From Halodesulfurarchaeum sp. (GTDB taxonomy: Archaea > Halobacteriota > Halobacteria > Halobacteriales > Halobacteriaceae), in the NCBI GenBank assembly GCA_042216015.1, contig JBDGUI010000013.1, positions 1-64,000 on the forward strand: 64,000 nt of DNA, in the 5' to 3' direction. Numbering within the stretch: the stretch's first letter is position 1; each line of letters opens with the position of its first letter. Of the stretch, positions 1-64,000 are shown in pieces. Position numbers and translations under genes: made by a program. The notes beneath the pieces were generated by a model, which saw only the letters and a program-made list of their open reading frames with translations, did not search any database and was not told the DNA's origin.

Positions 1-2
1 TG

Positions 3-26
3 GGTTCAAATCCGGCGGGCCCCACT
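3..26 (+). repeat. Degenerate inverted copy of the 3' end of the adjacent tRNA-Pro(TGG)
   Basis: GGTTCAAATCCGGCGGGCCCCACT matches the tRNA-sense sequence of 87-110 (GGTTCAAATCCGGGCGGTCCCACT) at 21/24, in inverted orientation. Confidence 0.75.
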
Positions 27-88
27 ACAACCGCGAATCCAACGCTTCGGACACGCTCCGCGGTCCTCGCGTGTGGATGTCCGAGAAG

Positions 89-161
89 TGGGACCGCCCG
101 GATTTGAACCGGGGTCACGAGCACCCAAAGCTCGAAGGATACCAAGCTACCCTACGGTCCC
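89..161 (-). tRNA. tRNA-Pro (TGG)
   Basis: Reverse complement folds as a cloverleaf: acceptor GGGACCG/CGGTCCC, anticodon loop TTTGGGT, T loop TTCAAAT; CCA not encoded. Confidence 0.96.
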
Positions 162-295
162 TCCACTCGAATTACTCCGGGGGCCACAAAGAGGGTTTCG
201 TTCCGAGGGGGTCCCTTCGCTCAACTCGCGGAAAATCGGCCCAATCCAGCCAAACGGTCAGAAGAGCCTTTTCCCCGGCAAGCAATTGACTTCCC

Positions 296-571
296 ATGGC
301 GACGCCAATCGAACTCGGGCTGCTCGTCTTCGTCGCAGTCGCAGTGATCCTGGCCTACATCGTCCTCCGGGCGCTCAAACCCCTCATCGTCAACGCCGTG
401 CTGGGGCTCATCGTCCTCGCGATCGCCGGATTTCTCGGCTTCGAGGTCGCGATCTCGCCGATCGTGGTCCTCGTGGTGGCCGTGGGCGGGATTCCCGGCG
501 CGCTGCTGGTGCTGCTGCTCGCGTACTTCGGGGTCCTGTTCGGCCCCGCTGCCCTGATCGCGTTCGTCTAG
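296..571 (+). CDS. Small membrane protein, BofA (pro-sigmaK processing inhibitor)-like family
   Basis: 91 aa, three hydrophobic segments, 'LIVNAVLGLIVL...GGIPG' pattern. Confidence 0.7.
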   Translation: MATPIELGLLVFVAVAVILAYIVLRALKPLIVNAVLGLIVLAIAGFLGFEVAISPIVVLVVAVGGIPGALLVLLLAYFGVLFGPAALIAFV

Positions 572-2610
572 GTCTCCTCGTCGAAGAGTTCGAGGTCGGC
601 GACCACATCGTACGGGTCAGTCCCCTTTCGGACGTGATCGAGGATGAGAAAGGCCTGGTCGGGCTGGAGAAAGTGGGTGGTGACCGCGCGGCCGAGGGGG
701 GTCGGCTCGAGGCCGTCGATGAAGCCGTACTCGATGAGCTTCGAGAGCGCCTCTTTCGTGGGGATGTCCCCGAGCATGCGGTCGTTGAGCCGCTTGGCCG
801 CGCGGCCCCCGACCGTGACGTTGGCGAGGGTCTCCGCGACCGCCGCGTCCGCGTCGTAGTGAGCGATGACGTCCTCCATGTCGCCCTTCAGAAGCGTGAA
901 GGCGACCTCGTCCTCGGTTCGGTCCATCGAGCCGTGGTAGACCCCGTCCGGCTCGACGAGGAGGAAGACCCGGCCCCGGTCGTGGTAGTCCGGGCGGCCG
1001 GCCCTGCCGAGCATCTGCTCGAACTCCTGGACCGAGAGCCACTCGATGCCCATCGCGAGGGAGTCGAAGATCACCTGTGAGGCGGGGAAGTCCACCCCGG
1101 CGGCCAGGGCCGCGGTGGTCACGACCGCCGCGAGGTCCTGGTCGGCAAACTCCCGCTCGACCCGCTTGCGCTTGCCGTAGTCGAGGCCGGCGTGGTAGGG
1201 TGCAGATGCGTAGTCCAGCTTTCGGCTGATCTCGTGGCAGCGCCGGCGGGAGTTCGTGAAGACGATCGTCTGGCCCCGGTACCCCTTCGAGGAGGTGGCG
1301 TCGAACTCCCGACGGACCAGCTTGTTTTCGATCCGGGGTTTCTCCTGGGCGTCGGCGAAGGTGACGTGGCGCTCGATCGGCACCGGTCGCTCCTCGAACT
1401 CGATGGGAGTCGCTTCGAGCACCTCCGCGAGCTTTCCGGTGTTGCCGACCGTCGCCGAGAGGTAGATCCACTGGGTGCCACCCGGGCCGCCGTGGCGCTG
1501 TTCGGTGTAGTGTTTCAGGCGGGAAATGAGGCCGTCGAGTCGGTGGCCGCGCTCGGGGTCCTGCAGGGTGTGGACCTCGTCGATGACCACCGTGCCGATG
1601 TCGCCCAGGTCGCGGCCCGTCCGGAGGGCGTGATCGATTCCCTCGTAGGTACCGACGATGATGTCCGCGTCGGGTTCGAAGGCCACGCCGTTTTCCCGGA
1701 TGCGGCTCGCACCGACCCGGATCGTCACGTCCGCGAGGTGGCCGTACTCGGCCGCGAAGTCCTCCTCCTTCTGGTTGGCGAGCGCAACGAGCGGGACAAG
1801 AAAGAGAAGCTTTCCCTCGCCCCGGAGCAAGCGGTCTAACCCGGCGAGTTCTCCCACGAGGGTCTTGCCGGTCGCCGTCGCGGAGACCACGAGCTGGTCC
1901 TCGTCATCGAGGAGACCGTGCTCGACCGCGAGGCTCTGGACCGGGAGGAGGGTGTCGAATCGATCCTCGAGAAGCGCCTGCAGGTCGGGGTGAAGCGAGA
2001 GGTCCTCGACGGCCACGTCCGGGATGTCCTCGGTCGTCGCGGAGATCTCGTCGAACTTGGTCAGGTCCGGGTCGAGTTCCCCCTGGAGCAGGTCGACGAT
2101 CCGGTCGAGGTCGCCCACCTCGAAGAGCAGTTCCTCGAGGCGCTCCTCCGCCGCCCCGGAGAACCCGCCCGAAAAGGCGAGTTCGCGCTCGAGTTCGCGG
2201 GTCGCACAGTCCCGACAGATGTACTCCTCGCCGGACTTGACTGCCGTCTCCTCGGTTATCGGGCCGTATCGCCACTGGTTGGCACAGAGCCGGCAGGTTC
2301 GGACTCGGGTGGCCTCGAGCTGGTAGCCCGCAAGCATCTCCTGGAGTTCGTCTCGCCCCCGCTTCGAGGTCTGCTGGGAGATGCGGATGCGCTCGGCCCG
2401 GCGGGCGATTTCGACGAACTCTTCGGGGGCCCGTGGCTCCTCGTCGCTCTCGCTCTTGATGCGAAAGCGGGCGGGTCGGGAGCCGGCCGAGGTTTCCTTG
2501 AGTTCGAGGACCGCCCGGAACAGTCGCTCGCCGTCGCGCTGGGCGACGACGAGGTAGTCGCCCTGTCGCTCGTGGAAGAACAGCGTTTCGACGCGTGCTG
2601 GCCGGGACAC
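568..2610 (-). CDS. Archaea-specific Ski2-like DEAD/DEAH helicase (ASH-Ski2 type)
   Basis: SATATGKT Walker A, DEVH, YLSAT, QMLGRAGR motif VI, N-terminal CxxC...CxxC; GTG start. Confidence 0.9.
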   Translation of the reverse strand: MSRPARVETLFFHERQGDYLVVAQRDGERLFRAVLELKETSAGSRPARFRIKSESDEEPRAPEEFVEIARRAERIRISQQTSKRGRDELQEMLAGYQLEATRVRTCRLCANQWRYGPITEETAVKSGEEYICRDCATRELERELAFSGGFSGAAEERLEELLFEVGDLDRIVDLLQGELDPDLTKFDEISATTEDIPDVAVEDLSLHPDLQALLEDRFDTLLPVQSLAVEHGLLDDEDQLVVSATATGKTLVGELAGLDRLLRGEGKLLFLVPLVALANQKEEDFAAEYGHLADVTIRVGASRIRENGVAFEPDADIIVGTYEGIDHALRTGRDLGDIGTVVIDEVHTLQDPERGHRLDGLISRLKHYTEQRHGGPGGTQWIYLSATVGNTGKLAEVLEATPIEFEERPVPIERHVTFADAQEKPRIENKLVRREFDATSSKGYRGQTIVFTNSRRRCHEISRKLDYASAPYHAGLDYGKRKRVEREFADQDLAAVVTTAALAAGVDFPASQVIFDSLAMGIEWLSVQEFEQMLGRAGRPDYHDRGRVFLLVEPDGVYHGSMDRTEDEVAFTLLKGDMEDVIAHYDADAAVAETLANVTVGGRAAKRLNDRMLGDIPTKEALSKLIEYGFIDGLEPTPLGRAVTTHFLQPDQAFLILDHVRKGTDPYDVVADLELFDEET

Positions 2611-2656
2611 GGCCCGGGGTACGGAGTCTGGGTATTTCAGCGCCGCGTCTCACTCG

Positions 2657-3034
2657 TCACTCGATCAGCTCGATGTCGTCCTCGCCGTTCGGCACGACAC
2701 AGATGAAGGCCGCCTCGGTGTCGCCCGTGTTCCGGTACCAGTGGACCGTTCCGGCCGGGATCAACAGCGAATCGCCGGGTTCGACGGTGTATTCGGTCTC
2801 GGTACCGTCATCACGAATGCCGACGACGTACTCGCTCGCGAGGACGTATTGCTCGTGTTCGACTTCGTTCGTGTGTTTGGGGACCGTTTCGCCCGCTTCG
2901 AGCGTGAACCGGCGCATCCGGAAGTTGGGTGGGTCCTGTTGCTCTCCGATGAGGACGCCCTTTTTCAGCCCCGCGGCGGCCGATTGTCGCTCGTAGTCGA
3001 TCTCGTCGCTCCGTCGGATGACTGGCTCCTGCAT
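2657..3034 (-). CDS. Cupin domain protein
   Basis: PKHTNEVEHEQYV and PGDSLLIPAGTVHWY cupin motifs. Confidence 0.88.
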   Translation of the reverse strand: MQEPVIRRSDEIDYERQSAAAGLKKGVLIGEQQDPPNFRMRRFTLEAGETVPKHTNEVEHEQYVLASEYVVGIRDDGTETEYTVEPGDSLLIPAGTVHWYRNTGDTEAAFICVVPNGEDDIELIE

Positions 3035-3093
3035 GACGGCGAGTTCGGCGGCCGGCCCTATACCTTAAACGGCCGTGAGGACAACGTGTGTCT

Positions 3094-4293
3094 ATGCGAA
3101 GTCTCCGCATCGGGAGCGCGTTCGGGGTCCCGGTCAAACTCGACATCACGTTTCTCCTCGTGTTGCCACTGTTCGGCTGGCTGATCGGCTCGCAGGTGGC
3201 CGAACTCGTGGATCTCCTCAACGAGGTGTGGTCGCTGAATCTCGAGGCCGCCACGCTCACGGCCGGTTCGATGCCGATGATTCTGGGGATGGTCGCCGCT
3301 GTCGGGCTGTTCGTGGGGGTGCTCCTCCACGAGTTCGGCCATGCTCTTGTGGCCATCCACTACGGCTTCCCGATCGAGTCGATCACGCTCTGGTTCCTCG
3401 GTGGGATCGCACAGCTCTCAGAGCAACCGGAGGACTGGAAGACGGAACTTCAGATCGCGATCGCCGGACCGATCGTGAGCGTCGCGCTCGGGACGACCCT
3501 CTGGATCGTTCTCAGGCTCTTTCCCACCAGTTCCGATGTCCTCCTCTTCTTGCTCGCCTACCTCGCCCTGATCAACGTCGCCCTCGCCGCGTTCAACATG
3601 CTCCCCGGGTTTCCGATGGACGGGGGCCGGGTGCTCAGGGCGCTTCTGGGGAGAAAACGGACCTTCGCCAGAGCGACTCACCTCGCCGCCGAGGTCGGAA
3701 AGGGCGTGGCCATTATCCTGGGCATCGTCGGGTTGTTCAGCTTCAACATCGTTCTCATCGCCATCGCCTTTTTCATCTACATCGGGGCGGCGGGCGAGTC
3801 CCAGCAGACCACCCTCAAGGCCGCCTTCGAGGGAGTCAACGTTGCGGACGTGATGACGCCCGTCGAGTCGGTTTCCACGGTGTCCCCGGAGACCTCCGTC
3901 GCCGACCTGATCGAGTCGATGTTTCGGAAGCGCTACACGGGCTTTCCGGTCGAAGAGAACGACGAGATCGTCGGGATGGTCACGCTCTCGGACGCACGGG
4001 AGGTCGAGGCGGTCGAGCGGGAGGCCCTCACCGTGGAGGACATCATGAGTGTGGAACTCAAGACGATCGAACCCACGGCGGACGCGGCTGCGGCGCTGGA
4101 GCGATTGCAACGCGAGTCTGTGGGACGGCTGCTCGTGGTCGACGAGCACGGCGAGATGGCTGGCTTGCTCTCACGGACGGATCTCATGCGGGCCTTCGAG
4201 ATCATCAAGACGAGCGGGTTGCAGCCGGACGAAAGGCGGGTCGAGCCGGATCAGCGGTTCGTGGACGGGCCGCCGGATTCGCCGCGGTGGTGA
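3094..4293 (+). CDS. Site-2 (M50) zinc metalloprotease with tandem CBS domains
   Basis: HEFGH, FNMLPGFPMDGGR, two C-terminal CBS repeats; CCTTAAAC at 3063-3070 supports the ATG at 3094. Confidence 0.92.
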   Translation: MRSLRIGSAFGVPVKLDITFLLVLPLFGWLIGSQVAELVDLLNEVWSLNLEAATLTAGSMPMILGMVAAVGLFVGVLLHEFGHALVAIHYGFPIESITLWFLGGIAQLSEQPEDWKTELQIAIAGPIVSVALGTTLWIVLRLFPTSSDVLLFLLAYLALINVALAAFNMLPGFPMDGGRVLRALLGRKRTFARATHLAAEVGKGVAIILGIVGLFSFNIVLIAIAFFIYIGAAGESQQTTLKAAFEGVNVADVMTPVESVSTVSPETSVADLIESMFRKRYTGFPVEENDEIVGMVTLSDAREVEAVEREALTVEDIMSVELKTIEPTADAAAALERLQRESVGRLLVVDEHGEMAGLLSRTDLMRAFEIIKTSGLQPDERRVEPDQRFVDGPPDSPRW

Positions 4294-4325
4294 GCGGGCA
4301 CGGGCTCGTGATTGTTCGCGGAAGA

Positions 4326-4411
4326 AGGTCCGGGTGCGAGAATTGAACCAAAGGAAGACTTCGCTCCCTCCGGTCGTTCGCCTTCCAGGGTTCAATTTCG
4401 AACTTCGGCTT
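4326..4411. repeat. tRNA-His-associated palindromic element (direct plus inverted copies of the tRNA 3' end)
   Basis: AGGTCCGGGTGCGAGAATTGAACC at 4326-4349 is identical to 4482-4505; degenerate inverted copy at 4389-4411; inner GGAAG/CTTCC stem. Confidence 0.85.
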
Positions 4412-4483
4412 CCACCCCGCCCATCGAACGGTTCGCGGCGGTCCTGACGGACCAGCCGCTCACCGGTTCGAGTGATAGAGGAG

Positions 4484-4557
4484 GTCCGGGTGCGAGAATT
4501 GAACCCGCGTCTCAGCCTCCACAAGGCTGAAGGATAGTCCACTACCCTAACCCGGAC
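4484..4557 (-). tRNA. tRNA-His (GTG), genome-encoded G-1
   Basis: G-1 followed by TCCGGGT/ACCCGGA acceptor, C discriminator, anticodon loop TTGTGGA, T loop TTCAATT. Confidence 0.96.
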
Positions 4558-4593
4558 ACGCGTGTCGTAGTAGCCGACAGCATTGTTAATACG

Positions 4594-5067
4594 TTACGTT
4601 TCGCGATCCGAACCGACACCCGTCACTGGGTGGCCGTCGTGGCGGATCACGAGATCGAAGGAGTCCGTGTCCGGAACTCGGATGGTCGCCTCGTAGTGAA
4701 CGATACCACCCATCTCGCACGTTTTTGCCGGCTTCTTCGTGGATTCCGTCGTGTTCACGTCCAGTCGGTACGCTCTCGGCCCGGTCTGGGCGAGAGTGGG
4801 ACTCCCCTCCGCGACGGTGTAGTGGGCACCGGGAACGGTCACGTTCCCCGCCACGGAGACCAGCTCGCTGCCGTTCGAGGCAGGTTCACTCTCGATGTCG
4901 AAGCCGTGTCTCGGATCGTCGACGCACTGCCCCCCGGACGTCGAGACACTGACGAGGGCGGGTTCGACGGTCGTGGCCGTCGGGTTGTTCGCGGAGGGAT
5001 CCGTGGCGCAGCCGGCGAACAGGAGGAGGATCGTGAGCCCGAGAACCTGGAAGGACGGGCGGACCAT
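4594..5067 (-). CDS. Putative lipoprotein of unknown function
   Basis: MVRPS, hydrophobic stretch, lipobox FAGC, Thr-rich linker, two further Cys; start moved to the ATG at 5067. Confidence 0.7.
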   Translation of the reverse strand: MVRPSFQVLGLTILLLFAGCATDPSANNPTATTVEPALVSVSTSGGQCVDDPRHGFDIESEPASNGSELVSVAGNVTVPGAHYTVAEGSPTLAQTGPRAYRLDVNTTESTKKPAKTCEMGGIVHYEATIRVPDTDSFDLVIRHDGHPVTGVGSDRET

Positions 5068-5152
5068 GTCCCCACGTGGGACTGCAACCGACATCTGTTT
5101 TCCCCCGGTTCGAAACCCGTTTCCCGGCGGGTCACCTACGCTCTGTCCACGC

Positions 5153-5602
5153 GTGGCGATCACGGACAAGATCTACGTCAAGAATCACCGACAACTCGCC
5201 TCCCAGCTCGAGGTCTCCTTCCCCAAAAACGCCTTCTCGGGCGCGACCCTCGACCTGCTCTTTCAGGGCGATCTCGAGAAACTCGACGAGGCCAACCGCG
5301 AGAAGGTGCTCGACTTCGCCGAGGACTTCCTCGATTGTACCTGTGACTCGAATCCCTACTGTGGCCACCCCGAACGAAAGTTCATCGCCTACCTCCTCGA
5401 CCTCCGGGCCCAGCATCTGGACCCCGAATCCATCGTCGACGTGATGACCGAGGACTACATGCTCTATGCCTATCCGGGGGACATCTACTCGTTTCTCGAC
5501 GACGCCGTCCGGAGTCTCGAGGCGGTTGAGGAAATCGCCCGGGTGGACGGGCGGCAGGAGGCCGCCGAGCGGGCCGCTCGACGGAAGCGAGAATTGCTGT
5601 AA
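5153..5602 (+). CDS. DUF5814-like protein with CxC...PxCxH motif
   Basis: GTG start 'AITDKIYVKNHRQLASQL', 'FLDCTCDSNPYCGHPE', 'YAYPGDIYSFLD'. Confidence 0.8.
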   Translation: MAITDKIYVKNHRQLASQLEVSFPKNAFSGATLDLLFQGDLEKLDEANREKVLDFAEDFLDCTCDSNPYCGHPERKFIAYLLDLRAQHLDPESIVDVMTEDYMLYAYPGDIYSFLDDAVRSLEAVEEIARVDGRQEAAERAARRKRELL

Positions 5603-5628
5603 TCGACGGCGAGGAACGTCGCTTGCGA

Positions 5629-6045
5629 TTATCCGATCTGGTAGCGGTCGGCCTCGGTGGCGTTCCCGACCTCCTCGTCGAGGTCCTCGAGATGGACGAT
5701 CTCCTCGATCCCCTCTTCGTCATCGAGGGCGCTCTGCAGCCGCGTAATGTACTCCTTGTGCTCCTGAAGCTGGTCCCGGAGGTGCTGGGCCTCGAGTTCG
5801 AGGCGCTCGTGCTCGCGAACGAAGCTCTTTGGCACCTCGACGCGGGGCGGGAACTCCTCGGCATCCACCTCCCGGACGTCGTTCTCCGGGACGACCCGGA
5901 CCTTCCCCTCGTGGGCGACGAGCTTGTCGACGTAATCGCGGAAGACCGCAGAGAGGGAGATGTCCCGCTCCTCGGCGATCTCCCGGAGCGCCTCGAAGGC
6001 GTCCTCGCTGACCCGAAAGGAGATCGTCTTGTTCTTCTTACTCAT
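5629..6045 (-). CDS. Ribbon-helix-helix (CopG) protein linked to the RPA operon
   Basis: KTISFRV...LREIAEERDISLSAVFRDYV RHH pattern plus C-terminal coiled coil; TTAA at 6071-6074 upstream. Confidence 0.85.
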   Translation of the reverse strand: MSKKNKTISFRVSEDAFEALREIAEERDISLSAVFRDYVDKLVAHEGKVRVVPENDVREVDAEEFPPRVEVPKSFVREHERLELEAQHLRDQLQEHKEYITRLQSALDDEEGIEEIVHLEDLDEEVGNATEADRYQIG

Positions 6046-6104
6046 GACCACCAGTAGCGCAGCTATCTCCTTAAGGGTTCGTCAGACGACCGTCACGTCC
6101 CCAC

Positions 6105-6698
6105 TCAGGCTTCCGCGGATTTCGCTTCGACCTCGTCGAGCCCCTCGAGGGCCTCGAGGACGGCATCCCGATAGATGCCGGGGTCGACGTCGTACTCCTC
6201 GCGGGCCCGGATGCCGTACTCGTTCGACTCCGAGTCCAACGCCTCGAGGCGGTCAAGCGTGCGCTCTGCGGTCTCGGTGACCCACCGGCTCCGGGTCCGT
6301 TCGTCGACGACCGTGATCGACTCGGGACGGATCGAGACGTTGATCGTTCCATCGTCTGTCTCGTAGGTGCGCGGTTTGCCGACGACAGCGACGTAGGTCG
6401 GCGTCTCGAGTTCACGGAGCGCCCCGGCGGCCTCGGGCTGGTACTGCCCGGCGTAGACGAATACCGTCCCGGTCGGATCGACGACCCGGCCCTGCCAGTA
6501 CTCCTGCTCCTTCCCGACGTCCTCGGTCTCGGTGAGCGTCCCGACGACGAAGACGCGGTTTGCCTGCTCGCCAGTCGGGAGGAGAACGTACACCGGTGCG
6601 CGGTCGTCGTCGCTCTCCTTGAACGTGAAGGTGGCGTCGTTGAGTTCCGTGGCGAAGACGCGGCGGGCCGTCTCGCGCATGGGGGCGGTGTCCGCCAT
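6105..6698 (-). CDS. RPA-associated OB-fold protein
   Basis: 'ARRVFA...LLPTG..ANRVFVVGTLTE...DPTG..VYAGQYQPEA' pattern; directly follows rpa. Confidence 0.88.
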   Translation of the reverse strand: MADTAPMRETARRVFATELNDATFTFKESDDDRAPVYVLLPTGEQANRVFVVGTLTETEDVGKEQEYWQGRVVDPTGTVFVYAGQYQPEAAGALRELETPTYVAVVGKPRTYETDDGTINVSIRPESITVVDERTRSRWVTETAERTLDRLEALDSESNEYGIRAREEYDVDPGIYRDAVLEALEGLDEVEAKSAEA

Positions 6699-7631
6699 TC
6701 ACATCGACCTCGCTCTGATGAGGACCTCGTCGGGATCGATCGGCTCGGTCAGTTCCTCGACCTCGTTCGCGAGGAGGTAGCGCCCCATTACCGGGCCCGT
6801 TACCTCGTAATAGCGCCCGAGGACGGTCTCTTCCATCTCGTCGGCGACGACGGTTGTGTCGAGGGCGTCCTGGGCCATTTCCTTTGCCTCCTCGATGTCG
6901 ATACCGGTGAGTTCCTCGGTCATCTCGCGGTCGAAGATGACCTCCTGGACGGATTTCCCGTCGTCGAGGACGCCCTTGATCCGGAGGTCGAACTCGCCCT
7001 CGACTTCGCCGTGTTCCGAACAGCGACCGTTCTGGAGCACGCGAGTGCATCCATCGACCGGACAGCGCTTGATGAGCCCGCTCCCGGACTGGATGTCCAC
7101 GAGTGCGCCCTCCATGGTGGCGTCGTCGTCACCCACCTCGATCTCCTCGTCGAGTTCCGTGATTTCGGTCGTCTTGTTGAGCTTGACCGAATACCGGCCC
7201 TGATACTCGTCGGTGACGACGTTCTCCAGCCGGTAGACCGATCCCTCCTCGAGCGGCTCGAGGTCGGATTTGGCCCACGCGGTGAACTTGATGGTCCCGC
7301 TCTCGTCGCCCAGGAGCCCGACCTGACCGACCGCGTCGCTTCGCGGATCCCAGAGGTCGACAACCTGGGCGGTGAGACTCACCCACTGCTCGGGCCGGTC
7401 GATCTCGGCGATCGAGACCTCGGTCTCGCTCCCGCCGCCAGCGATGTCCTCGCGCTCGAGCCCGGCCTCCTCGAGATAGTGATTCTCGACGCTCCGACGC
7501 GCCTCGGCGAGTGGAACCTTGTACTCCGAGACGAGCCGGTCGAGTCGCGAGGTGACGTCCTCGAGCTCGAGGTCGAGATGATCGGCGAACTCCTCGTGAA
7601 TGTCCTCGGCCGCAGTCTGTATGTCGCTCAT
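6699..7631 (-). CDS. rpa: Replication protein A (two OB folds plus zinc finger, Rpa3/Rfa3 type)
   Basis: GLLGDESGTIKFTAW OB fold; CPVDGCTRV..GRCSEHG zinc finger; DLRIKGVLDDG. Confidence 0.92.
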   Translation of the reverse strand: MSDIQTAAEDIHEEFADHLDLELEDVTSRLDRLVSEYKVPLAEARRSVENHYLEEAGLEREDIAGGGSETEVSIAEIDRPEQWVSLTAQVVDLWDPRSDAVGQVGLLGDESGTIKFTAWAKSDLEPLEEGSVYRLENVVTDEYQGRYSVKLNKTTEITELDEEIEVGDDDATMEGALVDIQSGSGLIKRCPVDGCTRVLQNGRCSEHGEVEGEFDLRIKGVLDDGKSVQEVIFDREMTEELTGIDIEEAKEMAQDALDTTVVADEMEETVLGRYYEVTGPVMGRYLLANEVEELTEPIDPDEVLIRARSM

Positions 7632-7742
7632 TGTGGGTCAGTCTCCGGGATCGTGCGGGAGACGGTGGTGGGTTGGCTGCGTTCGTTCATAAACCTCAGT
7701 ACGGGGCGAGTCTTTGAAAGCCCTCGGACTGGTAGCAGGCAT

Positions 7743-8009
7743 ATGGCGGATCTCGGGGACTGGCTCCGGAACGCGGCACGGAAGGCGGGGCGGACCGTCG
7801 GGAGCGTCGGCACCCAGTTTTCCGGTGGTCGCCTGGAGGGCGCCCTGCCCCAGGACGAGACTGGCAGGGTTCGGATCGTCTGTCGGCGCCACGCGGCGCG
7901 TCGTACCGTCTCCGTGACGGCGGGCAAACCGGAGTGTTTCGAGCGGGACAATCCCGATTGCGAGTCGTGTCTCAAGGACATCGCTGATGGGACCGTCGAG
8001 AGCTGGTGA
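7743..8009 (+). CDS. Small conserved haloarchaeal protein with four Cys
   Basis: 88 aa 'LPQDETGRVRIVCRRH...PECFE..PDCESCLKDI..GTVESW'; ATG at 7743 within a longer listed ORF. Confidence 0.72.
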   Translation: MADLGDWLRNAARKAGRTVGSVGTQFSGGRLEGALPQDETGRVRIVCRRHAARRTVSVTAGKPECFERDNPDCESCLKDIADGTVESW

Positions 8010-8032
8010 TTCGAAACCGGGGAGCAGATCGC

Positions 8033-8506
8033 TCACTTCTCGGGCTGGACCCGCACCCGCATCGTGCCGTCGCTCGTGACGCCCACCAGAATGTGCTGTC
8101 TCACCTCTCGGCCGGCGATCGCGTCCCCGGCCGCGTCGCTGACGAGTTTCATCACCTCCGGCGCGGAGTAGGGGACCTTCACCCCGGCATCGTCACAGCC
8201 CGCATAGACTCGATCGGGCACCTCGTAGAGGTCCGATCCAGGCTCGATGGTGACCTGGACCGGCGCCTGCAGGGTCTCGGCGAAGGCGACGGTCTCTCTG
8301 GCTTTCGAGATGTTCTCCCGTGCGCTCGATTCGACCTTCGAGACGTTCGCCCGGGAGGTGCCAAGCTCCTCGGCGATCTCGGCCTGCGGGAAGTCCCGCT
8401 CACGGAGCGCGAGCACCTCGGCCTGGCGCCGGGTCAACACGCTCTCTGCGGGATCGAATCCCGCCCGGTCGAGAATGGCCTCGATGTCCGGTACCTCCTC
8501 ACCCAT
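8033..8506 (-). CDS. Tfx family DNA-binding protein
   Basis: LTRRQAEVLALR...QAEIAEELGTSRANVSKVESSARENI HTH. Confidence 0.88.
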   Translation of the reverse strand: MGEEVPDIEAILDRAGFDPAESVLTRRQAEVLALRERDFPQAEIAEELGTSRANVSKVESSARENISKARETVAFAETLQAPVQVTIEPGSDLYEVPDRVYAGCDDAGVKVPYSAPEVMKLVSDAAGDAIAGREVRQHILVGVTSDGTMRVRVQPEK

Positions 8507-8555
8507 CGTTCACTCATTCGGGGGCCGAACCAAAAAGCCACACGTGTTCGGGGGT

Positions 8556-9041
8556 CTAGCTCCCCCAGAAGTTCTCCCGACTGCCCAGTCGGGGATCCTC
8601 CTCCCGCCGACTGGAGGTCGCTGCTCCCTCGTCTTCGGCTGTGGCCTCCTCGGAGTCTTCCGATTCGTCGGGGACTGTCTCCTCGTCTTCGGTCTCGCCC
8701 GGTGGGCCGTCGAGTTTCTCCTCGAGGGTTGCCCGGGCGTAGTTCGACTTCACCGTGTCCACCGTTGCCTCGACCCAGGCCTCGGGGAGGACCCCCTCGA
8801 CCATGATCACGAAGCCGGTTTCCTGATGGTGACCCACGCCAGCCCCGCTCTCGTGCATGTCGGTCACCTCGACGACGACCTCCTCGCCGGGAACGACGGG
8901 AGCCGTCTTGAGGTCCTCGATCGGTTGACTGTAGTGGTTACACCACTCCATCCCGCCCCGGTCCCCGAAGTGCTGACACCCCATGCCATCGATCTGTTCG
9001 GAGAAGTGGGGGCAGTCGTCCGCGAGTGGGCACGTCGCCAT
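8556..9041 (-). CDS. TRAM domain protein with N-terminal Cys/His cluster
   Basis: CPLADDC...CQHF...WCNHY, then TRAM-like 'VEVTDMHESGAGVG...GFVIMVEGVLP', acidic tail. Confidence 0.82.
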   Translation of the reverse strand: MATCPLADDCPHFSEQIDGMGCQHFGDRGGMEWCNHYSQPIEDLKTAPVVPGEEVVVEVTDMHESGAGVGHHQETGFVIMVEGVLPEAWVEATVDTVKSNYARATLEEKLDGPPGETEDEETVPDESEDSEEATAEDEGAATSSRREEDPRLGSRENFWGS

Positions 9042-9207
9042 TACCCACCGCTACCGGCCCAGCCCATTAAACTCCACCGTCACGACCCGGGCGGTGTTCA
9101 TCGAGGTGGCCGGCTTCCGATCGGCAGACGTCGGCGAGTGATTTCTCGGGATGGGTCAACGAGCGGTTCTCGTGATGGGTTCGTCCCGTGTCGCTCTCGG
9201 AGTCCGG

Positions 9208-10374
9208 TCATGCAGTCTCCCGTTCCCGCTGGAACCAGGCCAGGGAGTGCTCGCTCACGAGCTGCACGTCGACCCGCTCGCCGACCGGGTACCGGTCGTC
9301 GTGGTCGAGCAGACACGGGAGCTCGTCGCCGTTATCGAGCTCCACGTGGTAGACGAACGAGGGGCCGGTGTACTGGCGACCGATGATCGTCCCGTTACCG
9401 CTCCCCGCCGTCGGGGCTTCGATGGCGACGTCGTCGGGACGGACGAGGAGGTCGATCCGAGCCCCCGACTCGGCGGGGGAACCACCGTTCAGAACCTCAC
9501 GGTCGAACTCCCCGAGTCCGGTCTCGACCCCTCCGTCGACCCGTGCGGAGAGAAAGCCAGCCTGGCCGAGGAAACTCGCGACGAACCTGGTCCGGGGCTG
9601 CTGGAAGACCGTGGATGGGTCACCCACTTGCTCGACGCGTCCCTCGTGCATCACCGCGACCCGGTCGCTGATCGAGAGTGCCTCCTCCTGATCGTGGGTC
9701 ACCGAGATCGCCGTGACCCCCGCCTCCTTCAATATGCGTCTGACCTCCTCGCGCATCTCGACCCGGAGGCGCACGTCGAGGTTCGAGAACGGCTCATCGA
9801 GGAGCAGGATGTCCGGCTCCGGGGCCAGCGCCCGGGCGAGTGCGACCCGCTGTTTCTGCCCGCCGGAGAGCTGGTCGGGCGAGCGATCGCCGAAGTCCTC
9901 GAGGTCGACGAGATCGAGGAGGGCTTCGACGCGGTCCTCGGCAACTGCCGCCGGAGCATCCTCGAGCCCGAAGGCGACGTTCTCGCGAACGGAGAGGTGG
10001 GGGAAGAGCGCGAAATCCTGGAAGACCATCCCGACGCTGCGCTCCTCGGGCGGCAGCGATCGTTCGGCGTTGGCGACGACGTCGCCGTCGATCGTGATCT
10101 CCCCGGTGCCTGGCTCCTCCAGGCCGGCGAGCAGGCGGAGGGTCGTCGTTTTTCCACAGCCCGAGGGACCGAGAAGCGTGAGGAGTTCGCCGTCCCGGAC
10201 CGAGAACGAGAGGTCCTCGACGGCCTTCTCGGGGCCGTAGGCCTTCGAGACGTCCTCGACGCAGAGAATCGTCTCGGCCGGATCGAGCGTGGTCGCCGTC
10301 TCCTCCCCGTCACTGCTGGCCGCATTGGCCGGTGAGTCACTGTGGTCACGCCGCTCGGCGATCTCCTCAGACAT
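9208..10374 (-). CDS. Fe3+-type ABC transporter ATP-binding subunit
   Basis: GPSGCGKT, LSGGQKQR, LLLDEPFSNLD, C-terminal TOBE-like domain. Confidence 0.93.
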   Translation of the reverse strand: MSEEIAERRDHSDSPANAASSDGEETATTLDPAETILCVEDVSKAYGPEKAVEDLSFSVRDGELLTLLGPSGCGKTTTLRLLAGLEEPGTGEITIDGDVVANAERSLPPEERSVGMVFQDFALFPHLSVRENVAFGLEDAPAAVAEDRVEALLDLVDLEDFGDRSPDQLSGGQKQRVALARALAPEPDILLLDEPFSNLDVRLRVEMREEVRRILKEAGVTAISVTHDQEEALSISDRVAVMHEGRVEQVGDPSTVFQQPRTRFVASFLGQAGFLSARVDGGVETGLGEFDREVLNGGSPAESGARIDLLVRPDDVAIEAPTAGSGNGTIIGRQYTGPSFVYHVELDNGDELPCLLDHDDRYPVGERVDVQLVSEHSLAWFQRERETA

Positions 10375-11980
10375 CGAATCGCCCCCGTTCGAGGAGGACG
10401 AAGATCGACAGCCCGGAGAGGCCCACGAGCAGGATGGCGGGGACGGCGGCGCTGCCGTATGATCCCGAGGCCTGAATGGTCCAGAGGTAGGTGACGATGG
10501 TCTCGAATCCCGTCGGATGCAACATGAGCGTGGCGGGCAACTCCTTCATCGTGGTGAGAAAGACGAGGGCCCCACCGGCTGCGACCCCCGGCAGGACGAG
10601 GGGGAGTGTCACCCGACGAAACGCCCGCAACGGTGTGGTTCCGAGCGTCCGGGCGGACTCGACGAGCTGGGTGTCCACCTGGAGGAGGGAGGATCGAACC
10701 GTGCTCACGGACTGGGGCAGGAACCGGACGAGGTAGGCAAAGAGCAGGAGGGGGATCGTCTGGTAGAGTGCCGGCACGTACGCCGCTCCGAAGTACACGA
10801 GCGCCAGCCCGAGCACGATCCCCGGCATCGCGTACCCGACGTAGGTCGAGCGCTCGATCAGCCGGGCGAGCCGGCCGCCCCGATGGGCGGAGAGGTACGC
10901 CACCGGGAGCGCTGCGAGTGTCGCCAGGAGCGCCGCCGCCGCGGAGACCGACACCGAGTTGAGGGCGTAGGTCAGCTGGAAGCCGGCAGCCCCGCCGACC
11001 CCGGCGCTGCCCAGGAGGAGCCACCCCACGAGGACAGCGAGTGGAACCGCCAGGGTGACGGTCCCGACGAGCGCCGGAAAGAGCAGCGCCGGCCAGCGCC
11101 ACCGGCCCAGCGAGACCTGGAGAGCCTCGTCCCCACCGCGACTCCGGGTCGTGTAGGCCTCGGCGTCCGCGGAGCCGATTCGGGACTCGATGGCCAGCAC
11201 GAGTGCGGTCACGGCGAGCAACTGGAGTGAGAGCAGCGCGGCCAGATCGCGGGCGAAGGTGTTGTACTCCACGAAAATGACCCGCGTGAACGTGTCGAAG
11301 TGCATGATGGCCGGCGTTCCGAAGTCCGAAAGCGTGTAGAGTGCAACCAGCAGGGCACCGCCGGCGATGCCCGGCAGGATCCGGGGCAGGGTGATGGCCC
11401 GGAAGGCCTGCAGACGGCCTCGATCCAGGGTTCGAGCCGCCTCGACGAGCCTGGCGTCGAAGGTGAGAAGCGCCGCCCGCGTGGCGATGAAGACGTACGG
11501 GTAGGTGAAGAGCGTGAGAACGAGGGCCGCTCCCTCGAAGCCGTATATCGTCGGCACGATCCCGCCGAGTGGGCCCAGCGCGTCGGCGAGGATGCCCTGG
11601 GGACCGAACGCCGAGACGAACGCGAACGCGCCGATGTAGCTCGGGACGACGATGGGCAGCGCACCCACGACGGTCACCGCCCGGGGGACGGGTACGTCGG
11701 TCCGAACCACCAGGATCGCGAGTGGGACCCCGATGAGAATCGACCCACCGGTCACCACCCCGACGAGGGCGACGCTGTTCACCAGGGTCTCGATGGCGGT
11801 GGGTCGGAGGAGGAGGTGGCCGATTCGTCCGATGCCGAGGTCGGCAGCCCGGAGCACCAGCCAGACGACGGGCGAGAGCACGGCGAGCGCGATGGCCATC
11901 CCGAGCAGAAGCAGGCCGCTGGTCCGGTACGTAGCCAGTAGCCGCTCTGCTCGCTTCCGATATCCCCTCCCCTTCTCCAT
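10367..11980 (-). CDS. Fe3+-type ABC transporter permease (fused double domain)
   Basis: Two EAA loops (EAARTL, ESARTLG), SDFGTP and MKELPATLML typical of FbpB/SfuB. Confidence 0.92.
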   Translation of the reverse strand: MEKGRGYRKRAERLLATYRTSGLLLLGMAIALAVLSPVVWLVLRAADLGIGRIGHLLLRPTAIETLVNSVALVGVVTGGSILIGVPLAILVVRTDVPVPRAVTVVGALPIVVPSYIGAFAFVSAFGPQGILADALGPLGGIVPTIYGFEGAALVLTLFTYPYVFIATRAALLTFDARLVEAARTLDRGRLQAFRAITLPRILPGIAGGALLVALYTLSDFGTPAIMHFDTFTRVIFVEYNTFARDLAALLSLQLLAVTALVLAIESRIGSADAEAYTTRSRGGDEALQVSLGRWRWPALLFPALVGTVTLAVPLAVLVGWLLLGSAGVGGAAGFQLTYALNSVSVSAAAALLATLAALPVAYLSAHRGGRLARLIERSTYVGYAMPGIVLGLALVYFGAAYVPALYQTIPLLLFAYLVRFLPQSVSTVRSSLLQVDTQLVESARTLGTTPLRAFRRVTLPLVLPGVAAGGALVFLTTMKELPATLMLHPTGFETIVTYLWTIQASGSYGSAAVPAILLVGLSGLSIFVLLERGRFDV

Positions 11981-11983
11981 CCC

Positions 11984-13087
11984 TTACAGCACCCCCGTCT
12001 CGCGCATGAGCCGCAGGGTCGGTCGGACGTTGGCGAGCTTCGTGAGGTCGATGCTCGGCGGATTCAGCTCCTCGATCGACGGAAGCGACCCGGGCGGGTC
12101 GATTCCGGGGACGAGCGGGTACTCGTAGGCCTTCTCCGCGAGGAACGACTGGACCTCGGCCGTCAGGAAGTGGGCGATGAAGTCCGTGGCGAGGGTGGGG
12201 ACCCGACTCGATTGCAGGACGAGTGCGCCACTCGCATTGATGAGCGCCCCCGCGTCTCCGGACGTGAAGGCCAGATCGAGGGGTGCATCCGGCTTCGCCT
12301 CGGCGAGCCTGAGGGCGTAGTAGTGGTTCGCGAAGCCAGCGTCGAGTTCCCCTTCGGCGACGGCGTTCGTCACCATGAACTCGCCGCCGTAGCTGCTCAC
12401 CCCCATGTCCTGCATGTCCGTGAGCCATTGCCGAGTCTCCGATTCCCCACGGAGCAGTCGCATCGCCGTCACGAACGATTGGAACGCGGCGTAAGTGGGT
12501 GCCCACCCCATATTATTGCCGAACCCGGGGGTTTCGGGGATCTCGGCGACCGTCTCTGGGACGTCGGATTCGTCGTACGTCTCGGTGTTGTACGGGATGG
12601 CCCGGGCGCGCCCGGAGATGCCGACCCACCGGCCGCTCGAATCCCGGAACCCGTCGGGCACGATCCCCGTCACCTCGGTGGGGAGTGTCACCCCCAGTCC
12701 CCGCTGGGCGATGGCTCCCAGGGCGCCGACGTCGATCGACCAGAACACGTCCGCCGGCGAGTTGCCGTGTTTTTCCTCCTCGACGATCGTGTTCGCGAGC
12801 GAGGCCGAGCTATCTCGCCTGACGGAGAGTTCGAGGTCGGGATACAGCTCGGTCTCGAAGTGCTCGAGCAGTTCCCGGTAGAGACCCCCCTCTCCCCGAC
12901 CGAGGTAGACGGTCAACTCCCCCGAGAGGTCCGGGAGATCGGTGAGCTGGGGTGCCTGTCCGGTCACGGTGGCCGGCTCAGGATCGAACTCCGCACCCGC
13001 CGGATTCGACTGCCCGCCCCCCAGACAGCCCGCCAGCCCCCCGAGCGCCGTGGTCCCCACCCCGGCGAGGAAGTCTCGTCGGTGCAT
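11984..13087 (-). CDS. Fe3+ ABC substrate-binding lipoprotein (Tat exported)
   Basis: MHRRDFL twin-arginine signal, LAGC lipobox, SPADVFW, ANHYY tandem Tyr iron ligands. Confidence 0.92.
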   Translation of the reverse strand: MHRRDFLAGVGTTALGGLAGCLGGGQSNPAGAEFDPEPATVTGQAPQLTDLPDLSGELTVYLGRGEGGLYRELLEHFETELYPDLELSVRRDSSASLANTIVEEEKHGNSPADVFWSIDVGALGAIAQRGLGVTLPTEVTGIVPDGFRDSSGRWVGISGRARAIPYNTETYDESDVPETVAEIPETPGFGNNMGWAPTYAAFQSFVTAMRLLRGESETRQWLTDMQDMGVSSYGGEFMVTNAVAEGELDAGFANHYYALRLAEAKPDAPLDLAFTSGDAGALINASGALVLQSSRVPTLATDFIAHFLTAEVQSFLAEKAYEYPLVPGIDPPGSLPSIEELNPPSIDLTKLANVRPTLRLMRETGVL

Positions 13088-14307
13088 CACTGCAGGGGTC
13101 GGTATCGGGCGAGTCCGATCAGTCCCATGGCGATCACCGCCGCCAGCACCCCGAACCCAGGCGCCTCGGTCTGGGTGGTCGAATCTGCCGTGGGGGTCGA
13201 TTCGGCCGTGCTGGTCGGTTTATCGGTGGCCCCGAGATCGATCTCGGTGTCCTCCTGGGCGGCGAGGATTTCCGCCGCCTCGTGCAGCCGTCCCTCGACG
13301 GCTTCGACCGTCTCGCGGACCTCGCTCACGGAGGCGTTCGATTCGATCAGTCCGGGCAGGCGTTCGTTGAAGTCGGCCTCGAGTTTCTCCACGAGATCGG
13401 GTCGCTCCTCGATGAGCGTCCCCTCGATCCCCTCGAAGTTCGAGAGGTAGGTCTGCTTGATGATGGACTTCGCTTTCGCCGGATTCCCGGCCGCGTAGGC
13501 CTCGACTGCCTCGTGGAGGTCACTTTCGATGCGCTCGATGGTTTTTGAACCGTCGTCACCGGATTGGACCTCGAGACCGGTGTATTCGGCGAGTTCGGCC
13601 CTGATCGATCCGACCATGTTCGAGACCTCACTCGGCGGCGCCCGCTCGGCCATCGAGGCGTTCAGGGACGCGAACATCTCCTCGAGTTCCGCGGCGGCGT
13701 GATCGGAGACGGACCCCCGGATCCGGTTCCGGTAGCGCGTTGTGGCCTGGTCGGCATACGCGTCCGCAGCCCAGTAGTCCATCTCCTCGCTGATCGTGCC
13801 GGTTTCATCGACTCCCTCGGCGTACTCGGCGTTCGCGCGCTCGAGGAGTCCGGCGACCACCTTCGCGTTGAAGGTGGCATTCTGCAGGCGCTGTTCGCTC
13901 GCGAGACCCGATCGGGCCCGGTCGAGAAGCGGGAGCACCGTCTCGTTCACGACAGTCGCGTAGACACTTGCGGTATCGTTTTTCGCGGCCCGATGTGCGG
14001 ACTGGAAGGCGCTCTCGAGTTCGGCTCCGAGCGTCTCGTTGACCGCCGATACCTCCGTCACCACGACCGGGCCGAGTTCCTCGACGACCTCGGTGGTGTG
14101 TTCGATCGCGGCGTCACGGTTGCCCGCCCGGAACTGCTCGACGGACAGGACGAGGTGCCCCTCGATTTCGTCCGTGACTCTGATCGGCGAGACGGCTCCG
14201 TCGTCCGCGGACGCGGCGACCGCTCCGATTCCGCTCGGAACGACGAGCGATAGCAGTATCCCGAGAAGGACGATTAGGTGCCAGATGGATCGGTTCTGTA
14301 TCTCCAT
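13087..14307 (-). CDS. Secreted helical-bundle protein with PGF-CTERM anchor, first gene of the iron operon
   Basis: Sec-type signal, repeated helical units (GHL..., YLSNFEGIE), Thr/Ser linker, APGFG, TM segment, basic tail. Confidence 0.82.
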   Translation of the reverse strand: MEIQNRSIWHLIVLLGILLSLVVPSGIGAVAASADDGAVSPIRVTDEIEGHLVLSVEQFRAGNRDAAIEHTTEVVEELGPVVVTEVSAVNETLGAELESAFQSAHRAAKNDTASVYATVVNETVLPLLDRARSGLASEQRLQNATFNAKVVAGLLERANAEYAEGVDETGTISEEMDYWAADAYADQATTRYRNRIRGSVSDHAAAELEEMFASLNASMAERAPPSEVSNMVGSIRAELAEYTGLEVQSGDDGSKTIERIESDLHEAVEAYAAGNPAKAKSIIKQTYLSNFEGIEGTLIEERPDLVEKLEADFNERLPGLIESNASVSEVRETVEAVEGRLHEAAEILAAQEDTEIDLGATDKPTSTAESTPTADSTTQTEAPGFGVLAAVIAMGLIGLARYRPLQ

Positions 14308-14308
14308 T

Positions 14309-14343
14309 TTAGGCCACCCTAATGTTTAGGGTTGCTTAAAATA
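14309..14343. promoter_or_regulatory. Tandem DtxR/Idr-like operator boxes overlapping the promoter of the iron operon
   Basis: TTAGG-CCAC-CCTAA (14309-14322) and TTAGG-GTTG-CTTAA (14326-14339); minus-strand TATTTTAAG at 14335-14343. Confidence 0.75.
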
Positions 14344-14456
14344 GACTTTACGCTTCCCGATTGTTTGAGCGCGTTCGGCGGGAGTGGTGGCTCTGCCGGC
14401 CGACTCGCGAGTTCGGTGTCGGCTCGGAGACGGCGGTGTGGCGGAATGGGACCGTG

Positions 14457-14531
14457 AAATCGTGACGGCCTTCCTGCTGTGGAATTGGGACGGCCCCCTG
14501 GAGGAAAAATCGTGACGGCCTCCCCGAGGAG
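14457..14531. repeat. Three degenerate 25-bp tandem repeats
   Basis: AAATCGTGACGGCCT at 14457 and 14507; GAATTGGGACGGCCC at 14482. Confidence 0.75.
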
Positions 14532-14595
14532 TTTCCAGACCCGGAGTGGCTGGTGCGAAACCGTTTTTGCCATCACCCAGTAACTACCGGCCACC

Positions 14596-14949
14596 ATGAG
14601 CCAGAACCCGGACGACGACCGTCTCGAGGAACTTCGCGAGCAGAAATTGCAGGAACTGCAGGAGTCCCAGGGTGGGGAGGGGGCTGGCGAGGAGGCGATG
14701 GAGGCCCAGCGCGAGCAGGCAGAGGCCCAGAAGAAGGCCCTCCTCCGCCAGCATCTCACCGACGGGGCGCGAAAGCGACTCAACACGGTGAAGATGAGCC
14801 GCGAGCAGTTCGGCGAACAGGTCGAACAGCAGATCGTCGGGCTCGCCCGATCCGGGCGACTGCGCGAGAAGATCGACGAGGAGAAGATGAAAGAACTCCT
14901 GCGGGAGATGAAACCGGACTCGAAGAGCTTCGACATCTCACGACGGTAG
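14596..14949 (+). CDS. PDCD5/TFAR19 family DNA-binding protein
   Basis: [13 protein letters not shown]...[19 protein letters not shown]...[10 protein letters not shown]. Confidence 0.92.
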
Positions 14950-15035
14950 CCACGCGGCTGGTTTGGCTCGTTCTCTCGTCCCTCGGGAATTGCTGGATGG
15001 ACAGGTACAAGCGCCGGGTGGTCCAACTCCCTGCC

Positions 15036-16334
15036 ATGTACGACCGGCTGAAGGGATTTCGGGACTTCTACCCCGGGGAGATGGCCGCCCGTCGGGCGAT
15101 GATCGACACCCTCGAGGCCACCGCCCGCCGGTACGGATTCAGGGAGATCGGCACGCCCGCGCTCGAGCAGACCGCGATGTACGTCGAGAAGAGCGGCGAG
15201 GAGATCGTCGAGGAGTTGTACGCATTCACCGACGACGGGGGCCGCGAGGTCGCCATGACCCCGGAGCTGACGCCCACGGTCGCCCGGATGGTCGTGGCGA
15301 AACAGCAGGAACTGTCAAAGCCCATCAAGTGGGTCTCGACCCGCCCCTTCTGGCGGTACGAGGAACCCCAGCAGGGTCGCTTCCGCGAGTTCTACCAGCT
15401 CAACGCCGACATCTTCGGGTCGGCCGAACCGACCGCCGACGCCGAGATCCTCGCCTACGCCGCCGACGCCCTGACCGGGCTCGGCCTCACCGCCGGGGAC
15501 TTCGAGTTCCGCGTCTCCCACAGGGACATCCTCTCCGGCCTCCTCGAATCCATCTCGGGCGAGGTCGACACCCGGGCGGCGATCCGGGCGGTCGACAAGC
15601 GGGAGAAGATCGAGCGAGCCGAGTATCACGACCTGCTCGTCGACGCCGGACTCACTCGCGAACAGGCCGCCGAGTTCGACGATCTCCTCGAACTCGGCGA
15701 CCTCGAGGCGGTGATCGAATTTGCCGGAACCGAGCGGGTCACCGAGGCCGTACAGAACCTCCGGGGAGTCCTCGCCGCGGCCGAGGACTACGGCGTCCGG
15801 GAGTACCTCACGCTCTCGCTCGAAACGGCCAGGGGACTTGATTACTACACCGGCGTGGTCTTCGAGTGCTTCGACTCGACCGGGGACGTCTCGAGAGCGG
15901 TCTTCGGCGGCGGGCGCTACGACGACCTCATCGAGAGCTTCGGCGGGCAGCCCACCCCCGCAGTGGGGGTGGCTCCGGGCCTCGCGCCGCTCTCGCTTTT
16001 GCTCGAGCGGGCCGGCGTCTGGCCCGAGGAGTCACTCGCGACTGACTACTACGTCCTCCAGATCGGTGACACCCGCTCCGAAGCCGCCCGGATCGTCCGG
16101 GCGCTGCGGGATCGGGGTCACGTCGTCGAGACCGACGTCTCCGGGCGCTCCTTCGGCGCGCAGCTGGACTACGCCGACTCGATCAACGCCGAGACGGTGA
16201 TCATCGTCGGCGAGCAGGACCTGAGCGAGGGCATGGTCACGGTGAAGGACATGGCATCGGGCGACCAGCAACAGGTGCCGGTCGATTCGTTCCCCGGCGA
16301 CCACGAGGAGCCCCGCCTGGCCGACTTCGAATAG
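15036..16334 (+). CDS. hisS: Histidine--tRNA ligase
   Basis: KGFRDFYP, PELTPTVAR, RYEEPQQGRFREFYQ, RGLDYYTG, GGGRYD; ATG at 15036. Confidence 0.97.
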   Translation: MYDRLKGFRDFYPGEMAARRAMIDTLEATARRYGFREIGTPALEQTAMYVEKSGEEIVEELYAFTDDGGREVAMTPELTPTVARMVVAKQQELSKPIKWVSTRPFWRYEEPQQGRFREFYQLNADIFGSAEPTADAEILAYAADALTGLGLTAGDFEFRVSHRDILSGLLESISGEVDTRAAIRAVDKREKIERAEYHDLLVDAGLTREQAAEFDDLLELGDLEAVIEFAGTERVTEAVQNLRGVLAAAEDYGVREYLTLSLETARGLDYYTGVVFECFDSTGDVSRAVFGGGRYDDLIESFGGQPTPAVGVAPGLAPLSLLLERAGVWPEESLATDYYVLQIGDTRSEAARIVRALRDRGHVVETDVSGRSFGAQLDYADSINAETVIIVGEQDLSEGMVTVKDMASGDQQQVPVDSFPGDHEEPRLADFE

Positions 16335-16335
16335 G

Positions 16336-17289
16336 ATGCGGGCCTACCGGGTCGCCTACGACGGCCGAGCGTACCACGGTTTCCAACGCCAACCCGACGT
16401 TCCGACCGTCGAGGACGCGCTGTGTTCGGGCCTGCGGGAGCTTGGCCTCGAGTTCGAGGGGACGCCCCCGGGATATGCTGCGGCCGGTCGCACGGATCGG
16501 GGCGTCTCGGCCCTGGCCCAGACCGTCGCCTTCGACGCCCCGGAGTGGCTCACCCCGCGAGCCTTCACGACACACCTGCCCGAGGACGTGCACGTGTGGG
16601 CGAGCGCGAGCGTGCCCGAGGATTTCCACGCGACCCACGACGCGATCTCGCGGGAGTACACCTACTTCCTCCATGCTTCGGATGGTTTCCGCGACCCGGA
16701 TGGCGAGTCAGTTTCGGGACTGGGCCACGGTGCAGTGGGAGAGGCCGCCCCGGAGCCGGGTCGGGAGATGGGCGATTTACCAGCCCCGGACCGCATCGGT
16801 GAACTCGAATCGAGGCTCTCGGGCGAACACGACTTCCACAACCTGAGCGCCGCGGAAGCCGGGACCGTCAGGGACCTCTCGGTCACGAGCAGCCGAGCGG
16901 GTGAGTACCGGGTGATCGAGGTTCGAGCCGCCGGGTTTCCCCGCCAGTTGGTCCGCCGGCTCGTTTCTCTCTACGACCGGGTTCGCCGGGGCGAGGACTC
17001 CCTCGCTTTCGTCGATCGGGTGCTGTCCCCGGAACCGCTTCCGGGACCCGAGGGAATCGAACCGGCGCCGGCTCACCCCCTGGTCCTGACCGAGGTCGCG
17101 TACGGAGTCGACTTCGAGCCCGATCCGACCGCCGCGGCGCTGGCCCACGAGGCGCTTTCGGCGCAGGCACGCCGGGACCGAACGCGGGCGACCGCGCTCG
17201 ATTCGATCGATGGGCGTCTGGAATTCGGCCCCGATGACCGTGCAGAGGGCTCGACGTCCGAGATCGGGGGCCGCCCCGACAACCCTTAA
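16336..17289 (+). CDS. truA: tRNA pseudouridine(38-40) synthase
   Basis: AYDGRAYHGFQRQP, AGRTDRGVSA, GEHDFHN, FPRQLVRR. Confidence 0.94.
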   Translation: MRAYRVAYDGRAYHGFQRQPDVPTVEDALCSGLRELGLEFEGTPPGYAAAGRTDRGVSALAQTVAFDAPEWLTPRAFTTHLPEDVHVWASASVPEDFHATHDAISREYTYFLHASDGFRDPDGESVSGLGHGAVGEAAPEPGREMGDLPAPDRIGELESRLSGEHDFHNLSAAEAGTVRDLSVTSSRAGEYRVIEVRAAGFPRQLVRRLVSLYDRVRRGEDSLAFVDRVLSPEPLPGPEGIEPAPAHPLVLTEVAYGVDFEPDPTAAALAHEALSAQARRDRTRATALDSIDGRLEFGPDDRAEGSTSEIGGRPDNP

Positions 17290-17313
17290 TCTCTCCCGCG
17301 TGCCACGCGAGGT

Positions 17314-19110
17314 ATGGGAGAGGTACCAGCACGCGAGGAACTGCCGGTCGAGTCCACCTGGGAACTCGAATCGATCTTCGAGTCGACGGCGGAGTGGGAG
17401 GAGGCCTTCGAGGACGTCTCGGCGCGACTCGACTCGATTCGCGAGTACGAGGGCCGACTCGGCGAGGACGGCGAAACCCTCGCCGAGGCGCTCTCGACAC
17501 GCGACGAACTGGCCCGCGAGGTCGAGCAGGTCGTCGCCTACGCCCGGATGCGCTCGGACGAGGACACCCGCGATCAGGAGGCACAGGGCCGGGCGACCCG
17601 CGCCCGGACGCTCGCCGCCGAGGCCTCGAGTGCGAGTTCGTTCGTCGAGCCCGAGATCCAGCAACTCCCCGCCGAGCGGGTGACCGGGATGCTCGAGACG
17701 ACCCCCGAGCTCGAGACGTACGAGCACTACCTCGAGGACGTCCTCCGGCTCGCACCCCACACCCGCTCCGCGGAGGTCGAGGAGGTCCTCTCGGAACTGG
17801 GCGAGGTGCTTGGCGCGCCCTCGGACATCTATGGCAAACTCACGGACGCCGATTTGACCTTCCCGACCGTCGAGGACGCCGAGGGTGAGGGTGTGGAGAT
17901 CACCCAGTCGAACTTCACGTCGCTGCTCCAGCGGTCAGACCGGGATTTCAGAGGGCGGGTCTACGAGGCCTTCTACGGCGAACTCGACGGGGTCCGCAAC
18001 ACCCTCGGGACCGCACTGAACCACCAGGTCCGAAAGCACGTCAAGAGCGCCGACATCCGGGACTACGGGTCCCCCCGCGCGGCCGCCCTCGACGGGGCGA
18101 ACGTCCCCGAGACCGTCTACGACGCGTTGGTGGACACCGTCGAGTCGAACCTCGACACGCTCCATCGGCACCTCGAACTGAAGGCCGACGCGCTCGACCT
18201 CGACGAACTGGCGATGTGGGACGTGTACGTCCCGACCGCACCTGGCGAGAGCCCGGAAATCGCCTACGAGGACGCCACTGACATGGTGGTCGAGGCACTC
18301 GCCCCGCTCGGGAGGGACTATCAGGAACGGGTGGCCGAGGGAATCGACTCCCGCTGGATCGACGTCCACGAGAACCGGGGCAAGCGCTCGGGCGCGTACT
18401 CCGGCGGGACCTACGACACCCAGCCCTACATCCTCTTGAACTGGCAATCGGACGTCTCCTCGCTGTACACGCTCGCCCACGAACTCGGGCACTCGATGCA
18501 CTCCCAGCTCGCAAACGAGGCCCAGCCCTACGTGGACGCGGACTACGAGATCTTCGTCGCGGAGGTGGCCTCGACGGTCAACGAGACCCTGCTCACCCAC
18601 CACCTGCTCGAAACCGTCGAGGACGAGCGGTTCCGGGCCCACGTCCTCGACCAGTTCCTCGAGCGCTTCCGCTCGACGCTCTACCGCCAGACCCTCTTTG
18701 CCGCCTTCGAGTCGGAGATCCACGAGCGCTCGGCGGCCGGCGAGCCGCTGACGCCCGACCGGCTTGACGACCTGTACGGCGACCGGAAGGAACGCTACTA
18801 CGAGCCCGCGGCCGTCGACGACACGATCCGCGCGGAGTGGATGCGGATCCCGCATTTCTACTACAACTTCTACGTCTACCAGTATGCGACCGGCCTGAGC
18901 GCCGCCGTGGCGATCGTCGACCGCATCGAGCGCGAGGGCGACTCGGCGGCAGGGGACTACCTCGACGCCCTGGCTCTCGGCGGGAGCGAGTACCCACTCG
19001 ACGTGCTCCGAACTGCAGGCGTCGACATGGCCGAACCCGATCCGATCGAGACGGCGATCGGGGAGTACGGAACCCGAATCGGGGAGATGGCCGACCTGTT
19101 GGCAACGTAG
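17314..19110 (+). CDS. pepF: Oligoendopeptidase F (M3B)
   Basis: KRSGAYS, TLAHELGHSMH, FVAEVAS, RIPHFYYNFYVYQYA. Confidence 0.95.
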   Translation: MGEVPAREELPVESTWELESIFESTAEWEEAFEDVSARLDSIREYEGRLGEDGETLAEALSTRDELAREVEQVVAYARMRSDEDTRDQEAQGRATRARTLAAEASSASSFVEPEIQQLPAERVTGMLETTPELETYEHYLEDVLRLAPHTRSAEVEEVLSELGEVLGAPSDIYGKLTDADLTFPTVEDAEGEGVEITQSNFTSLLQRSDRDFRGRVYEAFYGELDGVRNTLGTALNHQVRKHVKSADIRDYGSPRAAALDGANVPETVYDALVDTVESNLDTLHRHLELKADALDLDELAMWDVYVPTAPGESPEIAYEDATDMVVEALAPLGRDYQERVAEGIDSRWIDVHENRGKRSGAYSGGTYDTQPYILLNWQSDVSSLYTLAHELGHSMHSQLANEAQPYVDADYEIFVAEVASTVNETLLTHHLLETVEDERFRAHVLDQFLERFRSTLYRQTLFAAFESEIHERSAAGEPLTPDRLDDLYGDRKERYYEPAAVDDTIRAEWMRIPHFYYNFYVYQYATGLSAAVAIVDRIEREGDSAAGDYLDALALGGSEYPLDVLRTAGVDMAEPDPIETAIGEYGTRIGEMADLLAT

Positions 19111-19136
19111 TCAGGAGGTCCCGCACCGCTTTCGAA

Positions 19137-19640
19137 TCAGTCCACAAGCGTTTTCCGCATTTCGAGGACCCGCCCCTCGACCCGTTCGTCGAACTCGTAG
19201 TCGGCCTCACGGACACTCGTGAAGCCGTGGCCCTCGTAGAACGGGACCGCGTTGAGCGAGGCCCACAGCCCCAGTGATTCGAGCCCCAGCTCTCGGGCCC
19301 GGGTTTCCAGGGCCTCGTAGATCGTCGTCCCGATTCCCTGGCGGGCGACGGCCGGGTGGACGTAGATCGCCGTGATCTTGCCGTCCACCGGCGCGTCGAA
19401 GTCCGCGGCCGGCTCCGGCGACAGCCACCCGAACCCCACGATCGAGCCGCCGCGCTCCGCAACGAAGACGGCCGTCTCCGGGTCCTCGATGGGATAATCC
19501 GCCGAATCGCGGTCGTGGGCCCACGCCTCGACCTGCTCCGGGCTGTAGCACTCCCCGCCCAGCCCCCGGATCGAGGCGAGGTGCACGTCCCGGATGGCCT
19601 CGGCGTCCTCCGGGCGCGCCCGGCGGATGGAGAGGGACAT
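19137..19640 (-). CDS. GNAT family N-acetyltransferase
   Basis: IYVHPAVARQGIGT acetyl-CoA motif, ASLNAVPFYEGHGF; start at ATG 19640. Confidence 0.88.
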   Translation of the reverse strand: MSLSIRRARPEDAEAIRDVHLASIRGLGGECYSPEQVEAWAHDRDSADYPIEDPETAVFVAERGGSIVGFGWLSPEPAADFDAPVDGKITAIYVHPAVARQGIGTTIYEALETRARELGLESLGLWASLNAVPFYEGHGFTSVREADYEFDERVEGRVLEMRKTLVD

Positions 19641-19749
19641 ATTCGTCCTCCCGGTCCCCGTCACCAAGAAACTCGCCGTTCCCGTCCAATTGGCCGCTGC
19701 TTGCCTCCGGGACACCACTGAAACACACCCGCGCTCGGCCAGACTCGGG

Positions 19750-19845
19750 ACTGGTCAAGCAACTGCGACTGACCAGCCACTGCTACTGGCCCGCAGCCAC
19801 TCGACTGGTACTGGACCACCAAATACTCGACTGCTACTGGTCGAC
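19750..19845. repeat. Degenerate ACTGCTACTGG-type repeats
   Basis: ACTCGACTGGTACTGG (19799-19814), ACTCGACTGCTACTGG (19825-19840), plus partial copies near 19762 and 19779. Confidence 0.6.
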
Positions 19846-21150
19846 TAGGCGCTCTGCGGCCTCCTTCGCGTCGGTGAGCCGGCCGATGATTCCCGCCCGA
19901 TCGGTGTAGTTGGTCACGAACTCGACGTCCGCCGGGGGGTCCAGTCGGTCGAGGGCTTCCCACGAGCGATCGTAGGCCGGCATGCCCGGCTCCCAGCGGT
20001 GGACGTTGAGCACCTCGGCGTCCGCGTCGAGGAGCTCCTCGAATTCCCGGGCGGCGATTTCGCCGATCTCCGCGTCATCCTTCGCGAGCAGGCCGTCGTC
20101 CCGACCGCCCCCCAGATAGGCGGTGTAGACGCCGTCGCGGTCCAGCATGCTCGCGTTCCAGGTCATCCCGAGCGTGTCGTAGCCAGCCTCCGGGAGGATC
20201 TGACAGCCATGGCCGACGACGCCCGCAGCCGAGTGCAGGTGCACGACGACGATCGGGTTGTAGTTGAACTCCCGGAGGGTGGACGCGAGGGCCGAATCCA
20301 CCGGCTCGAGGAGGGCCGCTGCCGTCGGTGCCGGCGGGGTCATCCCGACCGCGTCGACCGCCTTTCGTCCGGATTCGGTAACGATCTCGTAGCCGTCGCC
20401 GGCGGGTTCGATCGACTCGACGGGCGCGTCGAACTCGATGCTGTCGGCGTGGCGCTCGGCGAGCGCCTCCGGAAGCCGGCCCAGCCCGTCCTCGAAGGTG
20501 ACGATCGGGGGCGGGTCACGACCCTTGAGCGCGTACGGGGCGACCGCCCCGAGGATCGAGTCCCCGATCCCGTGCCGCTCGAGCGCCCGTCCGAGCGAGT
20601 ACTCGACGAGCATCTCGTCGGCCGCGGTTCCGTAGAGTCCGGTGTAGAGCGGGGCGAACAGCCGATGGGCGGCCTCGCGGCCGAATTTCCTGGTGAGGAA
20701 CCCCTCGACGGTCTCGCTCGGCTGGGGGCCGGCGGTGAGCGGCTCTGCGAGGACGCGGAGTTTCCCCCGCCAGGAGAGCAGGTCCGTGGTGATCGCCTCA
20801 CGGATGGAGAGCGGCGCGACCCGAAACGTTCCCTCGTGGTAAACGTAGAGTGGCTGGTCGGTATGCCCCTCGCGGAGTTCCGCGTCGAGGCCCAGTTCCT
20901 CGACGAGTGCCTTTACCGGCCCGGCCAGCCGGAGTCGCTGGGGTCCCAGTTCGAGCACGTGTCCATCGATCTGCCGGGACTGGATCGTGCCGCCGGGGCG
21001 TCCCTTGGCCTCGAAGGTCGCCGTCTCGATGCCCCGCTTTCGAAGGGAGTGAGTCAGCGCCAGCCCCGAGATGCCGGCCCCGACGATTCCCACCCGTGGC
21101 CCGTCGCGTTCGGCTCCAGCCGAACCGGCCTGGGGGCCCGTCTCCGGCAT
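19834..21150 (-). CDS. hemY: Coproporphyrinogen/protoporphyrinogen oxidase (HemY/CgoX family)
   Basis: VGAGISGL FAD motif, GGTIQS, LELGP, HRWEPGMPAY; ATG at 21150 two bases after the radical SAM stop. Confidence 0.88.
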   Translation of the reverse strand: MPETGPQAGSAGAERDGPRVGIVGAGISGLALTHSLRKRGIETATFEAKGRPGGTIQSRQIDGHVLELGPQRLRLAGPVKALVEELGLDAELREGHTDQPLYVYHEGTFRVAPLSIREAITTDLLSWRGKLRVLAEPLTAGPQPSETVEGFLTRKFGREAAHRLFAPLYTGLYGTAADEMLVEYSLGRALERHGIGDSILGAVAPYALKGRDPPPIVTFEDGLGRLPEALAERHADSIEFDAPVESIEPAGDGYEIVTESGRKAVDAVGMTPPAPTAAALLEPVDSALASTLREFNYNPIVVVHLHSAAGVVGHGCQILPEAGYDTLGMTWNASMLDRDGVYTAYLGGGRDDGLLAKDDAEIGEIAAREFEELLDADAEVLNVHRWEPGMPAYDRSWEALDRLDPPADVEFVTNYTDRAGIIGRLTDAKEAAERLVDQ

Positions 21151-21152
21151 CG

Positions 21153-22349
21153 TCAATCCCCGGCCCGCTCTGCGGAAATCAACGTCTCGACGGCCGGGCA
21201 GAGCGGATCGCTCGCCATCGGATTCCCGGTCGCGGCGTAGGCTCGCGAGCGGCTCCCGCCGCAGATCTCCCGGTGCTCGCAGGTGCCACAGGAGCCGGTG
21301 AGCCGGTCGTCGTCCCGGAGCATACAGAACTGATCCGAATCCCGGTAGATGTCCACAAGCGAGGTCTCGGTCACGTTGCCGCCCCGGAGGGGCATGAACC
21401 CCGAGGGGAACACGTCCCCTTCGTGGCTCACGAAGACGAATCCCTTTCCGGCCCGGGTCGAGCCCACGTGGACGTCGTTCCCGCTTGCGGCCTGTTCGAC
21501 CCGATTGGCCACGACCCGATAGTGTGGGGCCTCGACGGTGATCGTCCGATACGGGGCCGACTTCTGGCGCTCGTAGAGAAACTCCATCACGTCGACGGTC
21601 TCTGCGGGATCGAGCTGTTCGAGTTCGGTCCCGCGTCCGATCGGGACGAGGAAGAACACCTCCCACATCGCCGCCCCCAGCTCCTCGACCAGGTCTGCGA
21701 TCTCCGGGAGATCCTCGACCGTGTTCGCGGTCACCGTCGTGTTGATCTGGATGCCGAGGCCCACTTCTTTGGCCATCTTCGCGCGGTCCATGATCAAATC
21801 GAAGGAGCCCTCCTCGCCCCGGAAGGCGTCGTGATTCGCCGCCGTCGCGCCGTCGAGGGAGAGCGCGATCCGTTTGACCCCGAGATCGGCGAACGTCTCG
21901 AGGACCTTCCGATCCAGAAGCGAGGTCGGGGCCGGGGTGACCGCCGTCGGGAGACCCTGGTCGGTGGCGTACTCGATAAGTTCGAAGAGGTCGGGTCGCT
22001 TGAGCGGGTCACCGCCCGAGATCACGAAAACCGGTGTGGGATGGCCGAAGTCGGCGATCTGGTCGATCAGGTCCTTCCCCTCGGCCGTGGAGAGTTCGTT
22101 CGGGTCCCGGTCCGGCTGTGCGTCTGCCCGGCAGTGATCGCACTCGAGGTCACAGGCCTGGGTGACCTCCCACGTGGCGATGAGCGGGGTCCGGTCGTAG
22201 TTCCGGCCGCCCGGCCCGCCACCCTTGCCGTGACTCCCCATTGTGCCGTCATCGCCGCCGTGACCCTCCATTGTGCCGTCACCGCTGCCGTGACTCCCCC
22301 GCGGGTCCCCGCTGCTGCCGGGTGTGCCGCCCGGATGTCCGTGGGCCAT
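21153..22349 (-). CDS. Radical SAM/SPASM protein, heme-biosynthesis-associated (AhbD/NirJ-like, TIGR04053-type)
   Basis: WEVTQACDLECDHCRA CxxxCxxC, SGGDPLKRPD, CGTCEHREICGGSRSRAYA...SDPLC; Gly/His N-tail. Confidence 0.85.
   Translation of the reverse strand: MAHGHPGGTPGSSGDPRGSHGSGDGTMEGHGGDDGTMGSHGKGGGPGGRNYDRTPLIATWEVTQACDLECDHCRADAQPDRDPNELSTAEGKDLIDQIADFGHPTPVFVISGGDPLKRPDLFELIEYATDQGLPTAVTPAPTSLLDRKVLETFADLGVKRIALSLDGATAANHDAFRGEEGSFDLIMDRAKMAKEVGLGIQINTTVTANTVEDLPEIADLVEELGAAMWEVFFLVPIGRGTELEQLDPAETVDVMEFLYERQKSAPYRTITVEAPHYRVVANRVEQAASGNDVHVGSTRAGKGFVFVSHEGDVFPSGFMPLRGGNVTETSLVDIYRDSDQFCMLRDDDRLTGSCGTCEHREICGGSRSRAYAATGNPMASDPLCPAVETLISAERAGD
22227..22320. repeat. 30-bp tandem repeat (about 3 copies) encoding the Gly/His-rich N-tail
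   Basis: GCCGTGACTCCCCATTGTGCCGTCATCGCC / GCCGTGACCCTCCATTGTGCCGTCACCGCT / GCCGTGACTCCC... Confidence 0.85.
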
Positions 22350-22467
22350 TGTGTCCGGCAGTACGGGGTCGACGGATAAAAGCCCCGTTCCCCGCGGTCG
22401 GGGCAGGACGAACGGAGCCGCGAATTTATATCCGGTCGGGCGAATACCCCCTAGAGACGAGACATCG

Positions 22468-23853
22468 ATGAACGAACTGTCTGCGCTCTCGGTCTCGCAC
22501 AAGCGGGCCTCGGTCGAACGGATCAGTCAGTTGACCGAGCGCTCGACTGAGGACATGCTGCCCCGGCTGCTCGCGGCGGGGGCAACCGAGGCCTTCGTGC
22601 TTCACACGTGTAACCGGGCCGAATACTACGTGACCGGCCCGACCGAGGCCCGCGAGGAAGCGCTCGAGGGTGTGGACGTTCCCGCCGACGTCGTAAAGCG
22701 GGTCGAGGGCCCCGACGTCGCCCGCCACCTCTTCCGGGTCGCCGCTGGCCTCGAGAGCATGGTCGTCGGCGAGGACGAAATCCTCGGTCAGGTCACGGAC
22801 GCACAGGAAACGGCCATCCCCTTCCTCGAGGGAACACTCGGTCCCGTCGTGGAGCGGGCGATCCGGGTCGGCAAGCGGGTCAGGTCCGAGACCCGGATCA
22901 ACGAGGGCAACTCCTCGATGGGCACCGCGGCGGCCGAACTCGCCAGCCGGCAGGTCGAGGACATCGCGGCGTCCCGGGCCATCGTCATCGGGGCCGGCGA
23001 GATGGGTCGACTCGTCGCCTCCCCGCTCGCGGATCGGGGGGCGGACATCCTGGTGACCAACCGGACCTACGAGTCGGCGAAGGATCTCGCCGATCGGGTC
23101 GACGGCACCCCGATCTGCTTCGAGGCCGTCCAGTCGCGTCTCCAGTACGTCGACCTGGTCGTCACCGCGACTGACGCCCCTCACCCCATTCTGGACGAGG
23201 TGACCTTCGAGGGGGCTGATGTCGTCGCGCTGGATCTGTCGAATCCGCCGGACATCGACCCGTCGGTCGAGGAACTCGACTCGGTTCGAGTGTTCGATAT
23301 CGACGACATCGGCAGCATCGTCGACAGCGCGATGGCCCGGCGCAGCGAGGCGGCCACGGAGGCCGAGACGATCGTCGACCGGGAGATGGCGGCCCTCGAG
23401 CGCGACCTGAAAAAACGGGAGGCCGAATCGATGCTCTCGACCATCTATGAGCGGGCCGAGGAGCTCCGTGCGGCCGAAGTTCGGCGAGCCGCCAACCGCC
23501 TCGAGGAGAAGGGTGGCCTGAACGAGGCGGAGCGGGAGATCCTCGAGGAGATGGGCTCTGCACTCGTCAACAAACTCCTCTCGACGCCGACCCGGACGAT
23601 CAAGGAGGCCGCCGTCTCCGAGGACTACCAGACCCTGCAGGCGGTCGCCGAAGTCTTCCAGGTGCCGGAGACCCCCTCGGCGGGCGATGGACGGCCCAAT
23701 CCGGGGGGCGAGGGGCAACCCAACCCGGCGAGCGATGGAGAGCCAAAGTCAGCAGGTGAGGGGCAGCCCGAACCGGCTGGAGAGGACCCAGCGGACCCGT
23801 CCGACCCGGCGGCCACCGGGTCCGACACGGTCGAGAACGGGCCAGATTCGTAG
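22468..23853 (+). CDS. hemA: Glutamyl-tRNA reductase
   Basis: LHTCNRAEYY catalytic Cys, HLFRVAAGLESMVVGEDEILGQV, IGAGEMG; low-complexity C-tail. Confidence 0.95.
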   Translation: MNELSALSVSHKRASVERISQLTERSTEDMLPRLLAAGATEAFVLHTCNRAEYYVTGPTEAREEALEGVDVPADVVKRVEGPDVARHLFRVAAGLESMVVGEDEILGQVTDAQETAIPFLEGTLGPVVERAIRVGKRVRSETRINEGNSSMGTAAAELASRQVEDIAASRAIVIGAGEMGRLVASPLADRGADILVTNRTYESAKDLADRVDGTPICFEAVQSRLQYVDLVVTATDAPHPILDEVTFEGADVVALDLSNPPDIDPSVEELDSVRVFDIDDIGSIVDSAMARRSEAATEAETIVDREMAALERDLKKREAESMLSTIYERAEELRAAEVRRAANRLEEKGGLNEAEREILEEMGSALVNKLLSTPTRTIKEAAVSEDYQTLQAVAEVFQVPETPSAGDGRPNPGGEGQPNPASDGEPKSAGEGQPEPAGEDPADPSDPAATGSDTVENGPDS

Positions 23854-23948
23854 CGGTCGGCCACCGCAGGATTGGTGATGGTCGGTCACTGCAGTGGGTC
23901 CGCCGACCCAAAGGAACTTGATTATCCGGGCCATACAACCGCCAAACG

Positions 23949-25178
<1,230 letters not shown>

Positions 25179-25230
25179 CGGCTCCGGCCACGGGTTTCGA
25201 CCGGCCGGGATGGTGCACGGACCGCCCCCG

Positions 25231-25312
25231 GGACTCGGACTGGGCCGAACCGGTTTTCCAATGGACTCGGTTCGGACCGAACCGGTTTCCCGAACGACTC
25301 GGACCGAACCGA
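25231..25312. repeat. Degenerate ~32-bp tandem repeat (2.5 copies)
   Basis: GGACTCGGACTGGGCCGAACCGGTTTTCC / GGACTCGGTTCGGACCGAACCGGTTTCCC / GACTCGGACCGAACCG. Confidence 0.75.
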
Positions 25313-25347
25313 CATGGATTAATTCGACACGCCCATTTTCAGAGAGG

Positions 25348-25821
25348 ATGGGGACGATCAGGGTCGTCTGGGGCACGGGACGCGGGCCGACCGAGACTGC
25401 GGCCTACGACGCCGCGCTCGCCGCGGCCAACGTCCACAACTACAATCTCGTGAGCGTCTCCTCCATTATCCCGGCCGACGGAACGGTCGTCCGGAGCGAC
25501 ACCGCCCCGGATCTCGGCCCGGCCGGATACCGCCTCACGGTCGTCGAGGGGTCCTCGACGGTGACGGGGCCGGGGGTCACCTCGGCCGCGCTCGCCTGGA
25601 CGACGGGCGAGGGTCCCGGACTCTTCTACGAGTCGGCCGGTCCTTCGGAGCCCGAATCCGTCGAGACGCGGGTTCGGGAGGGCATCGAGGCCGGACGGGA
25701 ACTCCGTGACTGGCCGGTGGACGGCGTCGAAACCCAGACGGCGACCATCGAGGCCGAGAGTGGAGAGTACGCCAGCGCGGTGGTCCTTGCCGTCTACGGC
25801 GAGGCCGAACCGATCCTGTGA
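25348..25821 (+). CDS. pdaD: Pyruvoyl-dependent arginine decarboxylase
   Basis: YDAALAAANVHNYNLVSVSSIIP with the Ser-Ser autocleavage site. Confidence 0.92.
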   Translation: MGTIRVVWGTGRGPTETAAYDAALAAANVHNYNLVSVSSIIPADGTVVRSDTAPDLGPAGYRLTVVEGSSTVTGPGVTSAALAWTTGEGPGLFYESAGPSEPESVETRVREGIEAGRELRDWPVDGVETQTATIEAESGEYASAVVLAVYGEAEPIL

Positions 25822-25873
25822 GATGGGGCCCCGATCGGGGATCCCTCGGCCGATTCGACCACTTTTCAGCCCC

Positions 25874-25918
25874 CGAAGCGGGCCGCTGGGCCGTGAAACC
25901 CGGCGATTGCCCGCTTCG
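25874..25918 (+). terminator. Strong hairpin after pdaD (possible terminator or processing signal)
   Basis: CGAAGCGGGC/GCCCGCTTCG 10-bp stem plus inner CGCTGGG/CCCGGCG. Confidence 0.4.
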
Positions 25919-25959
25919 ACCGAAAGGGTTTACGCGGCAGGGGCCGCTATCGAATGGTA

Positions 25960-26328
25960 ATGTATGGAAACACGCCGTATGCGGGCCGGCCGGCCGAGGG
26001 AGACACCCCGGAGGTCTCGGCCACGACGCGGCGAGCCCTTCAGGAGCGGGTTTCCCACGTCGAGAAGCGCACCCGCCGATATCTCCCGGACGAGTACCAG
26101 GTCGGTTCCCAGGTGGTCAGCTCGACCACCGGGGCCCAGGTGACCGTCGCGGTGCGACCACCGATTGGAAACCCGGTCAGCGCTGGATTCACGCCGGACC
26201 TGGAAAACCCGGCTGAGGACCCGATCTCGGGCGAGGACGTCGAGGAGGTCGCTCGCGGTCTCGCGGCGAGTGCCGCCCTGCAGGTCAAACAGGCACTCGG
26301 CGACGACGTGCCCCCGATGGCACGGTAG
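25960..26328 (+). CDS. Conserved haloarchaeal protein (DUF5811-like)
   Basis: MYGNTPYAG...VAVRPPIGNPVSAGF...ARGLAASAALQVKQ. Confidence 0.8.
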   Translation: MYGNTPYAGRPAEGDTPEVSATTRRALQERVSHVEKRTRRYLPDEYQVGSQVVSSTTGAQVTVAVRPPIGNPVSAGFTPDLENPAEDPISGEDVEEVARGLAASAALQVKQALGDDVPPMAR

Positions 26329-26390
26329 AACGGATTTCGGTCATTACTGACAGTACTGCGGTTTTCCTCGATACGACCCGCCCGAGCTTG

Positions 26391-26528
26391 CTAGCTGGCC
26401 CGACAGGTCGGGCAGGTGTGGTCCTCCCCGTAATCGACCAGCCCGACGGCCTTCCGCCCGCTGTGTCGCCAGAAGCTGTTGCAGTTCGGGCACTCCCTGA
26501 TCTGGTGGAACTGGGTTGCGTGTTGCAT
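26391..26528 (-). CDS. 45-aa CPxC zinc-finger microprotein (below the ORF-track cutoff)
   Basis: Hand translation MQHATQFHQIRECPNCNSFWRHSGRKAVGLVDYGEDHTCPTCRAS*; CCTTAAG about 28-31 nt upstream. Confidence 0.72.
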   Translation of the reverse strand: MQHATQFHQIRECPNCNSFWRHSGRKAVGLVDYGEDHTCPTCRAS

Positions 26529-26892
26529 CACGTCGTATCCATCATGGTTGTGCACTTAAGGATTATCCTGAAACATGTGCTAACAATATTAGATCATTAA
26601 ACACATATAAGGACAATCGAAAGGCGCCACTTTCCACTTTCGTGTATCGGGCCGATCGGCAAACCGGCACGTGGGACCGATTCAGTCATTCCGAACCCAG
26701 CGAAAGGCGGGAGGACCCCTCATCGGTGGACTCGTCGAGGAATGGTCGGCCGCCTCGATGAAATGGCTGTGGGGGCACTTTAATGGCAGACACAGGGAGG
26801 CAGACGATTTGCCCTCATCTGGAGTTGGTGGGTAACAGCTCCCGGACATACTTCGTTGCTGAACGAAGACAGTCTATACAGCAACGACTTCG

Positions 26893-26996
26893 CCCCCTGA
26901 TCTCGAATCGCGAATCGCCGGCAGGTCCATCGTTCCATCGATCTCCCAGTTCCGAGCCTCCATGATCTGCTTGACAATACTCCAACCGATCCCGGG
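26893..26996 (-). pseudogene. Frameshifted remnant of a histidine-kinase HATPase C-terminus
   Basis: PGIGWSIVKQIMEARNWEIDG, 1-nt loss, then DGPAGDSRFEIRG; compare TGFGLSIVQHVVESHGWNIQVTESADGGARFEISG in the neighbouring kinase. Confidence 0.7.
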
Positions 26997-27147
26997 GGGA
27001 AATATCGTGTGACTAGTTCTTTCAAGAGACTAAAAATAGATAACGTATGGACTCAGCGGACGTGACGCTGCCGCCATTCCATTCCATCACATATTGGATT
27101 ACTTATTAGGACATCGCTCTTCTTTCCCTACAGGGTATCAATTTACG

Positions 27148-28680
27148 ATGGATGGTGATTCTGGCGGAGGCCCCGAAAGATGGGACGAGGAGTGGACGTT
27201 TGATTTTGCCTCCGCCGATCGGCGCAAGCCTTTGATCGGGTTGTTCATCGCTGGGGTTACTTTTGTCGGGGCCTTTCTCCTCCAGGCGGCGAATTATCTG
27301 CTGTTCCACAGTCTCGCAGAAATGTTTAGTATCGTCATCGCGAGTGGGGTGTTTATCATCGCCTGGAATTCACGAAAGCGGATTGCAAACAACTTCTTCA
27401 TTATTATTGGAGTTTCGTATGGGTCGATCGCGATTCTCGATCTCATCCACGCACTCTCCTATGCTGGAATGGGAGTGTTTCCAGCATATGGGGCAAATCT
27501 TCCGACAGAATTATGGATCGGAGCACGATTGATAGAGGCACTTTCATTGGCAGTCGGAGCGGTGTTCGTCGCGAATTCCAAACTCAATGCCAGAATTTCG
27601 CTTGGACAGGATCTGACGGAGGATCTGTTGTTAGTTTCCACCTATTGTCTCATTACCACACTCGTATTGGGGTCGGTATTCCTCGGCATGTTTCCGGATG
27701 CGTATATCGAGGGGGTCGGCTTGACCACGTTCAAAATACTGAGCGAATATGTCATTATCGCGCTTCTCGTGATAGCCCTGGGATTGCTCTACCGGAACCG
27801 GCAGGTTTTCGAGAAGCGCATATTCCGGTATCTCGGAGTCGCAATCGTCCTCACAATCGGGGCCGAGTTCATGTTCACCCTCTATCTCAGCGTGTACGGA
27901 ATCTCGAACATGCTCGGGCACGTTTTGAAAATCGCGTCGTTTTACTTCATCTATGTGGCCGTCATCAGGACGGGGATACGGGAGCCCCAGCGGGTCCTGT
28001 TTCGACAGCTAGCCGAAGAACGACGTGAATTAGCCGCCCGTAAAGAAGAACTCGAACGTCAAAACGATCGTTTGGATCAATTTGCAAGTCTCGTCTCCCA
28101 TGATCTTCGGAATCCGCTCACTGTCGCGCAAGGACGGATAGAACTTGCACGTGAATCGGCCGATAGCCCGCATTTGGATAAGGCGGCAAAGGCGATCAAT
28201 CGAAGCTTGGATTTGATCGAGGATATGCTGTCACTGGCCCGGGCGGGTCGGCACGTGAGCGAGAAAGAAACCGTCGAACTTGAGGCCCTCGTCGAGAGCT
28301 GCTGGAATACTGTGGATACTGCGGAGGCAACGATTGAGTCCGATATCGATCGCTCGGTACGAGCGGATCGAAGTCGGCTGCAACAACTCGTTGAAAACCT
28401 CATTCGAAATGCGGTCGATCATGGAGGCGAGGATGTGACCATTAGAATCGGACCGCTTCCAGATGGGTTCTTTATCGAAGACGATGGGCCAGGCATCCCA
28501 CCTGAGGAACGGGAGCAAGTGTTCGAATCGGAGTATTCGACCGCTGAGAAGGGGACCGGATTCGGACTGTCCATCGTTCAGCACGTCGTTGAATCTCACG
28601 GCTGGAATATCCAGGTTACCGAAAGTGCTGACGGGGGTGCCAGGTTCGAAATATCCGGTGTTGAATCGGTAAACAAGTGA
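27148..28680 (+). CDS. Membrane sensor histidine kinase with MASE3-type input domain
   Basis: NYLLFHSLAEMFSIVIA...LDLIHALSYAGMGVF...NLPTELWIGAR; SHDLRNPL H-box; N/G boxes; visibly lower GC. Confidence 0.9.
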   Translation: MDGDSGGGPERWDEEWTFDFASADRRKPLIGLFIAGVTFVGAFLLQAANYLLFHSLAEMFSIVIASGVFIIAWNSRKRIANNFFIIIGVSYGSIAILDLIHALSYAGMGVFPAYGANLPTELWIGARLIEALSLAVGAVFVANSKLNARISLGQDLTEDLLLVSTYCLITTLVLGSVFLGMFPDAYIEGVGLTTFKILSEYVIIALLVIALGLLYRNRQVFEKRIFRYLGVAIVLTIGAEFMFTLYLSVYGISNMLGHVLKIASFYFIYVAVIRTGIREPQRVLFRQLAEERRELAARKEELERQNDRLDQFASLVSHDLRNPLTVAQGRIELARESADSPHLDKAAKAINRSLDLIEDMLSLARAGRHVSEKETVELEALVESCWNTVDTAEATIESDIDRSVRADRSRLQQLVENLIRNAVDHGGEDVTIRIGPLPDGFFIEDDGPGIPPEEREQVFESEYSTAEKGTGFGLSIVQHVVESHGWNIQVTESADGGARFEISGVESVNK

Positions 28681-28834
28681 TATTTGAATAACTTCACCTG
28701 ACGATCGCTAGATGTCCTCCTCAACATCAGTTTTTGAAATAATTTCGTGCTGCATTCGCGCCATGAATTACGCACGTGTGATTTCTCGGAGTATCGAGAC
28801 GTCCATCAGAAATCGTGATCCGAACGTGACACTC

Positions 28835-29020
28835 TCATTGTCTTCCGTGATTCCCGACCGAATCGAATTCGTTCACCAACAGTGGGGCGATCACGCCCAG
28901 CCCGATGAGCACCGCGAGCCCGGCCTCGCTCGGCAGGTCGGTCCACCGCATGAGGCCGAAACTCGCGGCGATCGCGAGGAGGCCGAAGCCCGCGATGATC
29001 GTGTTCTCCCGGGACGGCAT
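28835..29020 (-). CDS. Small two-TM membrane protein
   Basis: 61 aa, two hydrophobic helices, starts 1 nt after the infB stop. Confidence 0.65.
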   Translation of the reverse strand: MPSRENTIIAGFGLLAIAASFGLMRWTDLPSEAGLAVLIGLGVIAPLLVNEFDSVGNHGRQ

Positions 29021-29021
29021 G

Positions 29022-30821
29022 CTATTTTCCCCAGAATGGGTCTTTCTTCCGTCGCTTTTCGAGAAACATCGCCAGGGCCTCGCGTTCGTCGGCCGGGAGA
29101 TCCTCGCGAAGCTCCTGCTCGAGCACCTTGGCGTGGTTCTCCGGCACGTCGACCCAGAGGACGTCCTCCTCGTCGATTCCGCGGCCCACCGTCGGCCCCT
29201 CGATGGAGACCGCAGCCCGCTCGCCGGCCCGCAACTTCTCGACCTCCTCGCCCTCGTCCTGGATCGTCTTCAACACGCCCACGCGCTCGAAGTCGCCGTT
29301 CTCGAGAAAGCCGACGGGGACGTTCCGGCCCAGGGTCCCCGTCGCGACCTCCACCCCGACCACCGCCGGCCCCGACTGGCGGAAGACGTGATCCCGGAGA
29401 ATCCGGAACCGGGCCGGACGGATGACGTTCTCGAAGACGGCCTCGCGCTGGCGCTCGCGGATCCCCTCGACGAATTCCTCGTAGTCCTCGATGAGCTGGT
29501 AGATGACGTCGTCCTCGAAGAGCTGCACGCCCGACTCGGCGGCCAGCTCGGCGGCGTCGTCGTGTACGTCCACGTTGAACCCCAGGATGGCCTGATGGGT
29601 GCCCTCCTCGGCCGTGGAGGCGACGCTCACGTCCCGCGGGGCGACGTCGCCGACCTCGGCCCGCAGGATCGGAATCTCGGCCTCGCGAAGCGAGTTGGCG
29701 ATGGCCTCGAGACTCCCCAGGGTGTCGGCCTTGACGACGATTCCGTCGTCGTCGGTTTCGACGGCCACCTCGGCCAACTCCTCCTCGACCGCCTCGAGGA
29801 CGGTCTCGGTCTCGCGGTCGCCGACGACCCGGACCGGGGCGCCCGACATGGCGTCCTTGAGGTCCGGCGCGGCGATCTTCAGGCCCATCGCCGCGGAGAC
29901 CGACTCGACCCGCTCGAACCGCTTCTCCGTGCGGATCTCCGCGAGGTTCCGCGGCTGGAGCAGCGCCCTCACGGTGGTGACGATCGGCCCCTGTGTCCCA
30001 CCGACGACGATGGTATCGCCCTCCTCGATCGTGCCGTCATAGAGGATCACGTCGAGGGTCGAGCCGAATCCACGCTCCTCGGTGACCTCGAGGACGGTTC
30101 CCGCCCCCGGGCCCGCGATGTCGATCTCCATCTCCTCACTCATGTAGCGCTGGGCAAGCCCCATGAGGACCGCGAGCAGATCCGGGATCCCCTCGCCGGT
30201 CTCCGCGCTCACGGGGATCACGCCGACGTTCTGCTGGAAGTCGGAGACCCGCCAGTAGAAGTCCGCGGAGAAGCCCGCATCCGAGAGGTCCCCGATGATC
30301 TCATAGAGGTACTCGTCGAGGGTCGACCGGACCCGGTCGCTCTGGGCGTCGTAACTGGCCTTGCTCGGGGAGTCCGGGTTCGGATTCCACCCCGGAATCG
30401 TGTCGATCTTGTTCGCGGCGACGACGAACGGCGTCTCGCTGTCCCGCAGGATCGAGACGGCCTCGTGGGTCTGGGGCTGGAATCCGTCGCTCACGTCGAC
30501 CACGAGGATCGCGATGTCCGCGAGCGCCCCGCCTCGGGCCCGAAGCGTCGTGAAGGCGTGATGGCCGGGCGTGTCGATGAAGAGCAGGCCCGGCAGGTCG
30601 AACTCAGTCGGATCGACCAGGTCCCCCGCGATGGTCGAGACGACGTCGAGGGGGACCGCTGTCGCCCCGATGTGCTGGGTGATGGCCCCGGATTCCCCTT
30701 CGCTCACGGCCGAGCCCCGAACCGTGTCGAGGAGACTCGTCTTGCCGTGGTCGACGTGGCCCAGCACGGCCACGATGGGGGTGCGAAACGTGTCGGCGTG
30801 ATTTGACTCGGAATCGGACAT
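29022..30821 (-). CDS. infB: Translation initiation factor aIF5B (IF-2)
   Basis: [33 protein letters not shown]-terminal DPFWGK. Confidence 0.97.
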
Positions 30822-30979
30822 AGAACTCTCCGAGAAACTCGGTACGTCGACTAACCCGTCGCCGAAAGTTAACTCCATCGTCACGGGGCCGAAGTGCCCC
30901 CGACTGGGGGTGTCGCCAGCCGGGAACCCCGGCGGGTCGGCCCACGGCATTTAAGGTCGCGGGTCGAGTCCCCTCGGGT

Positions 30980-31222
30980 ATGGCCGATATGCTCGCAGAA
31001 ACCCTCTCGGGGAAGTCGGTGATGGGGGCCGACGGCACCGAACTCGGGGAGCTTTACAACGTCACGATGGATCTGGAGACCGGGCGACTCGAACATCTGC
31101 TCGTTTCGCCACTCGAGGAGGGATCGGCGCAGGTCGACTTCCCGACGGACGAGGGCGGTCGCTTCGAAATCCCGGTCTCCCGGGTGCAGGCGGTCAAGGA
31201 CTACATCGTCGTCGAGCGGTAG
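30980..31222 (+). CDS. PRC-barrel protein (likely cell-division CdpB2 type)
   Basis: LSGKSVMGADGTELGELYNVTMDLETGRL...VQAVKDYIVV; position between infB and nob1. Confidence 0.85.
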   Translation: MADMLAETLSGKSVMGADGTELGELYNVTMDLETGRLEHLLVSPLEEGSAQVDFPTDEGGRFEIPVSRVQAVKDYIVVER

Positions 31223-31681
31223 ATGTACGTGCTCGACGCGTCGGCGTTCATCGAGGAGTTCGAGACGGAGGAACCGGTCGCGACGATCCCCGCCGTCCGC
31301 GAGGAACTCAGGGACGGCGCGGGCTATCGCTACGACGCCATGGAGGGGGCCGGGATGCACGTTCACATTCCGGACGCCGACATCCTCGACCGCGTTCGTC
31401 GCGTTGCGAACTCGACCGGGGACCTCGACGTGCTCTCCGGGACCGACCTCCGGTTGCTCGCGGCGGCGTCCGAACTCGATGGGACCCTGGTGACCGATGA
31501 TTACGCCATGCAGAACGTCGCGGACGCGCTCGAACTGACGACGAAGGGCATCGCCCAGGACGGTATCACCGAGCGGCGGGACTGGCACTTCCAGTGTCAG
31601 GGCTGTGGTCGGGAATTCGAGGAATACCACGATCGGTGTCCGATCTGTGGCTCCGATCTGGCCCGGAAGAACCCGAGTTGA
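31223..31681 (+). CDS. nob1: NOB1 family rRNA maturation endonuclease
   Basis: VLDASAFI PIN motif, LSGTD, TDDYAMQNVA, CQGC...CPICG zinc ribbon. Confidence 0.93.
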   Translation: MYVLDASAFIEEFETEEPVATIPAVREELRDGAGYRYDAMEGAGMHVHIPDADILDRVRRVANSTGDLDVLSGTDLRLLAAASELDGTLVTDDYAMQNVADALELTTKGIAQDGITERRDWHFQCQGCGREFEEYHDRCPICGSDLARKNPS

Positions 31682-31724
31682 TCGGCCGGGATGGGCCGAG
31701 ACCGCCGGGTATCGGGCCGGCGGA

Positions 31725-32801
31725 TCACAGGCCCCCTGACGTGACCAGCAGGTAGGCGAAGACGAACTGCACCGCGTTGTAGGTCCCATGGACCAGTGCC
31801 GGCACGACCACGTTTTCCGTACGCTCGTAGACGATCCCCAGCACCAGCGAGATGACGAACAGCTGGAGCAGGGTTCCGAATATCGCCGAAGGAGGGCCGG
31901 TCGCATAGGCCGGCAGGTGGATCGCGGTGAAGACGAGGGTCCCCACGAGCACCGCTGACGGCCGGGAGAACCCGTCGTAGAGGTGCTTCTGGACGATGTT
32001 CCGCGAGAGGAGCTCCTCGCCCGGCCCGATGGCGAGCCAGGACAGCGGAACGAAGACGAGCAGGATCATCGGCGCCTCCCGCGCCTCTTCGACCAGTCCG
32101 TGTTCGGCCGAGGGGATGCCAAGTAGCCCGGTGAGGACGCCCAGTCCGCCGAGGAGGCCGAACATCCCGATCGTTCCCCCGATCACGTAGAGCCACCCCC
32201 GCCTCGTCGGCATCGCCACGTCGATGAAGGACCAGTCGCGGTCGGTCAGCACGAGGTACCCGATGGCGACGACGCCGAGTCCGAGGCTGAACGCGACGGT
32301 TCCGACTCCGCTACTCACGACCGTTCCGCGGCCGGCGACCACGAGGGAGGCTCCGATCGAGAACAGGAATCCGACGAGCAGTCCCGTGAGACCGATGAAT
32401 AGGGCGTCGGCAGCGTAGCGGCCCCGCACGAGTACGGCCCGGCGATCCTGCCCCAGGTAGTCGCCGGTCGCCACGCCAAGAGCGAGGAGGCCGACGACGA
32501 AGGCGACCGGAACTCCCACCCCGACTCCCTTCCCTGCCGACGGGTGGAGGACTGCGACGCTCGCCGCTGCCAGCAGACCGCCCGATCCGATCCCGGCGAG
32601 GACGGTCGATCGCCGGTCCGCGAGGCCGTACCGGCGGAGGGTGAAACCTCCGAACGCGATCAGGCCGAACACCACCCCGGGAACGCTCTCGACCGGACCG
32701 ATGGCGACCGGATCGATCCACCGCAGAAAGCCGGTTGCAACCCCGACTCCGGCCAGGACGAACCCGAGTGAGGGGGCGAACCGATCGTCGGTCCCGGTCA
32801 T
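31725..32801 (-). CDS. CPBP family intramembrane metalloprotease
   Basis: EELLSR, FTAIH, HGTYN motifs; multiple TM segments. Confidence 0.88.
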   Translation of the reverse strand: MTGTDDRFAPSLGFVLAGVGVATGFLRWIDPVAIGPVESVPGVVFGLIAFGGFTLRRYGLADRRSTVLAGIGSGGLLAAASVAVLHPSAGKGVGVGVPVAFVVGLLALGVATGDYLGQDRRAVLVRGRYAADALFIGLTGLLVGFLFSIGASLVVAGRGTVVSSGVGTVAFSLGLGVVAIGYLVLTDRDWSFIDVAMPTRRGWLYVIGGTIGMFGLLGGLGVLTGLLGIPSAEHGLVEEAREAPMILLVFVPLSWLAIGPGEELLSRNIVQKHLYDGFSRPSAVLVGTLVFTAIHLPAYATGPPSAIFGTLLQLFVISLVLGIVYERTENVVVPALVHGTYNAVQFVFAYLLVTSGGL

Positions 32802-32832
32802 CCGGTTTCACCGTCCATTCCCGCGATCCGAT

Positions 32833-34140
32833 TCATGCAGCCCCACCTCCATTCGCTCCGCCGTCGTCGATCACGAGGTCGTCGTTGGCTTCGAGGGTCC
32901 GCTCCCCCTTGAGGAGTTCCCTGGCGGTCTCCTTCCCCCACTCCACGGCGGGCTGGGTGAACGTCTCGACGCCGGCCAGCTCGCCGGCCATGATGCAGGC
33001 CGCCTCCATCGTGTAGAGCAGCTCCCCGATGCCCGCGGCGTCGAGCGAATCGATCTCGATCCGGACGGTGGGAACCCTGGATTTCCGGAGGCTCGCCTCG
33101 GTCGCCTCGAACTCCGCATCGATTAGTTCCCGGAGGTCGGCCCCGCCGAGATAGGAGAGCTCCTCGTGATCGGCTTCGGGGATGGGAACGGACTGGCGCT
33201 TTGTGGGACGCACGAGGGTCACCACCTTGTCCGTCGGGCCGGCCCGGTAGAGCTGGAGCTGTGAGTGCTGGTCGGTCGCCCCGAGCGCGCGGGCCGGGGT
33301 CTGGCCCCGCCCGTCCTTACCGAGGCTCTCGGCCCAGAGCTGAGCGAACCACTCCGCGAACGGCTCGAGGCCCTCGGCGTAGGGCATCATCGCGGCGACT
33401 GTTGCGCCTCGCTCCTCGAGGGCGTGCATCGTTGCGCCGTAGGCGTAGGCCGGTGACTCGAAGAGCGAGACCGAAAGCGAATCGGCCGCGCGGGTTCCCC
33501 CGGCGAGGATCGCCTCGAGGTCCAGCCCCTCGAAGGCGGCCGCCGCGAGACCCACCGCCGACAGCGCCGAAAACCGGCCGGGGACGCCCTTCGGCACCGA
33601 GAGGACGGGAAGCCCGTGGTGCTCGGCGAGCGAGCGAAGCGGTCCCGAGTCCCCGGTCGTGACGACGGTCCGCTCGGTCCAGTCCACCCCCGCCCCCGCC
33701 ATGGCGTCCCGGATCACGAGGAAGTTCGCGAGCGTCTCCGCGGTCGTTCCCGACCGGGAGACGACGTTCATCGCCACCGTCGAGAGGTCCAGTTCCTCGA
33801 GGAGGGAGGCGGTCGCAGCCGGGTCGACGTTGTCGAGAAAGCGGGTGTCGCCGTCGCCGTCGAGCGCCCCCGTGATCGTCGCCGCTCCCAGGGCGCTCCC
33901 GCCGATGCCGACGGTCAGAAACGTCTCGGCCGGACGAACCTCGTCGACGGCCGTCTCGATCCGGTCCGGATCGGTCCGTTCCGGGAGATTCAGGGCCGCG
34001 TAGCCGTGTTCGTCCCGTCGGCGTCCGGCCGCAATTCGCTCGGCGGCGGTTGCCACGCGCCCCTCGAGGGTCTCGAGATCCGACCGGGAGACCCCGATCG
34101 GTCCGTGCTCGGCGAGGGCGTATCCGAGATGGAGTCGCAT
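32833..34140 (-). CDS. pgi: Glucose-6-phosphate isomerase
   Basis: GIGGSALG, VSRSGTTAET, GRFSALS, QLWAESLGK, TDQHSQLQLY, QPAVEWGK. Confidence 0.95.
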   Translation of the reverse strand: MRLHLGYALAEHGPIGVSRSDLETLEGRVATAAERIAAGRRRDEHGYAALNLPERTDPDRIETAVDEVRPAETFLTVGIGGSALGAATITGALDGDGDTRFLDNVDPAATASLLEELDLSTVAMNVVSRSGTTAETLANFLVIRDAMAGAGVDWTERTVVTTGDSGPLRSLAEHHGLPVLSVPKGVPGRFSALSAVGLAAAAFEGLDLEAILAGGTRAADSLSVSLFESPAYAYGATMHALEERGATVAAMMPYAEGLEPFAEWFAQLWAESLGKDGRGQTPARALGATDQHSQLQLYRAGPTDKVVTLVRPTKRQSVPIPEADHEELSYLGGADLRELIDAEFEATEASLRKSRVPTVRIEIDSLDAAGIGELLYTMEAACIMAGELAGVETFTQPAVEWGKETARELLKGERTLEANDDLVIDDGGANGGGAA

Positions 34141-34213
34141 ACCTGCAGTGTGGTCCGGGGACCTAAGTCGTTTTCCGGTTCGGCGGCGGGTTTTTACGAG
34201 GCCGATTCCCCGA

Positions 34214-34828
34214 TCAGAGCCCTCCGAAACTGGCGGCGACGTCCCGCTCTTCCACCCCGGCCCAGCCCTGCCCCAGCAGCCCCACGATGACTGCCCCGAC
34301 CCCGTCGAACAGGAGATCGAGGACGCTGTCCTGCAGGCCGTACTGGACGAGCAAGGGCTGCTGGCCGATCGATCTCAGGAGCATCCGGCCGAGGAACTCC
34401 ACGAGTTCCCACGCCACCCCCGCGGCCATCGTGAACAGGACCACGTAGAGAAAGAGGAAATCGCCGGGCAACGAGATGCTCGCGGAGTGTTCGTCGAGTG
34501 CCCGGGCCAGCGCGTATCCCACGCTGGCCAGAAGCGCCGCCGAGAGGGTGTGCGTGAGGTGGTCCCACCACCAGACCGTCTCGTAGGACCCGGCCATTCC
34601 GAGGGTGTGAAGGAGCACGGCGATTCCGATCCAGAGCGCGAGCGGTCGGCCGACGGAGATCGACGCCATCCGAGAGAGCGCCCAGGGAAGCAGCGTCGTC
34701 GCCAGGCCGAGCAATCCGTTGACCACGAGGACACCATTGCCCGCGAGGAGTCCCCACGCCACGATGACCCCAATGAGGAACCGAATGCCACGAAGCACGG
34801 TCGTGCTGAGGGGTGCCACGGTGGCCAT
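34214..34828 (-). CDS. Membrane protein with WWDHxxH / WExxEF / D motifs
   Basis: LHTLG, WWDHLTH, WELVEF, DSVLDLLFD; start at ATG 34828. Confidence 0.75.
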   Translation of the reverse strand: MATVAPLSTTVLRGIRFLIGVIVAWGLLAGNGVLVVNGLLGLATTLLPWALSRMASISVGRPLALWIGIAVLLHTLGMAGSYETVWWWDHLTHTLSAALLASVGYALARALDEHSASISLPGDFLFLYVVLFTMAAGVAWELVEFLGRMLLRSIGQQPLLVQYGLQDSVLDLLFDGVGAVIVGLLGQGWAGVEERDVAASFGGL

Positions 34829-34912
34829 TGTACCGGGTCGGTCATAAGCCCAAACTTTTGACCTTTCTGTGACGACAATTATAAGGCCACAGGTCCAGTA
34901 TCCCCTCCAACG

Positions 34913-35542
34913 ATGATGGCCACCACCCACGCCCTCGTGGGGATTGCGATCGCGGCCGGCGCGTCGCTGGTCGTCCCCGAAATCACCGTCATCGGGGTGT
35001 TCGCGGCTGCAGCCGGCGGGATCTTCCCCGATCTCGATCTCTACGCGGGTCACCGGGAGACACTCCACTTCCCGATCTATTACGCGTGGCTGGCCGCGCC
35101 CGCCGTCCTGTTGGCCGCCCTTCTCGCGATGCCGATCGGGTGGGCGGTTGCGCTCTTCGTCGTTGCCGCTGGGGCCCACTCGGTTATGGACGCGGCCGGC
35201 GGGGGCCTCGAACTGCGTCCCTGGCGGGGCACCTCCGACCGGGCCGTCTACAGCCACTATCACGGGCGGTGGCTCCGCCCCCGTCGGATCGTGCCCTACG
35301 ACGGTGCCCCCGAGGACCTCGTGCTGGGTGGGCTGGTCGCCATTCCCGGGTTGCTCGTCTTCGACGGGGTGCTCGCCCGGGTGATCCTCGTGTTGCTGGG
35401 ACTTTCGGCACTCTACACGCTCGTCCGCAAGCCCATGGTCTCGGTCGCGGAGTGGCTCTTCGAGCGGGTTCCCGGATCGGTCAGGTCCTGGCTCCCCGAG
35501 CGCTTTCTCGAGGAGAGCGTCGGCGCAGATACGAAGTCTTAA
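34913..35542 (+). CDS. Membrane-bound metal-dependent hydrolase (YdjM-like)
   Basis: MMATTH, PDLDL..HRETLHFP, HSVMD. Confidence 0.85.
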   Translation: MMATTHALVGIAIAAGASLVVPEITVIGVFAAAAGGIFPDLDLYAGHRETLHFPIYYAWLAAPAVLLAALLAMPIGWAVALFVVAAGAHSVMDAAGGGLELRPWRGTSDRAVYSHYHGRWLRPRRIVPYDGAPEDLVLGGLVAIPGLLVFDGVLARVILVLLGLSALYTLVRKPMVSVAEWLFERVPGSVRSWLPERFLEESVGADTKS

Positions 35543-35567
35543 CCACCGCGCCGCCTCAGAGCCCGAT

Positions 35568-36428
35568 ATGCCGCAGTTCGAGGTCCCGGAGGTCGATTAC
35601 AGCCGGTACTCGAACCGCCAGCTTCTTTCGATCCCGCTGGCGGTGCTTCTCGTTGCCCTCCTGATCGTCGGTGGGATGTGGGTGATGACCGGTTCGCCGG
35701 CCGACCTGGGTGTTGAATTCACGGGTGGATCGGAACTGACCGTGGAGACCAGTCTGTCCTCGTCGGAACTCGCCGCACAGTTCGAGGAACCCGTCGTGTC
35801 CGTCCAGGGAATCGAGGGCGGGAACAACTACATCGTGACCTTCGAAACGGCCAACGTTGAAGCAGTTCGCGACACTGCAGAGGCCCACGAGTCGATAACC
35901 GTGCTGGGGAGCGGGGAGACCGATCCGGTCTTCAGTGACGAGAACAAGAAGTGGGCCATCATCGGGCTGGCCATCGCGTTCACGGGGATGAGCATCGTCG
36001 CCTTCGCCCTTTTCAGGACCCTCGTCCCGAGCCTGGCGATCGTCGTTTCGGCGTTCTCTGACATGCTCGTTCCCATCGCAGTGTTCGACCTCCTCGGGTT
36101 GAAGGTGACCCTGGGGACCGTCGCCGCCCTCCTGATGCTCATCGGGTACTCCGTGGACTCCGACATCCTGTTGACCAATCACGTGCTTCGGCGCTCCGGT
36201 GGCTTTTATGAGTCGACCGTCCGGGCGATGGAGACCGGTGTCACGATGACAGTCACCTCTATCGCGGCGATGGCCGTCATGGCGGTCGCCGCAACCTTCT
36301 TCGGGATCGAACTCATGGCCTCGATCGGGCTGATTCTCGTCATCGGTCTGAGTATGGACCTGGTCAATACCTACATGTTCAACATCGCCCTGCTTCGCTG
36401 GTACAAGTACGAGGGGGTGGCGCGATGA
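35568..36428 (+). CDS. secF: Protein translocase subunit SecF
   Basis: GVEFTGG, AALLMLIGYSVDSDILL. Confidence 0.95.
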   Translation: MPQFEVPEVDYSRYSNRQLLSIPLAVLLVALLIVGGMWVMTGSPADLGVEFTGGSELTVETSLSSSELAAQFEEPVVSVQGIEGGNNYIVTFETANVEAVRDTAEAHESITVLGSGETDPVFSDENKKWAIIGLAIAFTGMSIVAFALFRTLVPSLAIVVSAFSDMLVPIAVFDLLGLKVTLGTVAALLMLIGYSVDSDILLTNHVLRRSGGFYESTVRAMETGVTMTVTSIAAMAVMAVAATFFGIELMASIGLILVIGLSMDLVNTYMFNIALLRWYKYEGVAR

Positions 36429-37975
36429 ACGTTCGCGAGAACTGGCGACTCGTTCTGCTCGCCGTGTTGATCGTGCTGAGTGGGGTCGCGCTGTTCGTGC
36501 CGGGCGCCCCGGCCGGGGCCGTCGAGAGCGAGGCCGGGAATCAGTCAGCGGGAGTGACGAACCTCCAGTACGGAATCCAGCTGGACGGCGGCACCAAGAT
36601 CCGGGTTCCGCCGGTCGGGATCACCGCCGAGGGGGTGGCGGTGCCGGCAGACCAGGAGACCCCACTCGCCCAGTCGATCGCCCAGCGCCTTGGCATCGAC
36701 ACGATCGACGTTCGGGTGGCAAGCGAGACGAGCACCGTGGAGGTGTTCAGCAAGAACGTGACCCACTCGGAGCTCCGCACGGCGCTGGAGGCGAAGGGAT
36801 ACGATCCATCGGAGATCCGAGAGGGCGTCACCACGCACACGATGAACGCCCTGGTCGAGCGCGTCGAGGAGAAGCTGAGCAAGTCCGCATTGAGCGGGGG
36901 CTCAGTCCAGAAGATGACGCTCGGTGGCCGACAGATCATCAGCATCACGGCCCCCGATCGGGACCGCGAGGAACTCGTGAGCATCCTCGAGGAGCGAGGG
37001 GTGGTCAGGATCTACGCCGTGACTCGGGCCGAGAACGGGACGTATGTCCACACGCAGGTCCTGAGCCAGGACGACTTCGCCAGCGTCGGGAATGCCGGGA
37101 CGAATCAGAACGGCAAGCCTGGCGTGGAGGTGACGATCGAAGGCGCCGTCGCCGAAACCTTCTCGAACCGGATGGCCGAGCTGGGCTTCGGCGACGGGTC
37201 GACGTGTACCGTCGACGCGGCGGCACACGACTCCATCGAGACGATCGAGGGCCAGTGCATGGTGACCACGCTCAACGGCAACCCGGTCTTCGTGGGCGGG
37301 GTCGAACCCAGCCTCGGGCAGGAGTTCGCGAGCGGGGACTTCGCCAAGAGCCCGACCTTCACCATGACGACCACCTCGATGAAGCAGGCCCGAAACCTCG
37401 AGTTGAGTCTCAAGGCCGGACGGTTGCCCGCACCCCTCGACTTCGAGCAGGCCGATAGCCTCTCGGTGTCGCCGGCGCTCGCCGAGCAGTTCAAAACCAA
37501 CTCGCTGATCGTCGGGATACTCGCGGTCATCGCGGTGAGCTTCGTGGTCTACTGGCGCTATCGCCGGCCGGAGATCGCTGCGCCGATGGTCGTCACGGCA
37601 CTCTCGGAGGTGTTTCTCCTGCTCGGGTTCGTCTCCTTCGTGCAGTACCCGCTCAACCTCTCTCACATCGCCGGGTTCATTGCGGTCATCGGGACCGGGG
37701 TCGACGACCTGGTCATCATCGCCGACGAGATCCTCCAGCAGGGGGACGTGGCCACCGGGCGGGTCTTCCAGAGTCGCTTCCGGAAGGCCTTCTGGGTGAT
37801 CGGCGGGGCCGCGGCGACGACGATCGTCGCGATGAGCCCGCTGACGGTGCTCTCCCTGGGCGACCTCTCCGGCTTCGCGATCATCACCATCGTGGGGGTC
37901 CTCATTGGGGTCTTCATCACCCGACCGGCCTACGGGGACATCCTGCGAAACCTGATGCTCGTCCGAGGGGACTGA
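36425..37975 (+). CDS. secD: Protein translocase subunit SecD
   Basis: LQYGIQLDGGT, AGRLPAPL, IAVIGTGVDDLVII; overlaps the secF stop. Confidence 0.95.
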   Translation: MNVRENWRLVLLAVLIVLSGVALFVPGAPAGAVESEAGNQSAGVTNLQYGIQLDGGTKIRVPPVGITAEGVAVPADQETPLAQSIAQRLGIDTIDVRVASETSTVEVFSKNVTHSELRTALEAKGYDPSEIREGVTTHTMNALVERVEEKLSKSALSGGSVQKMTLGGRQIISITAPDRDREELVSILEERGVVRIYAVTRAENGTYVHTQVLSQDDFASVGNAGTNQNGKPGVEVTIEGAVAETFSNRMAELGFGDGSTCTVDAAAHDSIETIEGQCMVTTLNGNPVFVGGVEPSLGQEFASGDFAKSPTFTMTTTSMKQARNLELSLKAGRLPAPLDFEQADSLSVSPALAEQFKTNSLIVGILAVIAVSFVVYWRYRRPEIAAPMVVTALSEVFLLLGFVSFVQYPLNLSHIAGFIAVIGTGVDDLVIIADEILQQGDVATGRVFQSRFRKAFWVIGGAAATTIVAMSPLTVLSLGDLSGFAIITIVGVLIGVFITRPAYGDILRNLMLVRGD

Positions 37976-37979
37976 CGGC

Positions 37980-38621
37980 TCAGAACGCGCCCAGATCGGA
38001 CTGGGCGGCCGCCGCGAGAACGTCGGCACTCGTTTGCCACGACCGACGAGCACACGGGGGCAACTCGCCGTGCTGCTCGACGTACTCCTCGAGAAAGTGA
38101 CGTGTCCGTTCGTCCCCGGGATAGCCGCTCCCGATGGGAGGGTCGTAGCGCTCCCCGAGCGCGGCGATGTGGTCGTCACGGGTGACCTTGGCCACGACGC
38201 TTGCGGCACTCACCAGTGGGTGGTGCTCGTCGGCCCGGTGTTCGGCCCGGATCGTGAGGTCGGCGTCCACTTGCCCTGCCACCCGCCGGCCGAACCGATC
38301 GGCGTTCACGTCGGCAGCGTCGACGGTGCCGGACTCGCCCGCCACGTCGACTGCCTCGAGTGCGCGGGCGTGGGCCTCGACGGTGAGTTCGTTCATGTCA
38401 GTTGTGGGGTCGTCGATCCGGGCCACCGGAACCTCCGCGAGTCCGATCGAGACTGCGGGGTCCTCACGGAGTCGGTCTGCCAGTTCCTCGCGTCGCTCGG
38501 GGGTGAGGGTCTTCGAGTCGGCGATCTCCCCGGGGAGTTGCCCGGGGTCGGCGACGACGCTCGCGGCGAACATCGATCCGAGCACTGGGCCCTTTCCCGC
38601 CTCGTCGACGCCGAAGGGCAT
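37980..38621 (-). CDS. rnhB: Ribonuclease HII
   Basis: GVDEAGKGPVLG, DSK, VSAASVVAKV.RD, GSGYPGD. Confidence 0.96.
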   Translation of the reverse strand: MPFGVDEAGKGPVLGSMFAASVVADPGQLPGEIADSKTLTPERREELADRLREDPAVSIGLAEVPVARIDDPTTDMNELTVEAHARALEAVDVAGESGTVDAADVNADRFGRRVAGQVDADLTIRAEHRADEHHPLVSAASVVAKVTRDDHIAALGERYDPPIGSGYPGDERTRHFLEEYVEQHGELPPCARRSWQTSADVLAAAAQSDLGAF

Positions 38622-38699
38622 GGCCGAGTCATCGACGACCCCTCGGTTAGTCGTTTCGGGACCGGTCGGGGACAGTCCTCCGGGCCGGATCCATCGAAC

Positions 38700-39986
38700 T
38701 CAGGCCGGCGGCTCCCGAAAGTACGCCTCGTCCTCGAAGGGCTCGTCCTCGCCCTCGACGGCCAGCACGTCGAGGGCGGTCACGTGGCAATCGACGCCGA
38801 GTTCGCCGGCGAGGCTGGGGGTGGTTCGGCCCGCGTCGGAACTCACGAGTTCCTTGACGTAGAGCCCTCCTTCGCCGTGGATCTCGACGGTGGCCTCGGT
38901 CGGCGACTCGAGGGTCCCCGAGATGGCATAGACCTCGCGGGTCCGGACCTTCGAGGCGCGCCGGTGGTCGACCCGGCTCGGGGTCTCCTGTTCGATGGTG
39001 GCACCGTCGAGCGCCACGAGGGCCTCCTCGAAGGCCGTCTCTTCGATCGGTTCCTCGAAACTCACCTGTGCCCGGTAGGTCTTCGAGGCGGGGAGTTCCT
39101 TCACGCGCTCGACGCTCTCGTATGTCGCGAGGCGCAAGCCCTCGACCTCGACTTTCCCGTCGGCGAAGTCGTTGACGCGCTCTTCGAGCGTCTCGACGTC
39201 GGGGAATCGGTCTCTGGGCGCCTCGACCTCCACGACGAAGGGGCGGCCGGTCCCGAGCATTTTCGCGTCGATGTCCTCGCGGCCGGCGCCGTGAAACGTC
39301 GAATCCGCGCCGTCCATGGCCGCTTCGATGGGTGGGGCGGTCAACTGCTCGACGGACTCGGGGTACTGGTACCCGGTTCCGTCACAGTAGACACACGGTT
39401 CGCCCGACCGGGTGCCCGAGCCGCCACACTCCCGGCAGGGCCACTCGGTCTGGGGGATGCCCCGTTCGAGTTTGCGGTAGCGGCCGTAGACGAACCCCGA
39501 GTTGATCGTCGCTTCGACCGTGTCCTCGGCGACATCGATCACCAACTGGACGTCCGGGCGCTCGAAGTCGGCGGTGGCGCCGGTGGCCTCGCCGATTCGC
39601 TTTCCCACCTCGCGATTCATCTCGGAGTTGAACCGCTCGCCCGCATCCTCGGATAGATCGGCCAGCTCGCGAAGCATGGTCTCGTTCTCCTCGATCAGCG
39701 GCGAGGGCCGGGTGCCGACCTGATAGGTCTCGAAGGCCACGTCGCCGATGGCCGCGACCGCCCGCTCGGCCCACTCGTCGAAGGTAGCGGTCTCCCCCTC
39801 ACAGACCCAGCACTCCCCGGGCGCTTCGAAGGGCTCGTCCCTCTCCATCGCGACGGCGACCCGGAGCCCGCGGCCCCGCTTTGCGTTCGTCAGTCCGTGG
39901 CTCAGGTGGGCGAAGGGCCGGCCAAGGCAGGGGTCACAGAGCGGCCCGGTTTCGAGGACCGAGCCTGCGTCGGCGAGCAGCGTCAT
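38700..39986 (-). CDS. pus10: tRNA pseudouridine(54/55) synthase Pus10
   Basis: CDPCLGR, GRYRKLERGIPQTEW, HGAGREDID, GGLYVKEL. Confidence 0.95.
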   Translation of the reverse strand: MTLLADAGSVLETGPLCDPCLGRPFAHLSHGLTNAKRGRGLRVAVAMERDEPFEAPGECWVCEGETATFDEWAERAVAAIGDVAFETYQVGTRPSPLIEENETMLRELADLSEDAGERFNSEMNREVGKRIGEATGATADFERPDVQLVIDVAEDTVEATINSGFVYGRYRKLERGIPQTEWPCRECGGSGTRSGEPCVYCDGTGYQYPESVEQLTAPPIEAAMDGADSTFHGAGREDIDAKMLGTGRPFVVEVEAPRDRFPDVETLEERVNDFADGKVEVEGLRLATYESVERVKELPASKTYRAQVSFEEPIEETAFEEALVALDGATIEQETPSRVDHRRASKVRTREVYAISGTLESPTEATVEIHGEGGLYVKELVSSDAGRTTPSLAGELGVDCHVTALDVLAVEGEDEPFEDEAYFREPPA

Positions 39987-40118
39987 GGGGGAGTCTACCG
40001 AGCGGAGGGGTTCGTATGCTTCGGTCCGGACCCGTGGACATCGCCCACTGCATCGTGCCACCACCGTTCCTGTCGAAATGGATACTTCTTTGTGGCCCGC
40101 GGTCGGTGTCTCACCCGT

Positions 40119-41117
40119 ATGGCCCTCCACGCAGTCGACGATTTATCGGACGCGTACCGGGCGACCCGGGCGTTCCTGCTCCCGCTCGAGTGGGGGCGCT
40201 GGCTCCGACTGGCGCTGCTCTCCCTGTTCGTCGCGGGGAGCAGCGGCGGCGGCGCCCCGACGGGTGGCTTCCAGGGACCCCTGGGCACGAGCCCCGATCT
40301 CACTCCCGGCGGCGGGACCGAGTTTGGCGGCACGATCGATCAGATCGGGGCGATGCTTTCGAACAACCTCTGGTTCATCCTGGGCGTCATCGGCGTTTTC
40401 TTCCTTCTGGGGTTGGTCCTCCAGTGGGTTTCAGCGACCTTCGAGTTCACCTTTCTCGAATCCCTCCGCACCGACGAGGTCCACGTCAGGGAATTCACGA
40501 GTGAATACACGGGGCTCGGGACGCGTCTCTTCGCCTTCCGGATCCTGTTTGGACTGGCCACGCTTCTGGTGTTCGGTGGACTCGCGCTGCTGGCCATCGG
40601 CCCGCTCCTGATGGGCATTTCACCCGCCGCCCCGCTCCTCTTGCTCGTGTTCCTGATCCCGGTCTCCTTCGTGCTGGGGATCGTTGCCGCGGTCGGCTAC
40701 GTCTTCACCACGGCCTTCGTGGCACCCATCATGCTCCTCGAGGACAGGGGGGTGCTCTCGGCGTGGAAGCGCTTCTGGGGCGTGTTCAAATCGGCGTGGA
40801 CGGACTTCCTCGTCTTCGTGCTCGTGGGACTGTTCCTCATGATCGCGATCGGGATCGTCGTGGGGATCGCGATGGCGGTGATCGGGGTGGGAATCGCCCT
40901 GCCGGTCTTCGTGGCGCTGCTCGCCGGTGGACCGCTTCTGGCCGCCCTCCTTGGAATTCCGGCAGCCGTTCTCGCCATCCTCGCGTGGGCGATGGTGCAG
41001 GTGCCGGTCCAGACGTACCTCCGACACTGGGCGCTCCTCGTGCTGGGTGACATCGAGCCCGAACTCGACCTGATTCCGGACCGTCGAGGGGCGGTGCGAG
41101 GCGAAACGACTTCCTGA
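40119..41117 (+). CDS. Conserved haloarchaeal multi-pass membrane protein
   Basis: [20 protein letters not shown]...WLRLAL; about 7 TM segments; VPVQTYLR. Confidence 0.78.
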
Positions 41118-41137
41118 GTGGCCGACGTGGTACGCCC

Positions 41138-41731
41138 ATGCGCCGTTTCATCGTCCTCGGGCACACCGCCCCCACCGACCCGGATTTCAGCCTGGACGAC
41201 CTCGCGGGCGGGGCCGGGCGGCTCGACGTCCTCGCGCGGTGTGTCAACTCGGCGTTCTTCCTCTCTCATGGCATTCGCGAGACGGTCCGGGTGTATCTGG
41301 TCCTCTCGGATGCGGTCACGATCCGCCTCGAGGGCGTGGAGCTCCGGTATATGAACCCCGACGAGCGCAACATCGCGGCGCTGCTTCGCCAGGCGCTGGA
41401 GGCCCGCGAGGAAGCCATCGGCCACAGCGAGGTCGAGTCCACCCCGGGGATCTACGTTTCGAATCGCGGCTTCGAGGACGTGCTCAGGGCCGCCGCCCGC
41501 GAGGGAGCGATCGTCCAGCTCCACGAGGACGGCGACCCGCTCTGGGAGGTCGAGCCGCCGGAGAACCCGGCGTTCGTGCTCTCGGACCATCAGGATTTCA
41601 CTTCCGACGAGCAGGCCCTGCTGGAGGAACTCGCCACCCGGCGGGTTCGTGTGGGGCCGGAGGCCCTTCACGCGGATCACGTGATCTCGGTGGTGCACAA
41701 TTATCTGGACACGGGCGGGTATTCCCGCTAA
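41138..41731 (+). CDS. trmY: tRNA (pseudouridine54-N1)-methyltransferase
   Basis: [37 protein letters not shown]. Confidence 0.95.
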
Positions 41732-41781
41732 CCCCAGTGTTTCGAAACGTTAAACCCGCACCATCACGTTGTCTCGCCTGC

Positions 41782-41854
41782 GGGCCGGTGGGGTAGCTTG
41801 GTATCCTTCGGCCTTCGGGTGGCCGTAACCGCGATTCAAATTCGCGCCGGCCCA
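41782..41854 (+). tRNA. tRNA-Pro (CGG)
   Basis: GGGCCGG/CCGGCCC acceptor, CGGCC-TTCGGGT-GGCCG anticodon arm, T arm CGCGA-TTCAAAT-TCGCG. Confidence 0.94.
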
Positions 41855-41942
41855 TTCTCCCACCGTTTTTACCGAGGAGCGGTGCATTTCCACTCATCGT
41901 GCAGGATTTGCCTCATCTCGTCGGTCGTCACTGCTCCGGACC

Positions 41943-41964
41943 ACAATCGTACCACGATTGTTTT
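41943..41964 (+). terminator. Perfect 8-bp hairpin with T tract
   Basis: ACAATCGT-ACC-ACGATTGT followed by TTT, between the convergent tRNA-Pro and PAS gene. Confidence 0.45.
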
Positions 41965-42037
41965 CCCAATCGTCGTTTCGGCGATGAGACTGCCGCCTCA
42001 GTCGGTCGAGGGAGTTCCTTTGCTTGACTCCGACTCT

Positions 42038-42466
42038 TCACAACTCCGATTCGGGCTCCGGGATTTGCCGCGTCGTCCCGATGATCCGGACCGGCTCCCC
42101 GTTCTCGGTGATGACGTCACCCTGCCCCTCGAGCCACACCTCGCCGGACGCCAGCTTGAGCGGGTACTGGACGTGGTAGGAGGTTCCCTCGTCGATGGCC
42201 CGCTCGAACGCCTCGACGACCTCGTCTCGATACTTGGCGGGCACCCGCTCGACGAAGTTCTCGAAGATCGGCTCGAGTTCGCTCGCGTCCACGTCGAAGA
42301 GGGCCTCGAAGGATGGATACCGGTCGACGGTATCCGTCTCGAGGTCCCACTCCCATGCGTAGGTGTTCGTGGCCTTCAGCGCGCTGATGAGCTTGTCCCG
42401 GACCGTCTCCAGCTCCTCGATCTGTGCTTCGAGTGCCGCGATCCGGTCGGTCGATTCCGGTGCCAT
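42038..42466 (-). CDS. Stand-alone PAS/PAC domain protein with N-terminal coiled coil
   Basis: WEWDLETD, FVERV, VWLEGQGDV...PVRIIGTTRQI. Confidence 0.85.
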   Translation of the reverse strand: MAPESTDRIAALEAQIEELETVRDKLISALKATNTYAWEWDLETDTVDRYPSFEALFDVDASELEPIFENFVERVPAKYRDEVVEAFERAIDEGTSYHVQYPLKLASGEVWLEGQGDVITENGEPVRIIGTTRQIPEPESEL

Positions 42467-42616
42467 GTGTGAACGGTATGCACGCCAGCACCATCGAGTT
42501 TTCGTCGGTCACCGGTTCACGCGGCTCGGCGGGTTCGAAACCGACTCCGCAGCCGCGACGGGGCGAGTCCCGCGGGGACACGACACGTTTCAGGCTCCGC
42601 CTTTGTATGCCGGGAC

Positions 42617-44797
42617 ATGACACGGCCCACGGACCGGAACCGTCTGAACGAGGCGGCGAGTCCCTACCTCCAGCAACACGCCGAGAACCCGGTCCACTGG
42701 CAACCGTGGGACGAGACGGCCCTCGCTGCGGCCCGCGAGCTGGACCGGCCGATCTTTCTCAGTGTGGGGTACTCCTCCTGTCTCTGGTGTCACCTCATGG
42801 CCGAGGAATCCTTCGAGGACCCGGCCATCGCCGAGCGCCTGAATCGCGATTTCGTCCCGATCAAGGTCGACCGGGAGGAGCGCCCCGACGTCGACAGCAT
42901 CTACATGACCGTCTGCCGGCTGGTGACCCGTGGTGGCTGTGGCTGGCCGCTCTCGGTGTGGCTCACGCCGGATCGTCACCCATTCTTCGTCGGCACGTAC
43001 TACCCGCCGTCGGAAGCACACGGCCGTCCGGCCTTCGGAGACCTGCTCGATGGCATCGCCGATTCCTGGGAGACGGATCGACGGGAACTCGAGGAGCGGG
43101 GTGAGGCGTGGCTCGCCGCGGCCCGCGACGAATTGGAATCCGTGCCGATCCCGGGGAATTCCGAGCCGGAAACGGCGGCCGATTCGACCGACCTGCTCGC
43201 GGCCGCCGGCGATCAGTTCTGCCAGACTGCCGACCGGACTCACGGGGGATTCGGCACGGGCCAGAAGTTCCCGCACGTCGACCGCCTGCTCGTGCTGGCT
43301 CGTCTCGCCCGGCGAACCGACCGGATGGAGTACGAGTCGGTCCTCTCGGAGTCGCTCTCAGCGATGGCGACCGGCGGCCTCCGCGACCAGCTCGGGGGCG
43401 GCTTCCACCGCTACTGCGTGGATCGGGACTGGACGGTTCCCCACTTCGAGAAGATGCTCTATGACAACGCCCTGATCCCGCGGGCGTTCCTCGCCGGCCA
43501 CGCACTCACCGGAAAGGACTCATTTGCGATGGTCGCCGAGGAGACGTTCGATTTCCTCAAGCGGGAGTTGACCCATCCTGACGGCGGCTTCTACAGCACG
43601 CTCGACGCGAGGAGCCCGCCGAAAGACAAAGACGTCACGGAGGAGGCCGTCGAAGGCGCCTATTACACCTGGACGCCGAGTGCGGTTCGCTCGGCGATGG
43701 AAACCACCGCGGCTGGGGACAGCAGGTTCGATCCCGACTGGCTCGCGACGCTCTTTCGGGAGCGGTTCGGCGTGACCAAGACGGGGAACTTCGAGGACGA
43801 GACGGTTCTTACGCAGTCACGGCCGATCGACGAATTGGCCGCCGAATTCGACCGTCGCCCTGTCGAAATCGAAGCGGCTCTGGAGGCGGCCATCGACCGT
43901 GCCCGCCGTGCTCGCGAGAAACGGCCCCGCCCACCGCGGGACGAGAAGATCCTGGCCGACTGGAACGGCCTGTTGATCGGTTCGCTGGCCACCGGGTCGA
44001 TCGTCCTGGATACGCCGGAGTTCGCCGAGCGAGCGACCGCGGCCCTTGAGTTCGTCCGCGAGCATCACTGGGACGGCACTCGGCTCGCCCATCGGTACCG
44101 GGACGGCGATCGCCTCGAGGTGGACTACCTGGCGGATTACGCGTTCCTCGCCCGCGGCGCCCTCAAACTCCACGGTGTGACGGGTAATCTCGCCCCGCTC
44201 GCATTCGCGCTCGATCTGGGCCGAGCGATGCGAACCCGGTTCTGGGATCCGGAACAGGAGACGCTCTTTTTCACCACGGAGGGGGCGGACGGCCTTCCGA
44301 TTCGTCCGACTGGCGCCCAGGACGAGTCCACGCCGTCGAGTACGGGCGTCGCCGTCGAGGCCCTCGCCGCCCTGCACCACTTCGATCCGGGGGCCGGGTT
44401 CGAATCGATGGCCGACAGCATCCTGCGCTCCCACCGCGAGCAACTGGCCTCGAGCCCGGACCGCTTTGTGACCCTCGCGATGGCCGCCGATACCCTCGAG
44501 CAGGGGCACCTCGAAGTCACGATCGCCGCGGACTCGATCCCGTCAGACTGGCGAACCGCACTCGGGAACGTCGCCCAGCCGAACCTGTTGCTCACCAGAC
44601 GACCCCCCGACGAACGGACGCTCGGCCGGTGGCTCGATGTGCTCGCGCTCGAGTCGGTCCCGCCAATCTGGGAGGGCCGGGCCGCGCGTGGCGAGCCAAC
44701 GGCCTTCGTTTGCCGTCGGAGCTGTTCGCCCCCGGTGACGGACCTCGCCGACCTCCAGGATTGGCTCGCGGAGTTCGCCGTGGACGGGGTCCGTTGA
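42617..44797 (+). CDS. YyaL/SSP411 thioredoxin-domain protein
   Basis: NRLNEAASPYLQQHAENPVHW, IKVDREERPDVD, VPHFEKMLYDNA, DEKILADWNG. Confidence 0.93.
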   Translation: MTRPTDRNRLNEAASPYLQQHAENPVHWQPWDETALAAARELDRPIFLSVGYSSCLWCHLMAEESFEDPAIAERLNRDFVPIKVDREERPDVDSIYMTVCRLVTRGGCGWPLSVWLTPDRHPFFVGTYYPPSEAHGRPAFGDLLDGIADSWETDRRELEERGEAWLAAARDELESVPIPGNSEPETAADSTDLLAAAGDQFCQTADRTHGGFGTGQKFPHVDRLLVLARLARRTDRMEYESVLSESLSAMATGGLRDQLGGGFHRYCVDRDWTVPHFEKMLYDNALIPRAFLAGHALTGKDSFAMVAEETFDFLKRELTHPDGGFYSTLDARSPPKDKDVTEEAVEGAYYTWTPSAVRSAMETTAAGDSRFDPDWLATLFRERFGVTKTGNFEDETVLTQSRPIDELAAEFDRRPVEIEAALEAAIDRARRAREKRPRPPRDEKILADWNGLLIGSLATGSIVLDTPEFAERATAALEFVREHHWDGTRLAHRYRDGDRLEVDYLADYAFLARGALKLHGVTGNLAPLAFALDLGRAMRTRFWDPEQETLFFTTEGADGLPIRPTGAQDESTPSSTGVAVEALAALHHFDPGAGFESMADSILRSHREQLASSPDRFVTLAMAADTLEQGHLEVTIAADSIPSDWRTALGNVAQPNLLLTRRPPDERTLGRWLDVLALESVPPIWEGRAARGEPTAFVCRRSCSPPVTDLADLQDWLAEFAVDGVR

Positions 44798-44871
44798 GGC
44801 CCCGTTCCAATCGAACCGAATGGTTGGCGCACACGACGACGTTAAACTGCCCGACCCCAAACAAACGCGCA

Positions 44872-45987
44872 ATGCCGCCGGAGACCTCCGAGGAGTTGCC
44901 CTCGCCCGAGGCCCTCCAGTCGGTCTTCCGGGTCTACGAGGTGACGCAGGACGGCGAGGGCGTCCACTACTACGGCGATCCCCTCGTGAACCAGCAACAA
45001 CTCCTCGAGGCCGTCTGGCCGCAGTTCCGCGAGGCCGGCTATGAGGTGTCCCTAAGGCGTCGGCTGGGCGAGTTCGTGCTCGTGGCCAAGCCCCGCGAGA
45101 CCGGCGAGGACGGCATTCCGTGGACGAACATCGGGTTGGCCCTCTTGACCGTCCTCTCGACGCTCTACGTGGGGACGAGGTGGTACTACGTTCAGGACCC
45201 CCTCTCGCTGGAACTGCTCGATGCCGTGCCGTTCACGCTCGCCGTGATGGGAGTCCTCGGCACCCACGAACTCGGCCACTACGTCATGAGCCGCCATCAC
45301 GACGTCCCGGCGTCGCTTCCCTATTTCATCCCGTTCCCCTCGGTCATCGGGACGATGGGGGCGGTGATCCGCATCCGCGGCCGGATCCCGGACCGCCGGG
45401 CGCTCTTCGACATCGGCGTGGCCGGACCGCTCGCCGGGCTCGTCGCGACGGTGATCGTCACCGCGATCGGACTCTCGCTCCCGCCGGTGTCGGTCCCGGA
45501 CTGGATCTTCGCCGCCGGATCGACGGTGGAGATACAGTTCAACTACCCGCCGCTTTTGACGGGCATCGCCTATCTGCTCGGCGAACCGCTCTCCTATGCC
45601 GACCCGCGGCTCGTCGTGAATCCGGTCGTGATCGGCGGCTGGGTCGGGATGTTCATCACGTTCCTGAACCTGATCCCGGTCGGCCAACTCGACGGCGGCC
45701 ACATCCTCCGGGCGATCGTCGGACCCGCCCAGGAGCGGGTTGCGCCGCTGATTCCGATCGCCCTGTTCTCCCTCGCCGCGGGGCTCTATCTGTTCACGGA
45801 CGCGGGCCAGATGGTCGGGGTCTGGGTCCTCTGGGGGTTCATGGCGATGATCGCGACCTACATCGGGAGCGCGGCGCCGATCGCGGAGGAGCGACTCGAT
45901 CCCCGGCGGAAGGCACTCGGCGTCCTGACCTTTCTGCTCGGGTTGCTCTGTTTCACGCCGATCCCGATCGAAATCATCGGCCTGTAG
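44872..45987 (+). CDS. Site-2 (M50) membrane metalloprotease
   Basis: HELGHY, GTMGAVI, NLIPVGQLDGGH; GTTAAA upstream. Confidence 0.92.
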   Translation: MPPETSEELPSPEALQSVFRVYEVTQDGEGVHYYGDPLVNQQQLLEAVWPQFREAGYEVSLRRRLGEFVLVAKPRETGEDGIPWTNIGLALLTVLSTLYVGTRWYYVQDPLSLELLDAVPFTLAVMGVLGTHELGHYVMSRHHDVPASLPYFIPFPSVIGTMGAVIRIRGRIPDRRALFDIGVAGPLAGLVATVIVTAIGLSLPPVSVPDWIFAAGSTVEIQFNYPPLLTGIAYLLGEPLSYADPRLVVNPVVIGGWVGMFITFLNLIPVGQLDGGHILRAIVGPAQERVAPLIPIALFSLAAGLYLFTDAGQMVGVWVLWGFMAMIATYIGSAAPIAEERLDPRRKALGVLTFLLGLLCFTPIPIEIIGL

Positions 45988-45991
45988 TCGA

Positions 45992-46876
45992 TCAGGTCCT
46001 CCCGTGGGTGTAGCCCTCATTCGCGAGTGGCTCCCCGTCCAGTTCGATCCCCGCCTCCGCCGGTTCGACCGTCCCGAGCACGGAGAGCGGGACCGACAGC
46101 CGCTCTCGAACCGTCTCGACCCGCTCCTCGGGGAGCGTACAGACGAGTTCGAAATCGCCGCCGTGGGTGATGGCCGCCTCGAGCGGATCCGTTCCAACCC
46201 CGAGGTAGGTGTCGAGGTCCTCGGCGATCGGAATCGCCGACCCGTCGATGGCAACCCCGACCCCACTCGCGGCAGCGAGTTGGTGAAGCGAGCGTGCCAG
46301 GCCGTCGCTCGAATCGATCATCGCGGTGGCGTCCGGGCCGAGTGCTCGACCGGCGGCGACCCGGGGCGTGAACTGGAACAGGTCGTTTCCTCCGTCGATC
46401 GCTCCCGCCTCGAAGGCCCGAATCCCCGCGGCAGCGCGTCCGAGGGTCCCGGTGACACAGACGACCTCGCCCGGACTGGCCCCGTCGCGGGTGACCGGAT
46501 CCGTCGCTCGACCGATCGCCGCCGTCGCGACCGTGAACTCCCGATGGGTGTCCAGGTCGCCGCCGACGTAGCTCGCACCGACGGCCTCCGAGACGGCGCT
46601 GGCACCCTCGAGGAACGGCTCGAGGTCCTTCGCGTCGAATTCCGGGACTCCGACGGCCGCGACGGTCGCGGTCGCCTCCGCCCCCATCGCGGCGACGTCG
46701 GAGAGCGAGACGCCGATGGACCGCCAGCCGGCGGTGTATCGGCTCGTTCCCGGGGGGAAATCCGTCGTCTCGTGGAGCATGTCGATGGTGAGGACCGTCT
46801 CGTCGAGGATGGCCGCGTCGTCACCCTCACCGGCGATGAAATCCGTGACCAGTGAGAGCGCCCCGTGCTCGTCCAT
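45992..46876 (-). CDS. thiL: Thiamine-phosphate kinase
   Basis: GDDAA, SLSDVAAMGA, VGGD, IDSSDGL, GGDFEL. Confidence 0.94.
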   Translation of the reverse strand: MDEHGALSLVTDFIAGEGDDAAILDETVLTIDMLHETTDFPPGTSRYTAGWRSIGVSLSDVAAMGAEATATVAAVGVPEFDAKDLEPFLEGASAVSEAVGASYVGGDLDTHREFTVATAAIGRATDPVTRDGASPGEVVCVTGTLGRAAAGIRAFEAGAIDGGNDLFQFTPRVAAGRALGPDATAMIDSSDGLARSLHQLAAASGVGVAIDGSAIPIAEDLDTYLGVGTDPLEAAITHGGDFELVCTLPEERVETVRERLSVPLSVLGTVEPAEAGIELDGEPLANEGYTHGRT

Positions 46877-46982
46877 GTCACTCACTTGCCCGGCGGGAAA
46901 AAAAGCCGTCCGGTCCGGGGGACAGAACCGCCGTCGAACGCCTAACGAATGGTTTAAACGGCGGCATCGAGAATCCGCGGGC

Positions 46983-47438
46983 ATGGCAACTCTCTACGAC
47001 GCCCCTGCGGACGAGCTCATCGCGGCGCTCGCCGAGGAGCTCGCCGAGCGACTCGAGGAGCCCGACTGGGCCACGTACACGAAGACCGGCGCGAGCCGGG
47101 AACTCCCCCCCGAACAGGAGGACTTCTGGGCCACCCGCACCGCGAGTGTCCTTCGAAAAGTGGCGATGAACGCCCCGATCGGCGTGGAGCGCCTCTCGAC
47201 GGCCTACGGTGGCACGAAGGACGGCTCGAACCGCTACGAGGTCGCGCCGAGCAAGCGCAGCGACGGCTCACAGAAGATCCTCCGCGAGATTCTCCAGGAC
47301 CTCGAGGAGGAGGGCCTGATCATGACTCGCGACGGTGAAGGCCGGGACATCACGCCCGAGGGCCAACAGCTCCTCGACGAGACCGCCGGCGAGGTCATCG
47401 AGGCGCTCGACGATCCGGCTCTCGAGCGCTACGCCTAA
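46983..47438 (+). CDS. rps19e: 30S ribosomal protein eS19
   Basis: KTGASRELPPEQEDFWATRTASVLRK, ILQDLEEEG; TTTAAA at 46953-46958. Confidence 0.96.
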   Translation: MATLYDAPADELIAALAEELAERLEEPDWATYTKTGASRELPPEQEDFWATRTASVLRKVAMNAPIGVERLSTAYGGTKDGSNRYEVAPSKRSDGSQKILREILQDLEEEGLIMTRDGEGRDITPEGQQLLDETAGEVIEALDDPALERYA

Positions 47439-47524
47439 TTTTCGACTGCCGCTTTTTCGACCGCTGGGTTCGGTTTCATCGCACCAGCCGAAGGTTTATC
47501 AGCAAAAACCGGGCCAGTCCGGTT

Positions 47525-47640
47525 CATGCCCTAACCCGACGCCCGGATCGGTTCGCGGGAGTGCGACGACCCGATTCGGCACGATTCAGTCGCCTGTTCG
47601 CCCCGTCTCGTCCCGTTCGCCGACCGAACCCGATCAGGTG
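47525..47640 (+). ncRNA. Candidate structured small RNA, copy 1 of a two-copy element
   Basis: TTTATC 26-31 nt before ATGCCCTAA; core 33/37 identical to 60966-60930 (-); stem 47546-47555 pairs with 47625-47635. Confidence 0.5.
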
Positions 47641-48914
47641 CCCTGCTGCCAGCTGTCCATGTACTCCTGCTGGGTCGGAGTGAGCTCGTCGATCGCGATG
47701 TCCTCGGCCTCGAGCTTGATCTCTGCGACCTCCCGGTCGAGTTCGTCGGGGACCTCGTGGACACCGGCAGCGTAGTCCTCGCCGTTCGTGACGAGTTCGC
47801 GGACACAGACGGCCTGGATGCCGAAGCTCTGGTCCATGACCTCGACGGGATGGCCGAGCGAGACCGGGCTCGCCAGGTTCACCAGCCGTCCCTCGGCGAG
47901 TACGTTGATCCGGCGTCCGTCCCGCAGTTCGTACTCCCGGATGCCGTCACGGACTTCGGACTCCGCCACGGCGAGTTCGGACAGACCCTCGAGGTCGATC
48001 TCGACGTCGAAGTGGCCGGCGTTTGCCAGCACCACGCCGTCTTGCATCCGCTCGACGTGCTCGGGTGTGATTATGTCCCGGTTGCCGGTGGTGGTGATGA
48101 AGACGTCACCCTTTTCGGCAGCGTCGGCCATCGGCAGGACCTCGTAGCCCTCCATGTGGGCCTCGAGGGCTCTGCGGGGATCGATCTCGGTGACGACGAC
48201 CGAGGCGTTCTGGCCCGAGGCCTTCCGGGCGACGCCGCGACCACACTGGCCGAAGCCCGCGACCACGACGGTCTTTCCGGCCCAGGAGAGGTTCGTCGTC
48301 ATCGCGATGCTCGAGAGGGAAGCCTCCCCCGTGCCGTGGACGTTGTCGAAGAGCCGCTTCATCGGCGTGTCGTTCACGGCGAAGACCGGATACTCGAGCG
48401 CGCCGTCTTCGTCCATCGAGCGGAGCCGGTGGACGCCGGTGGTCGTCTCCTCCGAGCCGCCGACGATCGAGTCGATCAGCTCCGGGTGTTTCTCGTGGAT
48501 GCGGAAGACCAGATCCCCGCCGTCGTCGACGGTGATGTCCGGCTCGTGGCCGATCACGGCCTCGATGGCGTCGTAGTAGCCCGTTTCGTCGACGCCCCGC
48601 TCGGCGTAGGAGGTGATTGCATCGTTCGCGTCGAGGGCCGCGCTCACGTCGTCGTGAGTCGAGAGCGGGTTGCAGCCAGTGATGGCGATCTCCGCCCCGC
48701 CGGCGGCGAGCGTTTCGACGAGCGCCGCGGTCTTGGCCTCGACGTGGAGGGCCATCCCGATGGTGTAGCCTGCAAAGGGTTGTTCGGCCTCGAAATCGGC
48801 TCGGAGGGACTGGACGATCGGCATGTGCTCGAACGCCCAGTCGATCTTCTTTCGGCCGTCGGCGACGGCCCCATCGACGTCGGAGAGTCGGTCACTGATC
48901 GGAGAAGCGGTCAT
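47634..48914 (-). CDS. ahcY: Adenosylhomocysteinase
   Basis: [49 protein letters not shown]. Confidence 0.97.
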
Positions 48915-48958
48915 GCCCGAACGGAGGGCCAGCGAGCTTTAATGGGTATCGGAGACGG

Positions 48959-50245
48959 TCAGGCGCGATCGGCCAGGTCGGCGGCCCGCGATCTGGCCGC
49001 CGCTCGGACGGCTTGCTCCTCGAGAACCCGCACCTTGCGGTCCGCCATGAGGACCGCTCCGTCCACCATCGTGTGGCGGACGTCCTCCCCGTGGGCGGCA
49101 TACACGAGGTGAGAGACGTGCTCGTGGACCGGCGTCATGCGCGCCGCGCCGAAGTCGACAACGATCAGATCCGCGGCCGCACCAGGCTCGATGCGACCCC
49201 CGGGGAGCCCCAGCGCCCGGGAACCCCCCTCGGTCGCCATGCGGACGACGGCCTCGGCCGGCACGGCGCTGGCCTCGTCCGCTGCCAGCTTGCCCAAAAG
49301 CGCCGCATCGCGCATCTCCCCGACCATGTCGAGGTCATTGTTCGAGGCGGCCCCATCGGTTCCAAGCGCCAGCGGGACCCCCCGATCGAGCAATCGCTCG
49401 ATTGGCGCCATGCCCGAGGCCAGCTTCATGTTCGAGGCCGGGCAGTGGACGACACTCGGCCCCTGATCGGCCAGAATGTCCACCTCCGTCCCGTCGACGT
49501 GGACGCCGTGTGCGAGGAAATCCTGGGCCTCGAGCAGGCCAAGCTCGACGGCGTATTCGAGCGGTCGCACACCCTCGCTCTCGACGATCGGTTCGACCTC
49601 GTCGGGTGTCTCGTTTGCATGGATGTGGAGCGGCACGTCGAGGTCCCGGGCGGCCGCGACCGTGTCGCGGAGGGCGTCCTCGCTGACGGTCGTGAGCGAG
49701 TGCGGGGAGAGCGCCGGCCGGATTCGGTCGTTCTCGCACTCGACCGTTCGGCGAGCGAAGTCGATCCCCTCCTGGACATCGGCTTCGGCTCCCTCCTCGT
49801 CCTTCCCGACGGTGACGATGCCGTGGGAGAGTCGAGCCCGGAGCCCGGCCCGCTCGACGCTCGCGAGGACCTCGTCCATGTGGAAGTACATGTCCGCGAA
49901 GGCGGTCGTCCCCGAGCGGATCATCTCGAGCAGCGCGAGGTCGGTGCCCGCCCGGACGTCCGCCGGTTCGAGGGCGGCCTCGGCCGGCCAGATGTCCTCT
50001 CGAAGCCACGCGTCGAGGGGCCTGTCGTCGGCGTAGCCGCGAAGGAGCGTCATCGCGGCGTGGGTGTGAGCGTTGACCAGCCCGGGCATGACGAGCCCGC
50101 CGGCCGCCGAGAGGGTCCGGTCTCCGGCGAGGTCCTGGCCGACGGCTCGAATCTCGCCGTCGTCCTCGTCAACGAGGACGTCCGCCCGCGAGACCGAGGC
50201 GTCGGGGTGGAGCACGTGCCCGTCGGTCACACTGATGGTCGACAT
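48959..50245 (-). CDS. mtaD: 5'-deoxyadenosine/MTA/SAH deaminase-type amidohydrolase
   Basis: [36 protein letters not shown]; co-oriented with ahcY. Confidence 0.85.
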
Positions 50246-50381
50246 GGCCGCGGGTTCGGGATGGGCGGCCCTGAATCTGCCGCTTGGTTGCCCCCTCGAT
50301 GCCGACCGGCCCGATGGGGGACCGCATCGTCGTGGCTCGCGATGGAAACGCAAATACGCGAGCCCCCGCTACGTGGCGCCA

Positions 50382-51230
50382 ATGCGTATCGCGATTCCGA
50401 ACAAGGGGCGGCTCCACGACCCGGCCGTCGAACTCCTCGACCGGGCGGGTATCCACGTCGTCGACGGCGAGGACCGCCAGCTCTACGCCGACACGGTCGA
50501 CCCGGACATCACGATCCTCTTCGCGCGGGCCGCGGACATCCCCGAGTACATCGCCGACGGCGCGGCCGACCTCGGCATCACCGGGTTCGACCAGGCCCAG
50601 GAGGCCGACAATGAGGCGGTCGTGTCGCTTCTCGATCTGGAGTTCGGGCAGTGCCGGATCGTCGTCGCGGCCCCGGAGGACGGTGAGATCACGGATATCG
50701 AGGATCTGGACGGCAAGACCGTCGCGACGGAGTTTCCCCACATCACGAAAAAACACTTCGCCGATGCCGGCGTCGACGCCGAGATCGTCGAGGTGTCGGG
50801 GGCGACGGAACTCACCCCGCATGTCGAGATGGCCGACGCCATCGTGGACATCACGAGCACGGGCACGACCCTGGCGGTCAACCGACTCGCGATCATCGAC
50901 GAGGTTCTCGAGAGTTCGGCCCGCCTCTTCGCCCACGAGGACGTCGTGAACGACCGGAAGACCTCCGAGATCGACCGGGCGCTCGAATCGGTGCTCGCGG
51001 CGGAGGGCCGTCGCTACATCATGCTCAACGCGCCGAAGTCGAACCTCGAGAAGATCGAGGAGGTCATCCCCGGCATGGGTGGCCCGACGGTGATGGATAT
51101 CGCCGGGACCGAACAGGTCGCAATTCACGCCGTCATCAGGGAGGACGAGGTCTTTCGGACGGTCACGCGGCTCAAGGCGGAAGGGGCGACCGACATCCTC
51201 GTCACCGAGATCGAGCGGCTGGTCGAGTAG
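50382..51230 (+). CDS. hisG: ATP phosphoribosyltransferase (long form)
   Basis: [34 protein letters not shown]. Confidence 0.96.
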
Positions 51231-51254
51231 ACAGAATCGATCGACTCCGAATCG

Positions 51255-51815
51255 CTATTCGAGCAGACCGAGTTCCTCGAGGCGGGAGACGATCTTGTCG
51301 ACGGCGTGTTCGGCGTCCTCGGGGCGCTTGCCACCGGTGATGACCAGCTTTCCGCTGCCGAAGAGGAGGGCGACGACCTCCGGCTCGTCGAGGCGGTAGA
51401 CCAGCCCGGGGAACTGCTCGGGTTCGTACTCGATGTTCTCCAGTCCGAGGCCGATGGCGATGGCGTTGAGATTGAGTTGCCGGCCCAGGTCGGCACTCGT
51501 CACGATGTTCTGGACGACGATCTCCGGCTCCTCCTCGACCTTGATTGAGAGATCACGAAGCTTGTCGAAGACGATGTGGAGGCTCTCGTGGACGTCGTCG
51601 GTGCTCTTCGCCCCGGTGCAGACGATCTTCCCGGAACGGAAGATGAGCGCAGCCGACTTGGGGTCCTGGGTCCGGTAGACCAGTCCCGGGAACTGCTCCG
51701 GGTCGTAGTCCGCCCCCTCGAGATCCATGGCGACCGACTGGAGATCGAGCTCCTGCCCGATCCCGGTCGAGGCGACCACGTTCTCGATGTTGATGGTTTC
51801 CTTGGGATCACTCAT
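51255..51815 (-). CDS. tbp: TATA-binding protein
   Basis: Two repeats NVVAS...YDPEQFPGLVYR...GKIVCTG / NIVTS...YEPEQFPGLVYR...GKLVITG. Confidence 0.98.
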   Translation of the reverse strand: MSDPKETINIENVVASTGIGQELDLQSVAMDLEGADYDPEQFPGLVYRTQDPKSAALIFRSGKIVCTGAKSTDDVHESLHIVFDKLRDLSIKVEEEPEIVVQNIVTSADLGRQLNLNAIAIGLGLENIEYEPEQFPGLVYRLDEPEVVALLFGSGKLVITGGKRPEDAEHAVDKIVSRLEELGLLE

Positions 51816-51820
51816 GTGCG

Positions 51821-51852
51821 TTTTAAGGCTTGTATTTAAGCTTTATAAATAT
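51821..51852 (-). promoter_or_regulatory. tbp promoter with three A/T tracts
   Basis: TTTATAAA at 51842-51849, plus CTTAAA copies at 51835-51840 and 51822-51827 (minus strand). Confidence 0.65.
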
Positions 51853-51993
51853 TTGCAGTGCACGACTCGTTCACACGAGCTGATGAGTCGGGAACACTGT
51901 CCGGCCGACCGCCCCGGATCGACGGTGAGTCGCAGGTCACGAACACCCCTGTGGACCGATACGCTCAGGGGGGTGGCCCGATTTGGTCCCGGC

Positions 51994-52965
51994 GTGTACG
52001 TCCTGGAGTTCGCGGGGGAGGACGATCCGTTCGCGGCGGCGGAGGCCCGGGCGGCCGCGAGCGACGTCTCCATTCTCGCCTCGGGGATCGGCACGGCCGA
52101 CACCGTCGACGTCGCCCGGGTGGGGGGACTGGCCTTCACGCGGCGGGTGTCGGAACTCGTGGGTCGGGTCGACGCCGACGTCGAGGCCGCTGCGGCACAC
52201 CTCGAACAGGTCGACGTCTCGCGATCGGGGAGCGTCGCCGTCCGGGCCAGGGACGTGCGGGGAACCGCCGATATCGACACGCAGGCCGCCGAACGGGAAC
52301 TGGGCCGGGTCCTCGTCGACCGGGGCTTTTCCGTCGACCTTTCGGCACCGGATCACACGCTCGTGGCCCTCTTCGCGGACGAGTCGGCGGTCCTCGGCTG
52401 GGAGGTCGCCACCTCGACCCGCGAGTACGGCGAGCGGGCGCCGACCGACAGACCGTTCTTCCAGCCCGGGAGCATGGACCCGCTGCTCGCCCGTGCGGTC
52501 TGTAACCTGGCCAGGATCGAGCCGGGCGACCTCGTGCTCGATCCCCTGTGTGGAACCGGCGGTTTGCTCATCGAGGCCGGGCTGCTGGGCGGCCGAGTGA
52601 TCGGCATCGACGCTCAGGAGAAGATGGTCCGGGGGACGTTGCGGAATTTACAGGCCGAACTCGACCGATCGCCGTTCGTGGCTCGTGGCGACGGAACGGC
52701 CCTCCCGCTCCCGGCGAAGAGCGTGGATGCAGTCGTCTTCGACGTCCCCTACGGCCGCCAGTCGAAAATCGAGCGCCACGGGCTCACGGATCTGGTCCGT
52801 GGTGCCCTCGCCGAGGCCAGGCGAGTGGCCCCGCGAGCCGTCGTCGTGGCCGATCGCTCCGCCGAGGCCGGAGCCCGGGAGGCCGGCTGGACGGTGCGGG
52901 AGACATACGAGCGGCGGGTCCACCGTTCGCTCACCAGGCACGTCCACGTCCTGCGTGCCGACTGA
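51994..52965 (+). CDS. trmG10: tRNA (guanine10-N2)-methyltransferase, THUMP plus MTase
   Basis: RPFFQPGSMDPLLARA, LDPLCGTGG, FDVPYGR; GTG start. Confidence 0.88.
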   Translation: MYVLEFAGEDDPFAAAEARAAASDVSILASGIGTADTVDVARVGGLAFTRRVSELVGRVDADVEAAAAHLEQVDVSRSGSVAVRARDVRGTADIDTQAAERELGRVLVDRGFSVDLSAPDHTLVALFADESAVLGWEVATSTREYGERAPTDRPFFQPGSMDPLLARAVCNLARIEPGDLVLDPLCGTGGLLIEAGLLGGRVIGIDAQEKMVRGTLRNLQAELDRSPFVARGDGTALPLPAKSVDAVVFDVPYGRQSKIERHGLTDLVRGALAEARRVAPRAVVVADRSAEAGAREAGWTVRETYERRVHRSLTRHVHVLRAD

Positions 52966-54010
52966 GCTCTCGGGGTTTCGGGGATCGGGACGGTTCGAGA
53001 GTGGCGTCCGGATCCAGCAGCGAGAGGAAGTGTGCGAGGTGGATCCGGGCACTCGTTCCCCGGGTGAGGTCGAATTCGACCCGGCCGGCGACCTCGTGGA
53101 GTTTCGCGAGCCTGGCCCCGCTGTGGCGCGTTCGAACGGCATCCATCATCTCCTCGAGGAGTTCCTCCCCCGAGCGCCCCTCGTCGATGAGGAGGTCGTC
53201 GAGGATCGATCGTGCGTCCTGGAACTCGCCGGCCTCCGCGGCGTCGAGCATCTCCGCGATGCGGTCGTCCAGGCCCACGTCCTGCAGCGGTTCCAGCACG
53301 GCTGTCCCCCGCAGTTCGCCGATCTCCTCGAATGCGGTCTGGGCGGCCAGAATCGCCTCCCGGAGGTCTCCCTCGGCGTAGGAGGCCAGGTACGAGAGTC
53401 CCTCCTCGTCGTACTCGACGCCCTCGTCGGTCGCGATCGACTCGAGGACGGCGACGGTCTCCTCGCGGGTCGGGGCCCGCACCGGGATCGGGACACACCG
53501 CGACCGGATCGGCGAGATGAGCTTGCTCGGTTGTCGGGTGGTGATGACGAACTGGGTGGCCTCGTAGTACTGCTCCATCACCCGCCTGAGAGCCTGCTGG
53601 AAGTCCTCCCGGATCGCCTCCGCGTTGTCGAGCAGGATCGTGTTGTACGAGCCGGACACCGGCGGGTGGCTCGCGCTCTCGGTGAGGACGTGGTTGATCA
53701 GATCGGCCTTCGATGAGTTGCGCTTCCGCTTCGGGGTGATGAACCGCTCGAAGCGGGGGTCCTCGCTCAACTCGTTTTTGGTCATCCCGAAGAAGTCAGC
53801 GACGTTGATCTCGATCAGGTCGCCCGCCGGGTCCTCGTGGGCCGCGTCCGCGAGCGCGCGCACGGCGGCCGTCTTCCCCACTCCGGCGGGACCATGCAGG
53901 ACGAGATTAACCGGCTCGTCGACCGCATCCGCGAGCCGATCCCGCACCGATTCCTGGGGGAGTTCCGACAGGTCGGGGGCGTGCCGGTCGATCCAGAGGG
54001 GCCGCTCCAT
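52931..54010 (-). CDS. rfcC: Replication factor C small-subunit-like AAA+ protein
   Basis: LWIDRHAP, GPAGVGKT, QQALRRVMEQ, PIRSRC, GDLR. Confidence 0.85.
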   Translation of the reverse strand: MERPLWIDRHAPDLSELPQESVRDRLADAVDEPVNLVLHGPAGVGKTAAVRALADAAHEDPAGDLIEINVADFFGMTKNELSEDPRFERFITPKRKRNSSKADLINHVLTESASHPPVSGSYNTILLDNAEAIREDFQQALRRVMEQYYEATQFVITTRQPSKLISPIRSRCVPIPVRAPTREETVAVLESIATDEGVEYDEEGLSYLASYAEGDLREAILAAQTAFEEIGELRGTAVLEPLQDVGLDDRIAEMLDAAEAGEFQDARSILDDLLIDEGRSGEELLEEMMDAVRTRHSGARLAKLHEVAGRVEFDLTRGTSARIHLAHFLSLLDPDATLEPSRSPKPRELSRHAGRGRAW

Positions 54011-54101
54011 CGGGCGTGGGTACCCGTCGGCCGGATAAGAATCGGTCGGTCTCCCGGGCCGGGTCCGAAGCGGGTTTACCGGGACCGGCCGAAACGGGGG
54101 T

Positions 54102-55028
54102 ATGACCCTTCGCGTGACGTTTCTGGGGACCAGCGGGGCCATTCCGACGACGGCCCGCAACCCCTGTTCGATCTTCTGCCGGCGGGCCGGCGAGGCCTTT
54201 CTCTTCGACGTCGGGGAGGGGACCCAGCGCCAGATGATGCGGTTTGGGACCGGATTCGACATCGACGCGGTCTTTCTGACTCACGTCCACGGCGATCACG
54301 TCCTCGGTCTCCCTGGCCTGATCCAGACCTGGGGGTTCAACGAGCGGACCGACCCGCTCGCGATCTACACCCCGCGGGGAACCCGGACCGAAGTCGTCTC
54401 CCTCATCCACGCGATCACTGAGGAACCGGCCTATCCCATCACGGTGGAGGAGGTCACGCCCGGCTCGACCGTCCGGGAGCGCGAGGAATACGAGATCCGG
54501 GCCATCGAGGTCGACCATCGCACCTCTGCGGTGGGATATGCGCTCGTGGAGGCCGACCGAAAGGGTCGCTTCGACCGCGAGCGTGCCGAGGAACTGGGCG
54601 TCCCGGCCGGGCCGAAGTTCTCGCGGCTTCACGAGGGGGAGTCGGTGGAACTCGAGGATGGGACCGTCGTCGAGCCCGAGCAAGTCGTCGGCCCGTCGAG
54701 ACCCGGTCGCCGACTCGTCTACACGGGAGATACGCGCCCCGTCGGGTCACTCGAATCGGCCGCCCGTGACGCGGATCTCCTGATTCACGACGCGACGTTC
54801 GCCGAGGCCCAACGCGACCGGGCTCGCGAGACTGGCCACTCGACCGCCCGGGAGGCCGGCCGGCTCGCGACCCGGGCAGGGGCGAAGCGATTGGCACTGA
54901 CACACGTCTCACCGCGCTACGCGGGCGATTCGGGGATCCTCCTCACGGAAGCACGCGACGCCTACGACGGCGAGGTGATACTCGCCGAAGACGGCCAGAC
55001 GATCGAGATCCCGTATCCGGACGAGTAG
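54102..55028 (+). CDS. rnz: Ribonuclease Z
   Basis: FLGTSGAIPT, THVHGDHVLG, GP-rich exosite, TGDT, HDATF, GHST, THVSPRY. Confidence 0.96.
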   Translation: MTLRVTFLGTSGAIPTTARNPCSIFCRRAGEAFLFDVGEGTQRQMMRFGTGFDIDAVFLTHVHGDHVLGLPGLIQTWGFNERTDPLAIYTPRGTRTEVVSLIHAITEEPAYPITVEEVTPGSTVREREEYEIRAIEVDHRTSAVGYALVEADRKGRFDRERAEELGVPAGPKFSRLHEGESVELEDGTVVEPEQVVGPSRPGRRLVYTGDTRPVGSLESAARDADLLIHDATFAEAQRDRARETGHSTAREAGRLATRAGAKRLALTHVSPRYAGDSGILLTEARDAYDGEVILAEDGQTIEIPYPDE

Positions 55029-55087
55029 GTCGGGCGTTTCGTTCGAACCGCGCTTGATGCGAAAAAACCGCCCCGAAATCGGGCCCT

Positions 55088-55405
55088 TCAGCCGTACTTG
55101 TAGGTCATTCCCGACCCGTTGGGTGGGTTCTCCCAGATGACGTTGTCGTAGGGGCAGGCCCAGCGACAGCTGCCACACTCGAGGCAGTTCTCGTAGGCGA
55201 TGAGGGGGACGCCGTCCTCCTCGCCCTCGTTACGCCAGACGTTCGCGGGACAGACCGAGACGCAGTCGTAGGTCTCACAGTCGATGCAGGTGTCCTCCTC
55301 GAAGACGCCGAGGTGGGAGTCCTCGTGGTCGGTGTACTTGTTGGCGTAGAGGCGATCCTCGATGCTCGGCCGCTCGACCTCGGGTGTCTTTGGTTGTGCG
55401 CTCAT
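55088..55405 (-). CDS. fixX: FixX-like ferredoxin
   Basis: CIDCETYDCVSVCPA...YENCLECGSCRWACP...WENPPNGSG..YKYG. Confidence 0.9.
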   Translation of the reverse strand: MSAQPKTPEVERPSIEDRLYANKYTDHEDSHLGVFEEDTCIDCETYDCVSVCPANVWRNEGEEDGVPLIAYENCLECGSCRWACPYDNVIWENPPNGSGMTYKYG

Positions 55406-56736
55406 GAGAGGAGTTTCCGGTATTTCCAGGCCTTCTTCGCCGCGCCGGTCCAGCCGCCGAGGGCGCGTATCACCATCGTCTTCGCGCGGGTCGCGTGAGT
55501 CTCTTTCGGCTCGTAATCCTGGCGGAAGAACTCCTCCTCGGCGTTTGCGACCACGTCCGGCAACTCGGTGAAGAGGAAGTCCTTCTCGCCCCGGGCGAAG
55601 TCGCCGAACCAGTCGTAGTTCCGGAGGTTCTCGAGCACGTAGGAGTCCTCGATGCGGTCGGGATACCCCTGCAGTCCCTCGGCGTCCGTTCGGCCCGCCT
55701 CGACGGCCTCCGCGACGGCCTCGCCGGCCAGATAGCCGCTCTCGACGGCCATGTTCGTGCCCTCGAGGTGGATGCCGTTGTTGAGCACGAGGCTGGCCGC
55801 GTCGCCGACGATGACGGCCCCGTCGTGAGCGAGGTCCGGGACCGCAGAGGCCCCGCCCTCGGGGATGGCCTTGGCCGAATACTCGACCACGCGACCGCCC
55901 TTGACCAGCGGTGCGACGGCCGGATGCTCCTTGAAGTCCGAAAGCACCTCGTCCGGCTTTCGTGGGTCCTCGACGGCGTCGGCGATGGTGTAGGCCAGGC
56001 CGATGGCGAGGGTGCGCTTGTTCGTGTAGATGAAGCCACCGCCGACGGCGTTTCCGCAGGCTCCTTCACCGAAGTAATGGTAGGCCGCGCCGTCGTCCTC
56101 GCCCAGGCCGAAGCGCTCCTGGATCGTCTCTCGGTCGTACTTCCTGACCTCCTTCACGCCGATGGCGACCTCGTCGCGCTCGTCGGGCTCCTTGAGCCCG
56201 GCGGCCTCGGCGACGAGGGAGTTGCCACCCTCGGCCAGCACGACGACCGGTGCCCGGATCGTCCCGTCCGGTCGGTCGGTCTCGACGCCGACGATCGAGT
56301 CCCCGTCGTCCCGGAGCAGCCCCGTCACCGTGGTCTGGGTGACGACCGTGGCACCCGCCGCCTCGGCCTGCTCGGCGAACCACTCGTCGAAGTTGCTCCT
56401 GAGGACGGTGTAGGTGTCGTTGTGTGGCTCCTCCCGCCAGGCCCCCGGCCGCATCGAGACGGCGGTCTCGTCGGTCTCGGAGAGCAGGCTGAACTGCTTC
56501 TCCGCCAGGTAGCGCTCGACCGGGGCGTCCTCGAAGTCCTCGCCGGCGAGTTCCCGGATCCGGGGGGTGAACAGGGTCCCGCCGAAGACGTTCTTCGCGC
56601 CGGGGTAGTTTCCCCGTTCGATGACGAGTGGCTCCAGTCCCCGCTGGGCCATGGTCAACGCGGCCGCACTGCCCGCGAGGCCGGCCCCGACGACGATGGC
56701 GTCGAAGTGGTCGTCGTAGTTCGGCGTTTCAGTCAT
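55402..56736 (-). CDS. fixC: FixC-like ETF:quinone oxidoreductase
   Basis: GAGLAG, ERGNYPGAKNVFGG, GGGFIYTNK, IPEGG, GDAA, EGTNMAVESG. Confidence 0.9.
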   Translation of the reverse strand: MTETPNYDDHFDAIVVGAGLAGSAAALTMAQRGLEPLVIERGNYPGAKNVFGGTLFTPRIRELAGEDFEDAPVERYLAEKQFSLLSETDETAVSMRPGAWREEPHNDTYTVLRSNFDEWFAEQAEAAGATVVTQTTVTGLLRDDGDSIVGVETDRPDGTIRAPVVVLAEGGNSLVAEAAGLKEPDERDEVAIGVKEVRKYDRETIQERFGLGEDDGAAYHYFGEGACGNAVGGGFIYTNKRTLAIGLAYTIADAVEDPRKPDEVLSDFKEHPAVAPLVKGGRVVEYSAKAIPEGGASAVPDLAHDGAVIVGDAASLVLNNGIHLEGTNMAVESGYLAGEAVAEAVEAGRTDAEGLQGYPDRIEDSYVLENLRNYDWFGDFARGEKDFLFTELPDVVANAEEEFFRQDYEPKETHATRAKTMVIRALGGWTGAAKKAWKYRKLLS

Positions 56737-57746
56737 GCTGTTTCCTCCATCGTGTTCCGAATCGCATCTGTGAGGGCGGGCAGGATCTCGAAGAGGTCAC
56801 CGACCAGCCCATAGTCGGCATCGTCGAAGATCGGTGCGTTCGGGTCGTCGTTGATCGCGACGATGGTCTTCGAGTCGTTCATGCCCTCGAGGTGCTGGAT
56901 GGCGCCGCTGATGCCAGCGGCGATGTAGAGATCGGGTTTGACGGTCTTTCCGGTCTGTCCGACCTGTCTGGCAGCCTCGATCCATCCCTCCTCGACGGCC
57001 TCGCGTGTCGCGGCCACCTCGCCCCCCAGGACCTCGGCGAGATCCTCGATGGGGCCGAAGTCGCCCTCGGTGCCGAAGCCACCCGCGACGATCACCTCCG
57101 CGTCGGTGATGTCGGTGATGTCGCCCACGACCCGCTCGATGACCCGGGCGTGGACACTCGACTCGTCCACACCGGCCTCGATCTCCGTGATCGTCCCCTC
57201 GCGGTCGGGGTCCGGCTCGGCCGCGTCGAAGACGCCGGGTCGGACCGTCGCCATCTGTGGCCGGTGGTCGACGCACTTGATCGTCGCCATCGCGTCGCCG
57301 CCGAAGGTGGGTCGCTTGGCCAAAAGCAAGTCGGTGTCGGCCTCGATCTCGAGTTCCGTACAGTCGGCAGTCAGACCGGCGTAGGTCGGGACGGCCACGC
57401 GGCCGGCGAAGTCCCGGCCGGTGTGACTGCCGCCGATGAGGACGACGTCCGGTTTGCGCTCCTCGACGAGGATTCGGAACTGCTCCCCGTACGGGCCGGG
57501 GAGGTACGGTTCGAAGATCCCGTCCTCGACCACGAGCACCTCGTCGGCCCCGCGCTTCGTGGCTTCCGCTGCGAGGTGGGTCACCTCCTCGCCCATGACC
57601 AGCGCCACGAGTCGCTCGCCCTTCGCGTCCGCGAGTTCTCGCCCCTTCTGGAGCAGCTCCCACGAGACCTTGGCGGGCTCGCCGTCGTGCTGTTCGATGA
57701 AGACCCAGACGTCCTCGTATTCCTCGGTGTTCACTTCACCCGGCAT
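56733..57746 (-). CDS. fixB: Electron transfer flavoprotein alpha subunit (FixB)
   Basis: [41 protein letters not shown]. Confidence 0.93.
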
Positions 57747-58532
57747 CTAGATCGCCCCCTCCTCGCGGAGTGCCTCGACGAGTTCATCGACCGAGTCAAG
57801 CATCTGCCGTTTGCGCTCGACCGGCTCGGCGGTGTCCATGCCGCCGACGGAGGTGGGCGAGGCCGCAAGCCCCACGGATTCCTCGATGCCGAGGTCACTC
57901 GCGGTGTACTGCTCGGGCTCGAACTCCGTCTCGGAGTAGATCTTCCGATGGAGTCCGGCGACCCGGGGCTCGTTCATGCCGAAACCGACGGCCACGACGA
58001 CCGGGAGGCTTGCGGCGACCTCCTCGTGTCCCCCCTCGATGTCCCGGATCGCAACCAGTTCGTCGTCCTCGGGATGCGGGTCGAGTTCCTCGACGTAGGT
58101 GAGCTGGGACCAGTCGTTGTGGGCGGCGATCCCCGGTGGCACCTGCCCCGTCGAGGAGTCGGTACTCTCCTCGCCGCAGATCACCACGTCTGCGTCGAGT
58201 TCCTTCGCGATCGAGGCCAGCGCCAGGCTCGTCGGCCAGGTGTCACTGCCGCCGAAGGCCCGGTCGGTGAGGAGCACGCCGTCGTCGGCTCCGAGGCCGA
58301 CCGCCGTCTCGAGGACGGCTTTTGCGAATGGCGGGCCCATCGTGACGGCGGTCACCGTGCCGCCGACCGCCGCTTTCAGTTCCAGGGCCGCCTCGATCGC
58401 GTTGTAGTCGGGCTTGTTGAGGACGGCCTCGGCGTCGGAGCGATTCAGCGTTCCGGTGTCGGGATCGATCGAGACGTCGTCCGCGTCGGGCACCTGTTTG
58501 ACGCAGACGACTATGTTCCATTCTCGTGACAT
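57747..58532 (-). CDS. fixA: Electron transfer flavoprotein beta subunit (FixA)
   Basis: VCVKQVPD, TMGPP, DRAFGGSDT, DSSTGQV. Confidence 0.93.
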   Translation of the reverse strand: MSREWNIVVCVKQVPDADDVSIDPDTGTLNRSDAEAVLNKPDYNAIEAALELKAAVGGTVTAVTMGPPFAKAVLETAVGLGADDGVLLTDRAFGGSDTWPTSLALASIAKELDADVVICGEESTDSSTGQVPPGIAAHNDWSQLTYVEELDPHPEDDELVAIRDIEGGHEEVAASLPVVVAVGFGMNEPRVAGLHRKIYSETEFEPEQYTASDLGIEESVGLAASPTSVGGMDTAEPVERKRQMLDSVDELVEALREEGAI

Positions 58533-58812
58533 ATGCGTATCGATGGTGGTAGGCCGGCTCCGTGATCCGATCCGATCGTCCGGCTAGCGGGCGGGAAACG
58601 CGTTCTAACGGGCGGTAGATTTGCCCTCCAACCGGTCGCGCGCCGGGTCTCTTGCACCAGTGTTGGCAAACTTTGCGGGCCCCAGCAATGAATCCACCTC
58701 TTTTTCCCGGTGGACGGCAGTGCAGGTTCGGCCCCCTCGCACATGGTCACCGAACGGAACAACCCCGCTGGCCCGGAACGGACTTATTTGGCTCGCCACC
58801 TTATCCAGTCCC

Positions 58813-60807
58813 GTGAGCACCCGGACCGAGGCCCTCGACGCCCTGGTCTTCGGCGTCGACGTGCAGAGCGGCGACGTGCGCGGGGACACGCCGTCCTATG
58901 CGCTCTGTGTCTTCGACGGGAAGCCGGTGGAACGGACGACGGTGAGCTATCACAACCTCCTCCGGCGGATTCAGGACGTCGAACCCGATCTCGTCGCGAC
59001 GGACAACATGTACGAACTGGCGGCGGACAAGGACGACCTCGTTCGCTTTCTCCAGCGTCTGCCGGCAGAAACCACGCTCGTCCAGGTGACCGGCGACGAA
59101 CGGCCGGAACCCCTCTCCCGGGTGGCCAACCGGCATGGCGTCCCGTACGACACGGACCCGATGGCCGAAGCCGAGGCCGCAGCGCGGCTCGCGGCGCGGA
59201 ACGTCGGCTCCGCCGTTCGGGCCTTCGCCGATCGCACGACGGTGAAGATCTCGAGAGGGCGCTCGATCGGGAAGGGCGGATCGAGCGAAGATCGGTACAC
59301 CCGCCGGATCCACGGCCACGTCAAGACCGAGGCCCGACGCGTGGAGTCCGCCCTCGAGGAGGCCGGACTGGAGTTCGAGCGGGAGGTGACCGAGAAGTAC
59401 GGCGGTTTTTCGAACGCGGTTTTCACGGTCGAGGCACCGGTGAGCGAGATTCCCGTGTCCGCCGGCCGCTCGGGTGACACCAGAATCGAGATCGAGCCGG
59501 TCGAGCGCGATGGCATCGACTTCCAACCGCTCGTGACCCGGCGAGACAGGGTCTTCGTCGGCGTCGACCCCGGCACGACGACCGCCGTGGGGATCGTGGA
59601 CCTCGACGGGAATCCACTTGCGACCTGGCACAGCCGGACCGCCGACAGGGCCCGGGTCATCGAGTGGATCATCGAGCGCGGGCAGCCGGTGCTCGTTGCC
59701 GCCGACGTGACGCCGATGCCCGAGACCGTCGAGAAGATCCGGCGGAGCTTCGACGCGGCGGCCTGGACCCCCGCGACGGACCTGCCGGTCGACGAGAAGC
59801 TTCACCGGACCCGCGAGGCGGCGACGGCGAACGACCACGAGCGGGACGCTCTCGCCGCGGCGCTTTACGCGTTCGACGCCCACGAGGAGACGATCGAGCG
59901 AGTCGTCTCGAAGGCGCCCCGGACGGCCGACCGGGAGGCGGTCGTTGGCCGGGTGATCAAAGAACAAACCTCCGTGGAGGCGGTCCTCAGGGAACAGGAG
60001 GAGACCCAGGCGGAATCGGACACCGAAACGGAGTCGGAACCCGCCGAACCGAGCCCCGAACAGCGTCGGATCCGCGATCTCGAAACACAGGTCGAGCGAC
60101 TCCAGTCCCACGTCGAGGATCTCAAGGGCCGCCTCGACGAGAAGGACGCGACCATCGAGGATCTCCAGGACCGGCTCACCGAGGCCAAGCGCGAGGAGCG
60201 AACCGAGGCCCGCGCCCGCCGGGAGGTCTCGAGGCTTCAGTGGGAGACCGATCGGTTGGAGGCCGAACTCGAGGAGGAGCGCCGTGCGCGCGAGGACCTC
60301 GAGGGGAAACTCGAGCGGCTGAAGGAACTCTGGAAGCTCGATCACTCGAACTTCCCCGACGTGGACCAGTCCGGCGATCTCACCCCGGTCAAGGTGGTCG
60401 AGAAGTTCACCGTCGAGGCGATCGAAGCCACCCACGAGACCTACGGAATTGCGGCCGGGGACGTCGTCTACCTCCGGGACGCCTCCGGGGCTGGCCGTCG
60501 GACGGCCGAGCGGCTGGTCGAGTTCGAACCGCGGCTCGTCGTGCGGAACGGCGGGATCTCGGACGTGGCCGACCGATTGCTCTTCGAGAACGAGGTCCCC
60601 CTGGCTCCGGCCGAACTGGTGACGATCCAGGAGGTCGACGAGCTGGCGGTGGCCCGCGAGGCTGACGTCGAGGCGGCGATCGAGGACTGGGAGGACCGGG
60701 CCGCGGAGCGCCGCCGCTCACGGAATGCCGAAATGGTCGATCAACTCATCTCCGAGCACCGGGCCGACCGGCGGGACGCCGACCCGAGCGAGTTGCTCGA
60801 TTCCTGA
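58813..60807 (+). CDS. DUF460 protein (RNase H-like fold plus coiled coil)
   Basis: GVDPGTTTAVG, GGSSEDRYTRR, NDHERDALAAA, long coiled coil; GTG start. Confidence 0.88.
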   Translation: MSTRTEALDALVFGVDVQSGDVRGDTPSYALCVFDGKPVERTTVSYHNLLRRIQDVEPDLVATDNMYELAADKDDLVRFLQRLPAETTLVQVTGDERPEPLSRVANRHGVPYDTDPMAEAEAAARLAARNVGSAVRAFADRTTVKISRGRSIGKGGSSEDRYTRRIHGHVKTEARRVESALEEAGLEFEREVTEKYGGFSNAVFTVEAPVSEIPVSAGRSGDTRIEIEPVERDGIDFQPLVTRRDRVFVGVDPGTTTAVGIVDLDGNPLATWHSRTADRARVIEWIIERGQPVLVAADVTPMPETVEKIRRSFDAAAWTPATDLPVDEKLHRTREAATANDHERDALAAALYAFDAHEETIERVVSKAPRTADREAVVGRVIKEQTSVEAVLREQEETQAESDTETESEPAEPSPEQRRIRDLETQVERLQSHVEDLKGRLDEKDATIEDLQDRLTEAKREERTEARARREVSRLQWETDRLEAELEEERRAREDLEGKLERLKELWKLDHSNFPDVDQSGDLTPVKVVEKFTVEAIEATHETYGIAAGDVVYLRDASGAGRRTAERLVEFEPRLVVRNGGISDVADRLLFENEVPLAPAELVTIQEVDELAVAREADVEAAIEDWEDRAAERRRSRNAEMVDQLISEHRADRRDADPSELLDS

Positions 60808-60844
60808 GGTTCGAGTGGCGGATCGAACAGGTGGCCTGCAGGAA

Positions 60845-60966
60845 CTGGCGGTCTCCGGAACGGTGGGCCACACCCGGCAGGGGAACGGGAATGATCGCAG
60901 GAGCACGCCTGCCGCGGTCGGAAAATCCGCTCTCGCGAACCGTTCCGGGCGACGGGTCAGGGCATG
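60845..60966 (-). ncRNA. Candidate structured small RNA, copy 2 of the two-copy element
   Basis: TTCAAG 26-31 nt before ATGCCCTGA; perfect 10-bp stem between 60939-60948 and 60855-60864; homologous to 47525-47561. Confidence 0.5.
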
Positions 60967-61079
60967 GGGCGAGATGGTCAGGTTTTCGTACTTGAACCTC
61001 GGGTCGGCACGGCGGGATTTTGACCCCTCGATGGAACCCTTCCAGAAGCCATAACCTCCCGGCACGATTGCGGTGGGAT

Positions 61080-62060
61080 ATGGATCCCTACGACCTCCTG
61101 ACGCGGAACGCCTCGGAGGTGGTCACGGAGACGGAACTCCGGACGATCGCGGACGACCCCATGGGCAAGCGGGCCTACGTGGGATACGAGCCCTCAGGAG
61201 TTCTCCACATCGGGCACCTGTTGACCGCGAACAAGCTGATCGACCTGCAGGAGGCGGGTCTGGAGGTCGTGGTGTTGCTTGCGGACGTGCACGCGTATCT
61301 CAACGGCAAGGGCACGTTCGAGGAGATCCGGGAGACCGCCGAGCAGATGAAGGCCCAGTTTCTCGCCTACGGCCTCGATCCAGAACAGACGGAGTTTCGC
61401 TACGGCTCGGCCTTCCAGTTCGAGGAGGAGTACGTGCTCGACCTCCACACCCTGGCCCTCGAAACGTCGATCAATCGCGCCCAGCGGGCGATGGCCGAGA
61501 TTCAAAGCGGGGAGACGGTCACGGTCTCCCACGTGATCTACCCACTAATGCAGGTCCTCGACATCGAGTATCTCGATCTCGATCTCGCGGTCGGCGGGCT
61601 GGACCAGCGCAAGGTGCACATGCTCGCCCGCGAGAAACTTCCGGACCTGGGATATGCCGTGCGCCCGGCGATCCACACGCCGATTCTGGGGGACCTGACG
61701 ACCGGCGAGGGCAAGATGTCCTCGAGTGCGGGCGTCACGCTCTCGATGGAGGACTCCACTGCGTCGATCGAGGAGAAGGTCAATTCGGCGTTTTGTCCAC
61801 CGACTCGAGATCCCGAGGGCGAGAAAGTCAACCCAGTTCTCGAGCTGTTCGAGTACCAGATATTCCCCCGATTCGACCGCGTCGTCGTCGAGCGCCCCGA
61901 GAAGTACGGCGGGAATCTCGAGTATGCGACCCACGAGGCGCTCGCCGACGACCTCGAATCAGGCGACCTCCACCCGGCCGACGCGAAGTCGGCATTGGCC
62001 AGTCACCTCGACGACCTGATCGCCCCCGGTCGGGAGCGGTTGCGGGAGCTTCGGGACTGA
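61080..62060 (+). CDS. tyrS: Tyrosine--tRNA ligase
   Basis: YVGYEPSGVLHIGH, YPLMQVLD, GGLDQRKVH, KMSSS. Confidence 0.97.
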   Translation: MDPYDLLTRNASEVVTETELRTIADDPMGKRAYVGYEPSGVLHIGHLLTANKLIDLQEAGLEVVVLLADVHAYLNGKGTFEEIRETAEQMKAQFLAYGLDPEQTEFRYGSAFQFEEEYVLDLHTLALETSINRAQRAMAEIQSGETVTVSHVIYPLMQVLDIEYLDLDLAVGGLDQRKVHMLAREKLPDLGYAVRPAIHTPILGDLTTGEGKMSSSAGVTLSMEDSTASIEEKVNSAFCPPTRDPEGEKVNPVLELFEYQIFPRFDRVVVERPEKYGGNLEYATHEALADDLESGDLHPADAKSALASHLDDLIAPGRERLRELRD

Positions 62061-62162
62061 GCGGGCCGTTCGTGCGGCGAGAAATTCTGTGAACCCTCGG
62101 CGGCGGTCGGCAGGCGACCGCGTGTGATGGGGTTTAAGCCGCTGTGTTGCAAATTCGGTGGC

Positions 62163-62450
62163 ATGAGCGAGAACGAGCGTGGACGGACTGACCTCAGGAT
62201 GCCCGACGACGACGAGGTATTCGCGGTGGTCGAAAACATGCTCGGCGCGAATCGCGTGAAAGTGAGGTGCGAGGACGGGGTCGAACGCACGGCCCGCATC
62301 CCGGGCCGGATGCAAAAGCGGGTCTGGATCCGCGAGGACGACGTGGTTCTGGTCGAACCGTGGGACTGGCAGGACGAGAAGGCCGACATCGTCTGGCGCT
62401 ACGAGAAGAGCGAGGCCGACCAACTCCGGGAGGAGGGCCACATCGGGTGA
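62163..62450 (+). CDS. eif1a: Translation initiation factor aIF1A
   Basis: [39 protein letters not shown] at 62133-62138. Confidence 0.96.
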
Positions 62451-62453
62451 GCT

Positions 62454-63311
62454 GTGACCGATGAATTCGTCGAGTCCGACGCCGTCGATGGGGTCGGCGA
62501 CGAGTGGGAGGAACTCGACGTCTCGGACACGGCGGCCGACCGGATCGCCCGGAAGCAGGACCGCGAATTTTCCGAGTTCCGCAAGCGCCTGAAGGACACG
62601 GAGCAGTTCAAAGTCGAGGGGTCGGTCTTCGACGATGCGACCTACGCCGCCCTGTACAAGCTCGTTCAGGACGGCCACCTCCAGGCCTTCGGCGGCCCAA
62701 TCTCCACGGGCAAGGAGGCAAACGTCTACGAGGCCCTCGACGAGGCCGGCGACACCGTCGCCGTGAAGGTCTATCTCACGACGACGAGCAACTTCCGGCA
62801 GATGAGCGACTATCTCGAGGGGGACCCCCGCTTCGAGGGCATCCAGGGCTCGACGACGAAGGTGGTCATCGCGTGGGTCAAAAAGGAGTACTCCAACCTC
62901 AAACGGGCCAAGGCGGCCGGCGTCGCCGTTCCGGACCCGATCGCCGTCCAGCGGAACGTCCTCGTGATGGAGTATCTCGGCGAGGAGGACGACCCGGCGC
63001 CCACCCTCAACGACGTCACCATCGAGAACCCCGAGACGGCCTTCTCGGTCGTTCGGGAGTACATGCGTCGACTCCACGACGCGGGACTGGTCCACGGCGA
63101 CCTGAGCGAGTACAACCTGGTCGTCCACGACGGACAGATCATCGTCATCGACGTCGGACAGGCGGTCACCGTTCACCATCCAAACGCCGAGGACCTCCTC
63201 GAGCGGGACTGCCGAAACGTCGCCGCCTTCTTCGCCGACCTCGGCGTGGACGTAACCGCTGAGTCCCTTCGGGCCCATCTCGACCGCGAGGCCGCGCCAC
63301 ACGAGGACTGA
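62454..63311 (+). CDS. rio1: Serine/threonine kinase Rio1
   Basis: ISTGKEANVY, VHGDLSEYN, IDVGQ. Confidence 0.95.
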   Translation: MTDEFVESDAVDGVGDEWEELDVSDTAADRIARKQDREFSEFRKRLKDTEQFKVEGSVFDDATYAALYKLVQDGHLQAFGGPISTGKEANVYEALDEAGDTVAVKVYLTTTSNFRQMSDYLEGDPRFEGIQGSTTKVVIAWVKKEYSNLKRAKAAGVAVPDPIAVQRNVLVMEYLGEEDDPAPTLNDVTIENPETAFSVVREYMRRLHDAGLVHGDLSEYNLVVHDGQIIVIDVGQAVTVHHPNAEDLLERDCRNVAAFFADLGVDVTAESLRAHLDREAAPHED

Positions 63312-63354
63312 CTCCCGGAGAACCCTTAAACCCACAGCGTCGCTAGTCTCGGCC

Positions 63355-63906
63355 ATGACACACGTGAAGATTCCGACGGAGCGGATCGGGGTGCTGATCG
63401 GCGAGGGAGGTGAGACCGTCGAGACGATCGAGGAGGCCGCGGAGGTCGAACTCACCATCGACTCGGAGAACGGCGCCGTGAAGATCGAGTCGGTCGGCGA
63501 CTCGGTCAAGGGGATGACCGCCTCGGACATCGTCCGGGCGATCGGCCGTGGTTTCGCCCCGGAGGAAGCCCTGACCCTCCTCGAGGACGAGATGCGGATG
63601 TTCGACCTGCTCGACATCGAGCGGGTCGCCCGGAACGACAACGACCTGCGCCGCCAGAAGGGGCGGCTCATCGGAGAGGGAGGTCGAACGCGAGAACTCA
63701 TGGAGGAACTGACCGGCGCGAGCGTGGCGATCTACGGCTCGACGATGGGCATCATTGGGTCCCCGCGCGAGGTCGAGATCGTGCGAAGCGCCGCGGACAT
63801 GTTGCTCGACGGGGCTCCCCACGGTGCCGTCTACTCCTTCCTCGAGCGAAAGCGCGTCGAGGAGCTGAAAAGCCAGGGAATGGATTACCACGAATTCACG
63901 GGCTGA
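63355..63906 (+). CDS. KH-domain pre-rRNA processing protein (Pno1/Dim2)
   Basis: RIGVLIGEGG, AIGRGF, GRLIGEGGRTR, GAPHGAVY. Confidence 0.92.
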   Translation: MTHVKIPTERIGVLIGEGGETVETIEEAAEVELTIDSENGAVKIESVGDSVKGMTASDIVRAIGRGFAPEEALTLLEDEMRMFDLLDIERVARNDNDLRRQKGRLIGEGGRTRELMEELTGASVAIYGSTMGIIGSPREVEIVRSAADMLLDGAPHGAVYSFLERKRVEELKSQGMDYHEFTG

Positions 63907-64000
63907 GTCGCTTGCCACCGTCGTCCGTGAGCCACGTAAATGATCGTGGCATGTGAGGCCACCACACGGATTTCGTGGTCCTCTTGCCGTCGCTGTACCT

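Follow-up and report, generated by a model that had tools for sequence, protein, structure and literature searches.

Comparison of genome sequences reveals a real, multi-copy, order-wide and strongly covarying family of predicted structured RNAs in the Halobacteriales, which has not been described previously. The copies share a promoter box, a leaderless start-stop minigene and a pseudoknot, and selection on each copy is shown by comparison. On our best reading, the RNAs would be the ribosome-engaging regulatory arm of a normally silent, competence-like regulon of this order. Haloarchaea trade genes heavily, and to our knowledge neither natural transformation nor its control has been defined in them. 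Through the promoter box, a concrete set of genes (pilus operon, TctA-like transporter, nucleases) and a candidate switch come into view, and with them haloarchaeal competence becomes open to direct tests. For the architecture, a leaderless start-stop minigene with a pseudoknot at recoding distance, we found no counterpart among curated families. We regard the family and its shared regulon as highly probable, and both stand even if the decoy role proposed below falls.

The RNA family and its fold

A preliminary description of the window (the whole 64,000-nt stretch of Halodesulfurarchaeum sp. DNA analysed) had aligned two intergenic segments, here copy 1 and copy 2 (Table 1). Their match over 73 nt without gaps (53 identical) and over the 37-nt core (33 identical) was reproduced; BLAST within the own genome gives E 2.4e-7, and the best further ungapped 37-mer elsewhere in the genome is identical to the core at 26 of 37 positions. 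Both copies do have TATA-like hexamers at -31 to -26 from the ATG, and each faces the 3' end of its convergent neighbour, which Pfam assigns as ahcY for copy 1 and as a DUF460 gene for copy 2. The words GATCGG/CCGATC and GAACGG/CCGTTC are also present where they had been placed. A stem partner about 80 nt downstream holds for copy 2, whose CCGTTC is the true arm of stem S1 because an insertion of about 60 nt sits in the loop; in copy 1 the conserved partner lies at 47571-47579 and not at 47630-35. At six orthologous rps19e/ahcY loci this near arm pairs in all, and the far CCGATC is kept in one. The proposed A/T compensation had thus compared non-homologous arms, and the supposed common internal motif TCCCGTTC occupies non-homologous positions, behind the tail in copy 1 and within the loop insertion in copy 2. 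The element is not limited to two copies of about 115 nt: 11 copies were counted in the own genome (87% complete), and the conserved unit measures 78 nt in copy 1 and 144 nt in copy 2. Folded singly, the two 115-nt segments are no better than shuffled sequences (z -0.96 and -1.01). Single-sequence folding is therefore uninformative, and the structure becomes visible only by comparison.

Table 1. Elements of the two copies in the window and their neighbouring genes
Feature	Position	Strand	Basis
Upstream neighbour rps19e (context, outside element)	46983..47438	+	Pfam PF01090
Copy 1, BRE and TATA box	47489..47500	+	sequence; family-promoter PWM
Copy 1, regulon box CCGGGCCA, CCA 12 nt ahead of start	47509..47516	+	promoter matrix
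Copy 1, predicted RNA, 78 nt up to conserved tail end	47526..47603	+	covariance model, 73.9 bits
Copy 1, predicted leaderless minigene ATG-CCC-TAA (Met-Pro-stop)	47526..47534	+	sequence; family tally
Copy 1, stem S1, 5' arm	47542..47551	+	covariation, orthologous loci
Copy 1, pseudoknot loop strand (GCGG, 4-nt bulge, GCGAC)	47555..47567	+	covariation
Copy 1, stem S1, 3' arm (conserved partner of GATCGG)	47571..47579	+	covariation, orthologous loci
Copy 1, pseudoknot stem S2, 3' strand, with conserved tail	47589..47602	+	covariation
Degenerate second tail with TCCCGTTC, outside conserved unit of copy 1	47610..47621	+	sequence
Convergent neighbour ahcY (context), stop 31 nt past copy 1 tail	47634..48914	-	Pfam PF05221
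Convergent neighbour, DUF460 gene (context), approximate start	58621..60807	+	Pfam PF04312
Copy 2, stem S2, 3' strand, with tail	60821..60835	-	comparison
Copy 2, predicted RNA, long-loop variant, about 144 nt	60821..60965	-	comparison
Copy 2, stem S1, 3' arm (CCGTTC)	60855..60863	-	comparison
Copy 2, pseudoknot loop strand, after insertion of about 60 nt	60867..60877	-	comparison
Copy 2, stem S1, 5' arm	60940..60949	-	comparison
Copy 2, predicted leaderless minigene ATG-CCC-TGA	60957..60965	-	sequence
Copy 2, regulon box CCTGACCA	60975..60982	-	promoter matrix
Copy 2, BRE and TATA box	60991..61001	-	promoter matrix
Divergent neighbour, class I Tyr/Trp tRNA synthetase (context), approximate start	61020..62060	+	Pfam PF00579

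Further copies in the own genome and its relatives were found by BLAST and iterated HMM searches. A covariance model of the first stem only was built from 51 copies, among them copy 1, whose score is thus that of a training member. It matches 42 of 61 related genomes with 1-29 matches each, and 16 of 151 genomes in a sample of the phylum, all 16 in the order of the window; no match was obtained in 126 genomes from 22 further families of this phylum. True numbers may be higher, since a capped number of candidates was scored and long-loop and variant copies escape the model; all counts are therefore lower bounds. Copy 2 itself scores just 14 bits due to its loop insertion, even though all its parts are kept in three orthologues (L052-L054); its S2 strand and tail carry an A at one position that is otherwise a nearly invariant C. 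Scanning genome contigs for the core pattern gave at least 80 named loci. Among the matches listed, 24 are haloarchaeal (Haloarchaeobius, Halorussus, Halorubrum, Natronomonas, Halobaculum, Haloprofundus, Halobacterium and others); promoter and 5' part are present in all 24 and absent from the 56 others. The pattern CCA-start-X-stop shows no excess over the control in five RNA-negative genomes.

The preliminary description had proposed a paralogous structured RNA with its own promoter, distinct from tRNA, SRP, RNase P, C/D and H/ACA RNAs. This part of it is supported: the search it had suggested for homologues and covariation yielded further copies and covarying stems, and the suggested Rfam search left the element without a match to any family. 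It had overlooked the pseudoknot and the start-X-stop minigene, and also that the promoter is specific to a regulon. With Rfam 15 at gathering threshold, the element has no match in the whole window, whose sole Rfam matches are two tRNA genes (89-161 and 4484-4556, minus strand). At E<=10, sets of 8 and 10 loci and the copy 1 gap gave nothing above noise on the element. Searches of full-text literature, most subscription papers aside, listed no description of the RNA family or the promoter box; single members may figure there as numbered sRNAs. The accessible text of the COMPASS preprint (10.64898/2026.10.21.760802) names no haloarchaeal family, and one of its unnamed clusters may hold the RNAs. 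Ribosome-occupied sRNAs, given without sequences in the accessible part of PMC12265661, may likewise include some members. The searchable supplements of PMC5892119, seven files aside, do not contain the tail motif.

The unit reads BRE/TATA, CGGRCCA box, start-codon-stop, spacer, S1, loop, linker and 3' strand. S1 comprises 9-11 bp, the loop reads GCGG-NNGY-RCGRC, and the 3' strand GYCGY-CUGU-UCGC pairs back into the loop as S2. Since the members of alignment A1 had been picked for perfect S2 pairing and ordinary length, the S2 score in A1 is circular. For S1 in A1 the evidence is independent: RNAalifold recovers this stem, and 7 of its 8 pairs show two-sided changes. G-U outnumbers A-C in S1 by 32 to 5, which fixes the strand of the RNA. 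Alignment A2 consists of 42 model matches from loci outside A1 (identical sequences possible), collected with a model that had no knowledge of the pseudoknot. Here the lower helix of S2 is 94.6% paired, and 5 of its 7 pairs show two-sided changes; slid controls of the whole structure are 34-44% paired. Comparison thus shows a pseudoknot downstream of the predicted minigene in each copy. The top of S2 allows two registers, neither with two-sided covariation; among 500 parser-filtered cells, 7 are mismatched for GCGG/CUGU with a 2-bp GY/GC contact, versus 31 for GCGG/UCGC. One genome (G031) holds four variant copies (L455, L485, L486, L488) of a GCGAAAC-loop sub-family missed by the model; the sub-family, to which copy L542 of genome G028 also belongs, favours the alternative register. 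In copy 1, an RNA reaching 47640 would let the far arms compete, which suggests that the RNA ends soon after the tail.

The core bases are nearly invariant, more than pairing demands. This favours a sponge or scaffold RNA, in which a factor that regulates the regulon would bind to the pseudoknot core, and a ribosome on the minigene would shield the 5' end and spare the fold. Many paralogues are typical of titrating RNAs, for which CsrB/Rsm, 6S and RocR provide sponge or scaffold models. Loops that accept long insertions also fit. Nevertheless, none of the regulon proteins was identified as an RNA-binding candidate, and mere protection needs no fixed spacer between stop and stem; we consider this explanation, the main rival of our reading, unlikely, if worth keeping in mind. 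The compact nested pseudoknot, its invariant G-U pairs and a possible second knot of 2 bp would also suit a new catalytic or ligand-binding RNA, of which they would form the core. Among Rfam ribozymes and riboswitches there is no match, most copies have no downstream gene to control, and the minigene would be left unexplained, which makes a catalytic or small-molecule core highly improbable.

The start-stop minigene

The minigene was tallied in 127 parsed entries (125 distinct) with a promoter score of at least 12, at least 8 S1 pairs and at least 4 of 5 S2 pairs. Among the 118 copies with ATG or GTG, 112 read start-X-stop, 2 start-stop and 4 are open; the stop is kept in 3 of 9 copies with ATC or GTC. 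Many parsed copies had been found with a model containing the 5' consensus. The 24 pattern-found haloarchaeal loci, selected with no 5' information, are free of that bias: 22 start with ATG or GTG, and 21 of these 22 stop within two codons, among the matches listed. Where the length varies, the step is a full codon (start-stop variants ending in TGA, TAA and TAG, and one start-X-X-stop), and the stop-to-stem spacer stays at 6-9 nt. This spacer measures 5-8 nt in 99 of the 112 start-X-stop copies, and S1 starts at nt 15-18 in 102 of 115 copies, which falls just beyond the +15/16 toeprint given for the 70S ribosome of Haloferax volcanii (PMC6104027). We consider it likely that the minigene is translated. 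Other features weigh against a reading purely at the level of codons. GTG is the start in 71 copies (about 60%), whereas leaderless GUG starts are weak in haloarchaea according to the accessible text of PMC4983044, with 2.6% of AUG activity or undetectable in two reporter studies and 6% of leaderless transcripts. Three regulon proteins in the own genome likewise start with GTG. TAG makes up 2 of 112 minigene stops versus 78 of 353 in genes, and G at +4 is rare (2%); both scarcities suggest that the 5' end may be read as sequence and not by its codons alone. Moreover, one orthologous group in three genomes (L037, L047, L242) has lost start and stop and kept promoter and pseudoknot. The survival of such copies speaks for the protein-binding explanation given above.

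Among the closest known systems are the CreT toxins of haloarchaeal CreTA modules. They too are small RNAs in which a mini-ORF, translated in CreT and often with UGA, precedes a structure, which CreT requires; the form from H. hubeiense is leaderless as well (PMC8501985; PMC10097628, accessible parts). These shared features (PMC8501985) would fit an RNA toxin whose mini-ORF sequesters a rare tRNA. CreT has two consecutive rare codons, whereas each minigene here has a single sense codon; 26 different codons occur at this place, and 3 of 112 copies have a rare one there. An efficient start is expected of a CreT mini-ORF; here 112 of 118 copies read start-X-stop, and 71 of the 118 begin with GTG. 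Further differences are the pseudoknot in place of a hairpin, many dispersed copies, the lack of a CRISPR link and an activated promoter in common with a pilus regulon. No cas or creA context was seen at annotated loci, and no cas family occurs among 66 convergent neighbours scanned. A CreT-like toxin is therefore hardly to be expected. A haloarchaeal RNA known to act on the ribosome, rancRNA_s194 of H. volcanii, is also intergenic and about 100 nt long; as judged by its primers, its 5' end does not coincide with the minigene nor its 3' end with the tail, which rejects identity, and it is reported as a single, exponential-phase, mRNA-specific RNA in the accessible text of PMC6104027.

Small RNAs with paralogues tied to competence exist in bacteria (csRNAs, RocR), and the lambda bar minigenes, also start-X-stop, burden translation. 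We know of none among these that unites minigene and pseudoknot, and no likeness to the family in sequence or structure is expected. Recoding pseudoknots such as that of MuLV gag-pol show the same arrangement of a stop codon, a spacer of 5-9 nt and an H-type pseudoknot. No conserved frame or gene follows the stop in the RNA family, whose unit length varies freely, which argues against a read-through product, unlike in MuLV gag-pol.

The promoter box and its regulon

The box has the consensus CGGRCCA with its CCA 11-13 nt ahead of the start codon. A matrix built from RNA promoters alone finds 24 sites above 20 bits in the own genome, the next-best scoring 15.8. With a refined matrix there are 26 sites above 20, and three shuffled genomes give 0-2 sites above 18. 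The 24 sites belong to 11 RNAs and 13 protein genes or operons. Pilus genes account for three sites in the pilB/pilC operon with DUF7310, DUF7311 and DUF7283-7286, which we take to be pilB1-C1, and for two at pilin-like genes. The other boxes belong to DUF7857-minD, a second minD-like gene, tctA and the genes of an RDD protein, a PLD-family protein, a Cas4-like protein, a NucS-like protein and NurA. The NurA gene follows a leader of about 150 nt behind the second-best box in the genome (G000:C13:27915, L235), which has no start codon. Further members may be a DUF5817 gene (C24:6216, 23.2 bits), NreA (C1:68869, 22.6 bits) and a HerA-like ATPase divergent from a pilin (C31:1022, 14.2 bits). The rps19e promoter has no box (score -9.3).

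The same gene set stands behind the box in genomes G196 and G028, and in G196 RNA promoters outnumber protein promoters by about 3:1. Of 30 tctA loci, 29 have the box in front of the gene. The remaining locus, in G032, retains a 12-bit remnant, and this genome has neither the RNA nor DUF7286. The co-occurrence of RNA and DUF7286 was counted in 61 genomes (41 both, 1 RNA only, 7 DUF only, 12 neither) and in 35 good ones (26 both, 0 RNA only, 2 DUF only, 7 neither); as the genomes are kin, the counts are non-independent and Fisher tests descriptive only. One of the two good DUF-only genomes carries variant RNA copies. The seven double losses are spread over seven families, and three of these genomes (G042, G048, G053) keep boxes on some other genes. 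DUF7286 without a detected RNA was seen in G004, G014, G017, G023, G038 and G040, five of which are incomplete and the last of which has 48% GC; in G002 and G011 the regulon is retained alongside a single detected RNA copy. A high RNA dose is thus not needed for the regulon to be kept.

A promoter motif common to pilus, transporter and DNA-processing genes, as expected of a competence regulon, was found here. In Methanococcus maripaludis, a transformation screen named pili, a TctA-like protein whose gene is essential, a nuclease and a MinD-like ATPase. The accessible text describes neither a promoter box nor an RNA (PMC10133366), and the RNA model has no match in the methanogen-containing families of the phylum. 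It is because of this resemblance that we think the regulon fairly likely to serve DNA uptake or exchange. For pilB1-C1 of H. volcanii an adhesion phenotype is given, in a study whose accessible text contains no DNA-uptake test (PMC6491452), and the role of other haloarchaeal pilus loci is called unclear in PMC13705601. A comparable system is the TFB3-dependent Ups pili/Ced regulon of Sulfolobus acidocaldarius, which also combines an alternative TFB, a common promoter motif, pili and a DNA importer. It belongs to another lineage and uses Ced and not a TctA-like transporter; the accessible part of the report mentions no RNA family (PMC6101591). The CsmR motif TATCA-N4-TGATA was rejected as the regulon box, being a different site (PMC13286277, accessible part). 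The dRNA-seq table of H. volcanii (supplement 2 of PMC4983044) has six box octamers at 46 places, and at none of these is the regulon geometry seen. This fits a silent regulon and, taken without the H. volcanii genome, is no evidence about the RNAs.

A dedicated factor would turn on all sites together. The best candidate is a divergent TFB (G000:C6:63278-64138, L422) head-on to the box-driven DUF7857-minD operon; it adjoins minD in 28 of 30 loci, is absent from G028 with its 12 RNA matches and present in the RNA-less genomes G032, G042, G048 and G053. Near-complete G028 has a truncated DUF7286 gene, a truncated Cas4-like gene, no TFB orthologue and at least 12 intact RNA copies; its regulon is possibly in decay or under another activator. 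Once transcribed, each RNA would begin with the A or G of the start codon. A ribosome would load on this leaderless start and form at most one or two peptide bonds. At the stop it would meet the pseudoknot 5-8 nt ahead, at the mRNA entry. A terminating ribosome with a pseudoknot at its entry channel has the geometry of recoding signals. The RNAs might then hold ribosomes or termination factors as decoys, with the result that housekeeping translation would be damped during DNA uptake; copy number would set the decoy dose. The decoy role is the least secure step, and we propose it tentatively, at somewhat less than even confidence. The boldest version, a silent competence programme under an alternative TFB, most of whose promoters drive up to about 30 dispersed ribosome-trapping mini-mRNAs, and not proteins, that throttle translation during DNA uptake, appears doubtful. 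Were it true, it would add a new regulatory RNA class, and haloarchaea would have their first defined regulon for competence.

Placement and origin of the copies

The gene downstream is convergent in 95 of 119 called cases and co-directional in 24. Convergent stops lie a median of 22 nt behind the tail and abut it (-2 to +2 nt) in 23 of 93 cases, and the 66 convergent neighbours scanned are core genes of unrelated function. A cis-regulatory leader or riboswitch was rejected on this ground. The same bias would suit a cis-antisense RNA that covers the 3' UTR of the convergent gene and lowers its mRNA with the regulon on. It equally fits the avoidance of read-through into a sense gene; besides the co-directional cases, the targets share no common function, and an antisense effect requires neither pseudoknot nor minigene, so that we hold it for very improbable.

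Within four genomes the median identity of copies is 0.59-0.63, with a maximum of 0.88. Each diverged copy still has its box, its minigene and its fold, and within a genus orthologous sites are kept. From these comparisons, the copies are an old dispersal under selection with no recent burst. A MITE or non-autonomous IS with near-identical recent copies was rejected on these identities. The preliminary description had offered a small non-autonomous mobile element as an alternative, which the copy identity of about 60%, the kept orthologous sites and the 33 viral pattern matches, none of which carries the element, support poorly; the viral contigs also contain no tctA relative. A selfish or guide-like element, either with its variable 3' flank as a guide as in omegaRNA or as a parasite hitchhiking on transformation, would explain copy numbers of 0-29 without fixed sites, a pseudoknot ending right before the variable flank with the tail often abutting a convergent stop, unrelated core genes as neighbours and the tail duplications. 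The divergence of the copies and the viral result stand against it. No terminal inverted repeats or target duplications are visible in the aligned flanks, and the promoter lies outside the RNA and would be lost in RNA-mediated copying. No TnpB-like gene was found behind the regulon box. The omegaRNA (sotRNA) of IS200/IS605 was rejected, given no sot match in Rfam and a lone TnpB-domain gene on a contig without a copy. We judge a selfish or guide-like origin to be improbable, and return to the regulatory RNA as our preferred reading.

BLAST against plasmids and phages gave no match at a useful E; a possible Halorussus plasmid copy (NZ_CP119805.1:247541-247646) has 78% coverage at E 4. In closed genomes, most of the copies listed reside on the largest contigs. 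The copy on C25 lies directly 3' of the RNase P RNA gene (L048:1002-1530). The 3' tail is repeated downstream in L003, L048, L268 and at 47610-47621 of the window, as at integration sites.
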